Source of the DNA: Chloroflexota bacterium
GTDB lineage: Bacteria > Chloroflexota > Anaerolineae > Anaerolineales > Anaerolineaceae
Length of the DNA: 64,000 nucleotides
Reading direction: 5' to 3'
NCBI GenBank assembly: GCA_004347695.1
Contig: SLTK01000009.1
Location: 194,328-258,327 of the forward strand
Part shown: positions 1 through 64,000 of the stretch, one piece after another
Position numbering within the stretch: the stretch's first letter is position 1
Layout: every line of letters begins with the position of its first letter
The notes under the pieces: model-generated
The model's database searches: none
What the model was told of the DNA's origin: nothing
What the model saw: the letters and a program-made list of their open reading frames with translations, nothing else
Program-made: the position numbers and the translations under genes

Positions 1-177
1 ATGTTCGGATTCCCAGGGTTGGCGGAGCTGGCGGGAATCGCTCGGGATGCAAGGGGGAAAACCGGAATGGTTGGATGGATTTCAAGGGAGGCACCCCAAT
101 GATAATAAAGAACGCGGCTGGCGCAAAAAATTTTCCAATCCTGGTGACAAAAATGGGAAATTAGTTGGAAAATTAGT

Positions 178-206
178 TTGACACTGGCCCAAAATATCGC
201 TATCAT
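178..206 (+). promoter_or_regulatory. sigma-70-type promoter
   Basis: TTGACA (178-183), 17-nt spacer, TATCAT (201-206). Confidence 0.7.
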
Positions 207-234
207 TCGATGCGTCTGTTTGCCAGGCGTTAAG

Positions 235-267
235 AAGCGGGTGTTATTCGTTTAACCTCGCTTTTTT
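235..267 (+). terminator. intrinsic-terminator-like hairpin in the leader of the aminotransferase gene
   Basis: AAGCGGGTGTTA / TAACCTCGCTT imperfect stem followed by a T run, about 20 nt after the predicted start site. Confidence 0.5.
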
Positions 268-453
268 CCTTGCCCCAGGTCAGCATCAGCAGCGTTCGCA
301 TAAGCTGACAAACTTCTCTTCTTCGGGCAGCACAAGAATATCATTTCAGGGAGGCACAATTTATCGATCAGGACAGATTGTTAAAAAATGATACAGCGAT
401 TTTGATGGACTCTCTTATCTTCTGGCTAAAGATTTGAATATAAAAGGTGCAAT

Positions 454-1611
454 GTGGATCACATTTTGAAATGTCATGAAATCATTCGGAATAACTTTGT
501 GCGCGGCGAAAACTGCTATCTCTATGATGATCTAGGCGGGAGGTATATCGACTTCGAATCCGGTATCTGGTGCACAGCGCTTGGGCACAATCATCCCCGT
601 ATTACTCGGGTGATCGAAAATCAGGTCCACGACATCATGCATCTTGGCACACGCTATCCGAATCAAAAAGTTGATGAAGCTGCTGTAGAAGTGCTTGATA
701 TTGTTGGATTGGAAGGAAAATGCGTTTTCTTGAGTTCAGGATCGGAAGCGGTTGAATTTGGAGCGCAGATAATTAGGCGAGTTACGAAAAAAAAATGGCT
801 TCTCACATTATCGAATTCTTATCTAGCTGCATACGGTTCGGCCGGAAGCAAAAACCCTGAAGAATGGTACCAGTTTGATTGGAGCACACAGGAAAATTCA
901 GCGTCCACGCGCAAACTCGATGAAATTCCATTCGACCAGATTGGAGGTTTCGTGTTTGAACCGGGTGGAAGTGGTTCTGCGTTTGTAAAATTTCCGCCGA
1001 AGTCACTGGTGCAAAATATTGTCAATCGAATCCAGCAATCCGGGGGGTTGGTGGCAGTCAATGAAGTCACTACTGGTATGGGTAGAACAGGCAAGTGGTT
1101 TGGCTTTCAATATTATGATATCCAACCTGATATTGTTTCAATAGGTAAAGGCTTGGGCAATGGTTACCCGGTAAGCGCCATTGCGATCAAAAGTGAGATT
1201 GCAGAAAGATTTGAGAAGAATGATTTCCATTACGCTCAGTCACACCAAAACGATCCCCTGGGTTGCGCAGTTGCAAAAGAAGTAATCAAAATCATGCGTG
1301 AAGAAAGTCTGATTGAGAGAGGAGCAGAGGTTGGTCGGTTCTTTTTAGAAAGTTTAATAAAAATGACCTCCCAATATCCCATTGTAAAAGAGGCGCGCGG
1401 AAGGGGAATGTTACTCGCAGTTGAGTTCCAACCACATGAAAATTTTTCGGCGGTAACTGCGTTCCGGGAATTATATAAGAATAGATTCCTGGTAGGTTAT
1501 TATCCTTCGGGGAACATCCTGCGCTTTGATCCCGCTTTGACAATGGAGAAGGAAAATATTCAACAGCTGGTAGATTGCCTGGAGGATATCTTAAAAACTG
1601 TGACTTGCTGA
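454..1611 (+). CDS. class III PLP-dependent aminotransferase family protein (divergent)
   Basis: Motifs LGHNHP, SGSEAVE, EVTTGMGRTG and the PLP-lysine motif SIGKGLGNG; 385 aa. Confidence 0.85.
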   Translation: MDHILKCHEIIRNNFVRGENCYLYDDLGGRYIDFESGIWCTALGHNHPRITRVIENQVHDIMHLGTRYPNQKVDEAAVEVLDIVGLEGKCVFLSSGSEAVEFGAQIIRRVTKKKWLLTLSNSYLAAYGSAGSKNPEEWYQFDWSTQENSASTRKLDEIPFDQIGGFVFEPGGSGSAFVKFPPKSLVQNIVNRIQQSGGLVAVNEVTTGMGRTGKWFGFQYYDIQPDIVSIGKGLGNGYPVSAIAIKSEIAERFEKNDFHYAQSHQNDPLGCAVAKEVIKIMREESLIERGAEVGRFFLESLIKMTSQYPIVKEARGRGMLLAVEFQPHENFSAVTAFRELYKNRFLVGYYPSGNILRFDPALTMEKENIQQLVDCLEDILKTVTC

Positions 1612-1646
1612 TCAGGTGAAAAAGTTATTCCAATCCGGTGATTGGC

Positions 1647-1675
1647 TTGACATAAGTGAGGCACCCTCTTATAAT
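1647..1675 (+). promoter_or_regulatory. consensus sigma-70 promoter of rpmF
   Basis: TTGACA (1647-1652), 17 nt, TATAAT (1670-1675). Confidence 0.85.
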
Positions 1676-1723
1676 TTGACGGCTTTTCTAAAGAATGAAA
1701 TGAAAGTGACAGGAGTTTGAAAT

Positions 1724-1921
1724 ATGGTTCCACATCCAAAACGGAAACATTCGAAGGGTCGCCGCGATCGCCGGCGCTCACAGGACGCGCTGACCGCCAC
1801 CAATCTGGTTCAATGCAGCAATTGCGGCGAAATGCGGCTTTCCCATACTGTTTGCCCTAAATGCGGCTACTATCAGGGCCGTGAAATTGTGGCAATGGGC
1901 ACTGAAGAAAAGAAGTCATAA
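1724..1921 (+). CDS. rpmF: 50S ribosomal protein L32 (Zn-ribbon form)
   Basis: MVPHPKRKHSKGRRDRRRS...CSNC...HTVCPKCGYY. Confidence 0.97.
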   Translation: MVPHPKRKHSKGRRDRRRSQDALTATNLVQCSNCGEMRLSHTVCPKCGYYQGREIVAMGTEEKKS

Positions 1922-1942
1922 TTTTTTGATATTTATCAAAAA

Positions 1943-1980
1943 ACATGAAAACCCCCGAATGATTTCGGGGGTTTTCATGT
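1943..1980. terminator. bidirectional terminator between convergent rpmF and hflX
   Basis: Perfect 17-bp inverted repeat ACATGAAAACCCCCGAA / TTCGGGGGTTTTCATGT. Confidence 0.8.
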
Positions 1981-2029
1981 TGCTGTTCTACTCACAGTTT
2001 GCGATCACATGGGTGTTGTGGTCCAGAGT

Positions 2030-3376
2030 CTATTTCGCCCCCTGATCCAATTCGACAGGCGGTTTCATGTAATTTCTAAAATGAAAGAGCATGCGGGTTG
2101 GCAGCATCCCTTTGATGGTGATGTAGGTCTCTACCGGTTTCGTCGATTCTACTTTGCCTTGCTCATGAAACAAGGAAATCAACTGACCGTCCCGGTAGGG
2201 GATATGCACAGTGACCTGGGTGTAGTTTTCGAAAAGCTGACCCTCGATCAACCGCAGCAAATCTTCGGCACCCTGGCCGGTGAGCGCGGATATGGGTATG
2301 GTGGGCGTGCGTTGTGATAGCGATGCGCTGATCATTTCCGGGCTTGCCAGCAGGTCGATTTTGTTGAGAGCAGTCACCATTGGAATTTCCTGCGCGCCGA
2401 TATCGACGAGGGTTTCCTGCACAGACTGCCATTGTTCCAGCGCGTTCGGGTGGGTGACATCCAGCACGTGCAACAGCAAATCTGCTTCGTTGATTTCTTC
2501 GAGCGTAGCGCGGAAGGCAGCCACCAGCATCGTCGGCAGCTTTTGAATGAAGCCAACGGTGTCCGTGAACAGCGCGGTGTGTCCGGCTGGCAATTCTACG
2601 CGGCGAGTGGTCGGATCGAGGGTGGCAAACAACTGGTTAGCCACATAGACATCCGAGCGAGCCAGTTTGTTGAGCAGCGTGGATTTTCCGGCATTGGTAT
2701 AGCCCACCAGGGCGACAGTCGGTACATTGGATCGCCGCCGTTGCTCGCGGTAGCGGTGCCGGTGAGCGCGTACTTTTTCCAGTTCTCCCTTCAGGTGGGT
2801 AATCCGTTTGTGTATCTCCCGGCGGTCCACCTCCAGTTGGGTCTCACCCGGGCCGCGCAGACCAACTCCACCGGTAGACCCGGTGCGGCCACCGCCGCCG
2901 CCTGCCTGGCGCGCCAGGTGGGTCCAGGCGCGCGTCAGACGCGGCAACCGATATTCGTAGTATGCCAGTTCGACCTGCAGAATCCCTTCCCGCGTATCCG
3001 CATGTTGGGCAAAAATGTCAAGAATCAGCGCGGTACGGTCAAGGATGCGTACCTGGTCGCCGAATTTTTCTTCCAATTCCCGCTGGTGACGCGGCGAAAG
3101 CTCGGAATCGAAGATCACCAGATCTGCCAGGGTTTCTTCGACCAGGATTTTTAATTCTTCCACCTTTCCCGAGCCAATATAGGTCTCCGGGTTAGGTTTA
3201 TCGAGCTTCTGAGAGGTTTCGCCGACGATCTCAAGGTCAGCGGTTTCCGCCAGAAGCGCCAGTTCTGCCAGTGAGTCATCCAGCGGCAGGAGGGCAGGTT
3301 CTCCGCGCAATTCCACGCCTACCAGAAAGGCGCGCTCGCGCGGCGGGGTGGTTGGTTCAGTTGATTTCTTAGCCAT
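2030..3376 (-). CDS. hflX: ribosome-splitting GTPase HflX
   Basis: LDIFAQHA, GPGETQLE, GYTNAGKS, FATLDPT, DTVGF, NKID motifs. Confidence 0.97.
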   Translation of the reverse strand: MAKKSTEPTTPPRERAFLVGVELRGEPALLPLDDSLAELALLAETADLEIVGETSQKLDKPNPETYIGSGKVEELKILVEETLADLVIFDSELSPRHQRELEEKFGDQVRILDRTALILDIFAQHADTREGILQVELAYYEYRLPRLTRAWTHLARQAGGGGGRTGSTGGVGLRGPGETQLEVDRREIHKRITHLKGELEKVRAHRHRYREQRRRSNVPTVALVGYTNAGKSTLLNKLARSDVYVANQLFATLDPTTRRVELPAGHTALFTDTVGFIQKLPTMLVAAFRATLEEINEADLLLHVLDVTHPNALEQWQSVQETLVDIGAQEIPMVTALNKIDLLASPEMISASLSQRTPTIPISALTGQGAEDLLRLIEGQLFENYTQVTVHIPYRDGQLISLFHEQGKVESTKPVETYITIKGMLPTRMLFHFRNYMKPPVELDQGAK

Positions 3377-3465
3377 GGTGTTCGAATTCCCGTGTAAAGA
3401 TACTTGCTATTTGTAATGAGTTGGTCCCCAGCATTTGAGGGGACTGCCAGCGAATTCTGTTGTAG

Positions 3466-4356
3466 TTACCGGGTGGTGATCCACTGGTAGAGCGTATCGC
3501 CGACAATATTCAGGCTTTCAGCGGAGACCTTATCGAGTGTGTCCTGGGTTGTGTGCCAGTACGGGTAGTCAAAATCGATCAAATCTACCGCACGAATGCC
3601 GCGCCGCAGAAAAGGGGTATGGTCATCGAGCATCGCGAATTTATATTCGGGGATGAAGGATTTCGTATAGCCGAGTTCTGCGGCCGTATTCCAGATTTCA
3701 CGGGTTAAATCACCATCGGAATTACGCTCCATGTAAATATTCAGATCGGCATCACCGATCATATCAACAATGATAACCGCTTCGGGCAGTTTTGTCTCGG
3801 GCAGGCTTTCTGCCAGCGCAGAGGAACCCAGGATCCAATCCCAGCCGGGCAAATCACCCTGGTCTTCCACATCGAAAAAAACCAGCCATATCTCCTGGTC
3901 CAGGTTTGCGGGGAGACTGCGACCGAGTTCAAGCAATATTGCCGCGCCGGACGCGCCGTCGTTGGCGGCCGGCACGGGCGTTGCACGGTTGGCGGGTTCA
4001 GGATCCTGATCGGCCGCAAAGCGTGAATCAAAATGAGCCCCCAGGAGCAGCCAGCGGCCTTGGCCGCGTCTGGCAATCACGTTCTTTACCGGATGACCGC
4101 CGTAATTCGTCTCCTGCAGCGCAACATCCCAGCCAGTTTTCTTCAGCTCAGCAGTAAAGTACTCGATCGCCGCCTGATGGGCAGGGCCGCCCGGCGTGCG
4201 TGGGCCCAAATCGACCTGGGCTTTTACATCCAGGTAAGCCCGTTCTCCGTTAAAGCCTGCGGAGGCGGCTGGCCGGCTTGTCGTCCACCAGATGAAACCG
4301 GTGGCCAGCATACCTACGATTGCGACTGCGAGAAGGATACGTAAAGAACGCTTCAT
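3466..4356 (-). CDS. M28 family metallopeptidase / glutaminyl-cyclase-like, N-terminal membrane anchor
   Basis: GAHFDSR, ANDGASG, DVED, DMIGD, DDHTPF, YWHT motifs; hydrophobic N-terminus. Confidence 0.88.
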   Translation of the reverse strand: MKRSLRILLAVAIVGMLATGFIWWTTSRPAASAGFNGERAYLDVKAQVDLGPRTPGGPAHQAAIEYFTAELKKTGWDVALQETNYGGHPVKNVIARRGQGRWLLLGAHFDSRFAADQDPEPANRATPVPAANDGASGAAILLELGRSLPANLDQEIWLVFFDVEDQGDLPGWDWILGSSALAESLPETKLPEAVIIVDMIGDADLNIYMERNSDGDLTREIWNTAAELGYTKSFIPEYKFAMLDDHTPFLRRGIRAVDLIDFDYPYWHTTQDTLDKVSAESLNIVGDTLYQWITTR

Positions 4357-4405
4357 GGGTTACCTTTTTGGTCAAAATTCTACCACGAAGATTGCTGGAT
4401 TGACC

Positions 4406-4421
4406 TGGCACATAACTTGCA
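4406..4421 (+). promoter_or_regulatory. sigma-54 (-24/-12) promoter upstream of rpoN
   Basis: TGGCACA-TAAC-TTGCA matches consensus TGGCACR-N4-TTGCW, 48 nt before the rpoN ATG. Confidence 0.8.
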
Positions 4422-4445
4422 TCTTATTTGGTAATCTTGTATACT
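4417..4445 (+). promoter_or_regulatory. sigma-70-type promoter overlapping the sigma-54 site of rpoN
   Basis: TTGCAT (4417-4422), 17 nt, TATACT (4440-4445). Confidence 0.55.
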
Positions 4446-4469
4446 CCAACCTGAAAATAGGGAAATGCC

Positions 4470-5873
4470 ATGTTTCAACTCCAGCACCCCCAAATCCGAC
4501 CGGTAACCACTGCTCATCTGGCGCAGACGATGACCCTGCTCAACCAGACGGTGGACGAGCTTTACGAACAAATTCAGAAGGAACTGGCCAATCCGGCATT
4601 GGAGTTGGTGGAGGAGCACCGCTGTCCGACGTGCCACCGGCTGATGCCCGGCGGTGGAATGTGCCCGGTATGCAGCCGGCCGAGTTCACAGGCAGGCGAC
4701 GAACCGGTTGTGTTCGTCTCTCCGCGCGAGGATTTTTACCCATCCAGTGCCGGCAGTGCAGAAAATATTCCCGACGAGCCGCTTTCTCCGGCTGTCGAAG
4801 ACCTGCCGACCTACGTCCTGCGGCAAATCGTGTCGGACCTGGAAGTGAATGACCGCAAAATCGCGGCTTACCTGTTAACCCACCTGGATGAAGACGGCTT
4901 CCTGACCGTCCCGCTGAACGATGTGGCGCGCTATTTCCACATTCTCCCGTCTCAGGTTGAACAAATTAAAAAAATAATTCAAAGAGCTGACCCGTTGGGC
5001 GTTGGTTCTTACACGCCGCAGGAAGCACTTCTGGTGCAACTGGATGTGCTGAGTGAAACACGCTATGTACCGGCGCTGTCGGGAGCCATTGTCCGTGAAG
5101 GTATGGACCTGCTCAGCCGCCATCAGTATCCCGAGCTGGCGCGAATGTTGAAAACCACAACAGCACAAATTCAAGAGGCGGTTAAGTTCATCAGTGAAAA
5201 CCTGAATCCGTTCCCAGGACGGGCGCATTGGGGTGATGTCCGGCAGCCTTCTTCCGGCGGCGGACAAACCTACTACTACCCCGATATCATCATCAGTTAT
5301 TTGAATGACATTCCCGATAACCCGCTGGTGGTCGAAATCATTATGCCGCTTCGCGGTACGCTGCGCATCAACCAGCTTTTCCGCCAGGCAACCCGCCAGG
5401 CAAGTGAAGATGCCAAGGAAGGCATGAAGTCCGAGTTGGATCGGGCAGCGTTGTTCGTCAAATGCCTTCAGCAACGAAACCATACCATGCAGCGCATGAT
5501 GCATAACGTGGTTGTTTTGCAGCGTGACTATGTGATGCACGGTGATCGATATATCAAACCGCTCACCCGGGCGCAAATATCCGTAGAGTTGGATGTACAT
5601 GAGAGCACAATTTCCCGCGCAGTTTCCAATAAAACAGTACAATTACCCAATAAGCGCATCATTCCTTTGGCCTCCTTCTTTGACCGGAGTTTGAATGTGC
5701 GAACTGCGCTGCGCGAACTGATTGAAGTCGAACGCAATCCATTAAGCGATTCTCAATTGGTGGTCATGTTATCCAAGCAAGGGTATGATGTTGCTCGCCG
5801 CACAGTTGCCAAGTACCGGGCCATGGAAGGAATTTTACCGGCGCACCTGCGCCGAGTCTCATTACCCGGTTAA
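4470..5873 (+). CDS. rpoN: RNA polymerase sigma-54 factor
   Basis: Gln/Leu-rich region I, NPALE, LDEDGFL, HESTISRAV and the RpoN box ARRTVAKYR. Confidence 0.96.
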   Translation: MFQLQHPQIRPVTTAHLAQTMTLLNQTVDELYEQIQKELANPALELVEEHRCPTCHRLMPGGGMCPVCSRPSSQAGDEPVVFVSPREDFYPSSAGSAENIPDEPLSPAVEDLPTYVLRQIVSDLEVNDRKIAAYLLTHLDEDGFLTVPLNDVARYFHILPSQVEQIKKIIQRADPLGVGSYTPQEALLVQLDVLSETRYVPALSGAIVREGMDLLSRHQYPELARMLKTTTAQIQEAVKFISENLNPFPGRAHWGDVRQPSSGGGQTYYYPDIIISYLNDIPDNPLVVEIIMPLRGTLRINQLFRQATRQASEDAKEGMKSELDRAALFVKCLQQRNHTMQRMMHNVVVLQRDYVMHGDRYIKPLTRAQISVELDVHESTISRAVSNKTVQLPNKRIIPLASFFDRSLNVRTALRELIEVERNPLSDSQLVVMLSKQGYDVARRTVAKYRAMEGILPAHLRRVSLPG

Positions 5874-5881
5874 ACCCATTC

Positions 5882-7834
5882 ATGAAAGAAAAAACTCCTT
5901 CTCCGTTCCAGGCCTTATGGGGCAAACCATCACAAAAAATTGACCCGGGGCGCCTGGCACGGATGCTATTGGATTTGGTGACGGAACCTGCGCTGCTTTA
6001 CGATGCGGCTCAGGGACGATTTTTACACGCAAACAGTCCTTTCCTGGTGTTGACCGCTTACTCCGCGGCTGAAGTAACCAACACTCCGGATGTCGTAATT
6101 TTTGAAGATTTTGATCCTACAGCTCTGGATACCGGAGAAGCCATTCAACTGTCGCTCAAATTACGTAATCGGCCGACCCTGCCGGTCGTCGTGCGGTTTA
6201 CCCAGGTAGAAGCGGCAAGTCAATGGTATGTGCTCCGTATAACCCCTTTGGTGGAACATCAGACCAACACCCGGGAGTGGCAGGAAAAGATCATTCATGT
6301 CCTGAAAACCTTGCCTGGGATTATCCGTGACCAGGACCTCGATCAGGCTTTGAACCAGATGATCGCCATTCCGGGCGAGTTGTTCGATATCAATCTGGTC
6401 TGCATTTATCAAGCGCAAAATGACGCCCCCGAGATGCGTAAGGTAAAAAGCGAGGAGCGGATTTCCTTTTTCCCTGAGACTCTGCCAGCCAGCGACCTGG
6501 TGCGCCTGGCAGGTTCCAACATCTGGGTGCCTGGTAAACGAGTGGTCACCGAACTGCACCGCTCTGCACGGGTTAGTGGATTGTTCTATGTGGCATCTGT
6601 GGCTTTGGGTGACCCCAAAGCATCCATCGGTTTGCTGGTCGTTGGCGGGATCGATTCTCAGCCCCCCCCGCTGCTTGTTGCGGTGATGGAATTGCTTGGG
6701 TCATATATCAATATGGCCTACGAGAATTCTATCCGCAGTGAAAATTTATCCAAAGAGATCCATGAGAGCTCACGCAAGACTACTGCCCGTGAGGTCATGT
6801 ATGAATACGTCCAGGATGGCATTCTGGTGCTGAATCCTGACCTGTCCATTGCTGCGATTAACCCGGCCGCGGAGTTGATCCTGGGGTATACCGACCATGA
6901 GATTACCGGGCAGCCGGTAGAAAACGTCCTCATCAGCCCGGATCGGATCACAGCGGTCCTGGCGAGCGCGGCGGAAGGAATTTCGACGCCAAATCTGGAA
7001 AGCATTACTTTGCACCATCGCGATGGGCAGACCTTCCCGGCGGATGTAAAGGTACTCTCCTACGAATCCGATGGTCGCGTTGCCGGAGTCGTGGTGATTT
7101 TCCGCGACATCAGCGAACATGAACAAATTCGCACCCAGACCCGTCAATTGGAGCAGCGGGCGCTTCTTGGTGAATTCATGGGTGTTTTCGCGCACGAGGT
7201 GCTGAACCCGATCAACAGTATTTCCACCGGAGTACAGGTTTTGGCGCGCCGTCTGGGTTCAGATCACCCTTCCATTGACCTCATTAACCGCATGGAAAAT
7301 GATTGTCAGCGCCTGCATCATCAAATGGAAGTGCTAAAAAGTTATGCCAAGCCATACGAGCCCTTCCAGGAACCGGTTGAAATGGGCAGTCTGATCATGC
7401 GGGTAATCGAACGCTGGCGTCCCCGCATGTCGCGGGTGAATGTGACACCGGTATACCAGGTACCAGAAGGGCTGCCGAAAGTGATGGGAGATTGGCGGGC
7501 TCTGGAGCAGGTGTTTACCAACCTGGTCAGCAACGCCACCGACGCGATGAGCCAAAATGGCGGTATACTATCCGTAAAACTGGATGTGACCACAGACGGT
7601 GCCAATCGAAAGCAAGTGGAAATTGCAGTTTCTGACAATGGTCCCGGCATTCCCGATGAAATTCGGGGGAGAATTTTTGAGCCGTTTGTCACCACTAAAT
7701 CGACCGGTACCGGCCTGGGATTGGCGATTACCAAACGAATTGTTACCGCTCACCGCGGGGTTATTACGGTCAACACCTTCCCCGGCGGCACTGTTTTCAC
7801 TGTAACCTTACCCACCATTGAGGACCAAGCCTGA
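5882..7834 (+). CDS. cytoplasmic PAS/GAF sensor histidine kinase
   Basis: H box FAHEVLNP, N box QVFTNLVSNA, DNGPGI, GTGLGL; PAS motif DGILVL...INPAAELILGY; no obvious TM segment. Confidence 0.92.
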   Translation: MKEKTPSPFQALWGKPSQKIDPGRLARMLLDLVTEPALLYDAAQGRFLHANSPFLVLTAYSAAEVTNTPDVVIFEDFDPTALDTGEAIQLSLKLRNRPTLPVVVRFTQVEAASQWYVLRITPLVEHQTNTREWQEKIIHVLKTLPGIIRDQDLDQALNQMIAIPGELFDINLVCIYQAQNDAPEMRKVKSEERISFFPETLPASDLVRLAGSNIWVPGKRVVTELHRSARVSGLFYVASVALGDPKASIGLLVVGGIDSQPPPLLVAVMELLGSYINMAYENSIRSENLSKEIHESSRKTTAREVMYEYVQDGILVLNPDLSIAAINPAAELILGYTDHEITGQPVENVLISPDRITAVLASAAEGISTPNLESITLHHRDGQTFPADVKVLSYESDGRVAGVVVIFRDISEHEQIRTQTRQLEQRALLGEFMGVFAHEVLNPINSISTGVQVLARRLGSDHPSIDLINRMENDCQRLHHQMEVLKSYAKPYEPFQEPVEMGSLIMRVIERWRPRMSRVNVTPVYQVPEGLPKVMGDWRALEQVFTNLVSNATDAMSQNGGILSVKLDVTTDGANRKQVEIAVSDNGPGIPDEIRGRIFEPFVTTKSTGTGLGLAITKRIVTAHRGVITVNTFPGGTVFTVTLPTIEDQA

Positions 7835-9015
7835 TGTCTATCACCGTTTTGATCGTCGATGACGAAGACAATGCCCGCGCAAACATATCCGAATATTTGA
7901 CTCCCCTCAATTACGAAGTGCTGGGCGCCGCCACCCTGGCGGAGGCGCGCAAGTTCCTGCAGCGGGGAGATGGCGATGTGGTCGTACTCGATGTTTCGTT
8001 GCCGGATGGCTACGGCCCCAGCCTGCTTTATGAGACAGCCAATATGCCGACGCGCCCGCCGATTATTATCATCACTGCCCACGGTGATATCGAGATGGCG
8101 GTCGATGCCATGAAAAATGGGGCGCATGACTTCCTTTCCAAGCCGTTCAAGTTGGACCAACTGGAAACTTCCATCCAGCGCGCCTTCGAAACCGTCCGGA
8201 TGCGGCGCGAGCTGGCGCATTTTCGCGAAGTGCAGAAAAACAGTCTCGACTTTGTCCAGGGGCAGAACCCCGAGTTCAAGCGGATGCTGGAATTCGCCCA
8301 GCGCGCCGGTCAGATGCAAGTTTCGGTTCTGATCACGGGTGAAACTGGTGTCGGAAAAGACGTGCTTGCGCAATATATCCATGCCAGCGGCCCGCGGGCA
8401 AACAAGCCCTACATCGCCATCAATTGTGCTGCCATTCAGAGCACCGTGCTTGAATCGGAATTATTTGGCTATGAAGCCGGAGCTTTTACCAGCGCCGAGA
8501 AACGCAAACATGGTTTGATGGAAGTGGCGGATGGCGGTGTGCTCTTTTTGGATGAAATTTCATCCATGCCGCTGGACATGCAGGCAAAACTGCTGCGCGC
8601 GATCGAGGAAAGCGCATTCCGTCGGGTTGGCGGCACCACCCTGATCAAAGTCGATGTCCAACTGCTGGCAGCCAGCAATCGCAACCTGAAAGACATGATC
8701 GCTGCCGAGGAATTCCGTTCCGATCTCTATTATCGTTTGAAGGTGGTGGATATGCATCTTCCGCCGCTGCGCGAGCGGAAAGATGATATCCCCGAACTGG
8801 TCGGATTCTTCCTGCGCCGGCGCAATGTCGCAATGGGGCAGAATGTGGAAAATATTACCCCGCGCGCTATGGAAGCCCTGATGAAATACAACTGGCCAGG
8901 TAATATTCGCGAGTTAAGCCATGCGATTGAACATGCCATCCTGTTCAGCGACGGTCAAACCATCGATCTACCCGATTTACCATCTGACATCGCTCATAAA
9001 AATCAGTCAGAATAA
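7834..9015 (+). CDS. sigma-54-dependent response regulator (REC + AAA+), lacking a C-terminal HTH
   Basis: REC motifs DD, LDVSLPD, SKP; Walker A GETGVGKD; GAFTSA; Walker B LFLDEI; FRSDLYYRL; WPGNIREL; stop about 32 aa after that last motif. Confidence 0.93.
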   Translation: MSITVLIVDDEDNARANISEYLTPLNYEVLGAATLAEARKFLQRGDGDVVVLDVSLPDGYGPSLLYETANMPTRPPIIIITAHGDIEMAVDAMKNGAHDFLSKPFKLDQLETSIQRAFETVRMRRELAHFREVQKNSLDFVQGQNPEFKRMLEFAQRAGQMQVSVLITGETGVGKDVLAQYIHASGPRANKPYIAINCAAIQSTVLESELFGYEAGAFTSAEKRKHGLMEVADGGVLFLDEISSMPLDMQAKLLRAIEESAFRRVGGTTLIKVDVQLLAASNRNLKDMIAAEEFRSDLYYRLKVVDMHLPPLRERKDDIPELVGFFLRRRNVAMGQNVENITPRAMEALMKYNWPGNIRELSHAIEHAILFSDGQTIDLPDLPSDIAHKNQSE

Positions 9016-9021
9016 ATAATC

Positions 9022-9037
9022 TGGCACGTTACTTGCA
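9022..9037 (+). promoter_or_regulatory. sigma-54 (-24/-12) promoter of the TM-TPR-protease operon
   Basis: TGGCACG-TTAC-TTGCA, exact consensus; RBS GGAGG at 9061-9065 and ATG at 9072 follow. Confidence 0.88.
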
Positions 9038-9071
9038 TCATTCCCATCTGACAGAGTATAGGAGGATGGGA

Positions 9072-9401
9072 ATGAACATTTTAAACTTGACTTCAACAGA
9101 GTTTTTCCTGATTTTGGCCGGAGTTGCGCTGATCATCGGCGTCCTTTTGATCATCATCGGGGTAATCGTCCTGATCTCACGGGTGCTGGGCGGCGATGTA
9201 CGCAAAATCGCTGAGCAAACAGCAACGCTGGCACAAAAAGGGATCGCGGAAGAAGTTGCCGGGCTGGTTGGCAATGCGTCAACGCTGGTTGAATCGTTGA
9301 ACGGCCTGATCAAATCAGCCGCCGGAATTGGCGTCTTCCTGATCATCATCGGATTGCTGCTGCTGGCTGCCTCGTATGGCCTGGCCCTGCAACTCCGTTA
9401 G
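9072..9401 (+). CDS. small two-TM membrane protein of unknown function
   Basis: Two long hydrophobic segments flanking an amphipathic core; GGAGG RBS 6 nt before ATG 9072. Confidence 0.8.
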   Translation: MNILNLTSTEFFLILAGVALIIGVLLIIIGVIVLISRVLGGDVRKIAEQTATLAQKGIAEEVAGLVGNASTLVESLNGLIKSAAGIGVFLIIIGLLLLAASYGLALQLR

Positions 9402-9449
9402 CCAGCGCTTTTATTGGCGATTGTTTCCTCCCTTTAGAGAACAGGAGCG

Positions 9450-12400
9450 ATGATGCAACCTGCGGAAATTTTGGTTGAACTCAGGCGGGTCTTGCCTCCA
9501 GCGGATGCACCCTATGTGCTGACCGCTTTATCAGAAGATGCGTTGGTGTGGAATGCACTCCAACAGCCGGAATTTTTACAGGCAATCCTATCGGATGAAA
9601 GCGTCATTTCGTCTTTCTGGAGTCCGGCCAGCCTCGCTTTACGCCCGCTCGGCAACCGGGTCAGTTTTGCAGATTTAACTGCGGAACATATTCCCGGGAT
9701 CGAAGTTTCGCTGCGCAAACAGGCATTGGAAGTATTGGAGGATACACTGCGCAGCGGTCAACCGCCTGCCAATTTGGCTCAGGCCGGTTTGCTGGCACTG
9801 GCGCTGCGCGAACGCCGCCGCAAAACGCAATCCTGGCGTGGATTTTTAACCGAGCTGCTTTCGGTGCAGAATAAATCTACCAGTAATCTGGTCGAAGTGT
9901 GGCAAACGCCGCTGGCCTGCCTGTATGGGATGATCCCGGACAAATGGGATTTTTTGGAATCGCTGCTGCCGCAAGATTCCATGCACCCGGCCATTGATTG
10001 GATTTCGCACATTATTTTGAGCAACCCGCTGGACCTCCAGACTCAGGTTAAGATGATCCACGATCTGGCAAGCCAACTGGTTGTCGAATACCAGGTGGAA
10101 TGGCTGCGTCATTTAACCGGAAAAGGCCGCTTTGCGCTGGCTTCCGGAATTGCCGATCAATTATTGGACACTGACCGGGAATATTTTGCGGGTTTGGAAG
10201 AACCCTTTCAGCCGGATCATGCTGAATGGGTCGCTGCTTCGCGTAAGATGCTGGACAACCAACTGGCAGCCACTTTGTACCAGGTCGCTGGCCGGCCGCT
10301 GCAGGCAGGAATCTACCTGGATAAGACCCGCAGGCTGTTACAGCACTGGCTGGTCGGAGCTACTCTTCAAATGGCAACGGTCATCGACCATGAAGGCAAA
10401 ATGAATGACGCGGTTTACCAGGAATGCATCGACTTGATGGCGCAGATGCCGGTATCCCCTCAGTTATTAAATGATGCCATGTTTGTTGGAGGCGACGGCA
10501 TTCTCGGTACTCGCCTGGCCGGCTTGCCCAATAGCAATGGGACCATCGCTGCCCGCATTGGCAAAGGTACAACAAAATCTGCGGCCCGGGATTACCACGA
10601 GGAACAGCCTGATGTCCGCAAGGTAGTCAACACCTGGCTGGATGAAGTCGATCAGAATCCAGTCGCCTTGAAAGGCCAATATGTATTCGACTGGGATCCC
10701 AGCGGCTTGTTGGCAACCCTGACTGGTCAGGGAATGCACGTAGAAGCCGTCCAGGCAGGGGAGCGTTTCCTCGCAGTACGGCCGGAAGATATCAGACTGC
10801 TTGGCTGGCTCTCAGAAGCATGTCATGGATTGGGCAATGATGAAAAAGCGGTCAATTTCCGGTTGCGTGCCATTCTTTTGGAGCCGGATCAACCGGAGCA
10901 TCTGCGCAAACTGGCGGAGGTGTGGGAAGACCGGCAAGATTGGGAAGCTGCCCTGGAAGAACGCCGCAAAGTTGCGCAGATGACGCAAACCCCAGCGGTG
11001 GACGACCAATTGGCGCTGGCTGCGACAGCGATTGGCGCGCAGAAATTTGCTGAGGCCAATTCAACTTGCGAAAACATCCTGACAGATAACCCCGAACACG
11101 GCATGGCCTTCACCCTGATGGGAAAAGCGGCATTGGCGCAAGGCGACCTGGAGACTGCGGTTGCACACCTGTCGAAAGCGACCGTGCTGATCCCGGAAGA
11201 ATATATGCCCTGGTTCGAGCTGGCAGAGGCCTACCGCCGTAAGGGCGAAACCCAGCGGGTGCTGGAGACGCTGCGAGAGGCGGTGCTGACTGCACCCGAT
11301 TCTGCTGATCTGCACTACGCTCTTGGGCAGGCTTATCTCGACATCAACCAGATGTCCGATGCGCTTCCATTCCTGCGGCAGTCCGCCCGGTTGGCGCCGG
11401 AATCGGTTCAGATTGCACTGGCGCTGGCGGAAGCGCTGATTACGCTAGGTTACAAGCAGGAAGCCCTGGATGTGGTTGTGAAGGCGCGCGGCAGATGGCG
11501 CGTGCACGATGGTTTGGCTTACCTGCATGCGAAATTACTGCTCAGGGAAGGCGTAATCGAGGAAGGGTTGTCGATTCTGGAGATCGCGCTGCAATCGGAG
11601 AATCCCAAAGCTGAATGGTATGTTCTGTACGCCGAGTCGCTGATGGGCAACCCCGAAGCTTACCTGGCTGATGAGCAATTGGTGGTTGACCTCAATAAAA
11701 TGACCAGGGCTTTTGATGCCTTGCAACAAGCGCTTTTTTTGCAACCGCAATATTTCGCTGCTCGCCTGCTGAATGCCGAGGTTTTGCTGCTGCGCGGCGA
11801 GAACGAACCGGCATTTGGTGCGTATAGCCAGTTGATTGATCTACCCGAAGCGGTTCAGGAAGAATGGTACTGGCGCATACAGGCCGGTCTGGGGCGATCC
11901 TCATTAAACCTGGGTCAAATCGAGACAGCACTGGCTTCGCTGCAGAATGCGGTAACTGCTAAACCCGAGTCGCTCGGGTTGAATTGGCTGCTGGCTGACG
12001 CATTTGCCGAAGGCAACCTGACTGAGTCTGCTGCTGCCGCTGCGGAACAGGCATTGATGCTGGCGCCGGACGATATCCACAATTTGACCTGGTACGCCAA
12101 CTTGATGCTGCGGATCCAGATGCTCGATAAAGCTATTCTGGCATTAAGAGCAGCGATCGAGGTGCAGCCAGAAACCGTAGATCTACGCCTGTCGCTTGCC
12201 GAAGTGCTGTTGGCTAACGGCAACCAGGAGGGCAGCCGGGAAGAACTTGCCAAAGTTGTCACCGAGCCATCCGTGACGGTTGCTCAATTGCGCAAAGCGG
12301 CGCACACCTCCCTGCAAATGGACGATAAGGCCAGCGCACTCTCGACTCTGGAGAAGGCCGCCATAGTGAATGGTGCGCCGGATGCGACGCTCCTCTTCGA

Positions 12401-14897
12401 ACTGGCGGTGCTGAATAAGGACATTCACAAGGTCGATCAGGCGTTGGAATTGACGCAACGCGCCATCCTTGCTGACCCCCAAGAGGTTACATATTACGTC
12501 TTCCAATCCGATTTGCTGGATCAGTTAAATCGGCCGCAGGCAGCGATTACCGCACTTCAACAAGCGCTGCAGCTTAGCGAGGCAAACAATCCTGCAGGTA
12601 ACCTGGCAGCCGGAAAAACAGGCAAAGATATGCCTACTTTTACCGTGGCGGCAAACCTGGTCGATATTCACCGGCGCTTTACTCACTTACTGCAAAAGGT
12701 TGACAACCTCAGCGAGGCTCTGGCGCATGCTGAAAAGGCGATTGAACTTGAACCCGGGAATGCCGAATACCAATTTGTTGGGGCTGAACTGGCCGCCAAA
12801 CTTTTGCAGGACAATCGCGCGCTCGCGTTGGCAACTAATGATACGAATATCACCGAGCCCAACAAACTCAGTCCCTGGCTGGGTGGGTTGTTCAGTATGC
12901 AAGCTGAAAACGCGCTCGAGCATGGTGACGCACATCTGGCATACCGCAAAATCAATGAAGGTCTGAAATTTGACCCGGATGAAACCCGATTATTGGCCGC
13001 CCGTGTACGCGTAATGACCCGCACTGGCGATTTCGCCGAAGCCGAGGAACTCTACGCTGACCTTTGGAAGCGCGTCAATCCAGGATTAAAAAGCAAATCC
13101 ATCCGTGTTGACCGCGAGCAATTCCAATCACAGACTCCTGAAAGCACTCTATTGGGTTTAGCTGAAGCTGCGGTTGAACTTTATCGCTGGGCAGATGCCG
13201 GTCAGTTGCTGGATGCTGTCCTTCGCCGGCAGCCGGCCCAACCTCTGGCTCTGCTGCGCCAATCGCGCGCGATGGTTCGGGCTGCTGAATGGTACCTGAC
13301 CGGTTCGGCGCTGGGATGCGAAGCCCACCTGCCTGACGAAACGGTCGTCAACCAGAAAACCTACATGCGCTTTTCGCAGTTGATTTCCGAACTGGGCAAG
13401 CTGAATAATGCTGCAGAAATCGAACGGTGGAAAGTACGCGGAGAAGCAGTATTCGAACCATCCCCGGCCAGTGTGCGCGGATTCTCGGCCATTTCCATGA
13501 CCGGGGACGATGCCGCTGCATTGGTCATGGCGCTCAACCGGACTGGAAATGGTGAGGGAGCCTGCCAGGTCGGCGATCAATTCAATGATCATGCTCAAGT
13601 ATGCGTCCAACTGGCGACTGTCGCTGTTGAAAATCGACTGGATTACAACCAGCAGGCTGCTTTGCGGGCTGTTGCTCTTGAGCCGAAAAATCCCGTATTC
13701 CAAATCGCCCTGGCGAAGTCTTCTGAAAAATCAGGTGATATCGGCCGCGCGCTGGAAGCAGTCGAAACCGCTCTGGTCTACTGGCCAAATGAAGCTGGCT
13801 GGCAGCATTGGGCTGCCACCTTGGCGCAGCAAATCCATGAGCCGGAAGCTGCCAAAAAACACCTGGAAAAAACGCTGGAATTGATGCCAGCCAACCTGGA
13901 AATTGCGCTCGAGCTGGGTGCGGTTTACCTGACCCTGAAAGATGCACCCAAAGCGGTAAGCGTGCTGGCCAAAGCCGTCCAAATTTCCCCTACACACGCC
14001 CTGGCCTGGTTAAATTACGGCCGTGCATTACTTTCCAACAAGCAATATGCTGATGCGGTCAAAGCGGCTGCCCAGGCGACTCAGTATGGTGGGGATGAAG
14101 CCTATAAAGGTCTGGTGCTGAGCGGCGAGGCCCTGCTGGCTGCCGGTGATGACCGCAAGGCAATGGATTTTGCTCGCGATGCCGAGAAAATGGCGCCCAT
14201 GGTCCCGGAAACCCGCTTGCTGGTCAGTAAGATCTATGCAGCCCGCGGCAAGGACAAGGAAGCGCTTGCAACGCTCACTAAAGCAACTGAAGAAATGCCT
14301 GGAGTGCTGGCGTTGGAAAGCGAACGCGCCCGGCTTATCTATCGGTTGCATGGCGCCGAAACGGCGGTTCAAGTACTGCAGCCGTTGGCAGAACGCTACC
14401 CGGATAACGACCAGGTGATCAGCACCTATGCTGCAGCGCTGGCCGAAAGCGGCAGGGCTGCTGAAGCTGAAAAAGCAGCATTGTTAGCCTTGCGTCTCGA
14501 TCCGCAAAAAGCTGAAATTCATTTACTACTCGGCCGGCTATTTGCCGACTCTGGCCAGTTGGACAAATCCGTGCATCATTTGACTGAATCGGCCCGGCTG
14601 GCGCCTAACCAATCCGATGCCTACCTTGACCTCGGCCGGGTCTTTACCATCCGGCGCGACTTTTCGCAGGCATTGGCCGCTTATCAACAAGCGATGCGCA
14701 CAGCCCCCGAGGATTACCGCTCGTTTTATCAGGCCGGCCTGATCCTGCGTGATGGAAAGGATTATCTGGTAGCCGAAACTATGCTCAGGCGCGCTGCCGA
14801 CCTTGCTCCTACGGACGTCAATATTCGTCGGCAGCTTGGCGCGATTGTTGCATTGAACCTGGTACACAACTGTCAGGAGGCAAACTCATGCCTGTAA
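9450..14897 (+). CDS. giant tetratricopeptide-repeat protein (1815 aa)
   Basis: Many TPR-like repeats (for example A..LG.A...G...A...L..A..L.P) from about residue 430 to the C-terminus; RBS AGGAG. Confidence 0.9.
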   Translation: MMQPAEILVELRRVLPPADAPYVLTALSEDALVWNALQQPEFLQAILSDESVISSFWSPASLALRPLGNRVSFADLTAEHIPGIEVSLRKQALEVLEDTLRSGQPPANLAQAGLLALALRERRRKTQSWRGFLTELLSVQNKSTSNLVEVWQTPLACLYGMIPDKWDFLESLLPQDSMHPAIDWISHIILSNPLDLQTQVKMIHDLASQLVVEYQVEWLRHLTGKGRFALASGIADQLLDTDREYFAGLEEPFQPDHAEWVAASRKMLDNQLAATLYQVAGRPLQAGIYLDKTRRLLQHWLVGATLQMATVIDHEGKMNDAVYQECIDLMAQMPVSPQLLNDAMFVGGDGILGTRLAGLPNSNGTIAARIGKGTTKSAARDYHEEQPDVRKVVNTWLDEVDQNPVALKGQYVFDWDPSGLLATLTGQGMHVEAVQAGERFLAVRPEDIRLLGWLSEACHGLGNDEKAVNFRLRAILLEPDQPEHLRKLAEVWEDRQDWEAALEERRKVAQMTQTPAVDDQLALAATAIGAQKFAEANSTCENILTDNPEHGMAFTLMGKAALAQGDLETAVAHLSKATVLIPEEYMPWFELAEAYRRKGETQRVLETLREAVLTAPDSADLHYALGQAYLDINQMSDALPFLRQSARLAPESVQIALALAEALITLGYKQEALDVVVKARGRWRVHDGLAYLHAKLLLREGVIEEGLSILEIALQSENPKAEWYVLYAESLMGNPEAYLADEQLVVDLNKMTRAFDALQQALFLQPQYFAARLLNAEVLLLRGENEPAFGAYSQLIDLPEAVQEEWYWRIQAGLGRSSLNLGQIETALASLQNAVTAKPESLGLNWLLADAFAEGNLTESAAAAAEQALMLAPDDIHNLTWYANLMLRIQMLDKAILALRAAIEVQPETVDLRLSLAEVLLANGNQEGSREELAKVVTEPSVTVAQLRKAAHTSLQMDDKASALSTLEKAAIVNGAPDATLLFELAVLNKDIHKVDQALELTQRAILADPQEVTYYVFQSDLLDQLNRPQAAITALQQALQLSEANNPAGNLAAGKTGKDMPTFTVAANLVDIHRRFTHLLQKVDNLSEALAHAEKAIELEPGNAEYQFVGAELAAKLLQDNRALALATNDTNITEPNKLSPWLGGLFSMQAENALEHGDAHLAYRKINEGLKFDPDETRLLAARVRVMTRTGDFAEAEELYADLWKRVNPGLKSKSIRVDREQFQSQTPESTLLGLAEAAVELYRWADAGQLLDAVLRRQPAQPLALLRQSRAMVRAAEWYLTGSALGCEAHLPDETVVNQKTYMRFSQLISELGKLNNAAEIERWKVRGEAVFEPSPASVRGFSAISMTGDDAAALVMALNRTGNGEGACQVGDQFNDHAQVCVQLATVAVENRLDYNQQAALRAVALEPKNPVFQIALAKSSEKSGDIGRALEAVETALVYWPNEAGWQHWAATLAQQIHEPEAAKKHLEKTLELMPANLEIALELGAVYLTLKDAPKAVSVLAKAVQISPTHALAWLNYGRALLSNKQYADAVKAAAQATQYGGDEAYKGLVLSGEALLAAGDDRKAMDFARDAEKMAPMVPETRLLVSKIYAARGKDKEALATLTKATEEMPGVLALESERARLIYRLHGAETAVQVLQPLAERYPDNDQVISTYAAALAESGRAAEAEKAALLALRLDPQKAEIHLLLGRLFADSGQLDKSVHHLTESARLAPNQSDAYLDLGRVFTIRRDFSQALAAYQQAMRTAPEDYRSFYQAGLILRDGKDYLVAETMLRRAADLAPTDVNIRRQLGAIVALNLVHNCQEANSCL

Positions 14898-17563
14898 ACA
14901 ACCCAACCAACCTCAACAATCCCCAGATTACGCGCTCTCTCACTCGTTCGACGCTGGTCATGGTGCTGAATGCGGCGCTTGAAGCCAAAGAATATCGCTT
15001 TGCCCGTCAGATGACTTTAACCTGGCTCTCCATTTATCCCGGCGACCTGGAAGTCAACCGTTTCCTGGCGCGCATTTTCAGCCAGGAAAGCAAAACCGGA
15101 CAGGCAATCCAAATTTTGGAAAAAGTGTGCCGGATGGATCCGGAAGACATTACGGCGCAAAAAGCGCTGGCAAAAGCTTATGGGGTAGCCAGCCAGGCGG
15201 ATTACACCCGGGTTTTAGTAGACATCTTTGTTCTTGGTCAACGAGTCGATCCGGCAGTTGCTATGCCGGGTTGGAGCACGATTCTTCGGAATGCGCGCCG
15301 AGCCCTGGCCGATGGAAATTTGGACGCCGCAGAAACTATGCTTTATCAGGTGCTGGCCTTGACGCAGGATCAACTGCTGGCTGCGGTTACCCATCTGGAA
15401 GTCATTCGGGCGCATCGCGACCAGGCCAACCTGCTGAAATTTGGCGAACTTTATCACAGCCAATGGCCTGAAACCGTGATCTTTAAACTGGCGCTGGCTG
15501 AAGCCAAGATGGAAGTGGGAGACGAGGCCGGCGCTGTGACCTTGCTTCACCAGTCCGTGGCTGCGGATGCGGCAGGCCAGGTAACCGGGCGTTGGTGGGG
15601 CGAACATCACCCATACAAGCCTTTATGGCCAGAACATATGGAAATCGGCATGGATATTGCCATTCCGGCCAGCATCGCCACCAGCATGGGTTGGAACCGC
15701 CTGGCGTCATCCGCCAGGGCTGTGGCTCCAGCCTTCACCGTTGAGACCCCGACTGATGCGGCGGATGCATTCCTGCAAACCGCTGAAGCTGCCTACAGCC
15801 AGGAAAGTATGTACGAAGAACAGGAAAAAGCCAGAGCCAAGGCGGCAGCCGCAGCAGCCGCTCAAGCGCAGGCCAAATTAAATCCGCCCGCCTGGTTGAA
15901 AAATACCGAAAAAGAGTTCGAGCGCCTGGCCAAACGGATGAAAACACCGGATATAACCAAAACCGATGGGCGCTTCCCAATCTACGTGGTATTTTCATCA
16001 CGCACCGGACTGCGCAATCAATACGGCGAACAAACCCTGGCTGTGATCGAAAAGGAAATGGTCCGGCTTTCAGACGCCGTCAAGAAACGCGCCGGCTGGG
16101 GCTCCATGGTTTTTTACCCGGATGATATTGAGACTACCGGTAAGCTGGGCATCAATACCACCGGTCAGGTTGACCCCTGGAAGCTCAAATTAGCCATTAC
16201 TGATCTGGATAAAGCTCTCGCCAAAAAAGGCGGTCGAATCGGTGCACTGGTTATTGTGGGCGGTCCCTCGGTCGTTCCATTCCACCGGCTGCCGAATCCG
16301 ACCGATGACATGGATGAGGAAGTCCTTTCAGATAATCCCTATGCTTCGTTGGATTCGAATTATTTTGTGCCCGAATGGCCGGTTGGCCGAATCATGGGCG
16401 AGGTTGGCGAAGATGCCGGACTGCTCCTGCAACAATTGCGCCAGGCAGTCAAGTATCAAAACCAGGCGGCCAAGGGAGCAAAGACTATTCGCCGGGTAGC
16501 CCAGTGGTTCACCTGGTGGCGCTGGTTCCTGCCTTCTGCCAGACCCAATGGAAAAGTAGGCTCCTTCGGTTACACCGCGTCAGTCTGGCGTCGTTCTTCA
16601 CTGGCGACCTATCGTCCGATCGGTGAAGGTCGCACCTTGCAGGTGTCGCCCCCCAGCAACAGCGGCGGTTTCAATTCGAACAAACTGACCGGCTCTCCAC
16701 TTGGTTTTTATAATTTGCATGGGCTGGCTGATACAGCCGAATGGTACGGCCAGGGTGATCCGCTCGAGCGGGGCAGTGGACCTGAATATCCGGTTGCGCT
16801 CAGCCTGACCGATCTACCGAAAAATGGACATGCGCCCAAGGTGGTCTTTACCGAGGCTTGCTACGGTGGCTTTACCATGCAGAAAACCGAATTAACTTCG
16901 CTTGCGCTGCGCTTCCTGTCGATTGGTGCACACGCGGTGGTTGGATCGACCTGTATTTCTTATGGTTCAGTTACCACCCCGCTGGTGGGGGCCGATTTGC
17001 TCGGTTTTTATTTCTGGTCAGCGCTGCGGGAAGGTTATTCGGTAGGTGACGCGCTGCTGCAGGCCAAAGTTTCGATGGTGCGGGAAATGACCAACCGCCA
17101 GGGTTTCCTGGACGGAGAAGACCAGAAGACGCTGATCTCGTTCGTTTTGTACGGCGATCCACTGGTGTACCACGATGGCGTGCAGGTCAGTCCCAAGAAA
17201 GCTGTTCGCTTCCAAAACTATCCGGCAGTAAAAACCATCAGCGATAATGCCAGCGATGAAAACGAAGAGCAAGCCATCAATGAAAAATGGTTGCAATTTG
17301 CCAAACAGGCGGTTTCTCCGTACCTGCCGGGTCTGGACCGCGCTCAAGTCAGCGTCAACCAGCAGCATTGCGAGGTGGATTGCAAGGTTCACCGGGGCAT
17401 TGGGCTGAACCTTGGGCGCAAACAGGCGCAAAAGCAGGTTGCCGATCGAACCGTGGTCATCTTCAGACGCCAGGTGAAAATGGGCGAGCACGATCACATT
17501 CATTATGCCCGCGTCACAATGAACAAGGATGGCAAGATGATGAAGATGGCGTTTTCGCGATAA
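14888..17563 (+). CDS. TPR-like N-terminus fused to a peptidase C25 (gingipain-like, clan CD) domain
   Basis: IVGG..VVP, SDNPYA, PVGRI, His in YNLHGL (H611), Cys in FTEACYGG (C658), GAHAVVGST, VGDALLQAK, LYGDP; start overlaps the upstream stop by 10 nt. Confidence 0.72.
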   Translation: MPVNNPTNLNNPQITRSLTRSTLVMVLNAALEAKEYRFARQMTLTWLSIYPGDLEVNRFLARIFSQESKTGQAIQILEKVCRMDPEDITAQKALAKAYGVASQADYTRVLVDIFVLGQRVDPAVAMPGWSTILRNARRALADGNLDAAETMLYQVLALTQDQLLAAVTHLEVIRAHRDQANLLKFGELYHSQWPETVIFKLALAEAKMEVGDEAGAVTLLHQSVAADAAGQVTGRWWGEHHPYKPLWPEHMEIGMDIAIPASIATSMGWNRLASSARAVAPAFTVETPTDAADAFLQTAEAAYSQESMYEEQEKARAKAAAAAAAQAQAKLNPPAWLKNTEKEFERLAKRMKTPDITKTDGRFPIYVVFSSRTGLRNQYGEQTLAVIEKEMVRLSDAVKKRAGWGSMVFYPDDIETTGKLGINTTGQVDPWKLKLAITDLDKALAKKGGRIGALVIVGGPSVVPFHRLPNPTDDMDEEVLSDNPYASLDSNYFVPEWPVGRIMGEVGEDAGLLLQQLRQAVKYQNQAAKGAKTIRRVAQWFTWWRWFLPSARPNGKVGSFGYTASVWRRSSLATYRPIGEGRTLQVSPPSNSGGFNSNKLTGSPLGFYNLHGLADTAEWYGQGDPLERGSGPEYPVALSLTDLPKNGHAPKVVFTEACYGGFTMQKTELTSLALRFLSIGAHAVVGSTCISYGSVTTPLVGADLLGFYFWSALREGYSVGDALLQAKVSMVREMTNRQGFLDGEDQKTLISFVLYGDPLVYHDGVQVSPKKAVRFQNYPAVKTISDNASDENEEQAINEKWLQFAKQAVSPYLPGLDRAQVSVNQQHCEVDCKVHRGIGLNLGRKQAQKQVADRTVVIFRRQVKMGEHDHIHYARVTMNKDGKMMKMAFSR

Positions 17564-17599
17564 TTTTTCCGAAAATATCCCCCTCCTGTCTCTGTGTGT

Positions 17600-17627
17600 G
17601 CAGAGGGCCGCCGCAAGGCGGCTCTAC
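17600..17627. repeat. GC-rich hairpin, GTAG-tagged REP-like; may terminate the protease operon
   Basis: GCAGAGGGCCGCC-GCAA-GGCGGCTCTAC; reads GTAGAGCCGCC on the minus strand. Confidence 0.4.
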
Positions 17628-17788
17628 TGCTTAATAAAGTGTTGTCATGGAGGAACGGGCCATCTGCTTTGATCGTACAGAAAGGCTACCTGTAGAAAGA
17701 TAGGTCATACCTGCGTGTTTGTTTTACAAAATAAGGACCGCGATTTTCCTGGTTAAGGGCTAAATATCAGGCCACATCGCAGGTCTTA

Positions 17789-17817
17789 TTGATTCCTGCC
17801 CTTCCCTCGCTTATAAT
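17789..17817 (+). promoter_or_regulatory. sigma-70 promoter of alaS
   Basis: TTGATT, 17 nt, TATAAT. Confidence 0.7.
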
Positions 17818-17850
17818 TTGTGATTATCTGACGGCTGACCAGGAGACTTC

Positions 17851-20589
17851 ATGGATGAGAAATTAACCGGCGCGATGATCCGGCAGACATTCATCGACTT
17901 TTTTGTAGAAAAAGGACATACCTACGTTCCGTCCTCGTCACTCGTTCCAGGAGGAGATCAGACACTGCTGTTCACCAACGCAGGCATGGTGCAGTTCAAG
18001 GACGTGTTCCTGGGGACTGACCGGCGCCCTTACACTCGGGCAGTCAATTCTCAAAAATGCCTGCGGGTAGCCGGTAAGCACAATGACCTCGACGAAGTCG
18101 GTCGCGACGATACTCACCATACCTTCTTCGAGATGCTGGGGAACTGGTCGTTTGGCGATTATTACAAAAAAGAAGCCATCACCTGGGCCTGGCAATTGCT
18201 CACCGAGGTCTGGGGTCTGGATAAAGACCGATTATGGGCTACCTGCTTCAAAGATGAGAAAGATGAAATTCCGACCGACGATGAAGCGGCTGAAAATTGG
18301 ATTGCGCAGCCAGGGATGATCCCCGGGCACGTGGTCTTCTCGGGGCGCAAGGATAATTTTTGGGAAATGGCTGATACCGGGCCAAGCGGCCCGTGCAGCG
18401 AGATCCATGTGGATATGGGACCGGCGGCCTGTGACAAACAAGACGAACCAGGCCATGTGTGCAAGGTCAACGGAGATTGCAAGCGGTATCTCGAAATCTG
18501 GAATCTGGTTTTTATCCAGTACAACCGTTTATCTCCCACACAGCTTGTGCCGCTGCCCGCCAAACATGTGGACACCGGGATGGGGTTGGACCGCATTGTA
18601 TCCATCCTGCAAAAAACATCATCGAATTACCGCACCGACCTGTTCTGGCCCTTGCTCGAGAAGATTAGATCATTAACCGGGCACACGCCTGCTCAACTTG
18701 AAGAAAATCTGACCCCCTACCGCGTGATTGCCGACCACGCGCGTGCATCCACCTTTCTGATTGCGGATGGGGTGGTACCTGGCAATACCGGTCGAAATTA
18801 TATTGTGCGCATGATCATCCGCCGGGCAGCGCGTTTTGCCACCAAAATCGGCTTAAAAGAACCGTTTATGGCCAGGGTAGCTGAAGTGGTCATCGATTAT
18901 TACAGTAGCGCCTATCCTGAACTGGAGCGTAACCGGGCAGCCATCCTGGATGCACTCACCCGCGAAGAAATCCGCTTCCAGCGCACTGTTGAGCAGGGTA
19001 TGGAACACCTGGAAGAGATGCTTGCCGAGGTCAAGAAATCCGGCAGGGTTGTTCTCGAAGGTGAAAAGGCTTTTGATTTATACGCAACGCACGGTTTGCC
19101 GCTTGAACTGACCCGCGATGTCGCTCGCGAACAATTTCTGGATGTTGACCAGGGCGGCTTTACCCGCGCCATGGAAGAGCACCGCCTGGCTTCCGGCGCC
19201 GGCAAGGCATTTGGCGTGATGGGTGGCGATCAGGTGGACGTGTACCGCGCCATTGCGCAGGACTTGAAAACACGCGGCACTCTTGGCGCGGGCGGGGTGG
19301 CATATGATCCGTATTCGACGCTGGAAGTGGAAGGGCAGGTATTGGCCATCGTCCGGAACGGCGAACCCATTAAAGAAGCCATCACCGGGGACCTGGTCGA
19401 GGTCGTGCTGCCAGCCACTTGTTTTTATATCGAATCGGGCGGGCAGATCTCGGATACAGGTACCATCGTTTCAGCAAATGAACCGCGCTGGGAGATCCGG
19501 GTTGATGAAATGCGTAAACCTGCTGCCGGGATGATCGCTCACATTGGCGAGGTGGTTCGCGGTAAGCCGGCAGTTGGCGATGTGGCGATTGCATCTGTCG
19601 ACGCGCAGCGGCGCTGGGATATTATGCGCAACCACACTGCCACGCACTTGCTGCACGCTGAATTGCATCATGTGCTGGGAAAACATGCCCGTCAGGCAGG
19701 TTCACTGGTTGCACCGGACCGTCTGCGATTTGATTTTACTCATCCGGAAGCGCTGACCATGGAGCAGCTCGAGCAGATTGAAGCCGGCGTGAACCGCGAC
19801 ATCCTGGACAATTTTCGACTGCGGGTCGTTCAAAAACCGCTTGCGCAGGCGATGGAAGAAGGCGCCATGGCGCTTTTCGGCGAAAAATATGGCGAAACGG
19901 TGCGGACCATTACCATCGGCGGCGAGGAAACATTGTCGTATGAATTGTGCGGCGGCACTCACGTTGATTCAACCGGCGACATTGGGATATTCCTGATTAC
20001 CAGCGAGGGCAGCGCGGCCGCCGGTGTTCGCCGCATCGAGGCCGTCACCGGACGCGAAGCGTACCGGCTGGTGCAGCGGCGATTTAAATTGATGAAACTG
20101 ACCGCCAACGTTCTGGTGAGTAATGTGGATGAGGTCAGCTTCAAAGCCGAAAGCCTGGTCAGCGAAGTTTCCAACCTGCACAGAGAAATTTCCAAACTAC
20201 GCCAGGCGTTAGCTACAGCGGAGTTTGAGCCCTCTCTGGTTAATGCCCGCGAGGTGGATGGAGTCCGGGTGTTGTCAGCCGTGATTAATCAGGCCGATGC
20301 GGATACGCTGCGCTTGTTGACTGACCGCTTCCGCCAGCGATACCCCAGCGGCGTGGTGGTGCTGGGCAGTGCCCTGGAAGAACGCCCCATGGTGATCGCG
20401 GCCATCACCGATGACCTGGTCAAGCAGGGTTGGAATGCCGGTGAACTGGTGAAGGTGGTGGCAGCGGTGATCGGCGGCAGCGGTGGTGGCCGCCCGAATC
20501 TGGCTCAGGCTGGCGGCAAGGATGCCTCAAAGCTCAATGAAGCCATGGATCAGGTATTGCCCTGGGTTGATAAGAAATTTGGAAAATAA
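17851..20589 (+). CDS. alaS: alanine--tRNA ligase
   Basis: LLFTNAGMVQFK, HHTFFEMLGNWSFG, HVDTGMGLDR, editing motifs HTATHLLH and ELCGGTH, C-terminal GGGRP. Confidence 0.98.
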   Translation: MDEKLTGAMIRQTFIDFFVEKGHTYVPSSSLVPGGDQTLLFTNAGMVQFKDVFLGTDRRPYTRAVNSQKCLRVAGKHNDLDEVGRDDTHHTFFEMLGNWSFGDYYKKEAITWAWQLLTEVWGLDKDRLWATCFKDEKDEIPTDDEAAENWIAQPGMIPGHVVFSGRKDNFWEMADTGPSGPCSEIHVDMGPAACDKQDEPGHVCKVNGDCKRYLEIWNLVFIQYNRLSPTQLVPLPAKHVDTGMGLDRIVSILQKTSSNYRTDLFWPLLEKIRSLTGHTPAQLEENLTPYRVIADHARASTFLIADGVVPGNTGRNYIVRMIIRRAARFATKIGLKEPFMARVAEVVIDYYSSAYPELERNRAAILDALTREEIRFQRTVEQGMEHLEEMLAEVKKSGRVVLEGEKAFDLYATHGLPLELTRDVAREQFLDVDQGGFTRAMEEHRLASGAGKAFGVMGGDQVDVYRAIAQDLKTRGTLGAGGVAYDPYSTLEVEGQVLAIVRNGEPIKEAITGDLVEVVLPATCFYIESGGQISDTGTIVSANEPRWEIRVDEMRKPAAGMIAHIGEVVRGKPAVGDVAIASVDAQRRWDIMRNHTATHLLHAELHHVLGKHARQAGSLVAPDRLRFDFTHPEALTMEQLEQIEAGVNRDILDNFRLRVVQKPLAQAMEEGAMALFGEKYGETVRTITIGGEETLSYELCGGTHVDSTGDIGIFLITSEGSAAAGVRRIEAVTGREAYRLVQRRFKLMKLTANVLVSNVDEVSFKAESLVSEVSNLHREISKLRQALATAEFEPSLVNAREVDGVRVLSAVINQADADTLRLLTDRFRQRYPSGVVVLGSALEERPMVIAAITDDLVKQGWNAGELVKVVAAVIGGSGGGRPNLAQAGGKDASKLNEAMDQVLPWVDKKFGK

Positions 20590-20617
20590 AATAAGATATG
20601 AATTGCAAAATTGAATT

Positions 20618-20647
20618 CGTAGGGGTGGTTCGCAAGCCACCCCTACG
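20618..20647. repeat. GTAG-family REP-like palindrome between convergent genes
   Basis: CGTAGGGGTGG-TTCGCAAG-CCACCCCTACG, perfect 11-bp arms. Confidence 0.7.
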
Positions 20648-20677
20648 CGATGTTGCAGAATGAAAATATTGTGAAGG

Positions 20678-22114
20678 TTATTCCAGCCCCTCCAGATATT
20701 TGATAACCAGACGAACGCCGAAGCCGGTTGCGCCTTTTTGGCTGTAGGGCAGGTCCCTGGGCACGTCAGCCACTCCGGCAATATCCAGGTGCGCCCAGCG
20801 GGTGCCTTCTTCGATAAATTGTTTCAGGAACATCCCGCCAATAACCGGTGTGGCCTCTTTCCCACCGGAATTGCGCAGATCGGCGTCATCTCCCTTGATC
20901 TGTGCGAGGTATTCCTCATCCAGCGGCATGCGCCATAACCGCTCGTGGGTTGCCTCGCCTGCCTGGAATAACTGTCCGGCCAGGGTGTCGTCGTTGGAGA
21001 ATAGTCCGGCACGCACGCGTCCCAGCGCGAGTCACCACGCCGCCGGTCAGCGTCGCCATATCAATGACTGCGCGCGGATTAAAGTTCTTTTGCGCGTAAG
21101 TCAATCCGTCCGCCAGAATCAGGCGGCCTTCAGCGTCGGTAGTGACAATTTCGATGGTCTTTCCGGAAAGGCTGGTCAGGATGTCATCCGGGCGGTAGGC
21201 TTTACCGGAGATCATGTTCTCAGCCGCGCAAATCACACCCACCAGCGGGGTTTCGAGGCCAAGCTCGACCGCGGCCTTGAAGATGGCCAGCACATTCAGC
21301 CCGCCGCATTTGTCATATTTCATGGTCTGAATGTTGACTACGTCTTTTAACGAATAGCCGCCGGTGTCGATGTGATCGCTTTGCCTACCAACGCCACGGG
21401 CTGCTGGCCTACACCTTTGCCTTTTCCAGCATACTCGAGCACGATCATGCGCGCGGGAGTTTTGCTGCCCTTGCCAACCGCGGTGATGGCGCCTGCGCCC
21501 ATCTCGATCAGTTGTTGTTCATTCAAAACGTTGCATTTGACCCCCAGAGTTGCTGCCAGCTCCTGAGCGCGTTCCGACAGCGTCTGCGGGTTGATTTCGC
21601 TGGCCGGTTCGTGCGCCCAGTCTCGCTGCAGATTGACGGCCGATACCAGAGAGCTCGTATGCGCAACCACTTTGCTAATCTCAGTTTTCTTGCTGGTGCT
21701 GCGCACAGTGATTGTGCATGGTACGGCTGATTTTTCCGGCTTCTTATAGCGTTCGAAGCGGAACGCGCCAAGCAGCAATCCTTCACCGAACGCGGCCAGT
21801 TCAGCCCCTTCAACCTGGTCAGCATCGATTCCGAGCTGACTGACGGGATGTTTGAGCAGCCAGTCGGCCAGCTTACCGCCAGCCTGTCGGTAGGTATCGG
21901 TGATAATCTTATCAGCCTTACCGAGCGAGACGAAAAGTACGGGTTTATCGTTTTCAATCACCAGATTGACCTCGCCGGTTTGGCCTTGAGGTCCCGTCAG
22001 GGTAGCAACCTCCGGCGTGGGTAAAAGTCGGATTGCCGCTTCGTCTGCTGGAGCAGGCAGGTCGGCTGTGTTCAGGGTCAAGGGAAGTTTTGGGGTGGTG
22101 TAGGTAGCCGCCAA
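20678..22114 (-). pseudogene. pepA: leucyl aminopeptidase (M17) with two compensating frameshifts (pseudogene or sequence errors)
   Basis: Split over ORFs 21347-22114, 20916-21323 and 20678-21016. Adding one base at about 21370 restores GKAITFDTGG; removing one at about 21029 restores VVTALGRVRAGLFS. TDAEGRL, DMATLTG and HLDIAG motifs present; TTG start with AAGGAG RBS. Confidence 0.88.
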
Positions 22115-22157
22115 GTGAGTTCTCCTTAAGGTAGTTTATGTGCTTCAGATGGAAATA

Positions 22158-22191
22158 AAAATTAGGCGAGGTTTCATTCTCGCCTAATTTT
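22158..22191 (-). terminator. intrinsic terminator of the gcv operon
   Basis: AAAATTAGGCGAG / CTCGCCTAATTTT 13-bp inverted repeat just after the gcvPB stop. Confidence 0.75.
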
Positions 22192-22212
22192 ATACCCGTT
22201 GAGTTGATGGAG

Positions 22213-23676
22213 CTAGTTCTGGTCGGGGTACCAGCAGCACAAAACCAAATCTTTAGCGGCTTTGACCTCATCCAACCGGCCGATGGGGGTGATATGCGGC
22301 GCCTCATGCAGCAGTTCAGGCTGGGTGTGGGCCTCGGCGGCTATTTTGATCAAAGCATCGGCAAATGCATCGAGGGTTTGCTTGTTTTCTGTTTCGGTCG
22401 GCTCGATCATCAAGGCTTCATGCACGATCAGCGGGAAGTAGTTGGTTGGCGGATGGAACTTGTAATCCATCAGGCGCTTGGCGATATCCAGGGCGTGGAC
22501 GCCGGGAGCATCTTCGAAGACGCCTTCCATCACGAATTCATGCATGCAGATACGATCATGCGGCACGTGGTAGGTGTTGCGCAATTTAGCCAGCAGGTAA
22601 TTGGCATTCAACACTGCATGTTCGGCGATTTTGCGCATGCCGTCAGCGCCATACATCGAAATATAGGTGAAGGCACGTACCAGCATGCCGAAGTGGCCAT
22701 GGAATGACTTAACCCGTCCGATGGACTTGGCCGGCATCGCCAGATCGAACAGCGGAGCCTCTTCATCGGTACCTTCTTCGACGATGGCTGCATTAGGGCC
22801 GGGCAGGAAATCGACCAGATGCGCCGCCACGCCAACCGGCCCCGAACCCGGACCGCCGCCGCCATGCGGGGTGGAGAAGGTCTTGTGCAGGTTGAAGTGC
22901 ATGACATCGAAGCCGATGTCGCCGGGGCGAGCGATGCCAAGCAACGCATTCAAGTTGGCTCCGTCGCCATAAACCAGGCCACCGCAGCCGTGAATCAGGT
23001 CGAGCACCTCGACCACATGCTCCTCGAAAAGCCCGAGGGTGTTGGGGTTGGTCAACATCAAACCGGCGACCGTGTCATCGCAAAGCGCTTTGAGGGCTGT
23101 AAGATCGACGTTGCCGCGGCTGTCAGAAGGCACTCCAACGACCTCGAATCCGCGCATGGCGGATGTTGCCGGGTTGGTGCCGTGAGCTGAGTCAGGGATC
23201 AACATCTTGGTGCGGTTGGTGTGACCCATGGCATCATGATAGGCTTTGATGATCATCACGCCGGTGAATTCACCGTGCGCGCCGGCTGCCGGCTGAAGAC
23301 TGACGGCTGCAAATCCGCTGATTTCCTTCAGGTATTCCTGCAACTCGTACATCAAAGCCAGGTTGCCCTGGACGGTCTCGGCAGGCTGGAGAGGATGCGT
23401 GAAGGCGAATCCGGGCAGACGGGCGGTTTCTTCATTGATTTTCGGGTTGTATTTCATGGTACAGGACCCGAGCGGGTAAAAACCACCATCGATGGAGTAG
23501 TTCAATTGCGACAGATGGGTGAAATGCCGGACAACATCCAGCTCGGATAATTCCGGCAGCGGCAGAGTTTCGCGCTCCAGCCCGGCAGGCAGTTTTGCCA
23601 GCGGGACATCCGGTTCGGGGAAACGCACACCGATTCGTCCCGCAGATGAAAGTTCATAAACGGTAGGTTCAGCCAT
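22213..23676 (-). CDS. gcvPB: glycine dehydrogenase (decarboxylating) subunit 2
   Basis: YPLGSCTMKYNP, PDSAHGTNPA, NLHKTFSTPHGGGGPG, MIEPTE. Confidence 0.97.
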   Translation of the reverse strand: MAEPTVYELSSAGRIGVRFPEPDVPLAKLPAGLERETLPLPELSELDVVRHFTHLSQLNYSIDGGFYPLGSCTMKYNPKINEETARLPGFAFTHPLQPAETVQGNLALMYELQEYLKEISGFAAVSLQPAAGAHGEFTGVMIIKAYHDAMGHTNRTKMLIPDSAHGTNPATSAMRGFEVVGVPSDSRGNVDLTALKALCDDTVAGLMLTNPNTLGLFEEHVVEVLDLIHGCGGLVYGDGANLNALLGIARPGDIGFDVMHFNLHKTFSTPHGGGGPGSGPVGVAAHLVDFLPGPNAAIVEEGTDEEAPLFDLAMPAKSIGRVKSFHGHFGMLVRAFTYISMYGADGMRKIAEHAVLNANYLLAKLRNTYHVPHDRICMHEFVMEGVFEDAPGVHALDIAKRLMDYKFHPPTNYFPLIVHEALMIEPTETENKQTLDAFADALIKIAAEAHTQPELLHEAPHITPIGRLDEVKAAKDLVLCCWYPDQN

Positions 23677-25021
23677 GATTGAACTCCTCCAGGACTTCGC
23701 AGAGGACGTCGATATCCTCGCGGGTGTTCATTTCGGTAACGGCGATCAGCATGTGATTGTCCAATCCGGGGTAATCCTTGCCGAGGTCGTAGCCGCCCAG
23801 GATGCCGTGATCCAGCAGGTGCAGGTTGATATCTGCGACCGGCGCCGGGGTCTTCACCACAAACTCGTGGAAGAAGGGCGTGCTGGTTTGCAGTTCGTAC
23901 CCGGGGATTTTGCCAATTTTCTCGGCAGCATAATGGGCCTTGTGGTAACACAACTCCGCCACTTTGCGCAGGCCGTGTTTTCCAAGCAGGCTGAGGTAAA
24001 CCGCGGAAGCCAGCGCCATCAGACCCTGATTGGTGCAGATATTAGAGGTGGCTTTTTCACGGCGAATATGCTGCTCGCGGGCGGTCAATGTCAATACATA
24101 GCCGCGCTGGCCCTTTTCGTCCTGCGTTTCGCCAACCAGGCGTCCAGCCATTTTGCGCACCAGTTCTTTTTTGGCGGCAAATAAGCCAAGGTATGGGCCG
24201 CCGTAGGAAAGCGGGATGCCGAGCGGCTGACCTTCACCGACAACGATGTCGGCGCCAAATTCGCCAGGGGTTTTGAGCATGGCCAGAGCAGTGGGGTTGA
24301 TGGCAACTGCCAGTAATGCGCCGGCTTCATGTACTTTTTGCGCAAAGGCTGTCAGGTCCTGGATGCGCCCGAAGAAATCCGGGTATTGCACCATGACCAG
24401 CGAGGTGTTCATGTCGACCAATTTGGCGAGATCATCAACCGAAAGGAAAGGCGAAGAACCGGCTTCATCCCCAACAATTTCCAGCCCGGTATAACCGGAC
24501 ATATAGGTGCGCAGAACCGCCCGGTATTGTGGGTTGACTGCCGGTGAGAGCACGATACGAGCGCGTTTGCCGCGGAAGTGATGGTATGCCAGCACCGCGG
24601 CTTCGGCTGCAGCAGTTGCCCCGTCATAATGCGAGGCATTGCTGACTTCCATGCCGGTCAAGAGCGCGATCAGGCTCTGGTATTCAAACACCGCTTGAAG
24701 CGTTCCCTGAGAAACTTCGGGCTGGTAAGGCGTGTATGCGGTGAGAAATTCACCACGGCTAATGACTGCATCCACAGCCGCTGGAATATAGTGGTTGTAA
24801 GCACCGGCACCCAGGAAGCAGATCAATTCACGAGTTGATTCATTGACCGATGCCAGTTCGGTCAATTCCGCCAGGACTTCCATTTCGGACAGGGCTGGCG
24901 GTAAGTTTAATTTGGGGAAGCGGAAATTCTTGGGAACGGCGTTGAACAGCTCAGCCATCGAGCTCACGCCTATTTCCTTCAGCATCTCCTCCCTTTCGGA
25001 GTCCGTATGGGGAATAAACAT
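23669..25021 (-). CDS. gcvPA: glycine dehydrogenase (decarboxylating) subunit 1
   Basis: FLGAGAY, TAYTPYQPEVSQG, NASHYDG, REQHIRREKATSNICTNQ. Confidence 0.97.
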   Translation of the reverse strand: MFIPHTDSEREEMLKEIGVSSMAELFNAVPKNFRFPKLNLPPALSEMEVLAELTELASVNESTRELICFLGAGAYNHYIPAAVDAVISRGEFLTAYTPYQPEVSQGTLQAVFEYQSLIALLTGMEVSNASHYDGATAAAEAAVLAYHHFRGKRARIVLSPAVNPQYRAVLRTYMSGYTGLEIVGDEAGSSPFLSVDDLAKLVDMNTSLVMVQYPDFFGRIQDLTAFAQKVHEAGALLAVAINPTALAMLKTPGEFGADIVVGEGQPLGIPLSYGGPYLGLFAAKKELVRKMAGRLVGETQDEKGQRGYVLTLTAREQHIRREKATSNICTNQGLMALASAVYLSLLGKHGLRKVAELCYHKAHYAAEKIGKIPGYELQTSTPFFHEFVVKTPAPVADINLHLLDHGILGGYDLGKDYPGLDNHMLIAVTEMNTREDIDVLCEVLEEFNHG

Positions 25022-25410
25022 TAGTGTCCGCGCTCCGCGCAGTATTTCTCATACTCGGCGGCATCCATGAGCGAATTCAGGTCACCCAGGTCGCTCATTT
25101 CAACCTTAAGAAACCAGTTTTCGTAGGGTGCGGAGTTGATGCCTTCGAAGGCGTCAACTACCGACTCATTGAGTTCAACCACTTTGCCAGATACCGGAAA
25201 GTTGACATCTGCCGCCGCTTTGACGGATTCAACGGTCGCTGCAGTGCCGCCCTTTTTCACGGTTTCACCGTTATCCACTTTGAACTCAAAATAGACGATA
25301 TCGGAAAGCTGAGACTGCGCATAGTCAGTGATTCCGATGGTGGCCGCCTTGCCATCAACTTTAACCCACTCATCTGTCTTGGAATATTTCAGGTCGCCCG
25401 GGATTTTCAT
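25021..25410 (-). CDS. gcvH: glycine cleavage system H protein
   Basis: GITDYAQ..L.DIVY and the lipoyl-lysine motif VESVKAA. Confidence 0.96.
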   Translation of the reverse strand: MKIPGDLKYSKTDEWVKVDGKAATIGITDYAQSQLSDIVYFEFKVDNGETVKKGGTAATVESVKAAADVNFPVSGKVVELNESVVDAFEGINSAPYENWFLKVEMSDLGDLNSLMDAAEYEKYCAERGH

Positions 25411-25452
25411 ATTTGTTCCTCCTTAGGATATGGACATGGGGATTTTACAGAA

Positions 25453-25485
25453 AGAGGACACAACGCGTGGAGCGGTGTGTCCTCT
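25453..25485 (-). terminator. expression-platform terminator of the glycine riboswitch
   Basis: AGAGGACACA / TGTGTCCTCT stem; its 5' arm is the 3' strand (CAGAGG) of aptamer-2 P1. Confidence 0.75.
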
Positions 25486-25654
25486 GTTTCTGACCGGTGA
25501 GATTCGCTCAGTAGAACTGAGCTTGCCCCTTGGGTGCTTGCAGGCTTTTCAGAGGGTTCTCTGTTTAGGGTCCTTTTACCTGAGAGATTCAGCGGTGGAT
25601 GCGCTTCCAATCGCCTTGCCCCTTCGGTGCCAGTTTATGGTCTCTTCCCTAAAA
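25481..25654 (-). ncRNA. tandem glycine riboswitch
   Basis: Minus strand aptamer 1: UUUAGGG-AAGAGA...CACCGAAGGGGCAA...AAUCUCUCAGGUAAAAGGA-CCCUAAA. Aptamer 2: CCUCUG-AAAAG...CACCCAAGGGGCAA...AAUCUCACCGGU...CAGAGG. Lies upstream of gcvH. Confidence 0.93.
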
Positions 25655-25699
25655 AGGGGAATATTGAATTGAAGTTCGATTCAATGGATTCCGTAAGTA

Positions 25700-25708
25700 A
25701 TTATACCA
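25700..25708 (-). promoter_or_regulatory. extended -10 promoter of the gcv operon
   Basis: TGG-TATAAT on the minus strand about 45 nt upstream of the riboswitch. Confidence 0.6.
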
Positions 25709-25829
25709 AAAGCGGACAGGAATGGACGTCTTTCCTGGCCAACATTTTTGGCGTGGGTACTCTTGGCAAATAGGAAATCCACAGGTTGCCCGCAATTTGC
25801 CCTAAGACCTTTTACCGGAAGAGATTAAT

Positions 25830-25888
25830 TGTAACAAACGTTGCATTTTGTTTCAAACTATGATATGTTAAATGCAACAAACGTTACA
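25830..25888 (+). promoter_or_regulatory. promoter flanked by two palindromic operators TGYAAC-N4-GTTRCA
   Basis: TGTAAC-AAAC-GTTGCA (25830-25845) and TGCAAC-AAAC-GTTACA (25873-25888); -35 TTGCAT (25841-25846), 17 nt, TGn-TATGTT (25864-25869). Confidence 0.7.
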
Positions 25889-25900
25889 AACAGGTGCAAA

Positions 25901-26461
25901 ATGGATTGGATACTTTTTCTCTCGCAACTTCCAACGAATCCTTCGAGTTTGCGGGTAACGGTGTGGCGCAAGATGCGGGCAAACGGCGCGTTAGGTTTGC
26001 AGAATGGTGTTTGGATGCTTCCCGATGTACCCGAACAAAATCACTTCTTGCAAGAATTGTTGGAAAGCGTTCAAAAACAAGGAGCACGGTGCCAAATATT
26101 TAAAGTACGTCCCTTAGATACTGCTGTGGAGAAAGAGATTCTGGAACGATTTATCTCAGATCGCAATGAGGAGTATAGCGAATTTATCGAACGCTGCCAG
26201 GATTTTCAGGCCGAAATTACCAGAGAAACTGAAAAACAAAAATTTACATTTGCTGAATTGGAAGAAAACGAACAGGATTTACAGCGACTAACTACCTGGC
26301 TGGAAAAAATCCAAAAACGCGACTTTACAGGCGGCGGAAAAGCTCAATTAGCCGCTGATATCTTCGAAAAGTGCAAAAGCATTTTTGAGGTCTTTGCAAC
26401 CGCCGTATACAACCGCACTTCAAATGAACCAGCCACAGGCTTAGATTCTACAAACGAATAG
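25901..26461 (+). CDS. ChrB N-terminal-domain-like protein, putative transcriptional regulator
   Basis: W.LFLSQLP...SSLRVTVWRKMR..GA..LQNGVWMLP and EENEQDLQRL..WL.KI..RDF, a pattern I recognise as ChrB_N type. ATG 25901 with AGGTG RBS preferred over the longer ORF start. Confidence 0.7.
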   Translation: MDWILFLSQLPTNPSSLRVTVWRKMRANGALGLQNGVWMLPDVPEQNHFLQELLESVQKQGARCQIFKVRPLDTAVEKEILERFISDRNEEYSEFIERCQDFQAEITRETEKQKFTFAELEENEQDLQRLTTWLEKIQKRDFTGGGKAQLAADIFEKCKSIFEVFATAVYNRTSNEPATGLDSTNE

Positions 26462-26485
26462 AAATGGCGAAATTAGTAAGAAAAC

Positions 26486-29089
26486 ATGGCTGAGCTATCC
26501 ACATCAAAAAACACCATCTGGCATACGTCAACCATTGACGAAACTGGTTCCCAACTCGGTAGCAGCATAACGGCTGGATTGACTGATCAGGAGGCAAAAT
26601 CACGTCTCAACCGTTTTGGCCAAAATTCACTGACAGAAGAAAAGAAAGAATCTTTCTGGCATGAATTCTTTGAGGAACTACGCGAGCCGATGGTTCTGAT
26701 GTTGTTGGTGACGGGCGTGCTATATGCCATCTGGGGTGAACTCTCGGATGCGATTACTATTTTTGTCATCATCCTGACGCTCAACACCGTGGAGGTGGTT
26801 AACGAGCAACGTTCGAAAAAAGCCATCGCAAGTCTGCGCAAACTGGCTGAACCTACCACATCTGTGCGCCGGGGTGAACATTTTACTGAGATTCCGGTAG
26901 ATCAGGTTGTTCCAGGCGATTTGGTACTGCTTCGGGACGGACACCGCGTGCCAGCGGACGCTCGCCTGGTGGAAGCGTATGGACTTTCAGTCGATGAATC
27001 CGCGCTGACGGGCGAATCGTTACCCGTGGAAAAACAGGTAGAGCCTATTGCCAATTCGGAAATTCCGCTGGCTGAACGTCGCAACATGGTGTATTCCTCA
27101 ACGCTGATAAGCCGGGGAAAAGGCAAGGCTATCGTTGTCTCAACCGGCATGAATACCGAGATTGGACGCGTTGCCGGGATGGCGCGCCAGGTCAAGGAAC
27201 CGCACACACCCTTACAAAACATGATGTCAGAACTGAGCAGAGTGCTAATTTGGGTGGCGCTTGGTTTCAGCGTGCTGGTCCCACTGATCGGGATCATCTT
27301 TACCCACCAGCCACCCAAGCAAATGCTCCTTACCGGCCTCTCTCTGGCATTCGCTACCATTCCCGAAGAATTACCCATCATTATCACGATGGTTTTATCT
27401 TTAGGCGCATTCCGCCTGTCGAAAAAACATGCTGTTGCCAAGCGGTTGAGCGGCGTTGAATCTCTGGGATCGGTGACGGTGATTGCCACGGATAAGACCG
27501 GCACCCTGACCGAAAACCGAATGGAAGTTGCTCGTTTTGAACCGGAAGACGCCCGGTACCGTATGCTGGAAATTGGAATGCTCTGCAACGATGCGATTGA
27601 AGATGGATCGAGTTTCACTGGCGACCCTGTGGATATTGCGTTGTTGCAGTCAGCGCAAAAGTTCGGGGTCGATGTGAAAACAGAACGAAAAAACCGCCCG
27701 ATTATCCATGAATTTACCTTTGATAATAATCGCAAACGTATGTCCACGATTTCTCTGAAGAACGGGCAACCGTGGGCGGCAGTGAAAGGTTCTCCCGAAA
27801 CAGTGATGTCGCAGTGCACCCAGATGAGGATTGGCGACACCATTAAACCACTGCCTGCCGCCACGAGGCAGGCAATTTTGGACCGAGTGTCAGAGTTGGC
27901 CACTGATGGACTTCGCGTGTTGGCTTTTGCCGAGCGGAATTTACCACAACCCAACCTGGATCAGGAAACGGTTGAAAACGAGCTGGCTTTTATTGGTTTA
28001 GTCGGGCTGCAGGATCCTCCACGCCCGGAAGCTCGGGGCGCCATTGCCACCTGCCAGCAAGCTGGCGTGCGCGTCATCATGATCACCGGCGACCACCCGC
28101 TCACCGCCAGAGCGATAGGCAGGCAAGTCGGGCTTAATGGCGATCATGCGGTGGTTACCGGGCCGGAATTGGAACAGTTCTCTGACGATCAATTAAAAAC
28201 AGTTGTTCAGCACGCATCCATTTTCGCGCGCACCACACCGGAGCATAAATTGCGGATAGTCCAGGCGCTGCAGGCGTTGGGCGAACGCCTGGCGGTTACC
28301 GGTGATGGTGTAAATGATGCTCCGGCGCTATCGGCTGCCGATATTGGCGTAGCCATGGGTGTGACGGGTACGGACGTGGCTCGCGAGGCCAGCGATATGG
28401 TGTTGATGGATGACAATTTCACTACCATCGTCGCTGCGGTCAAGGAGGGCCGCCTGATCTATGAGAATCTCAAGAAGGGTGTGCGTTATTATCTGACCTG
28501 CAAATTAGCGCTGGTATTGATCAACCTGCTGCCAACACTCCTGTTGGTACCGGTACCCTTTGCCCCGGTACAAATCATTGTAATGGAGCTGTTCATGGAC
28601 CTGATGGCGGCGGCGTCTTTTGTGGCCGAAAAACCCGAGACGGATCTGCTGAACCAGAAACCGCGCGACCCTAAAGCGAAATTCATGGATAAAACCATGG
28701 TCAGCAGTATAGGTGTATCCTCATTGGGGCTTTTTGCCGCGGTGACCGTAGTCTATCTTTTTACCTGGTACAGCACGAAAGACGCTGTCACCTCACAGAC
28801 AATTGCCTTCTTTGGCTGGTTGATCGGGCATGTTCTGTTAGCCTTCAACATGCGCTCCGAGCATCAACCCATGCTTCATCTGGGTCTTACCAGCAACCAC
28901 GTGATGTTGCTCTGGACTGCTGCAATTGCTCTGTTCCTAATCGCAATCTCCACCATTCCAGGCGCTCAAAGCTTGATGAAAATCACAAGCCTGACAGGCT
29001 TCCAGTGGGGCATGATCCTGGCGGCGACCATTGTCGGGACATTCTGGATGGAAATCAAGAAAATGATTTTTTACCAAAAGAAAAAATAG
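26486..29089 (+). CDS. cation-transporting P-type ATPase (type II-like)
   Basis: TGES, DKTGTLT, KGSPE, DPPR, MITGDH, GDGVNDAPAL. Confidence 0.95.
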   Translation: MAELSTSKNTIWHTSTIDETGSQLGSSITAGLTDQEAKSRLNRFGQNSLTEEKKESFWHEFFEELREPMVLMLLVTGVLYAIWGELSDAITIFVIILTLNTVEVVNEQRSKKAIASLRKLAEPTTSVRRGEHFTEIPVDQVVPGDLVLLRDGHRVPADARLVEAYGLSVDESALTGESLPVEKQVEPIANSEIPLAERRNMVYSSTLISRGKGKAIVVSTGMNTEIGRVAGMARQVKEPHTPLQNMMSELSRVLIWVALGFSVLVPLIGIIFTHQPPKQMLLTGLSLAFATIPEELPIIITMVLSLGAFRLSKKHAVAKRLSGVESLGSVTVIATDKTGTLTENRMEVARFEPEDARYRMLEIGMLCNDAIEDGSSFTGDPVDIALLQSAQKFGVDVKTERKNRPIIHEFTFDNNRKRMSTISLKNGQPWAAVKGSPETVMSQCTQMRIGDTIKPLPAATRQAILDRVSELATDGLRVLAFAERNLPQPNLDQETVENELAFIGLVGLQDPPRPEARGAIATCQQAGVRVIMITGDHPLTARAIGRQVGLNGDHAVVTGPELEQFSDDQLKTVVQHASIFARTTPEHKLRIVQALQALGERLAVTGDGVNDAPALSAADIGVAMGVTGTDVAREASDMVLMDDNFTTIVAAVKEGRLIYENLKKGVRYYLTCKLALVLINLLPTLLLVPVPFAPVQIIVMELFMDLMAAASFVAEKPETDLLNQKPRDPKAKFMDKTMVSSIGVSSLGLFAAVTVVYLFTWYSTKDAVTSQTIAFFGWLIGHVLLAFNMRSEHQPMLHLGLTSNHVMLLWTAAIALFLIAISTIPGAQSLMKITSLTGFQWGMILAATIVGTFWMEIKKMIFYQKKK

Positions 29090-29247
29090 CTGGGCGCTTC
29101 TGAAAGCAAAAGCTTAGAATTCAAATTACGTTTTGTGACAGCTTTGCCCATTTGGCACCAAAGCATGGTCTCTTCCCACAACAATGGGTCCTTTCGGGCA
29201 GGGAAATACGGCCGTTACCTGCCTACCTGACTGCCAGGAAGTAAATT

Positions 29248-29730
29248 TTACGGCTCGATGGGATAACCGGCGTCCCGCCAGGCAGCAAATCCGCCTGAGA
29301 TCGCCTGGACATTAGCGAAACCGTTTTCCTGGAGGATGAGCGCCGCACCGGCGCTCGATTCTTCGGCCGGTCAGGTACAGTAGGTGATGATCCATTGATT
29401 TTTATCCAACTCGGCCATGCGGCTGCGTACCGTGCTGTAGGGGATGTTGAGTGCCCCGGAAACATGACCCGCTGAATAATATTCCGGGTCGCGCACATCC
29501 ACAAAAACCGCCGAACCGTCATCATAGGCTGCTTTGGCGTCCTGCAGTGAAATTCGCGCCACTTCCGGGAATGGAAATTCGGTAGTTGGGACAGGGTTCG
29601 TTTGCGCTGCCGGGATTTCTGGGCCAAGCACCTTGATGGTTTGCCAGATGACGACGCCCAGAATGATTACGGAGCCTAAAATCATCAGAATAATCGGAGT
29701 GGTTGGATTTTTTGGTTGTTTGCGCGCCAT
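29248..29730 (-). CDS. membrane-anchored rhodanese-like selenoprotein (UGA at 29371-29373 read as Sec120), 160 aa
   Basis: The track ORF stops at YCT-TGA. The frame continues PAEESSAGAALILQENGFANVQAISGGFAAWRDAGYPIEP-TAA, completing the rhodanese fold (VDVR, GHVSGALNIP, GGF.AW...G.P). SECIS-like hairpin follows. Confidence 0.85.
29338..29356 (-). promoter_or_regulatory. bacterial SECIS-like hairpin
   Basis: GAGCGCC-GGUGC-GGCGCUC: 7-bp stem, loop beginning GG, loop 21 nt downstream of the UGA. Confidence 0.7.
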
Positions 29731-29900
29731 ATAAATTTCCTTTGCAAGGAATGATGATCAGAGCCAACATTATAACTGCTCGTTGGAGATCTATTTTTTG
29801 CTTTGACCTATTTTGAGGATTTCGTGGCGGGGCGAACGTATCATTCGCCGCAAAAATCTTCATTAATAAACCAAACCTTGTTCATCACAGAGGTATGGAA

Positions 29901-29931
29901 CCCCTCACCTAACCTCTCCCCACGGGAGAGG
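29901..29931. repeat. CCCCTCACC..CCTCTCCC/GGGAGAGG-type intergenic palindromic repeat
   Basis: CCCCTCACCTAACCTCTCCCCACGGGAGAGG with CCTCTCCC/GGGAGAGG arms. Confidence 0.5.
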
Positions 29932-29967
29932 AATTTTCGCTTCGTGTTTGGTGGTTCAATCTTTATT

Positions 29968-30696
29968 TTACGGCACCCGGCCGATGGCGTAGAAGGTCGG
30001 CACGAAGAGGATGCGCTCACCGTGCTGCCAGGCGGCGGCGTCGATGCGGCGCAGCTCTGCAAGGCGTTCGGCGGGCAGGCTGCCGGCCAAATCGGCTTCC
30101 AGTGCCGCCCATTCCAGATCCCAACCGTCTTCCAACTGCATGGCGCTCCATTCCCCGCCCATGACGCCGCTGGTGACCTGCTGCAGCCCGGCGGCGGTGA
30201 ACAGGGCAGCCAACTTACGACCCCTATGTGGGTCTGCGCCCTGGCGCTCCAGCGCTGATCCCTGAAGCTGACCAATTTCTGCAAGCTCGGCCGGGAAGTC
30301 AATGCGCGCGCCGTAATCGGGTTCTGCCAGCGCCAGGATCATCCCGCCGGGGCGAGTGACGCGCCGCATTTCGGCCAGCACGCGGGCGGCGTTCACCCAC
30401 AGAAGAAAATAATGCGTCAGGCAGGCATCGAAGCTGGCGTCGGCATATGGCAGGGTGTCTGCGTCGGCGCGCACCAATCGGGCGCGCGGGACGGCATGCT
30501 GTGCGATCTGCAAATGCTGCCAATCCCAATCCAGGCCGTGCAGTGTTCCGGCGGGGCAATCTGTCAGCACCGCGCCGGTACCGCAGCCGGGTTCAAGGAC
30601 GCGAGCGGTCCTGGTGAGACCGGCTTTTTCGTAGAGATAGCGGCGAATCTGAGCGGTCCAGCCGGCCTGCTGGGTGTAGCGGGCGTGCCAGTCCAC
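29968..30696 (-). CDS. class I SAM-dependent methyltransferase
   Basis: VLEPGCGTG, LHGLD, ADADTLPYADASFD, LAEMRRVTRPGG. Start uncertain: GTG 30696 chosen just after the upstream stop; the ORF extends to 30750. Confidence 0.88.
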   Translation of the reverse strand: MDWHARYTQQAGWTAQIRRYLYEKAGLTRTARVLEPGCGTGAVLTDCPAGTLHGLDWDWQHLQIAQHAVPRARLVRADADTLPYADASFDACLTHYFLLWVNAARVLAEMRRVTRPGGMILALAEPDYGARIDFPAELAEIGQLQGSALERQGADPHRGRKLAALFTAAGLQQVTSGVMGGEWSAMQLEDGWDLEWAALEADLAGSLPAERLAELRRIDAAAWQHGERILFVPTFYAIGRVP

Positions 30697-30704
30697 TGGC
30701 TGGC

Positions 30705-31877
30705 CTAAACCGGGGCGACTTCGCGCGCCCGCAGCCAGATTTGCTCCCACGGGTCATTTAGTAGATTGCCAAGGATGGCGTTGGAACCCTGGCGCGGCAG
30801 TACATCGCCGTCGGGCTCGACGTACAACCAGGAACGGCCGGCGCCGGCAATGTGTTCGCCAACTTCATTCAGTTCCAGCGCTACCGGATTCAACTGCGAA
30901 TAGGGCACCGGTAGATCCCAGACCAACTCGATATGATGATGAGCGGCTAGCTCGCGGGCGGATTCAAGTTCAAGTTTGAGCGCGCCAGAAGCCTCGCTCA
31001 GGCTCAGCGAAGCGACATTTAGTTCAGCAAGGCGTTCCAGAATTGCGGGAATGTTTGATGCGTTCTGCTCTGTGACAGTAAGATGGACGGTTACGAACAG
31101 GTCCTCGGCCAGAACATCACGCAACGCCTCCCAGGATTGCTCCTCGGCGGGATTCAGCACCAACATCAGGTGATCCAGACCAGCCTGCAACACGGAGTGC
31201 AGGTATCCGGTTTCGGAGAAACGCAGGCCGTCACTGAGCACTCCGGCGACCATGCCAAGCTGTTCGGCGTGGGTGATCAATTCCACCAGGTCGGGGCGCA
31301 GGGTGGGCTCGCCGCCGGTAAAAATCACATGTGGAATGCCGGCGTTCCAGGCTTTGTCCAGGATGGTGATCCATTCTTCAGTGGTCAGGTTGCGGCGGAC
31401 GCGGTCAACCGGGGCGCTGGCAGCGTGCTCCCGGTCAGCGGTCTCGTAAGTCAGCGCGCAGTCCAGACGCAACGGCGCCATCAACTTTTGCGAATGCGGG
31501 GCTGTGCGCTCGAAATCGAGGTAGGTGGCCGGGTCAAGGTCGGGTGTTTCCACCAGCGTGGCTACCCGCTGCGAGAAATCCTGGAAGTCCTGCAATGCAT
31601 CCGAGGCAGGTACGCGGTAGCGTTTGGCAATCGCGGTCGCGACCTCGCCGGGGGGTGTCTGATGCAGTAAATGATAGGCATACTCGGTGGCGGTCTGGTT
31701 GAGGTGCAGCACGGTGGAGGCATTGACGATCAAAATGCCTTCGCCGCCTTCCTCGATGCGCAGGTGCAACCGAAAAGGCACCGGCACGTCCGGCGGCGAC
31801 TGGTAGTGGTGCACGCCAGGAGGAAGAGGCGTCTGTTGAGTGAAAAAGCGGTCCAAATAATTGCGAATTTTATCCAT
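30705..31877 (-). CDS. radical-SAM-fold protein with N-terminal PqqD/RRE-like domain, lacking CxxxCxxC and SPASM cysteines
   Basis: Paralogue of the adjacent gene (GIPHVIFTGGEPTLRPDL, AGLDH, EPDGDVLP..LGN.L.DPWEQIW). LTYETADREHAA replaces LTYRCNNNCAHC. ATG 31877 with GGAGG RBS. Confidence 0.85.
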   Translation of the reverse strand: MDKIRNYLDRFFTQQTPLPPGVHHYQSPPDVPVPFRLHLRIEEGGEGILIVNASTVLHLNQTATEYAYHLLHQTPPGEVATAIAKRYRVPASDALQDFQDFSQRVATLVETPDLDPATYLDFERTAPHSQKLMAPLRLDCALTYETADREHAASAPVDRVRRNLTTEEWITILDKAWNAGIPHVIFTGGEPTLRPDLVELITHAEQLGMVAGVLSDGLRFSETGYLHSVLQAGLDHLMLVLNPAEEQSWEALRDVLAEDLFVTVHLTVTEQNASNIPAILERLAELNVASLSLSEASGALKLELESARELAAHHHIELVWDLPVPYSQLNPVALELNEVGEHIAGAGRSWLYVEPDGDVLPRQGSNAILGNLLNDPWEQIWLRAREVAPV

Positions 31878-31915
31878 TTTTTCTTTCCTCCGTCCCGGGC
31901 GATGAAAATTGGGGG

Positions 31916-33283
31916 CTAAACCGGCGTGACTACGGTCTGTTCGGTTCGCGCCAGCGGGCAACCTCCGCCGCATTCAGCTAATAAGGCGCAGGAATTACAC
32001 TCTACGGGCAGGTTGCGGCGTTCGCGCAGGCTGAGCGCCAGCTCATGGTTCCAGATGCTTTCCCAGGGGTCAGTCAGGATGTTGCCGAGCGCGGTATAGT
32101 AGGACTGGCAGGGCAGCACCGAGCCGTCCGGTTCGATACACATGTTGTAAAGGGCGGCCGAACAACCCTTGACGCCCAGTTCCATTTGCACCGGGTCAAA
32201 ATTGCAGTACTGGGTGGGCGTGTACCAGATCAAGCGCTGAGCGGCGGAATCCGTCTTCTGGCGGGCGATATTCAGCAGCGGCGGCAAGGCGGACTCAGGC
32301 AAGCCGCTACCCACTTTCGCTCCGCGACCGGAATAGATCAGTGCATTCAACCCGACGGTCGGCACCCCTAATTCGGCCAGGAAGTCCAGCGTCTGAGATA
32401 GGAAGGGCGCGTTCGATCGCAGCAGCGTGGTATTGGTCATGACAAACAGGCGGGTTGCCAGCGCATTGCGCACACCGGCAACTGTTTCCTGCCAGGCGCC
32501 GTGCGGCGCGACCATGGCGTCATGGATGGCGGGGTCATGCGACTCGAGGGTGATTTGAACATGATCCAGGCCGGCATCCACCAGTTGCTGGACGAATGCC
32601 GGATCTTTCAGTTTGCGCCCGTTGGTATTGATGCCGGTGATCTGGCCCAGCCCTTCGGCGTGGGCGATCAGCTCGGGCAGGTCCGGCCGCAGGGTAGGCT
32701 CTCCGCCGGTGAACACGATGTGCGGGATGCCGATTTTCCACAGCAGGTCGAGGGTGCGCTTCCAGGCAACGGTATCCATCTCGGGGAAGTTGCGCGGCCG
32801 GGCATTGTAGCAGTGCGCGCAGTTGTTGTTGCAGCGGTAGGTCAGCGCCAGGTCCATGCGGTAGGGCGCGGAAGGGTGCTGCGAGAACGGCGCCAGCACT
32901 TCCAGCTCCAGGTCATGCACCGGGCAGGCGCCGTCAGGCGCGGTAAGTTCATCCAATTGCGGGATGAACTGCGCATAGTCAAGTAACGCTTCCTCGCCGG
33001 GTACTTTGAATTGACGGGTGATGGCGCGCACCGCGGTCGGCTGGGGGACTTTTTCCAGCGCCAGGTAGGCCATCAGGGCGGCGGTGGGGTTGAGGTGAAA
33101 GGCTCGGTTGGCGTTGACCAGCAGCAGCCCATGTCCATCCGCTTCCAGGCGCAAATGGATGCGGGCTTTGCCGTCGCGGTCCTCCCGGCTGTAGTGGTAA
33201 ACCCCGGATTTGGGCAGACCGGGTACTTGGGCACTTCCGCTCATAAGAAAGCGCGGGAACAGATTCGAAATGCGTTTTACCAT
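31916..33283 (-). CDS. radical SAM/SPASM enzyme with N-terminal PqqD/RRE-like domain
   Basis: CNNNCAHC, FTGGEP, NTNG; SPASM KGC...CIEPDGSVLPC...ECNSCALLAECGGGCP. N-terminal LLLVNANRAFHLNPTAA...AITRQFKVP...D is RRE-like. ATG 33283 with AAGGGA RBS; the longer track start is the alternative frame of the CA repeat. Confidence 0.92.
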   Translation of the reverse strand: MVKRISNLFPRFLMSGSAQVPGLPKSGVYHYSREDRDGKARIHLRLEADGHGLLLVNANRAFHLNPTAALMAYLALEKVPQPTAVRAITRQFKVPGEEALLDYAQFIPQLDELTAPDGACPVHDLELEVLAPFSQHPSAPYRMDLALTYRCNNNCAHCYNARPRNFPEMDTVAWKRTLDLLWKIGIPHIVFTGGEPTLRPDLPELIAHAEGLGQITGINTNGRKLKDPAFVQQLVDAGLDHVQITLESHDPAIHDAMVAPHGAWQETVAGVRNALATRLFVMTNTTLLRSNAPFLSQTLDFLAELGVPTVGLNALIYSGRGAKVGSGLPESALPPLLNIARQKTDSAAQRLIWYTPTQYCNFDPVQMELGVKGCSAALYNMCIEPDGSVLPCQSYYTALGNILTDPWESIWNHELALSLRERRNLPVECNSCALLAECGGGCPLARTEQTVVTPV

Positions 33284-33297
33284 TAACAGATTCCCTT

Positions 33298-34998
33298 TTA
33301 TCGTCCGCCGCCAGCGCAGGCGCAGGCACATCCGGCACAGGCGCAAGCACAGGCGCACGAGCGTCCGCCGCCACCTGATCCGCCGGAGCGGGTGTAGGTA
33401 GTCTTGGGTACCGGATTGGTCTTATTCGTGATGGTGTCGGTGAAGCTTGTCAAGTTGCCGACCACGCTGGCCGAGAATTCCTGAGCGCCATTGACCATCG
33501 AAGCGGCAAAATCTGAGCCCGGTAGTTTGGGCAGGTTGATCGAGCCGCCCTGACTGGTTGACGGCATGGAAGGAAGCGAGGCTGCGGCCATGCCGCCGCC
33601 ACCACCACTCGGGCGCATGGCAGGATCAAAGCGCCACCACCAGGTGGGCACGAAGACCGGCTGCGGCCCGAAGGATTGCTGGGTGCGCCCGGACCATTCC
33701 TTGTCGAGCATGGTCCATTCCATTACCTGCTCGTAGGTTTCCGATTTGACCTCAGGAGTATCCGCGGCTGTGACCTGCGCCCATGCTTTTTCCATGATTG
33801 CCGTGTAGTACGCGATCGTTTCTTTGCGGCTGAAACCTTTCATCTTTTCGGAGATCGATTTGACCAGGCCAACCGTCACGGATTGCAGTTCGCGGCGCCG
33901 GGCAGCTTTGTCTTCGGTTTCGAAGGCTTTGCAGAAATCCACCTCATACGGCTGCAGGTTTTCAGGCAGTGGACTGACGACTTCCAGTTTGAGCGGTTCG
34001 CGCGTGACAACAGTAGCTGCGCCTTTTTTGAGCACGCTAAACAGAATCATGCTCATGACTTTATCGAGCGGCTGCTCCATCAGAATGGCTGCTTCGACCG
34101 CGGTCAAACCGCGCTTGATGCCATGGCCTTCGACCGCAATTTTTGGCGGCATGTATTGTAATTTGCGCTTTTCGGCAGCTTTCGCGCCGGCAATGCCGCC
34201 CCACACAATAAAAGCGGTTATCAGGCCGAAGCAAAGGAAGGGGAAGAGGGTATCTATGGAGATGGAACGGGAGTTTGGCGTTTCGGTCGCTACGACCACT
34301 TCGGCCGGCACCAGGGCCATGGGGAAGCTAGCGCCGAATTCATAAATGGTCGATGCATCCGCGTTGTCAGCAGTCCAGGTATACACCACCCGGTTCTGAT
34401 CATCGTAACTGGATGCCGGCTCGTCCGCACCCGGCCAATTGCCGGACGGAGTATGGTAACGCGGCTGCTCCGGTTCAACACCGGGCGGCAGAATGATACT
34501 GAAGGTGTAATTGGTCTTACCGCGTACCAGGCTTGAATCGAACCAACTGGGGGTGAACACCAGACTGGCATACGGTTCGGCTTCTTCCTGTGAACCAGGA
34601 CCCAGTGCATTGCGCACCACGCCCACCTGAACGCGCAGGGTGCCGCTTTGCCCTGGTCGGATCGCATTGGATCCCAGATGGAATTCTACGCCCGGGCTGA
34701 CATATTCGGAGTCAGCAATGCGGTCAACCGGCGCGCCGTCGATGGTCGCGCTAATGCTGTATAACTCATAATCGTAATTGGGCATGCCGACATCGACAAT
34801 GTCGATCGGGTCAGCGTTGGGCTCATTGGCAAACGTGATGGCATAATCCAGACTGAGGGTTCCATCCGAATTAACAAAAACGCTGACATTTTGAACCGGA
34901 ACTTCGAAGGAGTAATTCTGCGCCAGAGCTGTCGACGGGCTAACCAGCAAAATCAGCGCGATAAGCAGCAGGAGACCACCCCGAATCCTGTGCATCAA
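33298..34998 (-). CDS. single-pass membrane protein (DUF2207-like) with C-terminal Cys-Ala repeat tail
   Basis: Signal peptide, beta-rich ectodomain, one TM helix (LFPFLCFGLITAFIVWGGIAGA), cytoplasmic domain ending RSCACACACAGCACACAGGGR. Confidence 0.88.
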   Translation of the reverse strand: MMHRIRGGLLLLIALILLVSPSTALAQNYSFEVPVQNVSVFVNSDGTLSLDYAITFANEPNADPIDIVDVGMPNYDYELYSISATIDGAPVDRIADSEYVSPGVEFHLGSNAIRPGQSGTLRVQVGVVRNALGPGSQEEAEPYASLVFTPSWFDSSLVRGKTNYTFSIILPPGVEPEQPRYHTPSGNWPGADEPASSYDDQNRVVYTWTADNADASTIYEFGASFPMALVPAEVVVATETPNSRSISIDTLFPFLCFGLITAFIVWGGIAGAKAAEKRKLQYMPPKIAVEGHGIKRGLTAVEAAILMEQPLDKVMSMILFSVLKKGAATVVTREPLKLEVVSPLPENLQPYEVDFCKAFETEDKAARRRELQSVTVGLVKSISEKMKGFSRKETIAYYTAIMEKAWAQVTAADTPEVKSETYEQVMEWTMLDKEWSGRTQQSFGPQPVFVPTWWWRFDPAMRPSGGGGGMAAASLPSMPSTSQGGSINLPKLPGSDFAASMVNGAQEFSASVVGNLTSFTDTITNKTNPVPKTTYTRSGGSGGGGRSCACACACAGCACACAGGGR

Positions 34999-35024
34999 GC
35001 ACCTCCCTGATATAAGTTATAAAG

Positions 35025-35387
35025 TTACCACTTGGGTTCTTCGGTTAACTGGTAGGTCGAATGGCACCAGGGGCAGGTGACGACCGGCGCCCCGGCGACC
35101 ATTTTGATATCTTCGGGTTTGAGTGTGCCGCCGCACGCCACACACTTGAGCGTATCCATATTTACGTTGCCGGGAAGGTCGATATTGAGGGTTACGTTGG
35201 TGTCGGCTGCTTTGGCGGAAGACCGGCTTGCCAGGTAGATCATCACCAGCCCGACGCCGCCGATAATGATGCCAAACACAATCCAGCCAACAGAACCCTG
35301 ATCACCGGTGGATCCCCAGACGAGCAGAACACCAAATAAGACCAGGATTGACCCCACGATGTAGGCGATAATTTTTCCAGCGCGCAT
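35025..35387 (-). CDS. two-TM membrane protein with C-terminal Zn ribbon
   Basis: Two hydrophobic helices, then CVAC...CPWC; AGGAG RBS. Confidence 0.82.
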   Translation of the reverse strand: MRAGKIIAYIVGSILVLFGVLLVWGSTGDQGSVGWIVFGIIIGGVGLVMIYLASRSSAKAADTNVTLNIDLPGNVNMDTLKCVACGGTLKPEDIKMVAGAPVVTCPWCHSTYQLTEEPKW

Positions 35388-35542
35388 AGGACTCCTCCAA
35401 TATTCAGTAGTGTATCATTTATTATCCAGCAAAACTATTGTCAAAGGTCATTTAATCGGAGGGGAGTTGATTGCGGCCCATTTGCCAGGGATTCAGATGT
35501 ACGGAGTGCATTTTACGATTAGGCGAATCATTTTCACCGGTC

Positions 35543-35555
35543 GAACACACCCTAC
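35543..35555 (-). repeat. GTAG-tagged REP arm, identical to the left arm of the 57590 element
   Basis: GAACACACCCTAC is the reverse complement of GTAGGGTGTGTTC. Confidence 0.6.
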
Positions 35556-35615
35556 ATAAAATGATATACGGAGCATATCTGTGGGAGTTGCATTTTACGA
35601 ACTTCAGGCGCGACC

Positions 35616-37669
<2,054 letters not shown>

Positions 37670-37693
37670 ACTGCGTATAGCCAATAATATTCA

Positions 37694-38887
37694 ATGAAGA
37701 ACTCAAAAAAGACATTAATTCTCAAACCGGGACGTGACCGCTCAGTGCTGGGGCGCCATCCGTGGATTTTTTCCGGCGCAGTTGATCGGGTGGAAGGACA
37801 TCCGGAAAGCGGCGAAAGTGTTTTGGTGCGCGATGCTTCCGGATTGGCGCTGGGTTGGGCAGCGTTTAGCCCGGCATCTTCGATCCGGGCGCGGATGTGG
37901 AACCTTAATCCCGCTGAAACTGTGGACAAGGATTATTTTGAAAACCGCATACGGCAAGCAATCGAACGGCGGCGGGCAGTTGTTCCGCCGGGTGAGACCG
38001 ATGCGGTGCGACTGGTGCACGCTGAATCCGACGGGCTGCCCGGTTTGGTGGTCGATCGTTATGCAGATGTGCTGGTGGTTCAGATTCTGACAGCCGGCGC
38101 GGAGTTCTGGCGGGAGATCATCACCGATTCGCTGGCAAAGCTGACCGGAACGCAGGTGATCGTTGAAAGATCGGATGTAGATGTGCGCCAGTTGGAGGGT
38201 CTGGCAGCGCGGACGGGCGTTTTGCGCGGCCAAACCCCGGGGCCGGTTGAAATTCAGGAAAACGGCCTGCGCTTTCAGGTGGACGTGGTTAACGGGCAGA
38301 AAACCGGTTTTTACATCGATCAGCGGCGCAACCGCCAACGGGTGGGCGCGCTGGCAGCCGGGCGGAAAGTGCTCAACTGCTTTTGCTACACCGGCGGCTT
38401 CAGTGTGTATGCTCTGGCCCATGAGGCAAAAAGCGTCGTATCCGTCGATTCGTCAGGAGAGGCACTGGCGATGGGACGGCGGCATGTCGCTTTGAATGGT
38501 TTGCTGCCCGAGAAGGCGGAGTGGATCGAGGGTGACGTCTTCAAAGTGCTGCGCACGATGCGCGATGAGGGGCGCTCCTTCGACATGGTCATTCTGGATC
38601 CGCCCAAGTTTGCTCCTACTGCTGCCCAGGCGGAGCGCGCCGCGCACGGTTACAAAGATATCAACCTGCTGGGCTTCAAGCTGTTACGCCCGGGTGGGAT
38701 TCTGGCGACTTTTTCTTGTTCGGGCGGGATTTCGGCGGAATTGTTCCAGAAAATTGTGGCGGGCGCTGCGCTGGATGCAGGCGTGGATGCGCGCATCGTG
38801 CAAACGCTTACCCAGGGTGCGGACCATCCGGTGGCGTTGAGTTTCCCGGAGGGAGCGTATTTGAAGGGGTTGATCGTGCAGGTGTAG
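37694..38887 (+). CDS. rlmI: RlmI-family rRNA methyltransferase (23S m5C1962 type)
   Basis: PUA-like start HPWIFSGA, ESDGLPGLVVDRY, GQKTGFYIDQR, ILDPPKF, FSCSG, DHP...FPEGAYLK. Confidence 0.88.
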   Translation: MKNSKKTLILKPGRDRSVLGRHPWIFSGAVDRVEGHPESGESVLVRDASGLALGWAAFSPASSIRARMWNLNPAETVDKDYFENRIRQAIERRRAVVPPGETDAVRLVHAESDGLPGLVVDRYADVLVVQILTAGAEFWREIITDSLAKLTGTQVIVERSDVDVRQLEGLAARTGVLRGQTPGPVEIQENGLRFQVDVVNGQKTGFYIDQRRNRQRVGALAAGRKVLNCFCYTGGFSVYALAHEAKSVVSVDSSGEALAMGRRHVALNGLLPEKAEWIEGDVFKVLRTMRDEGRSFDMVILDPPKFAPTAAQAERAAHGYKDINLLGFKLLRPGGILATFSCSGGISAELFQKIVAGAALDAGVDARIVQTLTQGADHPVALSFPEGAYLKGLIVQV

Positions 38888-39035
38888 GCGGCGGGGACTG
38901 CGAGAGAAAGAACAGAGTGCAAAGAAAATAGAAATAACCAGGAATATGGGCCCTGCCCAACACCCCACAGGATACTGGGCGATCCACAGAATGCTTCGTG
39001 CCCCCATTTTCTTGTGAAAGTGGGGGCGGAAATTG

Positions 39036-39429
39036 TGGAGATGGCGGGAATTGAACCCGCGTCCGAAAGAATAGACCCGCGAACATCTACGAGCGTAGCA
39101 AGTCTTTGATCTCGCAGCCGGCCCGATTACCTGCAGAACAGGAAAGCTGCTATCCGCTCAGGCCCGAAAGCCCTCTTTCGCAACCCCCGCGGCGTGGGAG
39201 GCGGCAGCCTGACCTTGTGGCGCCCGCATCTGCTACCGGTCAGGCGGCGGAGCAGGCGGACGTGACCTCACGCGGAGGTCATTTGCTGATCACCTTCGCT
39301 TAGGCAGCGAGGGGGAGAGCAGCGTACTGAGTGCGATTGGCACTTGATTTTTTGTACTGATTTTACGAGGTCGGTACCTCTCGGCTCGCAGTCCGGGACC
39401 AGCCTCTCCCGTCGAAGCCTGTCATCCCC
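39036..39429 (-). ncRNA. ssrA: tmRNA
   Basis: 5' GGGGATGACAGGCTTCGAC; 3' GACGCGGGTTCAATTCCCGCCATCTCCA; tag ORF at 39341-39300 encodes ANRTQYAALPLAA-stop. Confidence 0.95.
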
Positions 39430-39438
39430 GGTGACTAC

Positions 39439-39444
39439 ATTATA
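39439..39444 (-). promoter_or_regulatory. -10 element of ssrA
   Basis: GG-TATAAT 9 nt upstream of the mature 5' end. Confidence 0.6.
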
Positions 39445-39555
39445 CCGGATTTGCGGCCGGGAGCTTAAAAATTTCACGCTTCATATAAAAGATTAACAGG
39501 TGTAAAATCAATTCATTGCGCCGGGTCCGCCCGAGATCATCCTGGAGGTGCTCCA

Positions 39556-40488
39556 ATGATTACCATTTACAAATCCTCAGCGACCGGGTTGGAGCAGATA
39601 CCGGATTTCAGCAGCGGCTGCTGGGTCAACATGATCGACCCGACCAGCGACGAAATTGAACGGCTCGCAAGCCAGGGGATTCCGCAGGATTTTATTACCT
39701 ATCCATTGGATATGGACGAGCGCGCCCGCTCCGAGCGCGAGGATGACGGGAAGATGCTCATTCTGATCCGCATCCCTTTTTTTCAGGGGCAGACGGTGGA
39801 TGTGCCCTACAGCACACTGCCTCTCGGCATGATCCTGACCGACCAGATGATTATCACGGTTTGCCGCCGGCAAAATGACCTGACGGCCGAATTCGCATCG
39901 GGCAAGCTCAAGAACCTTTCTACAGGAAAACGGATCCGCTTTGTGCTGCGGCTGATGCTGCTCAACGCCAACAAATTTCTCAACCATCTGCGGACGATCA
40001 ACAAAATCACCGAGGATTTGGAAGACCGGTTGCAGCTATCCATGCAGAACAAGGAAGTGTTGGAACTGCTGAAATATCAAAAGAGCCTGGTGTACTTCAC
40101 CACCGCCTTAAAAGCCAATGAATTGCTGCTTGAACGGCTGCAGCGGACCCAGTTGTTTCGCCAGTACCCTGACGACGAAGATTTGCTGGAAGATGTTATC
40201 ACCGAGAACCAGCAAGCGATTGAAATGGTCAACATCTCGAACAACATTTTGAGCAGTATGATGGATGCCTTTGCCTCGATCATTTCCAACAACCTTAATG
40301 TGGTAATGAAATTTTTGGCGTCCGTCACCATCATATTGAGCTTGCCGACCATTATCACCAGTTTCTTTGGCATGAATGTGGATTTGCCGTTTGCCGGCCA
40401 GTCATTTTCCTGGCAGTTGATCCTTGGGATCAGCATGCTGGTTATTGGTATAACCACCTGGCTTTTTATCCGGCGACGCTGGTTTTAG
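39556..40488 (+). CDS. corA: CorA-family Mg2+/Co2+ transporter
   Basis: C-terminal two TM helices with the FFGMN signature; NNLNVVMK. Confidence 0.92.
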   Translation: MITIYKSSATGLEQIPDFSSGCWVNMIDPTSDEIERLASQGIPQDFITYPLDMDERARSEREDDGKMLILIRIPFFQGQTVDVPYSTLPLGMILTDQMIITVCRRQNDLTAEFASGKLKNLSTGKRIRFVLRLMLLNANKFLNHLRTINKITEDLEDRLQLSMQNKEVLELLKYQKSLVYFTTALKANELLLERLQRTQLFRQYPDDEDLLEDVITENQQAIEMVNISNNILSSMMDAFASIISNNLNVVMKFLASVTIILSLPTIITSFFGMNVDLPFAGQSFSWQLILGISMLVIGITTWLFIRRRWF

Positions 40489-40515
40489 CCAATCACGACT
40501 GACTGGACTGGAAAT

Positions 40516-40544
40516 TTTACAACCGTCAGGCAGACGGTTACAAT
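40516..40544 (+). promoter_or_regulatory. sigma-70 promoter with a palindrome in the spacer; probably leaderless mRNA
   Basis: TTTACA, 17 nt, TACAAT; AACCGTC-N5-GACGGTT at 40521-40539; ATG 7 nt after the -10. Confidence 0.55.
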
Positions 40545-40551
40545 TTAGGAC

Positions 40552-41283
40552 ATGAAAACCTCTACGCAGCCAGCGGGCGATCGTTCCTCGGCTTTCATCC
40601 GATTGGAAAATCTAACCAAACATTATCGCGAGGGCGGCCAGGAACGCATGATCCTGCAGGGCGCCGACCTGATTATCCCGCGCGGCCAATTTTTAGCGAT
40701 TCTAGGCAAAAGCGGTTCCGGAAAGACCACGCTGCTCAATCTGATCAGTGGGATCGACCGGGCAGATGGCGGTGAAATTTACCTGAATGGCGAAAGGTTA
40801 ACCGGGTTAAAAGAACCAGCGCGGACACTGTTCCGCCGTGAGCGGATCGGTTTTATCTTCCAATTTTTCAACCTGATACCCACTTTGACCGTTTGGGAGA
40901 ACGTGACGCTGCCGCTGGACCTCACCGGTATGTTGAATGGACACGGCCATCAACGTGTGGTGGAAATGCTGGAGGCGGTCGGGCTGCTCGACCGGCGTGA
41001 TACCTACCCGGACCGCCTTTCGGGTGGCGAGCAGCAGCGGGTCGCGATTGCCCGGGCGCTGGCACATGACCCGCTGGTGGTGCTGGCTGATGAACCGACT
41101 GGCAATCTGGATGAAGAAACCGGAAAAAGCGTTCTTGCGCTGCTGGAAGGCCTGACCCGCGGCGCCGGGAAAAACTTAATCCTGGTAACCCACAGCGCAG
41201 AGGCTGCCGGGTATGCTGACCGGGTGGTAACACTGCGCGACGGAAAATTCGATGAAACGCATAGCTCCTGGCAGGGCGATTAA
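40552..41283 (+). CDS. ABC transporter ATP-binding protein (LolD/MacB type)
   Basis: [33 protein letters not shown]. Confidence 0.95.
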
Positions 41284-43840
41284 AACGCAGTATCCGCGCA
41301 TCCTCGTCAGGCTGGGTTGGCAGTATGTTGTCCACCATGCCTGGCAGAGTTTTTTGATGGTGCTGGGAATTGCGCTGGGCGTGGCGGTGATGGTATCGAT
41401 CGATCTGGCCAATGCCAGCGCCAGCCGGGCTTTTATGCTCAGCGCTGAGGCGGTGACCGGCAAAGCCACTCACCAGATTGCGCCGATTTCCGGAATGCTG
41501 GATGAATCGATTTACACAAACCTGCGAATCAGTGGGAATGGTGAACTGGCCGCACCGGTCGTGACAGGACTGGTCAGTTCTGAGGTACTTGGCGGTGCTC
41601 CCTTGCAACTGCTCGGCATCGACCCATTTGCCGACAGTCCTTTCCGTGGCTATCTTGGCAGCGGCAATAAGTTCGACACCGGAGCATTGACCCCCTTTCT
41701 GACCCGACCCGGCGCGGTGCTGCTCTCAGCCGAACTGGCCGGTCGAAGCGGCCTGACGCCAGGGGAGAGCTTCGCATTGAATTTCGAAGGGCGGACGCGT
41801 GAAGTTTATCTGGCGGGAACGCTTGCAGCCGCGGATGCACTGACCCGGCGCAGCCTGAATGGCGTGGTGCTCGCGGATATCGCTACTGCGCAGGAACTGA
41901 CCGGTAAAATTGGGCGGATAGACCGGATCGACTTGATCCTACCCGAAGACGAACCAGACCGCGCGGCTGCGTTGCAGGCAGACCTGCCTGCGGGCGTGCG
42001 GCTGGAAACGGTCGAATCGCGGAACGGTTCGATCGAGCAAATGACGGCTGCTTTCCAGTTGAATCTGACGGCGCTTTCCATGCTGGCTCTGGTGGTTGGG
42101 CTGTTTCTGATTTACAACACCATGACTTTCTCTGTCGTGCGCAGGCGCAGTCTGTTTGGGACGCTGCGCAGCCTGGGCGTCACCCGCAGCGAGGTATTTG
42201 CCCTGGTCATCGGCGAAGCGTTGATTGTGGGAGTTGCCGGCTCACTGCTGGGACTGGGTCTTGGAATTTTACTTGGGCGCAATACTGTCGGGATGGTCAG
42301 CCAGACCGTCAATGACCTGTATTTCACAACCACCGTGCGTGGGGTCGGAATACCGGTCAGCAGCCTGGTCAAAGGCGGAGTAATCGGCGTTTTTGCCACA
42401 CTGGCAACCGCGGTGCCGCCGGCAGTCGAAGCCGCGCTGGTAGAACCGCGAGCTGCGCAATTACGGTCGGGACTGGAAAAAAAGACCCGGCTCATTACCT
42501 GGTTGATGGGGCTGTCGGGTTTATTATTGGCTGGCTCAGGCGTCCTTCTGTTTCAAATTCCCACGAAGAACAACGTTCCAGGTCTTGTCGGGACCGTTTT
42601 GGTAGTGATCGGTTTTGCCATGCTCTCTGCGGTGGGCATGCGCGGATTGTTGATGGCAGTCACGCCGCTGACGGGACGGTTATTTGGCAGCCTGGGCCGG
42701 ATGGCGCCGCGCAACCTGGTCAGCACACTTAGCCGCACAGCTGTGGCGGTGGCAGCTTTGATGGTCGCGGTGGCTGTAACTATTGGGGTGTCTTTAATGA
42801 TCGGTAGTTTTCGCCACACCGTCACTGTGTGGCTGGAGCAGACCTTGCAGGGCGATGTGTATATTTCCGCGCCCAGTTTTACTGCCAATACCTCCACCAT
42901 TTCCATCGATCCGCAGGTGATGGAACAGGTAGCTGTCTGGCCCGGGTTGGCGCGGGCAGACTGGCTGCGCTCAACGGTGATCGAGTCGCCGGAAGGGCAG
43001 GTGAGAATATCTGCCACGACCAACCCGGATGTAGGTAAAGAGCGGCTTTTCAAGGCCAGCAGCGGAAATCCGGACGAGATCACGCAGGCATTGAGGGAAG
43101 GCTCTGTGTTGCTTTCCGAGCCGCTGGCGAACCGTCTGGGCCTGACAATCGGGGACACCCTCCTTCTTTATACACCCACGGGCGAAAAAGCATTTCCGGT
43201 TGCAGGCGTCTTTTATGATTATGCTTCCAGCGAAGGCAGTCTGCTGATCTGGATGGAGCAATTCCGCCAGATTTGGGGCGACACGGCGGTAACTTCCATT
43301 GGGCTGCGATTGCTGCCAGGCAGTGATCCAGACCAGGTGGTACGCGAGCTTCAATCCGGGCTGCAAACCGACCAGCAGCTCATAATTCGACCCAACCGGT
43401 CGTTGCGGCAGGATGTGATGGAAGTCTTCGACCGTACTTTTGCCATCACCGCCGCGCTGCAAATTTTGGCCACGATCGTTGCTTTCATTGGCGTGCTGAG
43501 TACGTTACTGCTCTTGCAGCTAGAAAAGCAGCGTGAAATTGGCGTCTTGAGAGCGTTGGGCCTGACCGGCAAACAACTGTGGCTGCTGGTGATGCTCGAA
43601 ACGGGGTTAATGGGTTTGACCGCCGGAATTCTGGCGGCGCCGACCGGGGTGGCGCTTTCGCTCATCCTCATTTATGTGATTAATCTGCGTTCTTTCGGCT
43701 GGACGCTGCAATTCGATATGAATCCAGGTGCCTTTGCCATGGGGCTGTTGATTGCCGTCAGCGCTGCACTGTTGGCCGGGGTTGTGCCAGCCTGGCGTTT
43801 GAGCCGAATGGAAGCAGCAGAGGCGATCCGTTATGAGTAA
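41252..43840 (+). CDS. FtsX/MacB-like ABC permease (duplicated; AttF/G-like)
   Basis: Two MacB-PCD plus FtsX repeats, R.R..G.LR.LG motifs; start uncertain. Confidence 0.88.
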
Positions 43841-45005
43841 GACCAGGTTTCGGGTTGCCGCTGCCGTTGCGGTTCTGGTTGTACTTATAGCGGTGGGCTG
43901 GCTGTTCTTTAGCCCTGACAAGCCGGTTGATCAAGCTGGGATGTCGATGGTTCTGGCGCCGGCAATCCCGGTAGAAGGGCAATTTGCCCGGGCTGAAGGC
44001 TTGCGCGAATTCAGTTTTCCGCTCGACCATGGGCAGCACCCCGAATTTCAAACCGAGTGGTGGTACTACACCGGCAATTTGCAAACCGTTGAAGGGCGCA
44101 GGTTTGGCTACGAGTTGACCTTTTTCCGGCGCGCATTGACGCCACCGCCTGCGCTCAGTAATGGATCAGTCTGGCGCGCCAATCAGGTTTATCTGGCGCA
44201 TTTTGCCCTCAGTGATATCGAAACACAGGCTTTTCGCTATCAGGAATTGCTTTCGCGCGGCGCGGCTGGTCTGGCAGGTGCACAGAGCGAACCTGCTTTT
44301 GAGGTCTGGCTGGAAGACTGGTCAGTACGGCAAATTGGGAATAACAGATATGCGTTGAGCGCGAACACGGAAGATTATGAGCTGAAACTGGATTTAACAG
44401 ATTTGAAGGTGCCGGTTTTGCAGGGCAACCGTGGTTACAGTCAAAAAGGGCCGGAAGCCGGCAATGCGTCTTATTACATCAGTCAGTCTCGTCTGGAAAC
44501 TAGCGGAGAATTGCGTATAGGCGAAAATGTTTGGGATGTGAGCGGCTTGAGCTGGATGGATCATGAATTTAGCACCAGCGCATTGAGTGCGGGTCAGGTT
44601 GGCTGGAACTGGTTTGCGATTCAGCTCGATAATGGCAGCGAGTTGATGCTTTTTACGCTGCAACGGGAAGACGGGGAGCTGGATCCATTCAACGGCGGAA
44701 CCATTATCGAGCCGGATGGCGCAACGCGCATGCTCAGCTCGGCGGATTTTCAGGTCGAAATCCGCGAAACATGGCGCAGCCCTCACAGCGGCGCAGAATA
44801 CCCTTCAGAATGGGTGATAACCATCCTGAACGAGGAAATCCGGTTATCCATCAAACCTTTAATGCCAGATCAAGAGCTTAATACTTTTATCACATACTGG
44901 GAGGGCGCGGTCGAGGTCCAGGGTGAATGGAACGGCGTGCCGGTAAATGGTTTTGGATACGTGGAACTGACCGGCTACGCTGAGTCGATGCAAGGCAAGT
45001 TTTAA
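43833..45005 (+). CDS. AttH/CrtC-like lipocalin-fold protein
   Basis: DHGQHP.FQTEWWYYTGNL, WMDHEFS, GWNWF.IQLD, YWEGAV, GYVELTGY. Confidence 0.85.
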   Translation: MSKTRFRVAAAVAVLVVLIAVGWLFFSPDKPVDQAGMSMVLAPAIPVEGQFARAEGLREFSFPLDHGQHPEFQTEWWYYTGNLQTVEGRRFGYELTFFRRALTPPPALSNGSVWRANQVYLAHFALSDIETQAFRYQELLSRGAAGLAGAQSEPAFEVWLEDWSVRQIGNNRYALSANTEDYELKLDLTDLKVPVLQGNRGYSQKGPEAGNASYYISQSRLETSGELRIGENVWDVSGLSWMDHEFSTSALSAGQVGWNWFAIQLDNGSELMLFTLQREDGELDPFNGGTIIEPDGATRMLSSADFQVEIRETWRSPHSGAEYPSEWVITILNEEIRLSIKPLMPDQELNTFITYWEGAVEVQGEWNGVPVNGFGYVELTGYAESMQGKF

Positions 45006-45011
45006 TTTTTG

Positions 45012-45085
45012 TGGGCGGGACAGGACTCGAACCTGCGACCCCATCGGTGTAAGCGATGTGCTCTAACCAACTGAGCTACCCGCCC
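45012..45085 (-). tRNA. tRNA-Val(TAC)
   Basis: Acceptor GGGCGGG/CCCGCCC-A; D arm AGCTCAGTTGGTTAGAGC; anticodon arm CATCG-CTTACAC-CGATG; GGTTCGAGTCC; CCA not encoded. Confidence 0.97.
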
Positions 45086-45145
45086 TGGGGTAATTGCTGC
45101 GGCGCAAATTATACCGCGAATTTCCAACTATGCTACACTTTTGGA

Positions 45146-45344
45146 TGTCATGCTGATGGCTGACTTTTAGCCCAAAGCATCGCGTCCTGGTGGTAGCGTT
45201 CCTTTGCGGCGTCGAACGCGGCTTGCTCTGCGACGGCGTCTCTGTGAAGAAGTGAAGCCATCGGTGCCCAGACACGAGACCCTGCCACAGGATGCTTCGC
45301 GATCGCTGTGCTCACTCTCAGAGTACCCTGCGGGCAGGATGACA
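45146..45344. repeat. 199-bp nested palindromic element with TGTCAT/ATGACA ends (REP/MITE-like, or structured RNA)
   Basis: Termini TGTCATGCTG / CAGGATGACA; inner arms AGCATCGCG-TCCTGGTGGTAG / CTGCCACAGGA-TGCTT-CGCGATCGCT. Confidence 0.5.
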
Positions 45345-45420
45345 CAACATGAAACTACATTTTTGATGTTCTCGTAATACCGAATTGTGGTTAAATCATT
45401 CAGGCAAAGGAGCGGTCAGA

Positions 45421-46185
45421 ATGCGATTTGTGCGATTTCAGACAGACAACGGCGTCCCCACTTATGGCTGGATTTACGGCGAGCAGGTTGGGCTAATTGA
45501 CGGCACGCCTTTTGGCGAGTATCGCCGAATGGAGGCTGGCATCGATCTGGCTGCCGTTCAACTCCTGCCGCCAACCGTACCCTCGAAAATCATTTGCGTC
45601 GGACGCAATTACATCGATCATGCCAAGGAGCATGGCGTAGAGGTGCCCGAAGTGCCTATGTTGTTTCTCAAACCGCCATCAGCGCTGCTGGCTACCCGCC
45701 AGCCGATCTTGCTGCCGCCGCAATCCAGTCAGGTGGAGCACGAGGCCGAACTGGCGGTGGTCATCGGGCGGCGCGGGCGTTGGATCGCCCCAAATGATGC
45801 CAGGGATTACATTTTTGGGTATACCATCGCCAACGACGTTACCGCGCGCGATCTGCAACGGCGAGATGGTCAATGGACACGCGGTAAAGGATTTGATACC
45901 TTTTGTCCGGTCGGTCCCTGGATCGAAACCGAGATGGACCCCTACGATCAACTGATCACCTGCCGGGTGAACCAGGATGTCCGGCAAATGGCTTCGACGC
46001 GGGATATGGTTTTTTCGGTACAACAATTAATCGCCTTTGCCTCTTCGGTTATGACACTGGAACCCGGCGATCTGATTTTGACCGGAACGCCGGCTGGCGT
46101 AGGCTCATTAACACCGGGGGACGTGGTGCAGGTCGGCATCGAAGGCATTGGCGAATTAATCAACCCGGTGCTTGAAGAGCCTTGA
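45421..46185 (+). CDS. fumarylacetoacetate hydrolase family protein
   Basis: KIICVGRNY..H..E, FLKP, EHEAELAV, NDVTARD, W.RGKGFDTF.P.GP, TGTPAG; AAGGAG RBS before ATG 45421. Confidence 0.93.
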   Translation: MRFVRFQTDNGVPTYGWIYGEQVGLIDGTPFGEYRRMEAGIDLAAVQLLPPTVPSKIICVGRNYIDHAKEHGVEVPEVPMLFLKPPSALLATRQPILLPPQSSQVEHEAELAVVIGRRGRWIAPNDARDYIFGYTIANDVTARDLQRRDGQWTRGKGFDTFCPVGPWIETEMDPYDQLITCRVNQDVRQMASTRDMVFSVQQLIAFASSVMTLEPGDLILTGTPAGVGSLTPGDVVQVGIEGIGELINPVLEEP

Positions 46186-46247
46186 TTCTGGTAAGAGGCG
46201 TATTCGAAATTCTGATAATTTTCATATGGTTTGACAATTGGTTTGCA

Positions 46248-46276
46248 TTGACAAACCTTTAACGCTTCTGTATAAT
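46248..46276 (+). promoter_or_regulatory. consensus sigma-70 promoter; -35 overlapped by an 11-bp inverted repeat
   Basis: TTGACA, 17 nt, TATAAT; GGTTTGACAAT (46228-46238) / ATTGACAAACC (46247-46257). Confidence 0.85.
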
Positions 46277-46315
46277 TGTGTTTAACAAGCTAATCGGTTG
46301 TTCATAAACAATTTA

Positions 46316-46417
46316 GCAATACAGGCGGCGTCGATCTGATCACTTGAATTGGTCGCTTGTCGGAGCTTGAACTCCGGCGGGTGGTCAGGGAGCCAAATAG
46401 CGAAACCGGCCCATTGC
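46316..46417 (+). ncRNA. c-di-GMP class II-type riboswitch aptamer
   Basis: Kink-turn GGC-GUC-GA / GA-GCC; 9-bp stem UCUGAUCAC/GUGGUCAGG; pseudoknot GG-UCGCU-UG with AGCGA-AA-CC-G; P1 GCAAU..GG / CC..AUUGC. Confidence 0.75.
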
Positions 46418-46432
46418 CGGTTTTTCGTTTTT
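46403..46432 (+). terminator. terminator overlapping the aptamer 3' end
   Basis: AAACCGGC-CCAUU-GCCGGUUU followed by UUCGUUUUU. Confidence 0.8.
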
Positions 46433-46454
46433 AACAGACCTCGTGGAGGACTTA

Positions 46455-47204
46455 ATGGATGCGGTTTTGACTCAAGAAGTTGGATCGGATCTCGACGAAT
46501 ATTATTCGAGTGAAAGATCACGAATACTCGTCGTCGAAGACGATCAGGATACCGCCTTTTTGCTGAAACAGATTTTGCGCCATGCCGGCTTTGATGTGCT
46601 GAGCGCCAATAACGGCAAGGAGGCGCTCAATAAGGTCAACCTATCCATTCCTGACCTGGTGCTGCTCGACCTGATGATGCCGGAGATGGATGGTTGGGAA
46701 ACGATCGATCATCTGCGCCAGGTGAGCAATACCCCGGTTATCATCCTCACGGCGCTTAATAATAAAGAAAATGTGGTTACCTGCTTTCAACGCGGCGTGG
46801 ATGACTATATGACCAAACCATTTTATAAAGGGGAGGTGGTCGAGCGAGTTCAGGCAGTGCTCCGACGGTCGCGTTCCACCCGCGATTCCAACCGTTTTGT
46901 ATTTCCACAGGTTGGTCTGGCAATCGACATTCAAACCCGTGAAGTGCGGCTGAAAAATGCGCGCATACAGCTCACCGGGAAAGAATTTAGCGTTTTACTG
47001 AACCTTGCCAAACATGCCCCGGAAATTTTGCATTACCAGCAGATTTCCCAGGCTGTATGGGGCCGGGACTTCCCGCAGGCGCGCCAACGAATTAAATACC
47101 TTGTGTACCTGCTGCGGCAAAAATTTGCACAAGTTGATCCTGAAGCTGAAAACCTGATCGTAAACGTTGACCGGCTGGGTTACAAACTCGTCACATCCAT
47201 GTAA
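46455..47204 (+). CDS. orphan OmpR/PhoB-family response regulator
   Basis: ILVVEDD, LLDLMMPEMDG, ILTA, DDYMTKPF, winged helix LTGKEF..L...VDRLGYKL; GGAGGA RBS before ATG 46455. Confidence 0.92.
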   Translation: MDAVLTQEVGSDLDEYYSSERSRILVVEDDQDTAFLLKQILRHAGFDVLSANNGKEALNKVNLSIPDLVLLDLMMPEMDGWETIDHLRQVSNTPVIILTALNNKENVVTCFQRGVDDYMTKPFYKGEVVERVQAVLRRSRSTRDSNRFVFPQVGLAIDIQTREVRLKNARIQLTGKEFSVLLNLAKHAPEILHYQQISQAVWGRDFPQARQRIKYLVYLLRQKFAQVDPEAENLIVNVDRLGYKLVTSM

Positions 47205-47231
47205 ATCGCCTTTTATAATCGGATATAAAGT

Positions 47232-47256
47232 GTGGGCGGCTAATTTGGCCGCCCAC
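47232..47256 (+). terminator. terminator after the response regulator
   Basis: GTGGGCGGC / GCCGCCCAC stem. Confidence 0.55.
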
Positions 47257-47380
47257 TGGTTTATCTCGCCGGCAGGCGAAAACGTAAAATGCCACAATCA
47301 GGCAGGTTGACCGTCCTTCACCAAAGAATCACGATCGAGTAAAATGTTAGCATGCCATTGCACGCAGGAATGATCACTCA

Positions 47381-48235
47381 TTGAAGAAATACAGCCCATA
47401 TATTCTGGTCGCCGCTGGTTTGATCGTCATTTATCTTGGGGTGACCGGAAAGTACTCAATAATTTACAGCACATTATTGCTGCGCCTGGGATTGGTGAAC
47501 GAATTAGGCGACCCTACCATGGGTTTTAGCCCCTTGGAGGTGCAGGTTTCCAACCTGGTAAAAGGGCAGTTTGCGCCAGAAGTCGAAGTTACTCAGCCTT
47601 CGACTGACCAACCTGCTATGCGCTTTCCGACCCCGACATTGCGCAGCTTGGCGCCTTATCCCACGCCGCTGCCCGGCGCGACGGCCGTTGAACCGGTAGA
47701 AGCTGTGCCGATCCCCACGCTTTATCCAACCATCCCAACACGAATCGAAATTCCGATAATCGGCCTGGTGGCTCCCATTGTGCCTTCGGAACCCGCGCAA
47801 GTTAAGATTGGCAGTGATACCTTTGAACAGTACAAGGCTCCGGATAAATTTGCCGTAGGTTGGCATACCACTTCTGCGTTGCTTGGACAAATTGGGAACA
47901 CAGTATTCAACGGGCATCACAATATATTCGAAAAGGTTTTCGAGAATCTCAATAAAGTCGTCCCAGGGGATGAAATCATCGTTTACGGCGGTTCGGTACG
48001 ATACACCTATACTGTGGTCAATGTCATGATATTGCCGGAGCGCAACGTTGATATGGCGACACGTTTGGAAAACGCGCGCTGGATACTGCCGTCTCAGGAT
48101 GAGCGGTTGACTTTAATCACCTGCTGGCCGGCAGAATCCAATACACACCGCTTGATCGTAGTCGCTCAACCAAAAGGTGAACCCGTTATGGTGACGCCGA
48201 CGCCAACCGCCGGTGTACCGATCTCAAGCCAATAA
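47381..48235 (+). CDS. membrane-anchored sortase
   Basis: N-terminal TM and Pro/Thr linker; RIEIP.I, GNTVFNGHH, F.NL..V.PGD.I.V, LTLITCWP, HRLIVVA (His/Cys/Arg triad); TTG start. Confidence 0.85.
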   Translation: MKKYSPYILVAAGLIVIYLGVTGKYSIIYSTLLLRLGLVNELGDPTMGFSPLEVQVSNLVKGQFAPEVEVTQPSTDQPAMRFPTPTLRSLAPYPTPLPGATAVEPVEAVPIPTLYPTIPTRIEIPIIGLVAPIVPSEPAQVKIGSDTFEQYKAPDKFAVGWHTTSALLGQIGNTVFNGHHNIFEKVFENLNKVVPGDEIIVYGGSVRYTYTVVNVMILPERNVDMATRLENARWILPSQDERLTLITCWPAESNTHRLIVVAQPKGEPVMVTPTPTAGVPISSQ

Positions 48236-48257
48236 TTTCAGGTGGCGTCAGACTGCG

Positions 48258-48962
48258 TTAGTGGAGCACCTGAGTCACATGAGATGCAAGACGATTGGCT
48301 TGCGCGGTTGTCGCCAGGTACACAGGCTGTGCAACCACGAAAATGCGTCCCCATGACGGCTCTCCGTCGGCCTCGATGCAGGTTTGCAGCACCAGTGTAT
48401 CTGCCTGCGTGTAAACTTTATAAAACAGAGTCTCCACGCTGATACGCGCGCCGTTGGGGTCATTCAGGTCAAGGAAATCTGAGTAGGGACTGTTAGGGGA
48501 AAGCGCCTGATATTTGAGCACTTCTTTGACGCGGTAAGTTTGAGTGCGGCCGTCGCCATACACAAGGGAAAGGATTTTTCCTTTTTCAACCGCGAAAAAT
48601 TTCTCACCGAGCAGGTAATTGTGCGCTAAAAGGGCAACCGTTCCGTATTGGGCAGCCATGCCGAACTGGGTGGCGGCTTCAGGTTGGGTCGAGACAAAAC
48701 CGGGCGCAGAGGAGGGTTGCTGGACGATCGGAGCTGCAAAAATGCCCCTGGCAAAAATTCCAGCGACCTGGTATGGATTACCGCTGACTGCAACGGAGGC
48801 GGCAAAAGGCGCCAAAGCGGCAACTGCTGAGCTGGCGGTTTCTGCATTTTCAAGGCTGGGGCCGGTAACGGGAATAATCGCGCCAGTAGCCGCTTGCACG
48901 GGTTGGGCGAACAGTGTCAGGATCAGTGTGATCGAAAGAAGAAGTGAGAGTTTTTGTTTCAT
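48258..48962 (-). CDS. secreted protein with a sortase-like catalytic pattern
   Basis: Signal peptide ending PVQA; LLAHN, YRV, LVLQTC, WGRIFVVA spaced as in the sortase triad. Confidence 0.65.
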   Translation of the reverse strand: MKQKLSLLLSITLILTLFAQPVQAATGAIIPVTGPSLENAETASSAVAALAPFAASVAVSGNPYQVAGIFARGIFAAPIVQQPSSAPGFVSTQPEAATQFGMAAQYGTVALLAHNYLLGEKFFAVEKGKILSLVYGDGRTQTYRVKEVLKYQALSPNSPYSDFLDLNDPNGARISVETLFYKVYTQADTLVLQTCIEADGEPSWGRIFVVAQPVYLATTAQANRLASHVTQVLH

Positions 48963-49107
48963 TATTTGTCGGTTATTTTTTAGTGGAATTACGATATAAA
49001 TTTAGTTTGTTTGATGACTTAAAACAAGGGTTACAGAGCCCTTGTAAACCGACTGTAAGGCTCTGGTTTAGGCGCGAATGGGTTCGCAAACGCCTGGTTT
49101 AGCGCTG

Positions 49108-49116
49108 TGGTATAAT
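49108..49116 (+). promoter_or_regulatory. extended -10 promoter of the yebC operon
   Basis: TGG-TATAAT. Confidence 0.6.
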
Positions 49117-49167
49117 TTGCGTGACTTTTATTCTGCTCACCAGTTGGTGATTTGAAGGAGAACCAGA

Positions 49168-49923
49168 ATGTCTGGACATTCAAAATGGGCGACGATTAAA
49201 CGGAAAAAAGGCGCTGCCGATGCCAAGCGCGGGCAGGTGTTCACGCGCCTGACCCGTGAAATTGTGATGGCGGCGCGCGAAGGCGGCGGAGATACCGATT
49301 CGAATTTTCGGTTAAGGCTGGCCATCGAAAAAGCCCGGAGCCAGAACATGCCGAAGGAAAACATCGAGCGGGCGATCAAACGCGGAACTGGTGAGAGCAA
49401 AGACGGAAGCGTGTTCGAGCAGGTTTTTTATGAAGGTTACGCCCCGCACGGCGTGGCATTGATGATCGAGTGCTTTACCGAAAACCGCAATCGCACCGTC
49501 GCAGAAGTACGGCATGTGCTTACGCGCGCCGGGGGCACGCTTGGCGAGGCCGGTTCGGTCGGCTGGCAGTTCAAACGCGCAGCGTATTTTTCGGTGCCCG
49601 GCACTGAGCAGGATATGGAAAAAATATTTGATCTGGCAGTCTTTGGCGGAGCTGACGACGTCAACTACGATGACGGTTATATCGAAATCATCGGCCCGGT
49701 CGAGAGCTTCAAGACCATTTCAGATGCACTGCGCCAGGGGAAATACACCCTCGAAGAAGCCGAACTCCGTATGCTTCCGACAAATGAGATGGATCTCGGT
49801 ACGGAAGAAACCCTTCAGGTTCTGCGTTCGGTAGAGAGCCTGGAAGAGTTGGACGATGTGCAGAATGTTTTCCACAATCTGCGCATTTCTGAGGAGGCGC
49901 TCGCGTCCCTGGCTGAGGAATAA
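49168..49923 (+). CDS. yebC: YebC/PmpR family protein
   Basis: MSGHSKWATIKRKKG, NMPKENIERAI, YEGYAPHG, LDDVQNVFHN. Confidence 0.96.
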   Translation: MSGHSKWATIKRKKGAADAKRGQVFTRLTREIVMAAREGGGDTDSNFRLRLAIEKARSQNMPKENIERAIKRGTGESKDGSVFEQVFYEGYAPHGVALMIECFTENRNRTVAEVRHVLTRAGGTLGEAGSVGWQFKRAAYFSVPGTEQDMEKIFDLAVFGGADDVNYDDGYIEIIGPVESFKTISDALRQGKYTLEEAELRMLPTNEMDLGTEETLQVLRSVESLEELDDVQNVFHNLRISEEALASLAEE

Positions 49924-49926
49924 CCC

Positions 49927-50415
49927 ATGCTGGTTGTGGGAATTGACCCGGGAACAGCGACAACTGGCTATGGCCTGGTAGCCGAAACCGAAAGCGGCAT
50001 TACCGTCGTCGATTACGGGGTTATTCTTACGCCAGCAGGCGAACGTCCCGAACTGCGCTTGATGCAGCTTTCGGAAAAATTGAATGAAATCCTGCTTCTC
50101 CACCAGCCGCAGGGCGCGGCTGTGGAGAAGCTTTTTTTTCAGCGCAATGTCTCCTCGGCAATTTCGGTCGGGCAGGCCCGCGGCGTGGTGCTGCTTGCGC
50201 TGGCTCAACATTCGGTGGCGATTGGTGAATATACCCCGATGGAAATAAAACAGGCAGTCACCGGCTACGGCGGCGCGGATAAAATGCAGGTTCAGTTGAT
50301 GGTAAAAGCGCTTCTATCGCTGCCGGAAATTCCGCATCCCGACGATGCTGCCGACGCGCTGGCGATAGCTATTTGCCACCTCCACAGTATGCGTTTGAAC
50401 AGTTTGAAATCATGA
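49927..50415 (+). CDS. ruvC: Holliday junction resolvase RuvC
   Basis: VGIDPG...TGYG, AVEKLFF, GQARG, IKQAVTGYG.ADK.QV, DDAADALAIA. Confidence 0.96.
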   Translation: MLVVGIDPGTATTGYGLVAETESGITVVDYGVILTPAGERPELRLMQLSEKLNEILLLHQPQGAAVEKLFFQRNVSSAISVGQARGVVLLALAQHSVAIGEYTPMEIKQAVTGYGGADKMQVQLMVKALLSLPEIPHPDDAADALAIAICHLHSMRLNSLKS

Positions 50416-51221
50416 TTACCAGCAGCGCCAATCCTGCCATCAAACTCATCCGCAAGCTTGCTGACCGGAAGGAACGGCAGCACACCGGTCTTTTCTATAT
50501 CGAAGGGTTGCGGATTGTGGGTGAAGCTGCACAAAAACAGTGGGATATCGATCAACTGGTTATTGCACCGGAGCTATTGACCAGCCTGTTTGGCCAGCAA
50601 CTGGTAACCGATGTCACATCTGCCGGCGGCAATGTGCTGGAAGTTTCCGCGGATGTATTCCGCAGTTTATCCACCAAAGATGGGCCGCAGGGGATTGCCG
50701 CCATTGTCCGGCAGCGCTGGACAAGTTTAGAGGACGTGCATCTCTCGGATGGGGACGTATGGATTGCACTTGATTCGGTGCAGGACCCCGGCAACCTGGG
50801 GACGATCCTGCGCACCAGCGACGCAGCCGGATGCAAGGGTGTGATTCTGCTCGATCAGTCAACCGACCCGTTTGATCCAGGCGCGATCCGCGCCAGCATG
50901 GGCGCGATATTCGACCAGCCATTGGTTAAAACAACATGGCCGATGTTCGCCAATTGGAAAAAACGGGAAGAGGCAGCGGTGATCGGCACTTCTGATAAAG
51001 CCCAACAGGATTACCATCGTTACCGTTACCCGCAAGGGCTGGTTGTGTTAATGGGCAGCGAGCGACAGGGATTGCAGGAGCACCATTACGCACTATGCGA
51101 CGCAGTCGTATCGATTCCCATGCGCGGCGCGTCGGATTCACTCAATCTGGCTGTGGCAACTGCGCTGGTCGTGTATGAAATTGTGAATCAACGTCTGGAC
51201 GAAGCTGCGCATAGTCAATAA
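50412..51221 (+). CDS. TrmH/SpoU-family RNA methyltransferase
   Basis: ITS..NP.IK, VQDPGNLGTILR, GSERQGL, IPM.G..DSLN.A.A; ATGA overlap with ruvC. Confidence 0.92.
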   Translation: MITSSANPAIKLIRKLADRKERQHTGLFYIEGLRIVGEAAQKQWDIDQLVIAPELLTSLFGQQLVTDVTSAGGNVLEVSADVFRSLSTKDGPQGIAAIVRQRWTSLEDVHLSDGDVWIALDSVQDPGNLGTILRTSDAAGCKGVILLDQSTDPFDPGAIRASMGAIFDQPLVKTTWPMFANWKKREEAAVIGTSDKAQQDYHRYRYPQGLVVLMGSERQGLQEHHYALCDAVVSIPMRGASDSLNLAVATALVVYEIVNQRLDEAAHSQ

Positions 51222-51245
51222 CTGGATGGAAATGGAGCGAAAGCC

Positions 51246-51824
51246 ATGATCGTGCATGTACAGGGTGAAGTTGTAGCCGCCAGTCAGGACAGCCTGACCT
51301 TGCAAATGGGAGGGTTTGGCGTACGGGTCTTTGTTCCGGTCGTTCTGGCAAAACAAAGCCCGGTAGGTGATATGATTTTTTTGCATACCCACCTGGTTGT
51401 GCGAGAGGACGGCTGGGCGATCTATGGGTTCGAACGCGAGATCGAACGCGACTTTTTCATCCTGTTACTGGCGGTCAACGGCATTGGTCCGCGATTAGCG
51501 CTTTCGGTCCTGTCAACCCTGTCGGTGGATGTCATCCGCCGGGCAGTTCTGGCTGAACAGGCGGATATCTTTGCGCGGGTGCCGGGGGTCGGCAAGAAAA
51601 CCGCCCAAAAAATTGTGCTGTACCTACAGGGCAAAGTTGGCGAGGCGGGCGAAATACGCGAGACCATCGGCATTCTGGATGTGGATACCGAAGTACTGGA
51701 AGCGCTTACCGGCCTGGGTTACAGCGTGATCGAAGCGCAAACGGCCATCCAATTCATTCCACGGGACGCGCCAAAAACGGTGGAAGATCGCCTGCGCATC
51801 GCGCTGCAATTCTTTAACAAATAG
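51246..51824 (+). CDS. ruvA: Holliday junction branch migration protein RuvA
   Basis: THLVVRED...YGF, VNGIGPRLAL, VPGVGKKTAQ.I, ALTGLGY. Confidence 0.95.
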   Translation: MIVHVQGEVVAASQDSLTLQMGGFGVRVFVPVVLAKQSPVGDMIFLHTHLVVREDGWAIYGFEREIERDFFILLLAVNGIGPRLALSVLSTLSVDVIRRAVLAEQADIFARVPGVGKKTAQKIVLYLQGKVGEAGEIRETIGILDVDTEVLEALTGLGYSVIEAQTAIQFIPRDAPKTVEDRLRIALQFFNK

Positions 51825-51865
51825 CCCTCCGTGCACATGTTTCGTGAAATTGGACGTGCGAAAAC

Positions 51866-51894
51866 TAGACAAACATTTTGCTTTCGAGTATGAT
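51866..51894 (+). promoter_or_regulatory. sigma-70 promoter upstream of atpA
   Basis: TAGACA, 17 nt, TATGAT. Confidence 0.6.
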
Positions 51895-51997
51895 TTAACC
51901 CGAAATTTGTGCAATCCATATCCAAGAATTCTGAAAAATATTTTCATCTGGGTATTAACAATATCCAACACCAATTGTTGCCCGCCCGGGAGGCTCG

Positions 51998-53659
51998 ATG
52001 ACTGACCTGATCAAGAACCTGACCACAGACCTGCAGCAAAAGATAGACGCTTTTAAACCATCGCTTGAAGTTCGCAATGTTGGGATGGTCACCGAAGCCG
52101 GTGATGGTATCGCCATGGTGGATGGTCTGGCAGGCGTACAGTCACAGGAACTGGTTGAATTCGAGAACGGCGTGATGGGGATCGCATTCAACCTGGAAAA
52201 AGATCGGGTAGGCGTCACCATCGTGGGCGATTACACAATCGTTTCGGAAGGCATGCAGGTGCGTTCTACTGGCCGGATTGCATCGGTTCCGGTAGGAGAC
52301 GGATTAATCGGACGGGTGGTCAACGCCCTCGGCCAGCCGATTGACGGCAAGGGCCCGATCGTGCATACGCGTTTCCGGCCGATCGAGCGCATTGCTCCAG
52401 GCGTGGTGGAACGGCAGGATGTCGATACTCCTGTCCAGACGGGCATCAAGGCTATCGACTCGATGATCCCGATTGGCCGCGGCCAACGCGAATTGATCAT
52501 TGGCGATCGCCAGACTGGTAAAACAGCCCTGGCCATCGATACCATTATCAACCAGAAGGGCAAGAACCTGATCTGTATTTATGTCGCCATCGGCCAGAAA
52601 AAGGCAGCCATCGCCCGCACCATTGGCCTGCTGGAACGCACCGGCGCCATGGCACACACAATCGTGGTTATGGCTGCTGCCGATGAACCCGCTGCCATGC
52701 AGTACATTGCGCCTTATTCCGGCTGCAGTATTGGCGAGGAATTCATGGAGACCGGGCGAGATGCGCTGGTGATTTATGATGACCTTTCCAAACATGCCTG
52801 GGCTTATCGCCAAATATCTTTGCTGCTGCGCCGCCCACCTGGTCGCGAGGCATACCCGGGCGACGTCTTCTTCCTGCATTCGCGCCTGCTCGAGCGGGCA
52901 GCCCGCCTGGCAACTTCCTTTGCGATCGTAGGTAAGGATTACGCTGGCGCTACCGCTAAACCCGCAGATGCTTTGGATGGCAAACTATTTATGGGGCCGA
53001 TCGCTGAGCAGGATGCCGGGCAAGCCTTAAAGGCATTAAAAAACGGTGATAAATATAAAGTGTTGCCTGTGGAAGGCACTGGCGGGTCGCTGACCGCTTT
53101 GCCGATTATCGAGACACTGCTGGGTGATGTGTCAGCTTATATTCCAACCAACGTCATCTCCATTACTGACGGGCAGATTTACCTGGAATCCAACCTGTTC
53201 AATGCCGGTATTCGCCCGGGCATCAATGTTGGCATTTCAGTATCCCGGGTTGGCGGCGCTGCGCTGACCAAAGCTATGAGGCAGGTGGCTGGCCGGCTGC
53301 GCCTGGACATGGCATCTTTCCGCGACCTGGCTGCCTTTGCCCAATTTGGTTCCGATTTGGACAAAGCGACCATGGCCCAGCTAAACCGCGGTCTGCGTTT
53401 GCAGGAGATTCTCAAGCAGGCCCAATATGAGCCCATGTCGGTAGAAAATCAGGTGATGGCATTGTTCGCCGGCGTCAACGGATTCATTGACCAGGTAGCA
53501 GTAGAACGAGTCAAGGCCTGGGAGCGTGAATTCCTGCGTTTCATGGAAGCCAGCCACCCGGAAGTTGGGCGCGCGATCGCCGAGAAAAAGGCGATTTCAC
53601 CCGAAACCGAGACCAAGCTGCGCGAAGCCCTGCAAGCTTTTCAAGCAGGATGGGTATAA
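51998..53659 (+). CDS. atpA: F1 ATP synthase subunit alpha
   Basis: [31 protein letters not shown]. Confidence 0.98.
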
Positions 53660-53687
53660 CCCATACCCCTAGACCTCAGGGAGGATT

Positions 53688-54584
53688 ATGGCGTCCACCA
53701 GGGAAATGAGGCTGCGAATACGCAGCGTAAAAAATCTGGCGCAAGTCACCCGCGCACTGGAAACGGTGAGTGCGAGCAAGGTACGGCGCGCGATTCAGGC
53801 AAATGACCGTACCCGGCCGTATGCTGAACGCGCCTGGCGCATCCTCACCGATTTGGCTCGCCAACCCGGGCACCAGAGCATGCATCCGCTGCTGGCAGAA
53901 CGCGATGAGGTCAAGAATATTCTGGTCATTTTGATCAGTTCGGACCGCGGTCTGGCCGGAGCTTACAACGTTAATATTGTGCGCGAAGCGCTGTTGCATT
54001 TTGCCGATCAACAAACACCGGTTTCCTACATTACAGTGGGAAAACGCGGACGCGACATGCTGCTCAGACGGCGGCGCAGCGTGGTGGGCGAGTTCAGTGG
54101 GTTGTCTGCCAACCCGACATACCTCGAATCAGCGCCGATTGGACAGCTTGCGGTGGATGAGTTTTTATCACACCGCGCGGATCAGGTGTATGTGGCCTAC
54201 ACCGAATATCAGAATATGCTGCGGCAGGAACCCGTAATCCGGAAAATTTTACCCTTCAGTGTTCCAGAACCGGAAAAGAACACGGCATTGGCTGAACCTC
54301 AGGCCAAAAGCAAGTTTGTCTTTACGTATGAACCAGGCCAGGAAGAAATCCTCCACGAAATTATTCCTGATTTCACCGCGTTGCAAATTTACAAAGCAAT
54401 TCTTTCGGCTTTGGCCAGTGAACATGCCGCTCGCATGGTTGCCATGCGCAATGCGACCAACAGCGCCAAAGACCTGGTCTCACTGCTGCAATTGGATTAC
54501 AACAAGATCCGGCAGGCCGGCATCACCAATGAAATGTTGGATATTTCTGGCGGCGCTGAAGCTCTGGCTCAGGCATCTGCTTAG
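53688..54584 (+). CDS. atpG: F1 ATP synthase subunit gamma
   Basis: SDRGLAGAYN, SEHAARM.AM.NAT, RQA.IT.E. Confidence 0.97.
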   Translation: MASTREMRLRIRSVKNLAQVTRALETVSASKVRRAIQANDRTRPYAERAWRILTDLARQPGHQSMHPLLAERDEVKNILVILISSDRGLAGAYNVNIVREALLHFADQQTPVSYITVGKRGRDMLLRRRRSVVGEFSGLSANPTYLESAPIGQLAVDEFLSHRADQVYVAYTEYQNMLRQEPVIRKILPFSVPEPEKNTALAEPQAKSKFVFTYEPGQEEILHEIIPDFTALQIYKAILSALASEHAARMVAMRNATNSAKDLVSLLQLDYNKIRQAGITNEMLDISGGAEALAQASA

Positions 54585-54624
54585 TCACCCGCTGCGCTTT
54601 ACTCATCATATCTGGAGGCTTTGA

Positions 54625-56025
<1,401 letters not shown>

Positions 56026-56037
56026 CAAGGAGTTTTG

Positions 56038-56460
56038 ATGCCCATCCATTGCGAGATCGTTTCTCAAGACCGGATCGTCTTCCAGGGCGACGTGGATATC
56101 GTCGTCGTGCCGGGCGTAGAAGGCGTGATGGGCATTTTACCCAATCATTCGCCGCTGCTTTCAACTCTGCAATACGGTATCATTACTATTCGCCAGAAAA
56201 ATCAGGAAGAGTATTTTACGGTTGCAGGAGGGGTGGTGGAGGTAACCGGCAGCCAGGTTACCATTCTGGCAAATGCGGCCGAAAATGTGGATGAAATAAA
56301 TATCCAGCGAGCGGAAGATGCCCGGCAACGCGCTGAAATTTCGTTGAAAGAAGCCGGCGCTGTCAAACCTGAAGATCAGGCTGCGTTGCAACTGGCGCTC
56401 AAGCGATCTACTCTGCGTATAGCCGCAGTTCAGCGTTTCCGCCAGCGTCGGACAAGATAA
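56038..56460 (+). CDS. atpC: F1 ATP synthase subunit epsilon
   Basis: IVSQDR, G.MGILPNH.P, GG..EV....VTILA, C-terminal helices; AAGGAG RBS. Confidence 0.95.
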   Translation: MPIHCEIVSQDRIVFQGDVDIVVVPGVEGVMGILPNHSPLLSTLQYGIITIRQKNQEEYFTVAGGVVEVTGSQVTILANAAENVDEINIQRAEDARQRAEISLKEAGAVKPEDQAALQLALKRSTLRIAAVQRFRQRRTR

Positions 56461-56530
56461 ACAAGTTGTAAATTCGATACCCGGATTACCGGGGATTTGA
56501 ATTTCATATCAGGAAGGATTTTGTCGTTAT

Positions 56531-57538
56531 ATGCCTGGGTTGACAAGGGAATTGGGCATTGATCTTGGGACAATGAACACCGTCATTACGGAGGGGAATC
56601 AGATTCTGCTGCAAGAACCGACGGTGGTTGCCCTGGTCGTGCAAGAACAAAAAATGGTTGAATGGGGTCAATCCGCCCGCGATATGCTGGGACGGGTTGG
56701 TGACAATATCGAGGTAGTACGCCCGATGCGGCACGGAGTGATTGCTGAATTCGAAATTACCGAAAATTTACTGCAATACTTGATCAAAAAAACCTGTGGA
56801 CCGATGTTGATCTTTCGACCGCGAATAATTATCACCGTGCCTTACGGTATCACCAGCGTCGAAACACGGGCCGTACATGAAGCCGGCCTGGGTTCCGGCA
56901 GCCGGGACGTGATGCTGATCAAACAACCCCTGGCAGCGGCATTGGGGATCGACCTGCCGATCAACACCCCCACCGGGAACATGATCATCTCATTAGGCGG
57001 CGGTACACACCAGGCGGGAGTGCTGGCGATGAATGACATCGTCACAGCCGAGACATCACGCACCGGCGGCATAGCCATGGATGAGGCTATCATTTCCTAT
57101 ATCCGGCGCAAGTATGGCGTCATCGTCGGGCAGCCTACGGCTGAGTTGCTCAAGACCCGCATTGGCGCGGCTATTCCTCAGGACAATCAGCTTTCGTTGG
57201 AGGTTCAGGGGCAGGACCAGGTATCGGCGCTGCCGCGCCCGGTTACTTTGACCACGGATGATATCGTCGAAGCGTTGCAAGATCCGCTGGCCGAAGTGGT
57301 AGCTCTGGTGCGCCGGGTGTTGGAAAAAACGCCCCCTGAATTGATTTCAGACATTATCGATCGCGGCGCAGCGCTATGCGGGGGTGGGGCGCTGCTGCGA
57401 GGCATCGATAAATTCCTGACCAAGTCGCTTGGCATCCCGGTATATCTGGTGGATAACCCGGCGACCTGCACTGCTGAGGGCGCCAGCCGGGCGTTGGGGA
57501 TGCGCGACATCCTGCGCCGCAGCCTGATGCGGTTCTAA
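56531..57538 (+). CDS. MreB/Mbl-like actin homologue with atypical active-site residues
   Basis: GIDLGT.NT, RPMRHGVIA, GGGT, TPPEL..DI, GGGALL.G. Confidence 0.88.
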   Translation: MPGLTRELGIDLGTMNTVITEGNQILLQEPTVVALVVQEQKMVEWGQSARDMLGRVGDNIEVVRPMRHGVIAEFEITENLLQYLIKKTCGPMLIFRPRIIITVPYGITSVETRAVHEAGLGSGSRDVMLIKQPLAAALGIDLPINTPTGNMIISLGGGTHQAGVLAMNDIVTAETSRTGGIAMDEAIISYIRRKYGVIVGQPTAELLKTRIGAAIPQDNQLSLEVQGQDQVSALPRPVTLTTDDIVEALQDPLAEVVALVRRVLEKTPPELISDIIDRGAALCGGGALLRGIDKFLTKSLGIPVYLVDNPATCTAEGASRALGMRDILRRSLMRF

Positions 57539-57589
57539 ACCAGCCATCGCTGTGTGTGAACCAATCGGAGCGCTGGGATTGCATTTCTT

Positions 57590-57724
57590 GTAGGGTGTGT
57601 TCGCCCTGAGCGAGAACTCAAACCATTGATGCAAGTCTCCTCTTTTTCAAAAGGCTTGGGGCGAACGCATCAAAACAGCAGGTAAAATCCTTCACGGTGC
57701 GTTCAAGTACGGAACACGCCCTAC
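57590..57724. repeat. REPIN-like doublet of GTAG-tagged REPs
   Basis: Outer inverted repeats GTAGGGTGTGTTC / GAACACGCCCTAC (12/13); inner arms GAACGCATC / GGTGCGTTC. Confidence 0.75.
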
Positions 57725-57756
57725 TCAAATTGTTTTGTGTGTAACAATTTATTCGT

Positions 57757-58374
57757 TTACCCCAGATAATATGTCATGTGCTGTAATTTGGTGATTGGAT
57801 CCAGATATTCGACATGAATATCACCGGGCAGAATCAATTGCATCGGCGCGTAATTTAGAATGGCGCGAATTCCACTTTTGATGAGTTTTTCAGCCACTTC
57901 CTGAGCAGCCGAGGCCGGGACTGACAGCATGGCAATTTTCGCGCCTGATTCGGCTATTTTCGTTTCCATCTGATCCATTCCCAAAATGGTCACATCCCCG
58001 ATTTTTTTGCCAGTTTTGGCAGGATCATTATCAAATGCCAGGACAATATGGAAGCCCCGGTTGACGAACCCCTGATAGGTAGCGAGGGCTGTACCCAGAT
58101 CACCCACGCCAACCAGCACCAGATCCCAGGATTGGTTGACATGCAGGATGGATTGTAGCTGATCCACAAGGTAGCGGACAGAATAACCAGTTCCCTGCTT
58201 ACCAAATTCACCAAATTGCGACAGGTCTTTCCGAATTTGAGCGGCAGAAATGCCAATCGATTCGCCTAATTCTTGCGAGGAGGTGGTTTTTATGCCATTC
58301 TTCAGCATATATTCCAGTGACCGCAGGTAACGGGGAAGCCTGCCAACAACGATGTCCGGGATCGATTTTTCCAT
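57757..58374 (-). CDS. rex: redox-sensing transcriptional repressor Rex
   Basis: IP...V.RLP.Y.R.L, SSQELG, QIRKDLS.FG.FG..G.GY, GVGDLG.AL, FDNDP.K.G; ATG 58374. Confidence 0.95.
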   Translation of the reverse strand: MEKSIPDIVVGRLPRYLRSLEYMLKNGIKTTSSQELGESIGISAAQIRKDLSQFGEFGKQGTGYSVRYLVDQLQSILHVNQSWDLVLVGVGDLGTALATYQGFVNRGFHIVLAFDNDPAKTGKKIGDVTILGMDQMETKIAESGAKIAMLSVPASAAQEVAEKLIKSGIRAILNYAPMQLILPGDIHVEYLDPITKLQHMTYYLG

Positions 58375-58464
58375 AATGCATGCCTCGCTTATATCGATGG
58401 TATACGAAAATGAATTGGGGTGAGAATCGATGATACGAGACAATTTTACATTAAATAATCTGTT

Positions 58465-58482
58465 TTGTGGTTAATTTCACGT
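58465..58482. promoter_or_regulatory. possible Rex operator upstream of rex
   Basis: TTGTGGT-TAAT-TTCACGT, 10/14 match to TTGTGAA-N4-TTCACAA. Confidence 0.35.
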
Positions 58483-58626
58483 AGGATTAATAATTCACCA
58501 ACGTTTTTGTGGATTCTGCGAGGAAGAACAAGAACTACATGAGTAATTTTTTTATTGGTATTTTCGGGTTTCCTGGCCGTTTGTTTTTGGAGGCACCGCA
58601 CCCGGGTGACAGCCGGCTAAATTAAC

Positions 58627-58657
58627 AAGCCTGGCGCTCTCCCCTGACGCCAGGCTT
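58627..58657 (-). terminator. terminator after the AOR gene
   Basis: AAGCCTGGCG / CGCCAGGCTT stem. Confidence 0.65.
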
Positions 58658-58678
58658 CAGCTTGCAACAAATCTTCAC

Positions 58679-60844
58679 TTAATCCTGATGTTTGCTTATC
58701 AGTTTCACCACGTCCGGGTAATCAATGCCCAGCCGCTTCACGGTTTCCAGGGTTGGCACGCCGTCGCACGTCCAGCCGCGGCGTTTGTAAACCGCATCAA
58801 CCAGTTTCTCGTAGCGCCCTTCCCGATAGGCTCGCACGGCTGCCATCTTTTCCTCGATGGTCATTGTGCCGGGATCCATCTCTATCTCGCCGCGCACCTG
58901 CTGATCATACAAATCAGCCCGGTCTTCGTATTCTTCTTTGAGCACCGGACCCATGGCGCGGAACGGCGGATAGTCGTGCTCGCGCGTGCCAAACCCCAGG
59001 CGCAGGTTGAAAATGCGCTGAAAGTTATAGACCTTCTCTGATTCTTCGATGATGTCTTGAATTGTGACCTTCTTGCCAAGGACGCCTTCATACAACCAGG
59101 TGTAATTTTCCACGTGTTCTGGAACTTTGGCGGGTTCTTTAGCGGTCTTATTGCTTTCCGGAATGATGTCATTCCAGGGCAGCTTGCACAACCCGTGCAG
59201 GCTGAACCAGGTGCGCCACATGGGGAAGTAATGCAACGCCTCGGCTTTGTGTTCAAAAGTTGGCAGTTGTTTGTGCACCATTTCCATAAAAATCAGCCAG
59301 GCCTCGTCATGCTGCGCACCCTTGGATGCCAGCGCATAGCCGCCCTGCTGAGCCAGCGACTCTTTCGAGAGGTACTCGGAAATTTCCATGCCTTTGACTT
59401 CCATGCCAATGTCGCGCAGCAATTTGACATCTGCACCGTATTGTTCGACGAATAGCTTGCGCATGGCGCGCACGCCTTGACCGACCACCATGCCAAAGCC
59501 ATCACCGTTGGCCATCTGATGAATCAATTTCATCACCACATCAAAGTTGCCCCAGGTGAGCTCCAGACCGTCAGTTTGCCTGGTCGTTATGACGCCAAAC
59601 TCATAACACTCCATTGCAAAGGCGATCGAATTGCCGAGCGAAATAGTGTCGATGCCGTAGGTATCCGCGTAGAAATTGATCTCCAGAATTTGAGCGGGGT
59701 CGAACAGACACAAATTCGAACCTAATGCACCCAATGTCTCATACTCCGGCCCGTCCACAAATACGGTCTGACCGGCGTACGGACCAGTTTCCAAATGGTA
59801 GTGCGGCACGGCATGAGCGCAGGCCAGTGTGCAGCCGTACCAGCAGCCATCCGGGCCGCGGGTATCGAACATGGGTTTCCAGACTTCGCCGGCGATGCGG
59901 TGAGCGTCGGTATGGTGCCCAAAGCGGAAGTTTTTCACCGGCAACAGGTCGAATTTGTTCATGATTTCGACCAGATACGGGGTTCCGGTGCCGCCCATGT
60001 CATTTTGCGAACCATCGAAAGCTGTGATTTCTTTCTTGATGCGCGTACCGGCTGCCCGTACCAGATCCATGTTGGCTACGCCGTTGCTGTCACCACCTAA
60101 ACTGGTGTAGCGTACCACGATGGCTTTGATTTTTTTGTTGCGCAGCACCGTCCCAGCGCCGCCGCGAGCCGCCTGTTTAATCCGCACCTCGTCGCGCTTC
60201 GGATCGTAATAACTGATATTCAAGCCGCACATCGGCACATGCTCGGCCGCCTGTCCGGCTGAAATCACAGATATTCCGCGCATATTCTTGGGCGTATCAG
60301 CGTACATCTCGGTCAACAGACGGTTGATCAGATGCGTGTTGACCGGATCCAGCGGTGCCTCCTCGATGGTTACTTTGCCTTCGTCACCGTCGATGATGAC
60401 GATGACATCTCGCTCGGCCTTGCCCTGGATTTCCAGGGCATCCCAGCCGGCAAACTTGAGATACGGACCGAAATAGCCGCCTCCGTTGCTGTCGATGATG
60501 GATTTAGTCAGCGGCGAGATGGTAACCGCCGTGCATTTGCCAGAACCAGGGTAAGCGGTGATGCCCCCGATTGGTCCGCCCGCAATCACCAGTTCGTTTT
60601 CCGGGCTGTCCCATTGAGAATCGTCTTTTACAGCGTTCCAAAGCAACCAGAGGCCGAAGCCTTTACCCCCGGTAAAGGTGTCTTTCATCTTCTGGTCGAC
60701 CGGTTTTGCCTGGATCGAATTATCGCCTACATTCACGTACAGAGTGCGGTTGGCATAGCCGCGAACGACCGGTTTAAGTTCATACCGGTATTCCGCTAAA
60801 ACCTGGTGCGCTGCCCGAATCATCTCCGGAGTGTACAAGGTCAT
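58679..60844 (-). CDS. aldehyde:ferredoxin oxidoreductase family (W/Mo-pterin) protein
   Basis: GGKGFG..LL, AGWDAL.I.G, AARGGAG.V...K.IKAI, C.YGC...C, GPEYET, D.YGIDTIS, GLC. Confidence 0.9.
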   Translation of the reverse strand: MTLYTPEMIRAAHQVLAEYRYELKPVVRGYANRTLYVNVGDNSIQAKPVDQKMKDTFTGGKGFGLWLLWNAVKDDSQWDSPENELVIAGGPIGGITAYPGSGKCTAVTISPLTKSIIDSNGGGYFGPYLKFAGWDALEIQGKAERDVIVIIDGDEGKVTIEEAPLDPVNTHLINRLLTEMYADTPKNMRGISVISAGQAAEHVPMCGLNISYYDPKRDEVRIKQAARGGAGTVLRNKKIKAIVVRYTSLGGDSNGVANMDLVRAAGTRIKKEITAFDGSQNDMGGTGTPYLVEIMNKFDLLPVKNFRFGHHTDAHRIAGEVWKPMFDTRGPDGCWYGCTLACAHAVPHYHLETGPYAGQTVFVDGPEYETLGALGSNLCLFDPAQILEINFYADTYGIDTISLGNSIAFAMECYEFGVITTRQTDGLELTWGNFDVVMKLIHQMANGDGFGMVVGQGVRAMRKLFVEQYGADVKLLRDIGMEVKGMEISEYLSKESLAQQGGYALASKGAQHDEAWLIFMEMVHKQLPTFEHKAEALHYFPMWRTWFSLHGLCKLPWNDIIPESNKTAKEPAKVPEHVENYTWLYEGVLGKKVTIQDIIEESEKVYNFQRIFNLRLGFGTREHDYPPFRAMGPVLKEEYEDRADLYDQQVRGEIEMDPGTMTIEEKMAAVRAYREGRYEKLVDAVYKRRGWTCDGVPTLETVKRLGIDYPDVVKLISKHQD

Positions 60845-61084
60845 ACGGTTGCTCTCCTGAAAACTGGTTTGTGAAATTTAAAACGATGATATGCCAGTTT
60901 ATTATATCCAACTCTTCAAGGGGTCGCATACAGCATCTGTCACAGCCAGAAGCGGATAAATGTCACCAGCTTGCATAGACAATTTCTGGGATAGCCGTGT
61001 CCGCCTGCTCTGGCCTGCAAGACCGATATTGGCCAGCGGGATTATAATGGGACATCCTCGTTCATCCATTCCTAAAGCCCCGAG

Positions 61085-62365
61085 GTGTTTTTGAGATTAC
61101 CCAAATTCGTGCCTGAGCCGGTTGACCTGACCGAGGCTCAAGGTAAAAATTTCCGCAACGTGCAAATTGATTCGGTAGGAGTCGGGTTGGCCAACGCAGC
61201 GGCCCCCTTCCTACCGGTTTTTCTGACCCGCCTGGGCGCCTCCAGCTTCGAGGTCGGTCTGTTGACAGCCATGCCGGCGTTGACGGGCTTGCTGCTTGCC
61301 ATTCCTATCGGGCAATTCCTGCAAAATCAACGGAAGATTGTGCCCTGGTTCAGTGCAGCCCGGCTGGGTGTCGTCGGCGCCTATGCCGCTACCGGCTTAC
61401 TGGCGTTTTTGATGCGCGACCGTCCCCTGGTACTTGGCGTTCTGGCTATCTGGGCATTGGCAACGATTCCGCAAACCATGCTCAGCATCTCCTTCTCGGT
61501 GGTGATGAACGCAGTCGCCGGTCCCAACCACCGCTTCGACTTGATGACCCGCCGCTGGTCGTTGATGGGATTTACCACTGCAATAACTGTGTTCATGATT
61601 GGTCAAATTCTGGACCGACTAAATTTTCCAATAAATTATCAGATTGTATTTATTAGCATGTCGGTTGGGGGCTTGATTAGTTTTTATTATTCGTCCCGCA
61701 TCCACCTCGATGATATTCAAACGCATCGTGAAGGAAAACGACTGGGGATAAAGGCTCAATTCAAAGAATATATGCAGTTAGTCAGTAAGGAGCAGCCGTT
61801 CCAGGCGTTTGTTATCAAACGCTTTGTGTTCCTTACCGGTCAAGCCATGCTTATCCCGATTCTGCCGTTATACCTGGTGCGGGTGGTCGAGGCTTCCGAC
61901 AGTTGGATTGCTGCTATCAGCATGTCCCAGACAGCCATTGTGATCATCGGCTATCTGATCTGGGTACGCAGCTCGCGCCGAAACGGAACGCGCCCGATTC
62001 TTATCTGGAATACGCTGGGGTCGGCGCTTTTCCCCATTGCAGTAGCGCTCACTCATGATGTTGTCTTGATCACTGTCCTTGCCGGAATCAACGGGATTTT
62101 CCAGGCCGGATTGAACCTGGTCTTCTTCGACGAGTTGATGAAAACTGTCCCCGCCGAGTATAGTTCCACCTTTGTAGCGCTTGCCCAAGGGCTGCAGTTC
62201 TTTTCATCCGTCCTGTCCCCGCTGGTTGCGACCGCCATCGGCGATGCATTTGGTTTTTGGGTAGCCCTGGTTATCTCAGGTGGGGTGCAGTTCGTCGGTT
62301 TTGCAATGTTTGCGCTCAATTGGCCGGCTATCAAGCTGCCGGCAAAAGCGTCGCCTTCAACTTAA
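61085..62365 (+). CDS. MFS transporter
   Basis: About 12 hydrophobic segments in 426 aa; GTG start after a GAGG RBS-like sequence; start uncertain. Confidence 0.85.
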   Translation: MFLRLPKFVPEPVDLTEAQGKNFRNVQIDSVGVGLANAAAPFLPVFLTRLGASSFEVGLLTAMPALTGLLLAIPIGQFLQNQRKIVPWFSAARLGVVGAYAATGLLAFLMRDRPLVLGVLAIWALATIPQTMLSISFSVVMNAVAGPNHRFDLMTRRWSLMGFTTAITVFMIGQILDRLNFPINYQIVFISMSVGGLISFYYSSRIHLDDIQTHREGKRLGIKAQFKEYMQLVSKEQPFQAFVIKRFVFLTGQAMLIPILPLYLVRVVEASDSWIAAISMSQTAIVIIGYLIWVRSSRRNGTRPILIWNTLGSALFPIAVALTHDVVLITVLAGINGIFQAGLNLVFFDELMKTVPAEYSSTFVALAQGLQFFSSVLSPLVATAIGDAFGFWVALVISGGVQFVGFAMFALNWPAIKLPAKASPST

Positions 62366-63076
62366 TAGATTTGGCGTCAGGTGCTCGGTACGATTGGAAT
62401 AAATCAGCGCGTTTTCTTCGCCATTAAAATCAATGCGGGATATGCCTGTGTTATTGAGATAAACCCAGATCGGCGGGCGCTGGTTCAGCTCGAATACCGC
62501 TGCCAAAAAATAATTAAAGAAAGCAGCGTGGCTGAAAAGCGCGATTCTGTCCCCTGTTCCGCCATGCTGTTCGAGCAAAGTTGTCAGCAGACGCCTGGCG
62601 CGCGCAACCCGCTCCTCGCGTACTTCGAATGGGCGATTCCACCAGCCGTTCGGGTTGAGTTCGGGCAGTATCAACCGGCCGGAAAGCGTCATTAATTCCT
62701 CCGGCGTTTTTCCCGGCTGTCCATTTAGCTCTCCGGTTTCTTCATTTTCCAGGTAAATCCCGCCACCTTCGTGTGCGTCTTCCAGACCAGCCAACGGCAA
62801 ATCGATTTTCTCAGCCACGATATTTGCGGTCAAAACCGCCCTGGCCATCAGGCTGGTGTAGATATGGGTCAAGCCAATCCCGCACGCGTTGATATCGTCG
62901 TAAGTACTTGCCGGAGTCACCAACTGGCAGTTGGCGATATATGCCGAAAGCGCCTCCGCCTGACGCTTGCCTAAATCGGTGAGGCCAGGGTCGGCGAAGC
63001 GGCCCAGGCTGCTGCCCGAATCGCTCCATTTTTGATTGTTTTCGGATTGTGCGTGGCGGATGAAGTAAAGCTGCAT
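62357..63076 (-). CDS. histidine phosphatase (PGM-like) family protein
   Basis: LYFIRHAQSENN, LT.LG..QA, YTS.M.RA..TA, FSHA; ATG 63076 with GAGG RBS. Confidence 0.9.
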   Translation of the reverse strand: MQLYFIRHAQSENNQKWSDSGSSLGRFADPGLTDLGKRQAEALSAYIANCQLVTPASTYDDINACGIGLTHIYTSLMARAVLTANIVAEKIDLPLAGLEDAHEGGGIYLENEETGELNGQPGKTPEELMTLSGRLILPELNPNGWWNRPFEVREERVARARRLLTTLLEQHGGTGDRIALFSHAAFFNYFLAAVFELNQRPPIWVYLNNTGISRIDFNGEENALIYSNRTEHLTPNLLS

Positions 63077-63193
63077 TAAGACCTCGGGCAATGGTTGGCA
63101 TAGTCCAATTATGCTGACGCTCAAAAGGTATAATAATCGCAAGCCTTATGCGCGCCCCGGCTATTATACCTGCTGAAGGCTGCCACATTCGAA

Positions 63194-63925
63194 ATGGGAC
63201 AGATAACCCTGACCATCCACGGGAAATTGAATGATTTTTTGCCGAACCGCAGCAATGAAAATTCGGTTCAGGTATCTTTTAACCAGAAGACGGCCCTCAA
63301 GCACATCGTCGAGGTTATCGGGATCCCGCACCCTGAAGTCGGAATTGTTCAAGTAGATGGGCATGAGGCTGACCTGAATTACCCGGCGCAGGATGGGGAT
63401 CAGGTCCATATTTTCCCAAGGGTGATGGCCGAGTTGCAATACAACGCGGAAGGACCGAAATTCGTGATCGACAATCACCTGGGCAAATTAACCGATTACT
63501 TACGGCTGCTCGGGTTCGACGCGGTTTATGCGCGGGACTGGCTCGACGAGGATATTGCTCGATACGCATCCGAACACGGCTGCATCCTGCTTACTCGCGA
63601 CCGGGGATTACTCAAACGAAAAATCGTCACGGATGGATATTGCGTTCGCGCGGATGATCCGGAACAGCAGTTGGCTGAGGTTGTTGCTCAGTACCGGCTA
63701 AACAATTATGTTACGCCCTTTCAGCGCTGCCCGCGCTGTAACGGAAAGTTGGCGCCGGTGAAGAAAGAAGACATCATCGAACAGTTGCAGCCGCTTACGC
63801 GTAAATACTACGACGAATTTACCCGGTGCGCCGGCTGCGGCCAAATCTACTGGAAAGGTTCGCATTTCCAACACATGCAAAGCATGCTTTCGCCCTACCT
63901 GCACCAGAACTCGGAGGAACAATGA
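63194..63925 (+). CDS. Mut7-C RNase domain protein with N-terminal ubiquitin-like domain
   Basis: K..VE..GIPH.EV...VDG; F..D..LGKL..YLRLLGFD; LLTRDRGL; RC..CNG; C..C.QIYW.GSH. Confidence 0.85.
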   Translation: MGQITLTIHGKLNDFLPNRSNENSVQVSFNQKTALKHIVEVIGIPHPEVGIVQVDGHEADLNYPAQDGDQVHIFPRVMAELQYNAEGPKFVIDNHLGKLTDYLRLLGFDAVYARDWLDEDIARYASEHGCILLTRDRGLLKRKIVTDGYCVRADDPEQQLAEVVAQYRLNNYVTPFQRCPRCNGKLAPVKKEDIIEQLQPLTRKYYDEFTRCAGCGQIYWKGSHFQHMQSMLSPYLHQNSEEQ

Positions 63926-64000
63926 ATCCGGTCTTGCCGGTCGGAAAACTGCCGCCTGAATTGCTCGCGAAAATCATCCGTTCGGCTCCCACAGCCGGCC
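63922..64000 (+). CDS. partial CDS, probably AIR-synthase/HypE-related family
   Basis: MNPVLPVGKLPPELLAKII; ATGA overlap with the upstream stop; truncated by the window end. Confidence 0.5.
   Translation, partial: MNPVLPVGKLPPELLAKIIRSAPTAG

Follow-up and report, generated by a model that had tools for sequence, protein, structure and literature searches.

The window analysed here is a stretch of 64,000 nt, in which open-reading-frame analysis finds six consecutive genes, with the spacings and the two -24/-12 promoters that the initial annotation had assigned to them, at the same coordinates. The genes and features are, in order:

4406-4421, + strand: sigma-54 promoter of the rpoN operon; exact match to TGGCAC-N5-TTGCA, GC at 4419-4420, predicted start at ~4432
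4417-4445, + strand: putative sigma-70 (sigma-A) type promoter at rpoN; -35-like TTGCAT at 4417-4422, 17-nt spacer, -10 TATACT at 4440-4445
4470-5873, + strand: rpoN (sigma-54, 467 aa), with Sigma54_CBD and Sigma54_DBD
5882-7834, + strand: soluble sensor histidine kinase, with PAS, HisKA and HATPase_c; 8-nt gap after rpoN
7834-9015, + strand: NtrC-type sigma-54 activator, with REC, Sigma54_activat and AAA lid; 1-nt overlap with the kinase gene
9022-9037, + strand: sigma-54 promoter of the effector operon; exact match, GC at 9035-9036, predicted start at ~9048
9039-9074, + strand: predicted hairpin at the start of the 2-TM gene; 5' arm 9039-9048/9, 3' arm 9065-9074
9072-9401, + strand: 2-TM protein of 109 aa, with two transmembrane segments and no family match
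9450-14897, + strand: cytoplasmic TPR protein of 1815 aa, with TPR repeats from about residue 470
14888-17563, + strand: cytoplasmic protein of 891 aa with TPR and a gingipain fold; 10-nt overlap with the TPR gene

The tight coupling claimed for rpoN, kinase and activator is thus seen in the reading frames themselves, as the 8-nt gap and the 1-nt overlap. The sigma factor is recognised by its Pfam domains (PF04963, 1.4e-30; PF04552, 2.5e-31) and has an RpoN box of sequence ARRTVAKYR; its TIGR02395 score of 251 lies slightly under the curated cutoff of 277, and it is the sole copy in the genome (one match in a genome search). In the kinase, residues 1-300 give sub-threshold PAS matches only, and hydropathy analysis finds no hydrophobic segment. 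The activator has an AAA+ domain (PF00158, 2.3e-65) with the sigma-contact loop GAFTSA, which reads GAFT[G/S/D]A or GSFTGA in orthologues; its last domain is the AAA lid, which reaches residue 392 of 393, and it matches positions 1-386 of the 463 in the NtrC profile. The C-terminal Fis-type helix-turn-helix, which would be the DNA-binding domain, is absent from it and from 21 of 21 orthologues, whose C-termini all lie 29-47 residues past the motif WPGNIREL; judged by its sequence, the activator therefore belongs to the DNA-binding-less subgroup that includes CtcC and FlgR. It is the one true sigma-54 activator found by a search of the genome, and in most genomes of the order Anaerolineales there is just one activator, encoded by an open frame of 390-420 aa.

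The two -24/-12 promoters, described earlier as near-identical, lie within the 19-mers CTGGCACATAACTTGCATC (4405-4423, at rpoN) and CTGGCACGTTACTTGCATC (9021-9039, at the effector operon); the 16 positions common to both have two matches in the window, against none in 100 dinucleotide shuffles, which excludes chance for the pair. At rpoN, the TTGCA of the sigma-54 -12 element overlaps exactly with the -35 element of the putative sigma-A promoter. This second promoter agrees with the -35 consensus at only 3 of 6 positions and is missed by a sigma-70 consensus scan; it was called from conservation among relatives, 28 of 30 of which have TTGCAN-N17-TATACT at rpoN, with a spacer that is always 17 nt long and variable in sequence. 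The sigma-54 site is equally widespread, 28 of 30 relatives having TGGCAY-N5-TTGCA in front of rpoN, again with a varying spacer sequence; the rpoN of one relative, L025, has TTGACA-18-TATACT only.

Because the predicted sigma-54 promoter of rpoN is interlocked with one of the sigma-70 type, the bootstrapping problem for rpoN is removed, and autorepression by occlusion is as plausible as self-amplification. Of the self-amplifying switch put forward in the initial annotation, positive autoregulation thus stands as one possibility, consistent with the conserved -24/-12 site, with occlusion an equally plausible outcome. It is conceivable, if doubtful, that the site at rpoN is mainly an autorepressor, where the closed complex blocks the sigma-A -35 element, so that the regulatory operon is held constant rather than self-amplified and only the downstream promoters switch. 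The exact overlap of the -12 and -35 elements, the retention of the 17-nt spacing in 28 of 30 relatives and the sigma-70-type promoter standing alone in L025 would all suit such a role, and rpoN is known to be negatively autoregulated in Pseudomonas putida and Bradyrhizobium. However, the -24/-12 score at rpoN is no lower than that of the effector promoter (30.1 versus 27.5 bits), and an activator without a DNA-binding domain cannot discriminate between promoters, so that an activated cell should fire the rpoN site as well.

In front of the 2-TM gene, the sigma-54 site is conserved in 22 of the 25 loci in which this gene was located; the remaining three (L020, L024 and L025) have a site with one mismatch that retains GG and GC, as do 6 of 7 further unlinked loci in which the gene could be identified. 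The promoter is thus retained where the effector operon sits 30-500 kb from rpoN or on a separate contig. In the window it is followed by a predicted hairpin (-18.1 kcal/mol; z = -5.7 against shuffles). The 5' arm of this hairpin lies within -9 to +1 of the promoter, and its 3' arm extends over the spacer and the ATG start codon of the 2-TM gene. The sequences of the arms diverge among lineages yet remain complementary. Folding and shuffling each locus separately, with unlinked loci and rpoN leaders as two negative controls, gives a mean z of -4.5 for the 17 linked loci, of about 0 for the 8 unlinked ones and of +0.15 for the 13 rpoN leaders (Mann-Whitney 7e-6). In a MAFFT/RNAalifold alignment the hairpin does not emerge as one shared structure (poor consensus of 6 pairs, -3.2 kcal/mol), since its loop length and register vary between lineages. 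Being found only where the two operons stand in tandem, the hairpin probably serves to insulate against transcription reading through from the regulatory operon; whether it would act by termination is uncertain, as a U-tract follows it in some lineages only. The predicted sigma-54 transcript would lack the 5' arm and would not contain the complete hairpin.

Among the cassette proteins of the window, hydrophobic segments are found only in the 2-TM protein. This protein, and residues 1-420 of the 1815-aa TPR protein, have no match in Pfam, NCBIfam or PDB sequences. The 891-aa protein comprises a confidently modelled N-terminal TPR domain (residues 20-240), a gingipain-fold domain (about 355-780, with H611-G612 and C658) and a C-terminal beta domain. 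Direct searches with it do not yield its family: Pfam Peptidase_C25 (PF01364) gives no match even at E up to 10, NCBIfam no C25 assignment, and a profile search of PDB sequences only TPR proteins. Its assignment to C25 rests on the orthologues, 23 of 35 of which match Peptidase_C25 (best E 3.4e-16), and on fold matches to gingipains. In Foldseek, the predicted fold matches RgpB (4ief_D, E 1.6e-9, TM 0.51) and Kgp (6i9a, 4rbm), all within E 1.6e-9 to 4e-9 and at TM ~0.5; Kgp is also the top match of the full-length model, and separase and CHAT proteases (SAVED-CHAT, Craspase TPR-CHAT) follow in a second tier. H611-G612 and A657-C658 are invariant across 28-35 orthologues, down to 32% identity; the His-bearing loop has a pLDDT below 50, and the His-Cys spacing of 47 residues includes a poorly modelled insert. 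The models and the orthologues thus support a gingipain-type (C25, clan CD) fold with a conserved His/Cys pair, in agreement with the clan CD protease proposed at the outset, these two being the putative catalytic residues; protease function and substrates we infer. The protein has neither a signal peptide nor an export segment (maximum 19-residue hydropathy 1.51), and the prodomain and T9SS C-terminal domain of gingipains are absent from it, the N-terminus being occupied by the TPR domain.

The cassette is conserved well beyond the window. Among 32 related loci, all 20 that extend back to rpoN keep the full order of rpoN, kinase, activator, 2-TM, TPR and C25 genes, with protease identity falling to 32%; the other loci mostly end before rpoN, and in L020 and L024, where 4.5 kb upstream are covered, the regulatory genes are absent from that stretch. 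Among 151 genomes of the order, 110 have both the protease and the short activator, 9 the protease only, 5 the activator only and 27 neither (Fisher 2.5e-17, for genomes that are not phylogenetically independent). The cassette is single-copy, syntenic and vertically inherited across the order, usually adjoining alaS; cultured carriers are Levilinea saccharolytica and Ornatilinea apprima, and Bellilinea caldifistulae has a homologue of the protease. The cassette is not a chance arrangement, and the dedicated sigma-54, kinase and activator module with a sigma-54 promoter on the 2-TM/TPR/C25 operon, as first described, is conserved across the order and co-inherited.

The circuit had been described as self-contained, which is not what the wider distribution of its promoters indicates. 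A genome scan for the motif, suggested earlier as a way to define the regulon, yields 8 exact matches against 4.6 expected from k-mers, an excess that is not significant (a reversed-pattern control underestimates chance here), so that the case for a regulon in this genome is made by the position and conservation of the sites: 6 of the 8 lie at most 200 nt upstream of a gene start on the same strand, against 8.6% for random positions (P ~1e-5). Across genomes, motif density is 3.1 per Mb for the 124 that have the system, against 1.08 per Mb for the 27 without it (5e-11, with genomes again not phylogenetically independent); many matches are nevertheless not promoters, since up to 10-12 also occur in genomes of the family that lack the system. 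Beyond the cassette, conserved sites stand before several further genes. One is found upstream of ftsL in 25 of 30 relatives, within a dcw cluster of the order mraZ, rsmH, a 162-aa gene, a 609-aa PBP, mur genes and mraY; the 162-aa product is a single-pass membrane coiled coil encoded between rsmH and ftsI, as expected of FtsL, and matches the FtsL_Actino profile with E 3.7e-6, below its cutoff. Another precedes a 440-aa 'group A' gene, whose product has no match in Pfam, NCBIfam or PDB sequences, and the following ftsZ2, an FtsZ paralogue with the T7-loop Asp changed to His (NVDFSH), in at least 6 species of the genus; in a deep-branching clade these two genes come immediately after the C25 gene and are contiguous with it (L031, L032, L034 and L036; L030 ends inside the 440-aa gene). 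A third precedes an HD-GYP gene in genome G000 and four other species, and the candidate regulon further includes an LCP protein and a LysM lipoprotein, with CpaB and a sortase in sister clades. The scan thus delivers additional conserved sites, if not a significant count, and the system looks like an undescribed programme of division or envelope rather than a closed circuit, the link to division being one of guilt by association.

On balance, the locus is probably best explained as the core of an Anaerolineales-specific regulatory system based on sigma-54. In such a system, the sigma-A-type promoter TTGCAT-17-TATACT would provide basal expression of the regulatory operon, and the sigma-54 promoter would use the same TTGCA as its -12 element; unactivated sigma-54 holoenzyme would block the sigma-A -35 element, giving homeostatic autorepression, and the phosphorylated activator would make the blocking complex productive, giving positive feedback. 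The DNA-binding-less activators CtcC and FlgR act from solution; the activator described here should therefore be able to fire every -24/-12 promoter in the cell. Its conserved and co-inherited target would be the neighbouring operon of 2-TM protein, 1815-aa TPR protein and translationally coupled TPR and gingipain-fold protease, where the hairpin would silence or terminate read-through from the regulatory operon and transcripts started by sigma-54, without its 5' arm, would be translated. The same type of promoter would serve ftsL-ftsI, the 440-aa gene with ftsZ2, and the HD-GYP gene. The most likely function of the operon would be regulated proteolysis inside the cell, on a TPR scaffold tethered to the membrane, within a programme of division or envelope remodelling that is triggered by phosphorylation in these filamentous bacteria. 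More tentatively, the phosphorylation-gated circuit may fire the ftsL-ftsI, ftsZ2/440-aa and TPR/protease promoters together, as an alternative divisome module; it is as tentative a suggestion that the tethered gingipain-fold protease processes division or envelope proteins in the manner of separase or HetF.

The biochemical role of the 891-aa protein may differ from this. Clan CD includes transpeptidases, the T9SS sortase PorU is related to C25, and legumain-type ligases exist, so that the protein might act on envelope or division proteins as a transpeptidase or ligase, or as a scaffold without catalytic activity, rather than degrading them. The envelope-rich regulon, with its LCP protein and LysM lipoprotein and the sortase and CpaB of sister clades, would fit either role, as would the poorly modelled catalytic loop, but the invariance of H-G and A-C over 28-35 orthologues argues for catalysis and, lacking an export signal, the protein cannot reach wall substrates directly; we consider this unlikely. 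Quite improbable is a switch for defence, abortive infection or programmed death, with a TPR sensor as the gate of a caspase-like protease and the 2-TM protein as the agent of membrane damage, after the model of TPR-CHAT/Craspase and SAVED-CHAT. Such systems typically combine TPR repeats and a clan CD protease with a small 2-TM protein, and SAVED-CHAT and Craspase TPR-CHAT are among the second-tier fold matches. However, PADLOC returns nothing for the protease or the 2-TM protein and a weak match in the TPR region of the 1815-aa protein (E 6e-4), which leaves no credible match among the three effectors; no mobile-element context is seen, and the cassette would share its regulation with ftsZ2, with which it is predicted to be co-transcribed in one clade, and shares its promoter type with ftsL. 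We rejected this reading on the negative PADLOC result and the vertical, single-copy and syntenic inheritance, usually beside alaS; the role in programmed death or stress considered in the initial annotation finds no support, the regulon pointing to division and envelope functions. A nutritional role as a secreted peptidase of the gingipain type, suggested by the annotation of homologues as 'C25 family cysteine peptidase' and by the listing of C25 among extracellular peptidases of Chloroflexi MAGs (PMC8359207), is scarcely credible and was rejected on hydropathy, there being no signal peptide or hydrophobic segment for export, with a confident N-terminal TPR domain and translational coupling to a cytoplasmic TPR protein as further objections.

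The reading we prefer would amount to a minimal, order-wide sigma-54 system, with one sigma factor, one kinase, one DNA-binding-less activator and a readable regulon. Two of its predicted promoters are unusual in design, the first in that a -12 element doubles as a sigma-A -35 element, the second in that its predicted hairpin could be formed by read-through transcripts alone. The system would tie sigma-54 to dcw genes and an FtsZ paralogue; a literature search found neither this cassette nor any link between sigma-54 and dcw genes or ftsZ. The C25 'gingipain' homologues that abound in Anaerolineae are predicted to be intracellular and regulated, yet metagenomic studies of sediments and reactors often score them as extracellular peptidases; this scoring should therefore change.

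In Chloroflexota, sigma-54 has hardly been characterised; the one mention found is of its presence in 'some Chloroflexi', in the survey of Francke et al. (2011; PMC3162934), which describes sigma-54 as a controller of the bacterial exterior. The candidate regulon fits that scheme in being related to the envelope, division and c-di-GMP; the survey contains neither this cassette nor a sigma-54 promoter in a dcw cluster or on an ftsZ paralogue. Among proteases, the gingipains RgpB and Kgp (C25, clan CD; PDB 4ief, 4rbm, 6i9a) are the best fold matches to the 891-aa protein, which has an H-G...A-C pair, and their immunoglobulin-like domain may correspond to the C-terminal beta domain in its model; unlike them, this protein is cytoplasmic, without signal peptide, prodomain or T9SS domain, and has an N-terminal TPR domain instead, and its sequence is too divergent for a direct Pfam match. 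Separase and TPR-CHAT (Csx29/Craspase) likewise combine a clan CD protease with a large helical-repeat scaffold thought to gate its activity, and separase acts in cell division, a likeness to the cassette that is one of functional analogy only. Here, however, a match to a CHAT or separase profile is absent, as is a securin-like or CRISPR partner, and the scaffold consists of the separate 1815-aa protein and a fused TPR domain. A further analogy, but no more than that, is HetF of filamentous cyanobacteria, a clan CD protease of the CHAT family that is tied to division and differentiation; it resembles the cassette protease in being intracellular and in coming from a filamentous organism, and differs from it in belonging to CHAT rather than C25, in being membrane-anchored and in not being under sigma-54.

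For the regulatory half of the locus, FlgS-FlgR-sigma-54 of Helicobacter and Campylobacter is a similar single-pair sigma-54 system. In CtcB-CtcC-sigma-54 of Chlamydia trachomatis (PMC7482065), the NtrC-type activator CtcC has a receiver and an AAA+ domain and no DNA-binding domain. The system described here resembles both in its single sigma-54, its one two-component pair and its DNA-binding-less NtrC-type activator, and in a candidate regulon that is developmental or envelope-related rather than metabolic. Unlike in either, rpoN, kinase and activator form one operon behind an interlocked sigma-A/sigma-54 promoter, the kinase is soluble and the main target operon lies directly downstream; the predicted targets are the TPR/C25 module and division genes, rather than genes of type III secretion or the flagellum.

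The six genes lie in two operons, a regulatory one (rpoN, kinase, activator) and an effector one (2-TM, TPR and C25-like genes), each preceded by an exact -24/-12 site; the initial annotation had placed all six reading frames and both promoters correctly.

4406-4421: -24/-12 site TGGCAC-N5-TTGCA, upstream of rpoN
4470-5873: rpoN, with sigma-54 core-binding and DNA-binding domains (Pfam, NCBIfam) and the RpoN box ARRTVAKYR
5882-7834: kinase, PAS/HisKA/HATPase (Pfam, NCBIfam), 8 nt after rpoN
7834-9015: activator, receiver, AAA+ and lid (Pfam, NCBIfam), overlapping the kinase by 1 nt
9022-9037: -24/-12 site TGGCAC-N5-TTGCA, upstream of the 2-TM gene
9072-9401: 109-aa protein (2-TM), with two hydrophobic segments
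9450-14897: 1815-aa TPR protein
14888-17563: 891-aa protein (C25-like), its gene overlapping the TPR gene by 10 nt

The pattern of 16 positions common to the two promoter 19-mers has two matches in the window and none in 100 shuffles. The locus is flanked upstream by a divergent gene for an M28 peptidase and downstream by alaS, which has its own sigma-70-like promoter. Hydrophobic segments occur only in the 109-aa protein; the other five gene products have none. Two smaller features are a CPTC...CPVC motif in region II of the sigma factor (4620-4676, residues 52-68), which resembles a zinc ribbon, and a weak terminator-like hairpin, GCCAGCGCTTTTATTGGC, between the 2-TM and TPR genes (9401-9418), which could lower expression of the large proteins relative to the membrane protein.

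Gene order, on which the initial annotation had made its reading depend, is the same in all 20 loci that reach back to rpoN, among 32 fetched with the 891-aa protein (most of the others are incomplete at their ends). Protease identity falls to 32% among loci that keep this order, and the fetched loci include the cultured Levilinea saccharolytica and Ornatilinea apprima. Spacer and flanks of the -24/-12 site before the 2-TM gene vary, but the site itself is conserved. In two loci from relatives, L020 and L024, the regulatory genes are not found within 4.5 kb upstream; in families unlinked in this way, rpoN and the effector operon are 30-500 kb apart or on different contigs, and NGGCAY-N5-TTGCA, which keeps GG-N10-GC, still stands 30-65 nt before the 2-TM gene in 8/9 loci (L020, L024 and 6/7 newly fetched ones, counted only where the 2-TM gene was located). 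Across 151 genomes of the order, 110 have both the protease and the short activator, 9 the protease alone, 5 the activator alone and 27 neither (Fisher 2.5e-17, genomes counted as independent), entire families lacking both. Of 201 genomes sampled evenly across the phylum, just 9 have the protease type; the system is thus essentially specific to Anaerolineales. The regulatory architecture appears well supported by this conservation, and a literature search found no publication describing the cassette.

The sigma-54 system is minimal. A profile search of the source genome (completeness 91%) finds a single rpoN and a single true sigma-54 activator; two further weak PF00158 matches are open frames of 843-851 aa scoring just 28-34 bits. 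Among relatives rpoN is single-copy in 38/41, and the activator, found in 125/151 genomes of the order, is almost always one copy in a 390-420-aa open frame. It terminates at the AAA+ lid, aligning to positions 1-386 of 463 of the NtrC profile, and therefore lacks the Fis-type DNA-binding domain; its C-terminal end falls 29-47 residues past WPGNIREL in 21/21 readable orthologues. The sigma-contact loop reads GAFTSA in the window and GAFT[G/S/D]A or GSFTGA in orthologues.

Contrary to the initial proposal of a self-contained circuit, further conserved sigma-54-type sites stand before ftsL, a 440-aa gene ('group A') with its neighboring ftsZ, and an HD-GYP gene. The source genome holds eight exact TGGCAY-N5-TTGCA sites. 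For six of these a gene on the same strand starts within the next 200 nt, as against 8.6% of random positions (P about 1e-5 for 6/8). The six are the two promoters of the locus and four sites on contigs C4, C6, C8 and C9:

C4:72025-72040: 37 nt before an FtsL-like gene, straddling the rsmH stop codon
C6:704838: 25 nt before an ftsZ gene
C8:98041-98056: 128 nt upstream of a PAS-GAF-HD-GYP gene
C9:25618: upstream of a LysM lipoprotein gene

The FtsL-like gene sits in the dcw cluster between rsmH and ftsI (a 609-aa PBP), with mur genes further on, and its site, conserved in 25/30 relatives and missing from a genome without sigma-54, would place a sigma-54 promoter inside the cluster. Four other species of the genus have the HD-GYP site too, before the orthologous gene, which encodes a putative c-di-GMP phosphodiesterase. 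Genes for an LCP protein, CpaB, a sortase and a DUF4013 protein also have a site, weaker or confined to certain clades. In other species of the genus (sister clades; loci L075, L082, L079, L073, L076 and L083), sites stand before genes for CpaB/RcpC (Tad pilus), sortase, a DUF4013 membrane protein and a TPR histidine kinase, whose orthologues in the source genome have no exact site. The motif has a density of 3.1 per Mb among 124 genomes that have the system, versus 1.08 in 27 without (5e-11); the source genome alone, with 8 motifs against a k-mer expectation of 4.6, shows no clear excess, and some system-free genomes contain many matches, so that some matches are not promoters. No sigma-54 promoter at dcw or ftsZ genes was found described in the literature.

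The ftsZ gene on C6 (704878-706026, about 500 kb downstream of the window on the same contig) is a second one, its product 49% identical to the canonical dcw FtsZ (C4:86986-88083). In FtsZ the second Asp of the NxDFxD motif activates GTP hydrolysis; the T7 loop reads NLDFAD in the canonical protein and NVDFSH in the sigma-54-linked paralogue, with the His conserved in 11/11 orthologues. Always immediately upstream is the 'group A' gene (C6:703483-704859), whose conserved product of 440-465 aa carries the motif LGFHYFPDTLHYTE (GFHYFPDT) and matches nothing in Pfam, NCBIfam or the PDB sequences. The genus has at least six species in which a sigma-54-type site precedes the pair, and in a deep-branching clade (L031, L032, L034, L036) the pair directly follows the protease gene; the sequence of L030 stops inside the 440-aa gene. 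The effector operon appears to share its regulation with the FtsZ paralogue and, in one clade, a transcript too.

Upstream of rpoN, TGGCAY-N5-TTGCAN-N17-TATACT is found in 28/30 relatives, with a spacer to TATACT of constant length (17 nt) and variable sequence; the -12 element therefore also serves as a sigma-A-type -35. Such a double promoter would answer how the cell makes sigma-54 despite a sigma-54 promoter, and implies that the two holoenzymes may compete for the site: with the activator inactive, the closed sigma-54 complex would autorepress the rpoN operon; with it active, feedback would be positive.

The 2-TM leader carries a hairpin (9039-9074, -18.1 kcal/mol). Its stem of 10-20 bp begins 3 nt past the -12 GC and pairs promoter positions -9 to +1 with the 2-TM gene's Shine-Dalgarno spacer and ATG; the arms vary by lineage and keep their complementarity (for example CATTCCCATC/GATGGGAATG, CATCATTGCCTC/GAGGCAATGATG, CCTCCTGAG/CTCAGGAGG). 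RNAalifold on a MAFFT alignment does not recover it, because its register differs among lineages. Against shuffles, the mean z is -4.5 for 2-TM leaders of tandem operons (n=17), +0.15 for rpoN leaders of the same genomes (n=13) and about 0 for 2-TM leaders unlinked from rpoN (n=8; linked versus unlinked, Mann-Whitney p = 7e-6). The predicted sigma-54 start, 12 nt past the GC, is the 3' end of the 5' arm, so sigma-54 transcripts would lack the hairpin. It may thus insulate the effector operon against read-through from the regulatory one, by masking the translation start and, in lineages with a U-run after it, by termination.

The clan CD fold first proposed for the 891-aa protein is borne out by structural matches, and a His-Cys dyad is probable. 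The protein has no direct C25 profile match, and a profile search of PDB sequences returns TPR proteins only; 23/35 orthologues match Pfam Peptidase_C25 (best E 3.4e-16), and some homologues are named 'C25 family cysteine peptidase' or 'gingipain domain-containing protein' in public records. An AlphaFold model of all 891 residues (pLDDT 71) has Kgp as its top structural match; residues 355-780 modelled alone (pTM 0.81) match RgpB (E 1.6e-9, TM 0.51) and Kgp, then separase, SAVED-CHAT and Craspase TPR-CHAT. Neither H611-G612 nor A657-C658 varies across 28-35 orthologues; the His loop is modelled poorly, for which reason H611/C658 is graded a probable dyad. A gingipain-like secreted enzyme is rejected, as the protein lacks an export signal and has an N-terminal TPR domain, confidently modelled; it is a cytoplasmic C25 relative. 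The sediment literature tallies C25 genes of Chloroflexi MAGs among extracellular peptidases (PMC8359207); surveys scored in this way probably misplace this orthologue group.

We infer that the effector is a membrane-tethered TPR scaffold bearing an intracellular clan CD protease. PADLOC gives no credible defence match for any of its three proteins, the sole match being a weak one (E 6e-4) to the TPR region of the 1815-aa protein. The stress or death programme initially suggested is not favored: the apparent co-regulation with the FtsZ paralogue, and a promoter type in common with ftsL-ftsI, point to a role in division or envelope remodelling of these filamentous bacteria. For the protease, separase and HetF are functional analogies only. 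For the regulatory operon, the closest described systems are FlgS-FlgR of Helicobacter and CtcB-CtcC-sigma-54 of Chlamydia. Like the activator in the window, CtcC has no DNA-binding domain; its regulon is developmental (PMC7482065).

Follow-up and report, generated by a model that had tools for sequence, protein, structure and literature searches.

The interrupted gene and its surroundings

The window, by which we mean the whole stretch of 64,000 nucleotides that was analysed, carries on its minus strand a rhodanese gene whose reading frame contains one in-frame TGA. The frame (29730..29248) opens with an ATG at 29730, runs through 119 codons to the TGA at 29373..29371 (codon 120), continues for 40 sense codons and closes with a TAA at 29250..29248 (Table 1). 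Read-through gives a product of 160 amino acids that begins with MARKQPKNPTT; residues 12-34 are hydrophobic, and a linker rich in Pro leads on to a rhodanese domain, in which the residues around the UGA read WIITYC(118)-T-U(120)-PAEESSAGAA. The initial annotation of this stretch had placed an in-frame TGA in an active-site loop, YCT-U-PAEESSA, and had proposed that the 40 codons after it complete the fold and that ORF callers truncate the protein. Our analysis bears this out: the TGA is present at codon 120, all 40 sense codons are there, the Pfam Rhodanese match crosses the TGA, and public gene calls end at 119 amino acids.

Table 1. Features of the rhodanese gene, in window coordinates
Feature	Position	Strand	Remarks
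TATAAT -10-like box	29769..29774	(-)	Upstream of the ATG by 38 nt; orthologues L088 and L090 have GTTATAAT equally far from the start codon
Ribosome-binding site AAAGGAAA	29736..29743	(-)	Assigned from the sequence; precedes ATG 29730
Full gene of the predicted selenoprotein, 160 codons and TAA stop	29248..29730	(-)	Signal-anchor, then linker, then rhodanese domain
N-terminal hydrophobic helix (residues 12-34), predicted signal-anchor, N-terminus inside	29629..29697	(-)	AF2 helix 12-34
Rhodanese domain (residues 62-153)	29272..29547	(-)	Pfam PF00581, 64 bits; Foldseek match 3tp9
Cys118 (TGT)	29377..29379	(-)	Column invariant in alignment A1; directly after AF2 strand 113-117
UGA codon 120, predicted Sec (U120)	29371..29373	(-)	TGA column 36/36 in extracted homologues; Cys there in CxCP homologues
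Bacterial SECIS hairpin GAGCGCCG-GUG-CGGCGCUC	29338..29356	(-)	Codons +6..+10 synonymously frozen in 36 homologues

Three positive charges (R3, K4 and K7) precede the hydrophobic helix. A signal peptide with a lipobox (e.g. LLTALAC) takes the place of this helix at seven homologous loci, and a Zn-ribbon with a TM helix precedes the domain at ten others. Given these charges and the lipobox and Zn-ribbon-TM homologues, the rhodanese domain is most likely located outside the cell, in line with the topology that had been predicted for it; the lipobox-bearing paralogues point the same way. At L031, L035-L037, L039, L040, L042, L046, L048 and L049, an N-terminal CxxC...CxxC zinc-ribbon is followed by the TM helix and the Sec-rhodanese domain, so that in this subgroup a single polypeptide would have its Zn-ribbon in the cytoplasm and its selenoprotein domain facing outward.

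The methyltransferase gene of a Cys-Ala-tail radical-SAM cassette lies 237 nt upstream of the rhodanese gene on the same strand. Within the gap between the two genes, an 8-bp GC hairpin (CCTCTCCC-GTG-GGGAGAGG, 29913-29931), with a T-run on the plus strand only, may be the terminator of the upstream operon. The initial annotation credited the rhodanese gene with a TATAAT box of its own. The box is present, and GTTATAAT is kept approximately 36-38 nt upstream of the start codon in two orthologues (L088 and L090); a scan by consensus, however, detected no full -35/-10 promoter at 29774..29769. The convergent neighbour (26486-29089) encodes a cation ATPase of the P2 type (Cation_ATPase_N/C). In four other loci (L027, L031, L037 and L039), a Sec-rhodanese gene is adjoined by a P-type ATPase from a different subfamily, an adjacency that may be coincidental.

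Selenocysteine machinery, homologues and the downstream hairpin

A selenoprotein at this locus implies selABCD elsewhere in the genome, as had been pointed out beforehand, and the machinery was indeed found. The assembly (3.3 Mb in 14 contigs) encodes a tRNA-Sec (72 bits; called SeC(tca) by ARAGORN), and a genome profile search returned selA (553 bits), selB (356 bits) and selD (355 bits), all above the curated cut-offs. The selD gene of this genome has an in-frame TGA of its own, in the classical SSCAGUASK site. In the same gene (locus L016, G000:C7:104468-105400), a SECIS-like hairpin, GGCGCAG-GUU-CUGCGCC, starts about 27 nt past the UGA. Elsewhere TGA is an ordinary stop codon, closing 271 of the genome's 938 open frames that are 400 codons or longer, and the genetic code is therefore not reassigned. 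A co-occurrence test with SelB had no power, since nearly all genomes of the class have SelB (67 of 75 scored above its cut-off), whether they carry the rhodanese gene or lack it.

The databases hold about 35 homologues with 44-96% identity, all of which stop at ...YCT and are 112-122 residues long. The nearest named homologue (92% identical) comes from a metagenome-assembled genome (MAG) labelled Bellilinea sp., and all named records found are MAGs; one orthologue is present on 693 contigs. A few database records appear 'full-length' with W at the Sec position, and these are code-4 gene calls of the TGA on short contigs. When 401 genomes of the class were searched in six frames, over 100 matches were obtained that contain a single TGA each and align on to residue 159. 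Among the matches listed, about 95 genomes of many families are represented, some with several copies or tandem arrays, and the clade occurs in at least about a quarter of the 401 sampled Anaerolineae genomes, often in multiple copies. Arrays with two to three TGA copies are located at G261:C42:14171-15595, G213:C108:24676-26095, G364:C132:3560-4426, G383:C91:9211-10338 and G326:C100:12075-12803. The window's own genome encodes a second Sec-rhodanese (C2:13250-13702) that is 42% identical and has the same TYCTU motif and hairpin.

From these homologues, 36 distinct sequences were extracted. Every one of them has the TGA in the same column and the motif (I/L)TYCT-U-P-x-E-E-(S/T)-S-A-R-A-A, and conservation is higher past the TGA (mean pairwise identity of 60% over 38 residues) than ahead of it (44%, likewise over 38 residues). 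In one homologue (P0010; L070 4001-4474), known from one metagenome contig only, the codon is CGA (Arg) while the hairpin sequence is intact; the change is very recent, or else the assembly is in error.

A search for relatives with Cys or TGA at codon 120 had been suggested as a check on the selenoprotein reading, and both kinds were found. Anaerolineae homologues lacking the TGA have Cys in its column (TYCACPHAEAE, CECP, CECW). Of the eight Cys forms from Anaerolineae, seven (CxCP) constitute a separate clade with 100/100 support in the tree, and the eighth (L050, CECW) is placed among the Sec forms. The pattern I[IV][TL]YC[TA]C[PQ]x[EA], applied to one genome per species, confirmed 573 relatives, of which the best 80 were read; since the pattern was scanned with Cys codons, this number refers to Cys forms and gives no count of Sec forms outside the phylum. 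The best 80 of the 573 belong to Thermoanaerobaculia, Steroidobacteraceae, Nitrospira, Desulfobacteraceae, Myxococcales and Anaerolineae. CxCP rhodaneses are represented by ITYCTCPAEESS in Thermoanaerobaculia, LYCTCPNEASAA in Steroidobacteraceae and Nitrospira, and TYCACPHAEAE in Anaerolineae. The Cys motif that the initial annotation had cited, YCxCP.E..SA, is thus real (YCTCPNEASAA, YCTCPAEESS). CxCP rhodaneses have the domain of the Sec clade as well as its C-x-(C/U)-P-x-E motif, and many of them are membrane-anchored or lipoproteins; they differ in having Cys for Sec and in lacking the AGCGCCCGUGCGGCG hairpin. The closest among the best 80, ITYCTCPAEESSGEA, equals the window motif with Cys for Sec and has neither SARAA nor the hairpin sequence, from which it would seem that the Sec forms owe their SARAA peptide, at least in part, to the constraints of the RNA element.

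The stem of the hairpin (29356..29338) begins 14 nt past the UGA and its loop lies 21-22 nt past it, the whole element covering about 14-33 nt. It can be drawn as 8 bp with a GUG loop or as 7 bp with the loop GGUGC; a 7-bp hairpin with a GG-starting loop 21 nt downstream of the TGA had been described in the initial annotation, and it is present in this second form. The folding energy is -14.0 kcal/mol for the window gene and -7.9 kcal/mol for the family core, GCGCC-CGUGC-GGCG(C/U), a 15-nt invariant element. The model of the bacterial SECIS (bSECIS) specifies a stem of 4-16 bp, a loop of 3-9 nt with a G in its first two positions, a distance of 16-37 nt from the UGA and an MFE of -7.5 kcal/mol or lower (PMC13188914). 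All four constraints are satisfied here, with a stem of 5-8 bp, a loop of 3-5 nt, a spacing of 21-22 nt and MFE values of -7.9 to -14.0 kcal/mol. The G stands at the first or second position of the loop and is followed by U (GUG in the window gene, CGUGC in the family). In the window's own genome, the hairpin core with a TGA at the right distance upstream occurs only at the two paralogues.

Codons +6 to +10 after the UGA are practically fixed in the extracted homologues (AGC 36/36, GCC 36/36, CGT 32/34, GCG 35/35 and GCG 36/36). Their codon entropy is 0-0.3 bit, compared with 1.2-2.2 bit at other Ser/Ala/Gly/Leu columns, and the Ser codon that adjoins the frozen block is written with five different codons. 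The closing, outermost pair of the family stem is G-C in 26 sequences, G-U in nine and G-A in one. No covariation was detected in the stem among the 36 sequences; the five core pairs never vary, which makes compensatory evidence impossible, and the support lies in the suppression of synonymous change. The 77-nt local fold did not stand out against shuffled sequences (z = -0.87), so that in this GC-rich gene the hairpin by itself is not beyond chance and its significance derives from the comparative data only. Stability was also considered as a discriminator and rejected: in these GC-rich genes, the same stretch has a mean of -8.7 kcal/mol in Cys forms and -10.9 kcal/mol in Sec forms. Only the invariance of the hairpin at the sequence level is informative, not its stability. 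The expectation of a SECIS just 3' of the UGA agrees with a hairpin that is kept at synonymous sites across 36 homologues. Judged by its sequence and that of its relatives, the gene very probably encodes a genuine selenoprotein, a membrane-anchored rhodanese-fold protein of 160 residues in which the UGA is read as selenocysteine.

Fold, active site and known families

The Pfam match that spans the TGA is well above its threshold of 22.2 bits. An AF2 model, computed from a 47-sequence alignment with Cys modelled at the Sec site, has a pLDDT of about 98 over the domain. It contains the TM helix, strand 113-117 and a coil formed by C118-T119-U120, and past the TGA a helix (121-135), a strand (141-144) and a second helix (147-153). 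A product ending at T119 would therefore miss a third of the fold. The best Foldseek matches are single-domain rhodaneses, among them 3tp9 (rmsd 1.1 Å over 104 columns), 6mxv, Alr3790, GlpE and Sud, at rmsd values of 1.1-2 Å.

In canonical rhodaneses, the catalytic Cys begins a basic, six-residue anion-binding loop, C-R-S-G-N-R-S. HMMER alignments to such proteins occur in both registers, with either C118 or U120 opposite the catalytic Cys; in the AF2 model and by MAFFT, C118 occupies the canonical catalytic position directly after the strand. The sulfurtransferase loop pattern (C-R/x-x-G-x-R/K) is absent, the loop being C-T-U-P-A-E-E-S with no basic residue. In the model, the three-residue turn C118-T119-U120 stands for the six-residue loop and a helix begins at P121. 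By general rules of helix capping, U-P-x-E looks like a capping box with U120 as the predicted N-cap. GlpE (1gmx), PspE (2jtq) and Sud (1qxn) have the same fold, and PspE and Sud are also extracytoplasmic; in contrast to the window protein, their basic loop of six residues has a single catalytic Cys, a second Cys or Sec is absent, and they contain no selenium.

A CxU rhodanese selenoprotein family is listed in reviews as 'form 3', a predicted selenoprotein to which no function is given, and is also entered as COG0607 form 2 (PMC13188914, PMC9312934). The corresponding NCBIfam model, NF041203 (rhodanese_LYCAU), describes a lone rhodanese domain in which Sec comes at the second position past a conserved Cys (Y-C-x-U), as in the window protein, and both are selenoproteins by prediction only. 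NF041203 is the best NCBIfam match for the window protein (75.4 bits) and for all 47 aligned members, with 56-98 bits against a cut-off of 115 and a best E-value of 2.3e-28 among the members. The match is colinear over profile positions 18-124 of 126 (107/126), the register being read at the level of the whole profile; the motif name, the 'CxU' listing (PMC13188914) and the colinear match all agree with a putative common Y-C-x-U register. None of 301 genomes of the phylum reached the cut-off (best 98.4 bits, E 7.5e-28), which indicates a separate clade that is not rescued by the NCBI pipeline. As the cut-off is missed, NCBI records carry truncated, generically named products of 112-119 aa ('rhodanese-like domain-containing protein' or 'hypothetical protein'). 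The clade differs from NF041203 by its motif TYCTU-P-x-E-E-S-SARAA, by its own invariant SECIS and by its N-terminal anchors (TM, lipobox, or Zn-ribbon and TM). TsoB (NF045694), a rhodanese/DsbD fusion-like selenoprotein, likewise has a rhodanese domain and is tied to membrane thiol-redox chemistry. It differs in having two Sec residues in a UxxxxU motif and another architecture, and the window protein matches it weakly (31.7 bits against a cut-off of 805).

Our literature search found no paper on rhodanese selenoproteins of Chloroflexota. The novelty claimed for the locus was overstated, as CxU rhodanese selenoproteins are already represented in reviews (PMC13188914, PMC9312934) and by the NCBIfam model; the Sec-rhodanese clade is new and abundant, and its kind is already catalogued. 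In other classes of the phylum, a CxU-type match with one TGA is found inside frames of 530-830 aa (e.g. G549:C1:1233721-1234053, G447:C14:5404-5733 and G517:C3:225907-226242), which suggests fusion proteins with a Sec-containing rhodanese domain.

Alternative readings and possible function

Taken as a whole, the locus is very probably explained by selenocysteine insertion at UGA 120 of an outward, anchored rhodanese that would have a C118/U120 redox or sulfur-relay site and its own transcript. Could the TGA instead be a true stop or a recent nonsense mutation that leaves a truncated rhodanese of 119 residues, the downstream frame being open by chance? All public gene calls end there and TGA is a common stop codon in the genome, yet the chance of this is negligible in view of a TGA that is kept in all extracted homologues and in the class-wide matches from many families, of downstream residues that are more conserved than those upstream, and of the two helices and the core strand that such a product would lose. 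Read-through in which a near-cognate tRNA inserts Trp, Cys or Arg, all standard amino acids, is very improbable as well. The one relative with Arg at the codon would favour it, whereas the full Sec machinery, a SECIS-fitting hairpin that is synonymously frozen only in TGA forms, and the identity of the standard residue in homologues, which is Cys, the usual partner of Sec, argue against it; the 'W' forms in databases are miscalls of the TGA. A partnership with the adjacent radical-SAM/methyltransferase/Cys-Ala-tail cassette, for instance in sulfur or selenium delivery, has a slim chance. It would fit the short distance to the methyltransferase gene on the same strand and the fact that the orthologues at L088 and L090 (74% and 58% identity) also follow a radical-SAM gene. 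However, BLAST of the radical-SAM genes at these two loci against the radical-SAM enzymes of the window gave no match, more distant orthologues adjoin unrelated genes (aldo-keto reductase, NrfHA or proline dehydrogenase), the intergenic gap holds a hairpin and the conserved upstream box, and the domain is predicted to lie outside the cell, while radical-SAM enzymes are cytoplasmic. The caution with which the link to the Cys-tail operon was first regarded was well placed, as the orthologues do not keep the cassette alongside, and we conclude that the rhodanese gene is an independent unit with no conserved link to that operon.

Under the preferred reading, selenocysteine insertion into an independently transcribed gene, we propose the following hypothetical sequence of events, in which (i) the gene would be transcribed on its own, outside the neighbouring radical-SAM operon; (ii) SelB with Sec-tRNA(Sec) would recognise the GC hairpin 14-33 nt past the UGA and insert selenocysteine at codon 120; (iii) read-through would complete the protein of 160 residues, with its N-terminal signal-anchor, Pro-rich linker and single outward rhodanese domain; (iv) on the outer side of the membrane, the U120 selenolate would act as the nucleophile towards a substrate with a sulfane sulfur or a disulfide; and (v) C118 would resolve this adduct through a selenenylsulfide within the molecule. 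What the analysis itself shows is the Cys/Sec pair, the fold, the Sec machinery and the signals for recoding; the mechanism at the active site is what we infer. Its basis is the AF2 model with Cys for Sec and the neighbours of the paralogues, not those of the window copy. U120 is proposed as the nucleophile since, in the model, a three-residue turn stands for the anion loop and U120 caps the helix. C118 and U120 would accordingly form a redox or sulfur-relay centre rather than that of a classical thiosulfate:cyanide sulfurtransferase, and such a site is our best guess from the model.

The neighbours of the paralogues bear on this chemistry. The second Sec-rhodanese of the genome stands at the head of a cluster (G000:C2:13250-18342; L092 751-5843) that also encodes a DUF1573 lipoprotein, a 2xCCG protein, an FAD_binding_4 oxidase, a Fer4 protein, a membrane-anchored DsbA-like thioredoxin and a membrane protein of 400 aa with no Pfam match. 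Among 33 homologous loci examined, Fer4+CCG neighbours occur in seven and DUF1573 in four. Clustering of neighbours within ±1.5 kb flanks, which includes noise from spurious GC-rich frames, left Fer4+CCG, DUF1573 and P-type ATPases, the last of different subfamilies, as the only real clusters. Together, the neighbours of the paralogues lend weak support to a predicted role in thiol or sulfur redox chemistry. A more specific version, in which the C-x-U turn, lying between a beta-strand and a helix N-cap, is a thioredoxin-like redox centre on a rhodanese scaffold that a lipoprotein or anchored protein exposes on the outer side of the membrane, working within a selenium-dependent extracytoplasmic thiol/sulfur system of Anaerolineae with DUF1573 (CGC) lipoproteins, DsbA-like proteins and membrane Fer4/CCG (HdrD-like) oxidoreductases, is speculative and, as it stands, unlikely. 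Somewhat unlikely too is a classical sulfane-sulfur carrier of the Sud/PspE type, which would pass a persulfide or selenopersulfide from one residue to a partner without a C118-U120 cycle. The rhodanese fold, the presence of Sud (1qxn), GlpE and PspE among the structural and sequence matches, and an outward domain as in Sud and PspE are in its favour, but the basic anion-binding loop is absent (C-T-U-P-A-E-E lacks Arg and Lys), a second chalcogen at +2 is invariant, and the paralogue neighbours are thiol-redox proteins.

The practical value of the finding is a correction of annotation, since the public records all truncate the clade to 112-120 residues or write Trp at the Sec position, and the NCBI selenoprotein model does not reach it. 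The invariant 15-nt SECIS provides a simple handle for finding further members. Outward lipoprotein and anchored forms are hereby added to the CxU rhodanese selenoproteins. Should the redox reading prove true, a major bacterial group of anaerobic digesters and sediments would be using selenium in its cell envelope.

Follow-up and report, generated by a model that had tools for sequence, protein, structure and literature searches.

A radical SAM gene cassette that may modify an invariant Cys-Ala tail on a membrane protein

Five genes are tightly packed on the minus strand between positions 29968 and 35387 of the window, i.e. the whole 64,000-nucleotide stretch of Chloroflexota DNA analysed here. 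The first (35025..35387) encodes a 120-aa protein with two hydrophobic N-terminal helices, of transmembrane (TM) type, followed by a C-terminal and predicted cytoplasmic Zn-ribbon (CxxC...CxxC, as CVAC...CPWC), and matching no Pfam or NCBIfam family. Next comes the gene of a membrane protein ending in a Cys-Ala repeat, hereafter the tail protein (33298..34998), whose likely start, ATG 34995, gives 565 aa, the same length as database entry P0001. The ATG of an enzyme combining a RiPP-type recognition domain (RRE), a radical SAM domain and a SPASM domain (rSAM, 455 aa, 31916..33283) lies 14 nt 3' of the tail-gene stop and is preceded by an AAGGGA ribosome-binding site. A paralogue of this enzyme without Fe-S ligands (390 aa, 30705..31877) starts after a 38-nt gap, and a class I SAM-dependent methyltransferase (260 aa, 29968..30750) would overlap the end of the paralogue gene if it starts at GTG 30750. 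In the mechanical list of open reading frames, the starts of the rSAM (33358) and of the paralogue (31973) are both over-extended. An earlier note had described five co-oriented, closely spaced genes with no small precursor among them, and this is what was found: no small precursor ORF occurs in the intra-cassette gaps (32, 17 and 41 nt as scanned), and neither flank of the cassette carries a Cys-rich ORF on the same strand. Comparison of loci revealed no other gene kept across them except ligA, retained by descent, and no conserved protease, exporter, metal transporter or regulator. The cassette thus offers no alternative substrate, since no small ORF lies in or beside it and no other gene but ligA is conserved. 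Of the 77 loci that could be judged on this side, 69 have a homologue of the Zn-ribbon protein immediately upstream of the tail gene; Asgard loci lack it.

The tail protein matches no Pfam family, and its AF2 model (mean pLDDT 86) consists of a signal-like N-terminus, an extracytoplasmic beta-sandwich (residues 31-226) resembling the M1 aminopeptidase N-domain and ribophorin I, a TM helix (248-280), a winged-helix and helical domain (about 285-457), a disordered linker, a hairpin (494-527), a Gly-rich linker and the Cys-Ala tail. The signal-like N-terminus and the single TM helix, followed by KAAEKRK, suggest that the tail resides in the cytoplasm. The earlier note was right to see a membrane protein with a Cys-Ala end (566 aa there, 565 from the likely ATG); the term single-pass applies only if the hydrophobic N-terminal stretch is cleaved. 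Modelled alone, the cytoplasmic domain reaches a pTM of 0.79, and a search for its fold in the PDB gave no match (best E 4.4). More than 4,400 homologues of the tail protein, in 863 clusters at 50% identity, were recovered, and conservation from bacteria to Asgard archaea extends over the entire scaffold, the extracytoplasmic domain included. Ten of 50 relatives match TIGR04222 weakly (best E 1e-5), which points to a remote relationship with the membrane proteins of that family, seen in the TM and juxtamembrane region. About 20 residues ahead of the first Cys, a conserved pre-tail segment (residues 494-527, 33418..33519) carries the motif F-T-x-x-V/I-T-x-x-T-N-P-x-P; the model folds it into a helical hairpin that packs against the cytoplasmic domain (pLDDT 86-93). 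This segment, a candidate recognition element, is kept in Chloroflexota and several other phyla, and replaced in Asgard and other subfamilies.

The tail itself (33301..33360, followed by the stop codon TAA at 33298-33300) reads S-(CA)4-G-(CA)3-GGGR, and the C-terminus of the protein is SCACACACAGCACACAGGGR-stop. Across at least 12 phyla (among them Chloroflexota, Acidobacteriota, Planctomycetota, Fermentibacterota, Bacillota, Zixiibacteriota, Coatesiibacteriota, Edwardsiibacteriota and three Asgard phyla), 122 tails are encoded by 122 distinct DNA versions, all specifying a single peptide, which argues that the tail is under extreme selection at the protein level. Gly-Arg-stop, which was not part of the pattern used to search for these tails, is present in 122/122, with all six Arg codons in use. 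Retrieval by homology, independent of the tail pattern, returned the same tail: 118 of the 120 best homologues (41-100% identity) share the exact core (CA)3-G-(CA)3-GGGR, the end CACACAGGGR occurs in 108 of 150 cluster representatives (the remainder being fragments or close variants), and a (Cys-Ala)n...GGGR-type tail ends every full-length family member, down to about 31% identity. The last 17-19 residues are thus essentially unchanging, and the residue alternating with Cys is Ala almost without exception.

Could such a tail be the core of a RiPP, cleaved away once modified to yield a small free product, with the preceding 545 residues of membrane protein serving as a giant leader or scaffold? 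The succession of a conserved pre-tail segment, a Gly-rich linker and a Cys core does look like a leader followed by its core, and an Arg often directly precedes the latter (RS-CACA...), as a possible cleavage site. However, R, H, S and G all occur at this position, the tail is predicted to be cytoplasmic, neither a protease nor an exporter accompanies the cassette, and a mere leader would not need a scaffold conserved in its entirety from bacteria to Asgard archaea, so that release of the tail appears highly unlikely.

Tail protein and rSAM are tightly associated in genomes ranging from Chloroflexota to Asgard archaea; cultured carriers include Ornatilinea apprima P3M-1, Bellilinea caldifistulae and Leptolinea tardivitalis. 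Among the 97 loci that could be judged (at least 1.5 kb of sequence downstream of the tail), an rSAM-type gene directly follows the tail gene in 91, and in the six exceptions, as well as in one further unlinked case (L108), an rSAM orthologue is present elsewhere in the genome (7/7, 394-482 bits). In a phylum-wide sample of 151 Chloroflexota genomes, both proteins are found in the same 13 genomes; within one genus, both are absent from two genomes and present in the other two sampled. The tail protein occurring mostly without rSAM genes, the pattern that the earlier note considered fatal to its reading, is therefore not what genomes display. The methyltransferase, whose co-occurrence that note proposed to score, has an orthologue in 13/13 tail-positive versus 1/138 tail-negative Chloroflexota genomes, and the co-occurrence of the three proteins is strict.

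The identities proposed earlier for the three enzymes agree with the domain searches. In Pfam, the rSAM matches Radical_SAM (E 2e-25) and SPASM (1.4e-9); its match to PqqD is weak (1.3e-3) and falls short of the gathering score. It harbors the CX3CX2C motif as C151/C155/C158 (32810-32833), SPASM cysteines C360, C374, C382, C392, C429, C432, C438 and C442 (31958-32206), and an additional conserved Cys, C120, in the linker between RRE and barrel. A profile of the N-terminal domain of both paralogues matches the lasso-peptide RRE TfuB1 (6jx3_B, E 4.2e-5), and the RRE assignment therefore appears to hold, on modest scores. CX3CX2C together with a complete SPASM motif and an RRE-like N-terminal domain probably places the rSAM among the peptide-modifying enzymes. 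Its nearest solved structures are PqqE (6c8v, 1.2e-18) and SkfB (6efn, 1.7e-14), and it reaches no NCBIfam equivalog (best NirJ2, 122 bits versus 500, and PqqE, 115 versus 381).

In the paralogue, Radical_SAM (1.2e-8) is again accompanied by PqqD below the gathering score (1.8e-4), and a single Cys is left, versus 12 in the rSAM. It nevertheless retains the RRE-like N-terminal domain (R-HLR...G-G...HLN-TA), the FTGGEPTLR SAM-motif region and the C-terminal beta-hairpin (YVEPDGDVLP-QG). These pseudo-enzymes form one clade (55 rows, SH-aLRT 100) restricted to Chloroflexota loci. The methyltransferase matches Methyltransf_11 (5.5e-17); its best NCBIfam score is below the cut-off (DVU_1556 family, 54 bits versus 155), and its nearest PDB chains are generic (34-38 bits), including the lanthipeptide C-terminal methyltransferase LahSB.

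A rarer sister cassette, new here, appears to follow the same plan: a scaffold homologous to the tail protein, matching TIGR04222 at 5.9e-5, ends in a different invariant repeat, (ACHS/ACVHD)n, and is followed downstream by its own PqqD-rSAM-SPASM enzyme (36% identical) and a 2-TM Zn-ribbon protein. Both cassettes are found in one genome (G022). The sister cassette lacks the methyltransferase, and loci outside Chloroflexota lack the pseudo-enzyme, so neither is essential to the core reaction. That the logic of the Cys-Ala cassette is repeated with another tail counts in favor of the tail as substrate. It is, by the same token, left unexplained if the rSAM and methyltransferase act on something else (a lipid, a cofactor or an unlinked peptide), with membrane recruitment of both enzymes as the only role of the tail and Zn-ribbon proteins. 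Such a substrate would suit the modest RRE evidence and the fact that the best NCBIfam and PDB similarities include enzymes that do not act on peptides (NirJ2, AhbC/D, BlsE and the tetraether-lipid synthases GDGT-MAS/Tes), but it accounts neither for a Cys-repeat tail being the most conserved part of the partner, nor for a sister scaffold with a different repeat and its own diverged rSAM, nor for an RRE-like domain conserved in both paralogues, and is thus quite improbable.

The tail might also work unmodified as a metal or iron-sulfur site, either metallothionein-like or as a tail by which a membrane sensor carries a cluster, with the rSAM linked for another reason, for example by receiving or donating clusters or by acting on a different membrane-located molecule. 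Cys-X-Cys runs are classic metal sites, of the thiolate type for the seven Cys considered here, in a tail that is disordered in the AF2 model, and the His adjoining each Cys in the sister tail resembles a metal ligand set even more. Published Cys-modified analogues (bufferins and TIGR04222 proteins) are moreover tied to copper handling (PMC12452194). In contrast, metal sites need neither inter-Cys Ala/Gly nor a GGGR end that are invariant across phyla, and they give no reason for an RRE-bearing, peptide-type rSAM and a methyltransferase to co-occur strictly with the tail protein; the lack of a conserved metal transporter or regulator in the cassette also makes an unmodified site unlikely. The two are not exclusive, as a modified tail could itself be a metal site.

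No paper describing this cassette was found in the literature. The earlier statement that no characterised pathway has this architecture is correct as regards the membrane tail, but close published analogues exist (PMC13692751, PMC12452194). The closest precedent is CrpC/CrpA (2026) from Methanococcus voltae, in which an RRE-rSAM-SPASM enzyme likewise lies beside a full-size Cys-repeat protein instead of a short peptide, and installs ranthionines, demonstrated by mass spectrometry, on the large Cys-rich CrpA, whose modified motifs (including ACAGM, CAVD and PCAGD) contain Cys-Ala (PMC13692751). CrpA is however described without a membrane segment, and 17-residue repeats cover much of it (PMC13692751), whereas in the window the invariant tail is short, belongs to a membrane protein and is accompanied by three further partners (methyltransferase, pseudo-enzyme and Zn-ribbon protein); the rSAM families also differ, the window rSAM scoring 18 bits versus the 525-bit cut-off of TIGR04463. 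Membrane proteins of the TIGR04222 family, whose C-terminal tails are rich in Ser/Gly and contain Cys, are proposed substrates of MNIO (DUF692) enzymes (PMC12452194, 2025), and share with the tail protein an unstructured Gly-rich Cys tail and a gene lying beside a RiPP-type Cys-modifying enzyme. Their partner is an MNIO and not a radical SAM/SPASM enzyme, their tails are variable and predicted to be periplasmic rather than invariant and cytoplasmic, and their association is loose, a third of genomes lacking an MNIO (PMC12452194), unlike the strict association reported here; modification is only proposed in either case.

The order RRE, radical SAM, SPASM/twitch and the Cys-rich cores are shared with SkfB (the second-nearest solved structure), AlbA, StsB/StsA, CteB and PapB; for example, StsB joins Cys2/4/6 of the CxCxC core of StsA to Gly alpha-carbons, as a hairpin (PMC10288494). 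These sactipeptide and ranthipeptide maturases use precursors of 30-60 aa that are cleaved and exported, in contrast with a cassette devoid of short precursor, protease and exporter, and none of their NCBIfam models is reached by the window rSAM (StsB, 66 bits versus 625; SkfB, 63 versus 300). QhpD is another radical SAM/SPASM enzyme, forming Cys thioethers within QhpC, a subunit retained in the functional protein; there, however, the Cys-to-Asp/Glu links are made in a small, soluble protein that belongs to a periplasmic dehydrogenase, and the gene context is unrelated. Haft's ACGX system (TIGR04340, rSAM_ACGX) similarly couples four-residue Ala-Cys-Gly-X repeats, in register with the ACHS/ACHD units of the sister cassette, to a dedicated rSAM/SPASM enzyme, but its repeats sit in small peptides. 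The sister rSAM falls below the TIGR04340 cut-off (97 bits versus 400), and this family is not among the best 25 NCBIfam families of the window rSAM.

Taken together, these genes probably form a system dedicated to protein modification, acting on the 565-aa membrane protein at its cytoplasmic C-terminal tail. The rSAM most likely installs thioether-type cross-links in this tail, with the methyltransferase as putative finisher of the product, and RiPP-type chemistry on a membrane-protein tail, as suggested earlier, is supported by the co-occurrence and by the missing small precursor. The gene architecture, the invariance of the tail and the strict co-occurrence of tail protein, rSAM and methyltransferase are observed; the tail as substrate is inferred, as are the docking mode, the bond type and the roles of the paralogue, methyltransferase and Zn-ribbon protein. 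Once the tail protein sits in the membrane, beta-sandwich outside and winged-helix/helical domain inside, the Gly-rich linker would offer its disordered end, (Cys-Ala)4-Gly-(Cys-Ala)3-Gly3-Arg, to the rSAM, docked via its RRE on the conserved pre-tail segment. RREs usually bind a free beta-strand, and the helical, domain-docked prediction for this motif and its patchy conservation count against such docking, as the modest RRE scores in both paralogues (PqqD below gathering score) count against the explanation as a whole. Using 5'-deoxyadenosyl radical chemistry and two auxiliary clusters, the rSAM would convert several Cys thiols into intramolecular thioethers to neighbouring Ala/Gly, most plausibly S-C-alpha (sactionine) or ranthionine-type. 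The bond type is a guess, because in sequence the rSAM is no closer to thioether synthases than to PqqE and NirJ/Ahb enzymes, and the ranthionine option is limited, since the Ala C-beta is a poor site for H-abstraction. In Chloroflexota, one duplication would have given rise to the cysteine-less paralogue, a non-catalytic RRE-bearing partner holding the substrate, while the Zn-ribbon protein may be a structural partner at the membrane, and the methyltransferase would act last, on a remaining thiol or on the carboxylate of the invariant C-terminal Arg. An invariant tail encoded together with a peptide-type rSAM and a methyltransferase thus points to an undescribed modification carried out on a whole membrane protein.

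Five co-oriented genes on the minus strand (29968–35387) make up the cassette, beginning with a 120-aa Zn-ribbon protein (35025–35387) that has a pair of hydrophobic helices at its N-terminus and the ribbon itself, CVAC...CPWC, at its C-terminus. The tail-protein gene follows (33298–34998), whose ATG at 34995 gives a membrane protein of 565 aa identical to the database protein entry P0001, with SCACACACAGCACACAGGGR as its final 20 residues. The gene for the radical SAM/SPASM enzyme (rSAM) starts with an ATG at 33283, 14 nt past the TAA of the tail gene and 8 nt past an AAGGGA ribosome-binding site; a paralogue of this enzyme starts at 31877 after a 38-nt gap, and a class I methyltransferase (Pfam Methyltransf_11) occupies 29968–30750. 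The domain calls of the earlier note were borne out by Pfam (Radical_SAM, SPASM, Methyltransf_11, and PqqD, the latter weak in the rSAM), while none of the five proteins reaches an NCBIfam equivalog cut-off, and the tail protein and the Zn-ribbon protein have no NCBIfam family match at all. That note had also seen no small precursor gene, and a scan of the window agrees: neither the gaps nor the flanks of the cassette contain a small ORF rich in Cys, and the sole Cys-rich sequence at the cassette is the end of the 565-aa membrane protein. A cleaved RiPP derived from this end is highly improbable, given that no protease or exporter gene is conserved in the cassette among the loci compared, and that the whole scaffold is conserved.

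A promoter and terminator scan found nothing above chance. Upstream of the cassette, in divergent orientation, lies the NAD-dependent DNA ligase gene ligA (35645–37669, plus strand). Clustering the ORFs of 120 loci shows this neighbour in 19 of them; since these are related Anaerolineae, this is synteny by descent and no functional link. The same clustering of all ORFs gave no other conserved neighbour, the remainder being alternative-frame artefacts. Directly 3' of the methyltransferase gene in the window lies a membrane-anchored rhodanese-like gene (29248–29730, minus strand), an adjacency that is not conserved in other loci. Its ORF is closed by a TGA that falls within the active-site loop (YCT-TGA-PAEESSA), and if this TGA is read as Sec the frame runs 40 residues further, to a TAA; the gene is a possible selenoprotein.

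The Cys-Ala tail exceeds chance expectation by a wide margin. The best 120 homologues, which are 41–100% identical overall, all end in it (118 exactly in CACACAGCACACAGGGR), and an exhaustive search without a profile, run over 1.84 billion cluster representatives (E≤1e-3), found 863 clusters, in the best 150 of which CACACAGGGR forms the C-terminal end in 108 cases. The remainder consists of close variants, such as (CA)5GGGR, (CA)3G(CA)4GGGR, or single residues replaced by V, S or D, together with fragments and frameshifted calls. A role of the central Gly as a hairpin turn was considered, and is weakened by (CA)5GGGR and (CA)3GGGR members devoid of this residue. At the DNA level, a degenerate pattern for CACACAGCACACAGG retrieved at least 120 loci; among those listed, 92 belong to Chloroflexota, and others to Fermentibacterota, Acidobacteriota, Planctomycetota, Bacillota, Zixiibacteriota, Coatesiibacteriota, Edwardsiibacteriota and the Asgard lineages Promethearchaeota, Hodarchaeota and Heimdallarchaeota. 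The 122 tails at these listed loci are encoded by 122 distinct DNA sequences, with saturated synonymous sites, and past the pattern the next three codons read Gly, Arg and stop in every one of the 122, all six Arg codons being used; the repeat is thus maintained as protein sequence and does not represent a DNA microsatellite. As the pattern loci were preselected for the tail, its invariance is drawn from the homology-based sets and from the unconstrained Gly-Arg-stop. The cassette family comprises hundreds of 50%-identity clusters and, in a small sample, spans at least 12 phyla, three of them Asgard lineages, with several cultured Anaerolineae among the carriers.

The rSAM matches Pfam Radical_SAM (PF04055, E 2e-25), with its CX3CX2C cluster motif at C151-x3-C155-x2-C158 and a TIM-barrel core, and SPASM (PF13186, E 1.4e-9), whose cysteines (C374-x12-G-x4-C392 and C429-x2-C432-x5-C438-x3-C442) are conserved in 84 orthologues. 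Among solved structures, PqqE and SkfB come closest to it, and its scores against the PqqE/MftC/NirJ/Ahb/anSME equivalogs are far from their cut-offs (NirJ2 122/500 bits, PqqE 115/381, MftC 86/265). The paralogue is also recognized by Pfam (Radical_SAM 1.2e-8, PqqD 1.8e-4), and has a single cysteine versus twelve in the rSAM: it retains the RiPP recognition element (RRE), the FTGGEPTLR region and a C-terminal hairpin, but the cluster ligands are gone. PqqD remains below the Pfam gathering score in both rSAM and paralogue (19.4 and 22.2 bits versus 23.4). A profile of 20 N-terminal domains drawn from both nevertheless matches the lasso-peptide RRE TfuB1 (6jx3_B, E 4.2e-5; TbiB1 0.3), which supports, on modest scores, the assignment of a PqqD-like RRE at the N-terminus of the rSAM. 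In the loci sampled, all paralogues group in a single clade (55 rows, SH-aLRT 100), indicating one duplication, and the paralogue would most simply be a substrate-holding partner. Among the twelve other genomes having a paralogue match, five (G092, G110, G013, G119 and G074) show one or two in-frame stops (TAG/TAA) in it, which may mean that the pseudo-enzyme gene is decaying, or that the alignment overruns the gene end.

The tail protein and its enzymes are found together. Among the listed pattern loci, 97 tails have at least 1.5 kb of downstream sequence, and 91 of these are directly followed by an rSAM-type gene, either the true rSAM (82) or the paralogue first (9). In the genomes searched for the six unlinked tails and for the short locus L108, all seven carry one rSAM orthologue elsewhere (394–482 bits), which, in the Planctomycetota genome of loci L022 and L059, adjoins a second tail gene. 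Some genomes hold two tail-protein genes, either in tandem ahead of one rSAM (L075, L088), or one linked and one unlinked, as in L022 and L059; several tail proteins may share one enzyme. Of 151 Chloroflexota genomes sampled across the phylum, 13 have the tail protein, and precisely these 13 have the rSAM orthologue; within one genus (g5), two genomes lack both and two others have both. The earlier note had named frequent occurrence of the tail protein without the rSAM genes as the observation that would speak against it, and had proposed a genome search for proteins with this ending: adjacency in 91 of 97 loci, the seven rSAM orthologues found elsewhere and the shared 13 genomes point the opposite way, and that search finds both rSAM and methyltransferase in all 13 tail genomes. 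The methyltransferase orthologue co-occurs with the tail even when on a separate contig, and is found in one further, fragmented genome (G009:C206:6052–6774, 169 bits; 93% complete, 350 contigs) without tail protein or rSAM, representing either an assembly gap or a remnant. The Zn-ribbon gene precedes the tail gene in 69 of the 77 judgeable loci among the pattern loci listed, and is missing in Asgard loci. Outside Chloroflexota, the gene order is tail, rSAM and methyltransferase, without the paralogue. In a Heimdallarchaeota locus (L049:4087–6072), a 661-aa coiled-coil protein is encoded in the cassette, where the bacterial Zn-ribbon gene is missing. The Cys-X-Cys and Cys-His chemistry of the tails would also suit an unmodified metal or Fe-S site, but such a site is unlikely, since Ala, Gly and GGGR are invariant as well and the enzyme set is obligatory; a modified tail itself serving as a metal site would, for its part, be compatible with these observations.

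By sequence, the methyltransferase is a generic enzyme. One of its nearest PDB chains (34 bits) is LahSB, which methylates the C-terminal carboxyl of a lanthipeptide, and this likeness is a lead only. The invariant C-terminal Arg of the tail would fit a role in carboxyl-methylation or in docking.

An AlphaFold2 model of the tail protein (50-sequence alignment, mean pLDDT 86) predicts a beta-sandwich (residues 31–226), similar to the N-domain of M1 aminopeptidases and to ribophorin I, a single long TM helix (248–280), a cytoplasmic winged-helix and helical domain (~285–457) followed by a disordered stretch, a confident helical hairpin (494–527), and, C-terminal of the hairpin, a disordered Gly-rich linker and Cys-Ala tail. 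Modelled alone with good confidence (pTM 0.79), the cytoplasmic part matches no PDB fold (best E 4.4), and a profile of this domain found nothing among PDB sequences. After the tail, conservation is next highest in the juxtamembrane Y-x-PP...GIKRGLTAVEAAIL and in KMKGFSRKET-YY. A further motif, F-T-x-x-V/I-T-x-x-T-N-P-x-P, lies ~20 residues ahead of the first Cys; Chloroflexota and several further phyla conserve it, whereas other subfamilies have other sequences at this place. The motif could be a recognition element, although in the AlphaFold2 model it is helical and docked on the domain.

A diverged sister cassette of four genes provides a second case of such a tail. It lies at L131:983–5794 (contig C252 of genome G022), and also at L132:6001–10981, and G022 holds the standard Cys-Ala cassette as well. 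The sister scaffold (581 aa) has the same architecture and is 30% identical to the tail protein, and its tail is made of about eleven ACHS/ACHD/ACVHD units, ending ...ACHSACHSACVHDACHSACVS-D/K-F. A PqqD-rSAM-SPASM enzyme, 36% identical to that of the window, is encoded 3' of the scaffold (97 bits against the ACGX rSAM family TIGR04340, cut-off 400), and the next genes encode a coiled-coil protein of ~390 aa (L131:1477–2649) and a 167-aa Zn-ribbon protein with two TM helices, the methyltransferase being absent. For the two Zn-ribbon proteins, a BLASTP E-value of only 0.014 leads us to claim a shared architecture, and not homology. The sister family is rarer (21 clusters); its four-gene order is repeated on an independent contig, and its complete members have nearly identical tails despite 41–50% overall identity. 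The C-x-x-D units present in the sister tail resemble known ranthionine motifs. That one scaffold bears at least two different invariant Cys repeats, and that each of these has an enzyme to itself, points to the tail as the enzyme target, and is otherwise hard to explain. That the enzymes act on another substrate is accordingly improbable, as it would leave the two tail/enzyme pairs unexplained.

To our knowledge, nearly all RRE-bearing radical SAM/SPASM enzymes described make small secreted peptides. The cassette would work in the manner of these maturases, but lacks their short (<~100 aa), cleaved and exported precursor. The nearest published systems are CrpC/CrpA, TIGR04222/MNIO, StsB/StsA and QhpD/QhpC, and none has the scaffold, tail or gene set of the cassette; keyword searches of the literature found no paper describing it, in line with the statement of the earlier note that it knew of no characterised pathway with this architecture, and a search with the tail peptide string returned DNA primers only. 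Modification of a full-size protein by an RRE-rSAM/SPASM enzyme is only beginning to be shown, with CrpC in 2026, which puts ranthionines on the large Cys-rich CrpA at ACAGM, CAVD and PCAGD motifs (PMC13692751), while the linkages made by StsB connect Cys2/4/6 of a CxCxC block with Gly alpha-carbons (PMC10288494). Membership of the window rSAM in the CrpC family (TIGR04463, rSAM_vs_C_rich) was rejected (18.1 bits versus a cut-off of 525), and the ACGX family TIGR04340 (cut-off 400) is outside its 25 best families, hence under 53 bits.

A 2025 survey describes TIGR04222 membrane proteins with unstructured Ser/Gly-rich C-terminal regions interspersed with Cys, subsets of which are proposed to be genuine protein substrates for MNIO enzymes (PMC12452194). 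The cassette looks like a radical-SAM counterpart of these, with the difference that its tail is invariant and cytoplasmic and its enzyme association strict: none of the five cassette proteins matches the MNIO (DUF692) family, and the neighbour of the tail gene is a radical SAM enzyme. The window tail protein does not match TIGR04222 (cut-off 43 bits), and weak matches over the TM/juxtamembrane region, in 10 of 50 tail proteins (best E 1e-5) and in the sister protein (22.8 bits), suggest a remote kinship only. A distant relation to DUF2207 (PF09972) is likely, yet not established: the window protein has no Pfam match to it and one of 50 relatives reaches E 0.05, while two relatives are named DUF2207 by their sources and a sister-family fragment (P0271) has a precomputed PF09972 match.

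The gene layout, the invariance of the tail and the joint presence of tail protein, rSAM and methyltransferase are established here, and the cassette is read as a probable case of RiPP-type radical SAM chemistry acting on a membrane-protein tail. The window rSAM falls outside CrpC and all curated families, with PqqE and SkfB as its nearest solved relatives; the tail is put forward as its probable substrate, and thioethers, solely by analogy with known enzymes, more tentatively as the bond type. The RRE of the rSAM would bind the pre-tail region, and the enzyme would turn several tail cysteines into thioethers. In a broader reading, which we hold with evenly balanced confidence, the two cassettes would represent an undescribed, phylum-spanning class of modification, in which receptor-like membrane proteins of one superfamily have Cys-repeat tails, each with a co-evolved RRE-radical SAM/SPASM enzyme of its own that converts it. 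These genetically encoded tails would be (Cys-Ala)n-GGGR for the main family and (ACHS/ACVHD)n for the sister family. At the cytoplasmic face of the membrane they would become a ladder of thioethers or a sulfur-rich group that binds metal, attached to the protein and, in the main family, methylated afterwards; the same cassette is found in Asgard archaea.

The invariant 17-residue tail motif is easily tracked by mass spectrometry and cultured Anaerolineae carriers exist, which makes the question directly testable. The cassette would be a widespread instance of an integral membrane protein whose tail serves as the substrate, and its dead paralogue would cleanly exemplify a pseudo-enzyme kept as a substrate-binding partner. 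If true, the finding would define a new post-translational modification, and would give a first functional handle on the large uncharacterised group of DUF2207/TIGR04222-like membrane proteins with odd Gly/Cys-rich tails.

Follow-up and report, generated by a model that had tools for sequence, protein, structure and literature searches.

Why does a genome keep, 38 nt downstream of the gene for a live radical SAM enzyme, the gene for a second copy that has lost every iron-sulfur cluster ligand? The second copy, here called the dead paralogue, is a 390-residue protein encoded at 30705..31877 on the reverse strand of the window, the whole 64,000-nucleotide stretch of DNA that was analysed. The locus thus asks whether such a protein is decaying or maintained and, if maintained, what it does beside its live neighbour. 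The initial annotation had favoured a maintained pseudoenzyme and had suggested a heterodimer partner, a substrate-presenting subunit or a SAM-binding regulator. The results described here support maintenance, and we consider it probable (about 0.58), from sequence comparison and from analogy with a characterized enzyme pair, that the dead paralogue performs no catalysis and serves the live maturase as a partner that docks the substrate through its RRE.

The operon and its presumed substrate

The dead paralogue lies in a five-gene operon on the reverse strand (29968..35387) that encodes, in order, a Zn-ribbon protein, a tail protein, the live radical SAM enzyme, the dead paralogue and a methyltransferase, with intergenic gaps of 26, 14, 38 and 8 nt. 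The first gene of this conserved cluster (35025..35387, reverse strand) encodes a small membrane protein of 120 residues with a C-terminal Zn-ribbon. The tail protein (33298..34998, reverse strand) is a single-pass membrane protein of 566 residues and the presumed substrate. The live enzyme (31916..33283, reverse strand) is an RRE-radical SAM/SPASM protein of 455 residues with the cluster motif CNNNCAHC and 12 conserved cysteines, and it represents the putative parent of the dead paralogue. The last gene (29968..30696, reverse strand) encodes a class I SAM methyltransferase (Pfam Methyltransf_11, 62.6 bits). Its listed open reading frame runs to 30750, and the start codon is probably GTG 30696, 8 nt past the stop codon of the dead paralogue, as judged from the alignment of orthologues and from an in-frame stop in one related genome (G015). 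Of 41 related genomes, 29 contain the five-gene cluster, and its synteny extends throughout the order. A scan for promoters and terminators at the locus gave matches no commoner than those in shuffled sequence.

The C-terminal end of the tail protein reads ...GGSGGGGRSCACACACAGCACACAGGGR, and the tail CACACACAGCACACAGGGR (33301..33357, reverse strand) occurs only once in the genome. The tail contains seven closely spaced cysteines and is essentially invariant, although the rest of the protein is only 30-63% identical between orthologues. The predicted layout of the tail protein comprises a signal peptide, a beta-sandwich ectodomain, a transmembrane helix at about residues 253-279, a cytoplasmic domain and a disordered C-terminus. 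In the structural model, two conserved helices at residues 493-526 (LPGSDFAA...FT..IT..TNP.P) are followed by a disordered Gly-rich linker and the tail at residues 533-565. A fold search with the tail protein matched only a generic beta-sandwich ectodomain, similar to domain I of M1 aminopeptidases, and gave no functional clue; literature searches on Cys-Ala repeat tails returned nothing relevant.

A radical SAM paralogue without cluster ligands

The dead paralogue aligns with the 455-residue live neighbour over its whole length, as the initial annotation had stated (36% identity, E 2e-74 by BLASTP), and the alignment spans residues 1-390 of the dead paralogue and residues 2-427 of the live enzyme. 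The open reading frame is intact, and a Shine-Dalgarno sequence read from the DNA (GGAGGA, 31886..31891, reverse strand) lies 8 nt before ATG 31877, consistent with the strong ribosome-binding site described earlier. The orthologues share the same start methionine and are 383-396 residues long. Because they begin at the methionine of ATG 31877, an upstream ATG at 31973 was ruled out as the start.

The cluster loop reads LTYRCNNNCAHCYN in the live enzyme and LTYETADREHAASA in the dead paralogue, indicating that the three cluster cysteines became T, E and A. In the former cluster-binding loop after beta1 (residues 145-155; 31413..31445, reverse strand), CxxxCxxC is replaced by variable, unconserved residues. 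The replacement had first been read as CNNNCAHC to ETADREHA; the cysteines are indeed gone, while the register was off by one residue (the loop is TADREHAA), which is immaterial. Similarly, the cysteine of the SPASM motif GC is absent as claimed, but the residues found there are IA rather than AG, which had been read in an approximate register, and the change of LPC to LPR is seen in the alignment as described. The SPASM domain remnant (residues 301-390; 30708..30977, reverse strand) retains the EPDGDVLP hairpin, while the CxxCx5CxxxC segment has been truncated away: the dead paralogue ends upstream of the C429-x2-C432-x5-C438-x3-C442 tail of the live enzyme, so the reported absence of this tail holds. 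All cysteines of the SPASM/twitch auxiliary-cluster motif (Cx9-15Gx4C...Cx2Cx5Cx3C...C) are missing. The sole cysteine of the dead paralogue, C140, occupies a non-ligand position, at which the live enzyme has Leu.

The predicted fold is retained. The predicted RRE (PqqD-like) domain covers residues 20-110 (31548..31820, reverse strand); PqqD (PF05402) scores 22.5 bits (E 1.4e-4), just under the cut-off of 23.4, many orthologues have a precomputed PF05402 match, and in the AlphaFold2 (AF2) model this region forms strands (21-59) and helices (61-110) with pLDDT of 76-93. The partial (beta/alpha)6 barrel covers residues 133-300 (30978..31481, reverse strand), and Pfam Radical_SAM (PF04055) scores 35.7 bits against a cut-off of 29.5. 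The AF2 model as a whole, built from an alignment of 46 orthologues (pLDDT 81, pTM 0.81), predicts an N-terminal domain of four strands and three helices, six beta-alpha units and a SPASM-type hairpin, and its best Foldseek matches in the PDB are PqqE (6c8v), SkfB (6efn) and SuiB (5v1q), with E values from 1e-13 to 1e-10. These data agree with the partial TIM-barrel fold of radical SAM proteins and with the earlier description of an intact RRE and barrel. Compared to the live enzyme, the barrel has two deletions of about 14 residues, one after beta4 and one after beta6. The Pfam SPASM model (PF13186) has no match in the dead paralogue and scores 38.6 bits in the live neighbour. No NCBIfam model scores above its cut-off, the best being PqqE (74.7 bits against 381), and the orthologues carry the public names 'radical SAM protein', 'hypothetical protein' or, for some at NCBI, 'PqqD family peptide modification chaperone'.

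Maintenance under purifying selection

An orthologue search over 5.8 billion proteins found at least 120 orthologue clusters of the dead paralogue among the matches listed, with 54-98% identity, from Bellilinea, Longilinea, Anaerolinea and other Anaerolineae. Among 121 orthologues examined, 4 have a cysteine at the first cluster position only, and none of the clusters listed has one at the second or third cluster position, at the SPASM positions or in the C-terminal motif. The comparison of syntenic partners, based on 34 dead rows and 33 live rows (P_L027, a live enzyme, was left out of the dead rows), gives the same picture. Each of the 12 cysteines is conserved in 33/33 live enzymes and in 0/34 of their dead partners, including the three positions of the CxxxCxxC motif that marks catalytic members. 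Three of the 12 positions are now occupied by fixed residues in the dead family (D115, S327 and Y352), of which S327 and Y352 replace auxiliary-cluster cysteines, and C140 has been gained in 32/34 dead partners. The ligand loss in the dead paralogue is complete and ancient.

The dN/dS values of the dead paralogue against close relatives (NG86) are 0.07-0.11, equal to those of the live enzyme (0.06-0.08); by the same method the tail protein gives 0.055 and ligA 0.078. The rival explanation that the gene is a recently inactivated duplicate on its way to loss could account for the in-frame stops in a few orthologues (G031, TGA; G151, TAA; and G339). It conflicts with the low dN/dS, with the grouping of the cysteine-less family in one clade of 34 (SH-aLRT 100%), with about 37 cysteine-less clusters (at the 50% identity level) that group with the dead family in the tree, and with the fixed replacement residues and conserved length. 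The orthologue cysteine counts, dN/dS and fixed replacements refute this explanation, and we give it practically no credence. The conserved loss of catalytic residues under purifying selection, as expected of a pseudoenzyme, is observed here, and with no CxxxCxxC in orthologues down to about 50% identity the results support the initial view that the dead paralogue is a maintained pseudoenzyme and is not in decay.

Distribution of the system

We scanned the tail-protein alignment against one genome per GTDB species, and 80 loci were returned. Type A loci, which encode a live enzyme and a cysteine-less partner, number 38, plus 2 in which the live enzyme lies outside the locus, and are found in Chloroflexota only; one locus (L035) belongs to Ornatilinea apprima, a cultivable member of the Anaerolineae. 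Type B loci, with the live enzyme only, number 25 and occur in Chloroflexota, Zixibacteria, Acidobacteriota, Fermentibacterota, Hydrogenedentota and Pseudomonadota, and in the archaeal Methanomassiliicoccales, Bathyarchaeia, Heimdallarchaeota and Hodarchaeota. Type C loci, with a live enzyme and a different dead paralogue, number 7, from Chloroflexota, Planctomycetota, Myxococcota, Armatimonadota and a deltaproteobacterium. In 8/80 loci, several of them at contig ends, there is no radical SAM gene. In the type C dead paralogue CxxxCxxC and GGE are missing and CxxCx5CxxxC persists, and type C systems go with the tail variant CACACAGCACACACAGGGR.

The tail sequence is invariant across bacteria, and archaea, too, retain its CACACAGGG end. 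The core system, mostly single-enzyme, ranges from Chloroflexota to Asgard archaea. Because type A is confined to Chloroflexota and the core is far wider, the cysteine-less partner is a Chloroflexota-only accessory that joined a core system of far greater age and range. In at least 10 phyla an identical tail occurs with the single enzyme of type B; this counts against the partner reading and shows that the dead partner is not required for the chemistry as such.

The position of the gene bears on another explanation, in which the dead paralogue acts as a holdase or negative regulator that by itself binds either the Cys-rich tail or the segment resembling a leader, protecting the thiols before modification or competing with the live enzyme, without forming a productive complex. 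The conserved RRE would suit such a protein, as would the dispensability of the partner in type B systems and the gene order in some genomes (G030/L106 and L055), where the dead copy lies directly 3' of the tail-protein gene and the live enzyme elsewhere. In most type A loci, however, the dead copy is the next radical SAM-type gene after the live one, the two share a locus in 38/40 cases, and they are only 38 nt apart in the window. The TrnC/TrnD precedent (see below) also points to cooperation, and an orphan copy has no tail protein to hold, so that we regard this explanation as unlikely. The orphan, an intact dead copy, lies beside leucine-biosynthesis-like genes in a 97%-complete metagenome-assembled genome (G257), in which neither the live enzyme nor the tail protein is detectable, while its congener G205 has the full cluster. 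Such a copy also fits poorly with an obligate partner role.

Origin of the dead paralogue

A tree built from 108 family members places the clade of 34 cysteine-less partners on a long stem and groups the type C dead paralogues in another clade, also with a long stem. This tree gives the second dead paralogue (type C) an origin of its own, in other phyla. When a tree is constrained to join the cysteine-less clade with the paired live enzymes and the single enzymes of Chloroflexota, it is not rejected (p-AU 0.83), and its log-likelihood exceeds that of a quick free search by 28.7 units. The sequences are thus consistent with a duplication of the system's own maturase within Chloroflexota. One protein (L063) is a transitional form: it is cysteine-less and has the partner-type C-terminus, while the alpha4 segment that is deleted in the main family is still present. 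Among representatives at 50% identity, the motif has also been lost in several further lineages inside the live-enzyme clade, indicating that the cluster site has been lost repeatedly, at least 3-5 times on the tree of these representatives.

We next considered the diagnostic sites, at which each family is fixed and the residues differ between live and dead. Of those in the barrel and the C-terminal domain, 16 show the live-type residue in single-enzyme systems and 2 show the dead-type residue, indicating that the dead copy is the derived one. For the RRE, this test of the ancestral state has one diagnostic site only, and we compared overall identities: the RREs of the nearest single-enzyme systems are 0.38-0.45 identical to that of the dead copy and 0.33-0.39 identical to that of the live partner. 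These RRE identities hint at subfunctionalisation, and it is for these nearest systems only that they lean towards an ancestral RRE in the dead copy.

Division of constraint between the two paralogues

The two families differ in where they are conserved. In the RRE, mean pairwise identity is 0.44 in the live family and 0.48 in the dead family, and 6 and 16 positions, respectively, are conserved at 94% or more. The most conserved stretch of the dead family lies in this domain and reads RLHLR...NASTVLHLNQTA.EYA. (dots denote other positions). The order is reversed in the rest of the protein. Mean pairwise identity is 0.74 in the live and 0.61 in the dead family for beta1-3 of the barrel, 0.64 and 0.41 for beta4-6, and 0.70 and 0.52 for the C-terminal domain, where 37 live and 21 dead positions are conserved at 94% or more; over the whole barrel the corresponding counts are 65 and 41. 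Constraint is therefore complementary, with the RRE of the dead paralogue held more tightly than that of the live enzyme and its barrel less so. Together with the 16 sites against 2 in single-enzyme systems, these identities indicate that the dead copy diverged in its catalytic half.

The remaining conservation of the barrel could point to a repurposed protein, in which the barrel binds a ligand or catalyses a new, non-radical reaction, for example by sensing SAM or SAH and regulating the live enzyme or the methyltransferase, or through a metal or thiol site around Cys140 and His265. Such a function would fit the GGE motif (G188, G189 and E190; 31308..31316, reverse strand), which is invariant in the live and dead families alike, the residues at the ends of strands that are fixed in the dead family specifically (C140 in 32/34, H265, S292, D321 and Y352) and the 41 conserved barrel positions. 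The other motifs argue against it, since the live-invariant positions on beta3-beta5, where SAM contacts are assigned by homology, are all replaced (NTN by L/S/D, S248 by P, and the TN of T283-N284 by VH) and two loops are deleted. Canonical radical SAM enzymes anchor their SAM at the unique iron of the cluster, an atom that is absent here. Moreover, the independently evolved type C dead paralogue also lacks GGE, indicating that SAM binding is no general requirement for such partners. A repurposed barrel therefore has, in our estimate, only a small chance of being correct. The SAM-binding regulator of the initial annotation is, for its part, weakly supported by these comparisons, because GGE is kept but NTN, the S of the ES motif and TN are changed. 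The invariant GGE and the gained, conserved Cys140 are left unexplained by a pure scaffold role.

A more radical version of a functional barrel is a split radical SAM enzyme, in which the Cys-rich tail of the substrate would supply the cluster ligands in trans to the empty barrel and so reconstitute SAM cleavage. The barrel and GGE are indeed retained, and the substrate offers seven closely spaced cysteines. The loss of the other live-conserved barrel positions, the deleted loops and the lack of any precedent all speak against such an arrangement, as does the orphan copy, whose genome has no tail protein, and we consider it very improbable.

A probable docking role beside the live maturase

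The dead paralogue has lost all cluster cysteines and yet is intact under selection, which makes a non-catalytic helper the most likely role. After duplication, the copy lost CxxxCxxC, all auxiliary-cluster cysteines and two active-site loops and kept a fully constrained RRE and a folded barrel. We propose that its RRE docks the membrane protein at the conserved segment ahead of the tail, whose two conserved helices may act as a leader-like element. The dead paralogue would pair with the live enzyme, probably through the RRE of the latter, and docking would bring the disordered (Cys-Ala)n tail into the active site of the live enzyme, which would carry out radical chemistry on it. The downstream methyltransferase may then methylate the product. 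The heterodimer partner and the substrate-presenting subunit suggested by the initial annotation both fit the evidence, given that the RRE is more constrained than that of its live twin and that TrnC/TrnD provides a precedent.

We also compared the mirror trees and rate covariation among the five cluster proteins. All correlations are 0.36-0.73, with 0.67 between the tail protein and the dead paralogue, 0.65 between the live enzyme and the dead paralogue, and 0.73 between the tail protein and the live enzyme. They single out no partner for the dead paralogue, an observation that counts against the partner reading.

Comparison with known systems

The closest biochemical precedent is TrnC/TrnD, the paired radical SAM/SPASM sactisynthases of thuricin CD (Jia et al. 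2025, PMC12093266). TrnC and TrnD bind each other through their RRE domains, and TrnD mainly binds the leader; its radical SAM cluster is dispensable and can be mutated with little loss of activity, and its SPASM domain is reduced (twitch), although it still cleaves SAM (PMC12093266). As in the present pair, two co-encoded paralogous RRE-bearing radical SAM proteins serve one substrate, in a complex that is here presumed. The two systems show no detectable close sequence relationship. They also differ in that TrnD keeps CxxxCxxC and an auxiliary cluster, whereas the dead paralogue has lost every ligand and its active-site loops are deleted, and in that the substrate is a secreted bacteriocin precursor in one case and the tail of a 566-residue membrane protein in the other. 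By this analogy, the present pair would represent the TrnC/TrnD arrangement carried to its natural conclusion.

A broader and more tentative reading, which we hold to be possible rather than probable, is an obligate two-subunit maturase, with the dead paralogue as the leader-docking subunit and the live enzyme with a drifted RRE, that evolved at least twice within an undescribed pan-prokaryotic system modifying (Cys-Ala)n-GGGR tails. If true, the division of labour would hold in type A (Chloroflexota) and in type C (Planctomycetota, Myxococcota, Armatimonadota and some Chloroflexota), with a type A partner that is cysteine-less and a type C partner that retains just the CxxCx5CxxxC segment. 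The system, reaching Asgard archaea, Bathyarchaeia and Methanomassiliicoccales, would then modify a tail at the cytoplasmic end of a membrane protein.

Peptide-modification cassettes that pair a dead radical SAM protein with a live one are already recognised, and the present family is an independent, undescribed example. Dead radical SAM paralogues have been recognised only as database labels (TIGR04150 and TIGR04347); full-text searches gave one mention of TIGR04150 (PMC4573289) and no experimental study of such a paralogue. Types A, B and C and the transitional L063 constitute a clean natural experiment on one system, which could show how an RRE-containing maturase separates recognition from catalysis, and a study of the family would extend the single biochemical precedent, TrnC/TrnD. 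The significance of the dead paralogue is moderate, and would be greater if labour is indeed divided between two subunits and this division evolved repeatedly. The system around it, which has an invariant tail and extends to Asgard archaea, is uncharacterised and very widespread and is arguably the larger question.

Both labels differ from the present family. TIGR04347 ('pseudo-SAM/SPASM protein', NCBIfam) names radical SAM/SPASM-like proteins regarded as non-canonical or dead; the dead paralogue reaches 44.2 bits where the cut-off is 525, and the live neighbour scores higher (100.8), indicating generic radical SAM similarity only. TIGR04150 ('pseudo-rSAM protein, GG-Bacteroidales system', NCBIfam), a family without the cysteine motif, resembles the present one in that such a radical SAM homologue is encoded beside a genuine radical SAM enzyme in a peptide-modification cassette. 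The dead paralogue scores 13.2 bits on this model against a cut-off of 250, and the two have independent origins, in different phyla, and different types of substrate. The cassette pairing of TIGR04150 with TIGR04148/TIGR04149 has been reported (PMC4573289).

The best sequence and fold matches are PqqE/PqqD, SuiB and SkfB, with which the dead paralogue has in common a predicted RRE at the N-terminus, a partial TIM barrel and a hairpin of the SPASM type. PqqE, SuiB and SkfB are RRE-dependent peptide maturases with SPASM or twitch domains; they are catalytic and hold two to three clusters, unlike the dead paralogue. PqqD is a separate non-catalytic RRE protein able to present a substrate to a radical SAM enzyme; it is a stand-alone RRE of about 90 residues and not, as here, a full-length dead enzyme.

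Relatives of the radical SAM enzyme without CxxxCxxC

Type C loci, in which the live radical SAM enzyme is paired with a different dead paralogue, occur in Chloroflexota, Planctomycetota, Myxococcota, and Armatimonadota. The type C dead paralogue (L020:5264-6664 and L025:5314-6675, both on the minus strand, and further loci L082, L083, L084, L086, L087, L092, and L102) lacks both CxxxCxxC and GGE, retains the C-terminal CxxCx5CxxxC segment, and has no NCBIfam match. It is a second dead paralogue, with an origin independent of the cysteine-less partner in type A loci. Type C genes are arranged in the order Zn-ribbon protein, live enzyme, dead paralogue, tail protein, and methyltransferase, and the dead paralogue is accompanied by the tail variant CACACAGCACACACAGGGR. 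Among the family representatives compared, P0157, P0187, P0188, P0209, P0212, P0216, and P0225 are also full-length relatives without CxxxCxxC, and their SPASM domains are lost to differing extents. These proteins are placed within or close to the live-enzyme clade, and suggest that pseudoenzymisation happened repeatedly in this radical SAM family.

A transitional cysteine-less form (L063:4423-5661, plus strand) gives similar scores with the live query (326 bits) and the dead query (342 bits), and retains both the linker Cys and the alpha4 segment that is deleted in the main dead family. An orphan cysteine-less paralogue (L116:2601-3752, minus strand, on contig C35 of genome G257) is an intact 384-aa open frame with 56% identity. 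Neither the live enzyme nor the tail protein is detectable in this genome, which is 97% complete. The full cluster is present in its congener G205. Leucine-biosynthesis-like genes adjoin the orphan.

A single MAG, G339, carries two divergent copies of the system (C77:6800-13430 and C36:10427-13276), whose tail proteins are 53% and 46% identical to that of the window. One copy has the live enzyme and a dead paralogue with an in-frame TGA, and the other has only the tail protein and a dead paralogue; the system may have been duplicated in this genome, or the bin may be mixed.

Genes downstream of the dead paralogue

The listed methyltransferase ORF overlaps the 3' end of the window's dead paralogue (30696-30750, minus strand). 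Since methyltransferase orthologues begin at the position corresponding to V19, upstream of which G015 has a stop codon, the true start is probably GTG 30696. This codon lies 8 nt past the TAG of the dead paralogue, suggesting that the two genes are translationally coupled. Directly downstream of the operon is a membrane-anchored rhodanese-like ORF (29248-29730, minus strand), which terminates at a TGA following ...YCT; a rhodanese-like gene also adjoins the cluster in G015 (L022) and at L030.

The tail protein and the archaeal core system

The tail protein (window 33298-34998, minus strand) has no Pfam or NCBIfam family. Its ectodomain (residues ~30-225) is a beta-sandwich, closest among PDB folds to M1 aminopeptidase domain I and to an OST subunit, and its cytoplasmic part contains the strongly conserved motif EG.GIKRGLTAVEAA.L.E.PLDKV. 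The core system of tail protein, Zn-ribbon protein, and radical SAM/SPASM enzyme is also present in the archaeal Methanomassiliicoccales, Bathyarchaeia, Heimdallarchaeota, and Hodarchaeota (L080, L081, L088-L091, L094, L098-L100, and L103-L105), where the tails differ slightly, for example CACACACACACAGGGR and C[VI]CAC..CACACACVSCACACAGGGVG.
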